A stretch of DNA of 1,237 nucleotides from Naegleria gruberi (GCA_000004985.1 GG739486.1); one strand, 5' to 3'. Positions 1 through 1,237 are shown, counted from the stretch's first letter. A program made the numbers and translations. Notes: generated from the letters alone by a model not told the origin.

Positions 1-2
1 TG

Positions 3-536
3 TCATCAAGCAGGAAACGTGGTGGAAAATTTGGTCAATCAAGACAACAAGGAGGTAATATGAAACAAGGAGGAATGAAACAAGGAAGAATGCAACAAAA
101 TGGTCAATTCAATGAACAACAACAAGGAATGGGACAATCAAATATGCAAACAAATTCTCAACAAGGAAAGCAACAATCCAGAATGCTTAAGGGAAGATTT
201 GGTAAACAACAAGGAGGAATGCAAATGAATAATAGACAACACATGCAACCACAATTAGGTAATCAATCCAACACTGAATCATCTCAACAAAACAATAGAA
301 TGCAAAAAGCAGGTGGAATGAAAAAATCAAGACAACAAGGTAACATGCAAAGAGGAATGAATAGAAGATCAAAGCACCAACAAAATGGTCAACTCAATAA
401 TCAACAACAACAAGAAACTAATCAACAACCAACTAGTAGCTCAACAACAACTGATCAAACTATTCAAACACTTGTTGATTTGAGAAATATTCTTGATTCA
501 ATTAAATCAACTCGTAATCGTAAATTAACAATGTAA
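3..536 (+). CDS. 5'-partial Gln/Asn/Met/Gly-rich low-complexity protein, C-terminal part, with degenerate (K/R)GG(K/R)FG...QQGG(N)M repeats and a non-repetitive 28-aa C-terminal tail
   Basis: The frame starting at base 3 is open to the window start with no in-frame stop: SSSRKRGGKFGQSRQQGGN precedes the first in-window ATG at 60. Bases 1-59 are about 40% GC and continue the same peptide repeat (GGKFGQSRQQGG versus KGRFGKQQGG at 189-222). They are therefore coding rather than the extremely AT-rich 5' UTR expected in this kind of genome. The ORF track gives 60..536 (158 aa); the stop is TAA at 534-536, followed directly by AATAAA. Codon usage (CAA, AAT, GGT/GGA, AGA) is consistent and there is no internal TAA/TAG. 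The product cannot be named from memory; the RGG/FG-like motifs suggest an RNA-binding-type low-complexity region, but that is a guess. Confidence 0.75.
   Translation, partial: SSSRKRGGKFGQSRQQGGNMKQGGMKQGRMQQNGQFNEQQQGMGQSNMQTNSQQGKQQSRMLKGRFGKQQGGMQMNNRQHMQPQLGNQSNTESSQQNNRMQKAGGMKKSRQQGNMQRGMNRRSKHQQNGQLNNQQQQETNQQPTSSSTTTDQTIQTLVDLRNILDSIKSTRNRKLTM
21..347 (+). repeat. Three dispersed degenerate copies of a ~35-42-nt coding unit, at 21-62, 189-222 and 309-347. It encodes GGKFGQSRQQGGNM, KGRFGKQQGGM and AGGMKKSRQQGNM.
   Basis: There is an exact 14-nt match tcaagacaacaagg at 39-52 and at 327-340. The elements ggaaaatttggtcaa (25-38) and ggaagatttggtaaa (193-207) are near-identical. The peptide-level motif is (K/R)GG(K/R)FG ... 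(S)RQQGG(N)M. Confidence 0.7.
63..92 (+). repeat. Tandem 15-nt coding repeat x2 (aaacaaggaggaatg / aaacaaggaagaatg), encoding KQGGM-KQGRM
   Basis: A direct comparison of 63-77 with 78-92 shows 14 of 15 identical bases. Confidence 0.8.
402..413 (+). repeat. (CAA)4 run encoding Gln4 within the Q-rich region
   Basis: The sequence at 402-413 is caacaacaacaa. It is one of many CAA-rich stretches and is short. Confidence 0.6.
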
Positions 537-542
537 AATAAA
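537..542 (+). promoter_or_regulatory. Canonical AATAAA polyadenylation hexamer immediately 3' of the + gene stop
   Basis: The sequence at 534-542 is taaAATAAA, with the stop TAA at 534-536 and AATAAA at 537-542. Eukaryotic genes with very short AT-rich 3' UTRs commonly carry AATAAA close to the stop. Other AATAAA copies on the + strand at 814-819 and 870-875 are probably chance matches in AT-rich sequence. Confidence 0.5.
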
Positions 543-575
543 CATTTAAACAATTTTTGTGAGAATTAAGTTATT

Positions 576-719
576 TTAATTAAAAGAAGAATCGATCTTA
601 AAAAATTCCCAAACTGTCATATCTTTAGTATTCATAACTAGTACATTTTCCTTATTTTTTAAATTATCAACTATTTTTGAATATAATTTACTAAAATGTA
701 TAGAAATACGTCCACCCAT
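576..719 (-). CDS. Candidate small ORF (47 aa): MGGRISIHFSKLYSKIVDNLKNKENVLVMNTKDMTVWEFFKIDSSFN*. It could be a small protein gene or the first exon of a gene continuing beyond a weak splice donor.
   Basis: Hand translation of the - strand gives ATG as the rc of 717-719, an in-frame upstream stop as the rc of 759-761, and a TAA stop as the rc of 576-578. The ORF track did not list it, presumably because it falls below the length cut-off. GC content is about 22% here versus about 14% in the flanking 720-886 spacer and about 15% in 537-575. The peptide is not low-complexity and has mixed hydrophobic and charged residues. No homolog is recognised from memory. A 47-codon ORF could also arise by chance in AT-rich DNA, so confidence is low. 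Confidence 0.25.
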   Translation of the reverse strand: MGGRISIHFSKLYSKIVDNLKNKENVLVMNTKDMTVWEFFKIDSSFN

Positions 720-886
720 TGAAAATCCAATTTTAGTAATCTTTGTTCTTTTTTCAAATTATATTTTTTTTAAAGATTGTAAATTTTTATTTATATAGGC
801 CTATTTATTAAATAATAAAATGAAAATGAATTGATTATTTGAAAATATCATTTAAAACAATTAACAATGAATAAAAGTATTTTTAT
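720..886. promoter_or_regulatory. Extremely AT-rich (~14% GC) spacer. It is the likely 3' UTR and processing region of the 887..1237 gene, and would be the putative promoter of the 576..719 ORF if that ORF is real.
   Basis: A composition count gives 24 G+C in about 167 nt. The spacer contains a T8 run (764-771), a palindromic TATATA (792-797), and an isolated GC-containing 10-bp perfect palindrome ATAGGCCTAT (795-804). Dictyostelid promoters and UTRs are characteristically 85-90% AT with homopolymer runs. Assigning a promoter role here is inference only. Confidence 0.2.
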
Positions 887-887
887 T
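882..887 (-). promoter_or_regulatory. AATAAA polyadenylation hexamer for the - strand gene, overlapping the last base of its stop codon
   Basis: The + strand has tttatt at 882-887, so the - strand reads gatTAAATAAAAATAC. AATAAA therefore begins with the final A of the TAA stop (889-887). Further TTTATT matches lie at 804-809 and 786-791. AT-richness makes any single hexamer weak evidence. Confidence 0.4.
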
Positions 888-1237
888 TAATCAAAGAAAC
901 TATCAGCACTTTGTTGATTATTTGTATTATTATTATTATTAGCAGTGGTAGTAATAGTACTAGTTGTAGTAGTATTTTGATATTCAACAGGGAAATCATC
1001 ATCTTCATTTGTATCTAATGAATATTGTGGTTGATTATTTGATGAATTATTATGATCATTAGACCACATTGAATCATCTTGTTCAAGTGAAGTAATTGCT
1101 TGTTGCTTATTCTTATTTGGAAGTGGTGGTAATGATTTGTTTGTTTGTGTATTATTATTATAATAGGAATCTTCACTTGAATTATATTGATTATTATATG
1201 ATGTAGAATTAATTGAATTATTAGAATGATTAAATGT
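887..1237 (-). CDS. 5'-partial Asn/Thr/Ser-rich low-complexity protein, C-terminal part, ending ...QQSADSFFD*
   Basis: Codon-by-codon translation of the - strand frame shows no stop from base 1237 down to TAA at 889-887. The Met at 1069-1067 listed in the ORF track (60 aa) is internal; the ORF continues upstream to the window edge as TFNHSNNSINSTSYNNQYNSSEDSYYNNNTQTNKSLPPLPNKNKQQAITSLEQDDSMWSNDH.... Composition and codon usage (AAT Asn, ACT/ACC/ACA Thr, CAA Gln) match the + strand gene. A poly-Asn tract is encoded by (ATT)5 on the + strand at 926-940. The stop is followed on the - strand by AATAAA (rc of 882-887). Confidence 0.7.
   Translation of the reverse strand, partial: TFNHSNNSINSTSYNNQYNSSEDSYYNNNTQTNKSLPPLPNKNKQQAITSLEQDDSMWSNDHNNSSNNQPQYSLDTNEDDDFPVEYQNTTTTSTITTTANNNNNTNNQQSADSFFD
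926..940 (+). repeat. (ATT)5 trinucleotide microsatellite inside the - strand CDS, encoding Asn5
   Basis: The + strand sequence at 926-940 is attattattattatt. On the - strand this is (AAT)5, giving NNNNN in ...TANNNNNTNN.... Confidence 0.85.
941..975 (+). repeat. Imperfect AGT/GGT/AGC trinucleotide run inside the - strand CDS, encoding a Thr-rich tract (TTTTSTITTTA)
   Basis: The + strand reads agcagtggtagtaatagtactagttgtagtagta, which is degenerate (AGT)n-like. On the - strand it gives ACT/ACC/ACA Thr codons. Confidence 0.6.

Follow-up and report, generated by a model that had tools for sequence, protein, structure and literature searches.

A glutamine- and methionine-rich, strongly basic protein tail, predicted to be disordered and built from a 15-nt repeat, at the 3' end of a putative gene

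The window analyzed here, a stretch of DNA of 1,237 nucleotides, contains the 3' part of a putative gene whose product ends in a long tail rich in glutamine, glycine and methionine (Table 1). The sequence of this tail was born by slippage-type expansion of a 15-nt unit encoding KQGGM and by in-frame duplication of a module of ∼37 residues. By composition and structure prediction, ∼147 residues of the tail are of low complexity, strongly basic and intrinsically disordered, and a helix of ∼25–29 residues is predicted at its very end. Our best mechanistic guess, in which we place middling confidence, is that this polycationic tail binds nucleic acids non-specifically or promotes condensates, with the helix as its docking element.

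Table 1. Coordinates of the features discussed in the text (positions counted from the first base of the window; residues counted from the first codon of the plus-strand frame).
Feature	Position	Strand	Description	Basis
3' part of protein-coding gene (putative)	3..536	+	177 codons and TAA (534-536); 5' end beyond window edge	
Low-complexity, polycationic region, predicted to be disordered	3..443	+	residues 1-147; Q/G/N/S/R/M/K	composition, AlphaFold2, charge-hydropathy
Duplicated module A	15..125	+	residues 5-41, KRGGKFGQSRQQGGNMKQGGMKQGRMQQNGQFNEQQQ	local alignment and DNA seeds 37-52, 93-125
Tandem array, 15-nt unit	46..98	+	AACAAGGAGGAATGA in TRF register; AAACAAGGAGGAATG (K-Q-G-G-M) in codon register	TRF
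Diverged copies of 15-nt unit	117-131, 207-221, 306-320, 345-359	+		mismatch-tolerant pattern scan
Duplicated module A'	303..410	+	residues 101-136, QKAGGMKKSRQQGNMQRGMNRRSKHQQNGQLNNQQQ; 285-288 nt offset from A	
Predicted C-terminal alpha-helix	444..530	+	residues 148-176, TTTDQTIQTLVDLRNILDSIKSTRNRKLT	AlphaFold2
AATAAA, candidate poly(A) signal	537..542	+	directly 3' of stop	read from sequence
AT-rich spacer between two convergent genes (putative)	537..886	.	17% GC	GC profile
Convergent partial ORF	1237 to 887	-	116 C-terminal residues; N/S/T-rich, acidic, pI 4.05	

The plus-strand frame that begins at base 3 is free of stops for 177 codons, and the remaining forward frames of bases 1–536 contain 8 and 21 stops. 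Given how A-rich this part of the window is (48% A), 177 open codons would arise with a probability of ∼1.9e-6; among 3000 shuffles of bases 1–536 none reached this length, the longest open run being 142. GC content drops from 34% in 1–536 to 17% in 537–886, with the step falling exactly at the stop codon. Base composition by codon position is specific to this frame, which also shows biased codon choice. GC at third positions is 17% (83% A/T), all 41 glutamines are encoded by CAA, asparagine is mostly AAT, and arginine is encoded by AGA, CGT and AGG (11, 3 and 1 codons, respectively). The start of module A precedes the ATG at base 60, and therefore the coding region runs past the edge of the window. 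This bears out an earlier note on this DNA, which had placed the repeat upstream of that ATG: the duplicated module begins at residue 5, in a frame that is open there.

The window is best read as a pair of convergent nuclear genes from a eukaryote whose DNA is very AT-rich; the frame at bases 3–536 is genuinely coding and forms the 3' end of one of them. Its codon usage, like the base composition, fits a dictyostelid-like genome, and other AT-rich eukaryotes would also be possible sources. Two further assignments were considered and rejected. Under a ciliate code, in which TAA specifies Gln, the read-through sequence does not match and GC content collapses at the stop; for a giant-virus origin, the viral contig scan returned no viral locus at all.

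The AATAAA that follows the plus-strand stop is weak evidence for a gene end, because this hexamer is common by chance in such AT-rich DNA. TAA and AATAAA occur together at the ends of both convergent frames, with the hexamer directly after the stop at 534–542 on the plus strand (TAAAATAAA) and overlapping it at 882–889 on the minus strand (TAAATAAA). These twin ends fit eukaryotic poly(A) signals, a motif that is chance-frequent in AT-rich DNA. The minus-strand ORF contains PPLP and DDDFPVEY elements and has SADSFFD as its C-terminus before the TAA; the indexed protein search gave no homologue for it, and Pfam no meaningful match. In the spacer between the two frames, neither Rfam nor tRNA searches detected a structured RNA or tRNA. 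The spacer also contains an imperfect palindrome (783–816), with arms that are 75% complementary and with AGGCCT at its center; this hexamer is the only G+C-rich island within the part of the spacer that has a GC content of 12–13%.

On the minus strand of the spacer, a 60-codon stop-free segment extends over 576–758 (FEKRTKITKIGFSMGGRISIHFSKLYSKIVDNLKNKENVLVMNTKDMTVWEFFKIDSSFN, with its stop at 576–578). By eye, it resembles the nucleophile elbow of an alpha/beta hydrolase (GFSMGG) together with the strands and helix around it, and most of its profile matches, all of them sub-threshold, are to this fold. The Pfam profile Abhydrolase_1 matched the segment at profile positions 69–97 with E=0.056; its score of 13.5 bits compares with a cut-off of 25.8. 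Among NCBIfam profiles, MenH (E=0.013) and arylesterase (E=0.039) both scored far below their cut-offs, and the unrelated ORC1-type profile gave E=0.019. No other hydrolase-like piece was found in any minus-strand frame, nor a downstream segment with Asp or His motifs, and searches of PDB and plasmid sequences gave no useful match. Thus the segment has a G-x-S-x-G, but its score lies below the gathering cut-off and the catalytic Asp and His are absent, which leaves it outside the alpha/beta hydrolases as the family is defined. Its GC content is 19–23%, compared with 12–13% further along the spacer. The segment may be the relic of a gene, may serve as a small exon, or may be a product of chance.

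The repeat structure of the tail is evident at both the DNA and the protein level. TRF assigned the tandem array a period of 15, with 3.3 copies and 86% matches. When up to 3 mismatches were allowed, the KQGGM-encoding unit had 6 matches where 0.05 would be expected, a number that none of 200 shuffles attained. All six of these copies are in frame, each with an ATG methionine codon at its end, and additional methionines lie within the duplicated module in the contexts GNM and RGM. Local alignment of module A with module A' scored 85, versus 49 ± 6.6 for shuffles (z ∼5.4; none of 2000 reached 85). At the DNA level, bases 37–52 are 100% identical to 325–340, and bases 93–125 are 91% identical to 378–410. 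The offsets of these blocks, 288 and 285 nt (∼96 codons), are multiples of 3, and therefore the frame is kept between A and A'. The SRQQGG(N)M motifs pointed out previously are part of this internal duplication, occurring as SRQQGGNM at residues 13–20 and as SRQQGNM at 109–115. The few differences within the long duplicate blocks are non-synonymous. Given this and the 91–100% identity of the blocks, the sequence looks evolutionarily young and may be unconstrained.

The repeats also account for the methionines. Downstream of the in-window ATG, 14 of 158 residues are methionine (8.9%). For residues 1–137 (13 of 137), the binomial probability of such an excess is 2.5e-6, 1.2e-5 or 4.4e-5, with a background frequency of 1.9%, 2.2% or 2.5%, respectively. 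The Met/Gln-rich composition claimed in the earlier note is thus real, and the methionine excess is significant. The tail is rich in methionine because a short ATG-containing unit was amplified and then diverged; with so simple a mutational origin, the excess is not to be read as evidence of selection. The neighboring N/S/T-rich ORF, likewise of low complexity, has 1 methionine in 116 residues, so methionine richness is a local feature and not one that low-complexity sequence shows throughout the genome. Regular spacing of the methionines, also proposed, did not hold up: the coefficient of variation of the gaps is 0.58 versus 0.84 for random placement (p=0.07).

Glutamine is the top residue of the 177-residue peptide (41 of 177, 23%), followed by glycine (12.4%), asparagine (10.7%), serine (9.6%), arginine (8.4%), methionine (7.9%) and lysine (7.3%). 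The peptide has a pI of 12.0, with 28 K+R against 6 D+E. Over residues 1–137 the net charge is +21, with K, R or E at 25 positions (18%), and the first 36 residues contain no acidic residue. Hydrophobic residues in the low-complexity region (residues 1–147) comprise 13 Met, 3 Phe, 3 Leu and 1 Ala, with no Ile, Val, Tyr or Trp. The region has a GRAVY of -1.97 and falls clearly on the disordered side of the charge-hydropathy plot (<H> 0.28, versus 0.46 at the boundary). AlphaFold2, run on the single sequence, gave pLDDT values of ∼42–56 for these residues and almost no secondary structure; the mean pLDDT of the whole fragment was 55.

The end of the tail differs in character. In the last 40 residues, Q/N content falls to 17.5%, compared with 38.7% before, and AlphaFold2 places a helix at residues 148–176, a prediction that rests on a single sequence without an alignment. 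Mean pLDDT in 10-residue blocks was 89 and 90 over residues 151–170, which also lie on the folded side of the charge-hydropathy plot. The helical segment TIQTLVDLRNILDSIK falls within the non-repetitive C-terminal end. At 100 degrees its hydrophobic moment is no better than that of shuffles (p = 0.26–0.47); a signal emerges only at 110 degrees (p ∼0.02). Amphipathicity of the helix is weak, and the helix is not clearly amphipathic. Hence, of the ordered, amphipathic-looking C-terminus described in the earlier note, the loss of Q/N bias and the predicted helix stand, but the amphipathicity does not. A nuclear export signal in this part of the protein was considered and set aside: the class-3 pattern LVDLRNILDSI is present, yet shuffling the tail yields a match to one or another NES class in 37% of cases.

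No relative of the tail was found. A word-indexed search of 5.8 billion proteins returned nothing for the plus-strand fragment, for the minus-strand fragment or for the 40-residue tail alone. The last of these is a homology search with the C-terminal 40 residues, as had been suggested in the earlier note. An exhaustive phmmer search of 1.84 billion protein representatives had 0 matches at E ≤ 0.001, and PDB sequences gave none at E ≤ 10. Pfam matches to the two partial ORFs were sub-threshold and of chance quality (IL2, E=0.02; SCIMP, E=0.75). When contigs of metagenomes, viruses and prokaryotic genomes were scanned with back-translated patterns, no locus was confirmed, the degenerate DNA pattern for TLVDLRNILDSIK had 0 matches in metagenome contigs, and exact-product look-ups found no record of the window's proteins. 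As a positive control, phmmer was run at the real library size. The fragment itself was recovered at 1e-93, a copy with 60% of positions randomized at 9e-22, and a copy keeping only the last 42 residues at 9e-13, with 0 of 20 shuffled copies found. Because the control recovers diverged copies, the negative homology results are meaningful. They show that the searched collections contain no relative down to roughly 40% identity; the source genome itself appears to be missing from these collections or unannotated in them.

In the mechanism that we favor, the tail would act as a polycationic tether that binds RNA, DNA or other polyanions non-specifically, and would promote multivalent, RNA-dependent association of the condensate type (coacervation). 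Methionine and arginine would be the only plausible 'stickers', with glutamine, glycine, asparagine and serine as 'spacers'. The terminal helix would provide the one specific docking or oligomerization element, and the domain that defines the protein's job would lie upstream of the window. The case for tether and coacervation is drawn from the net charge of ∼+21, from the small number of acidic or aromatic residues, and from methionine and arginine being the sole candidate stickers. This class of mechanism has precedents in the literature on Met-rich, aromatic-poor low-complexity domains (PMC8394241) and on those that combine M with G (PMC11132505), both taken up below. The high positive charge makes homotypic association unlikely unless a polyanion is present. 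Against this explanation count the young-looking duplicates, the lack of a formal RGG/RG motif and of any homologue, and the fact that such regions are extremely common in Dictyostelium-type proteomes.

The tail does resemble RGG/RG boxes in being basic, glycine-rich and predicted to be disordered, and in having RGGKFG and KGRFG elements. Yet it has one RGG (residue 6) and two RG, at residues 6 and 117, which are 111 residues apart, and lysine is about as common as arginine. The RGG/RG motif, said to have been defined by Thandapani et al. in 2013, reportedly consists of di- or tri-RGG or RG with spacers of 0–4 residues. A regular-expression scan of the 177 visible residues detected no such doublet or triplet of either RGG or RG, so the proposed likeness to an RGG box fails on spacing in this part of the protein. 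FG dipeptides occur twice (residues 10 and 66), and not as the many close copies that mark nucleoporin-type FG repeats. The description of the tail as RGG/FG-type repeats with recurring (K/R)GG(K/R)FG was therefore too generous: that motif occurs once, as RGGKFG, with KGRFG as a single variant.

The main rival, which is possible although we would not call it probable, is that the tail is a neutral by-product, a harmless and generic low-complexity appendage that grew by slippage and duplication and that an AT-rich genome can tolerate where proteostasis is strong. Its repeat origin is shown directly, the duplicated blocks are similar enough to be recent, their few differences alter amino acids, and the searched collections contain no homologue. 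Moreover, predicted prion-like Q/N-rich regions occur in ∼20–25% of D. discoideum proteins (PMC8409284, PMC11537047, PMC13093961), which makes the class ordinary in such genomes, and many of these regions may be neutral. The tail shares with them AT-rich coding, exclusive use of CAA for glutamine, a Q+N content of 39%, predicted disorder, birth from repeats, and a density of Q/N that passes the 30-in-80 rule considered below. It departs from them in that it is not a homopolymer, is unusually basic and rich in glycine and methionine, and has no tyrosine. This coherent character, with its net charge of +21, its acid-free first 36 residues and methionine as sole abundant hydrophobic residue, argues against mere tolerance, as does the distinct non-repetitive helix at the very end. 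The frame-preserving indels between the duplicates, in turn, fit a region that is kept translatable.

The prominence of methionine brings to mind Met-rich, aromatic-poor low-complexity domains, which drive phase separation in Pbp1, TDP-43 and Pab1; in Pbp1, methionine oxidation dissolves the condensates (PMC8394241). Low-complexity domains that combine M with G are, furthermore, a recognized class in eukaryotes (PMC11132505). The tail might accordingly be imagined as a redox sensor of the Pbp1/ataxin-2, TDP-43 or Pab1 type, in which methionines self-associate and the assembly is dissolved by methionine sulfoxide formation. We consider this unlikely. With 13 methionines in 137 residues and almost no aromatics, the tail does carry the compositional hallmark described for Pbp1, methionine being its dominant hydrophobic residue (PMC8394241), and to that extent the Met-rich likeness noted earlier is apt. 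The formal definition of a Met-rich prion-like domain (MR-PrLD) asks for at least 5 Met, a Met bias of p < 1e-5 by fLPS and a PLAAC probability > 0.9 over the same stretch, and also considers the clustering of Met within the whole protein (PMC9312190). Residues 1–137 exceed the methionine count, and they are borderline for the bias, at 2.5e-6 to 4.4e-5 depending on background, when a binomial is used in place of fLPS. Against redox sensing, the tail is far more cationic than Pbp1 or the Met-rich parts of TDP-43 and Pab1, and its charge opposes homotypic association without a polyanion; its sequence is not similar to that of Pbp1, ataxin-2 or anything else in the searched protein collections; and its methionine content is explained by the copying of an ATG-containing unit. 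For the ataxin-2/Pbp1 family in particular, which is marked by Lsm and LsmAD domains and a PAM2 motif, the visible 177 C-terminal residues had no Pfam, PDB or library match, and N-terminal domains, if any, would fall upstream of the window. The likeness to Pbp1 is reasonable in the sense of 'works like', but nothing supports placing the protein in the ataxin-2 family. The earlier note was right to offer Pbp1 and RGG boxes as analogy and not as homology, since no homology to anything was found.

A classical prion-like or amyloid-forming Q/N domain seems very improbable. The tail satisfies the Q/N-rich rule, by which a run of 80 residues must contain 30 or more Q/N (as quoted in PMC8409284): its densest 80-residue window has 34, 71 of the 98 windows reach 30, and the region is predicted to be disordered. 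Prion predictors (PrionScan, PLAAC logic), however, weight charged residues negatively (PMC8409284), and with 18% charged residues, a net charge of +21 and no tyrosine the tail lacks a yeast-prion-like composition. In addition, Dictyostelium-type cells are reported to suppress the aggregation of Q/N domains (PMC4964863, PMC11132505). The label prion-like, as given in the earlier note, is accurate for Q/N density and predicted disorder, but not in the stricter sense.

The array does bear comparison with the repeats of a prion protein. It consists of short Q-G-G-X units (K-Q-G-G-M, in 3.3 tandem and several diverged copies) set in a Q/N-rich region predicted to be disordered, and these units resemble the QGGY-type oligopeptide repeat of Sup35, PQGGYQQYN. 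Unlike Sup35, the tail has methionine in place of tyrosine and interspersed lysine and arginine, and it is C-terminal, not N-terminal; there is no homology between the two.

That the frame is no gene at all, being open by chance or belonging to a fragment of a dead pseudogene, is scarcely credible: a product with no homologue and no record in the searched collections, visible only as a fragment, would fit such a view, but the 177 open codons (P ∼2e-6, with no shuffle that long), the sharp GC step exactly at the stop, the frame-specific codon-position composition with its biased codon choice, and the repeat offsets that preserve frame all oppose it.

As it stands, the tail matters little, because few features are as common in Dictyostelium-like proteomes as repeat-derived disordered tails rich in Q/N. 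Only one trait sets it apart, namely that methionine is nearly the sole hydrophobic residue in a strongly cationic context. It is a long shot that the protein belongs to a lineage-specific family in which an aromatic-free, polycationic module with Met/Arg 'stickers' mediates redox-tunable RNA coacervation while the non-repetitive terminal helix anchors it to a partner. If true, the module would be a cationic counterpart of the Met-rich domain of Pbp1 that evolved independently in an amoebozoan-like lineage. If the tail turned out to be conserved and to respond to RNA or to redox state, phase-separation research would have a moderate interest in it, since the small set of Met-rich low-complexity sensors (Pbp1, TDP-43 and Pab1) would then extend to a new charge regime and a new lineage.
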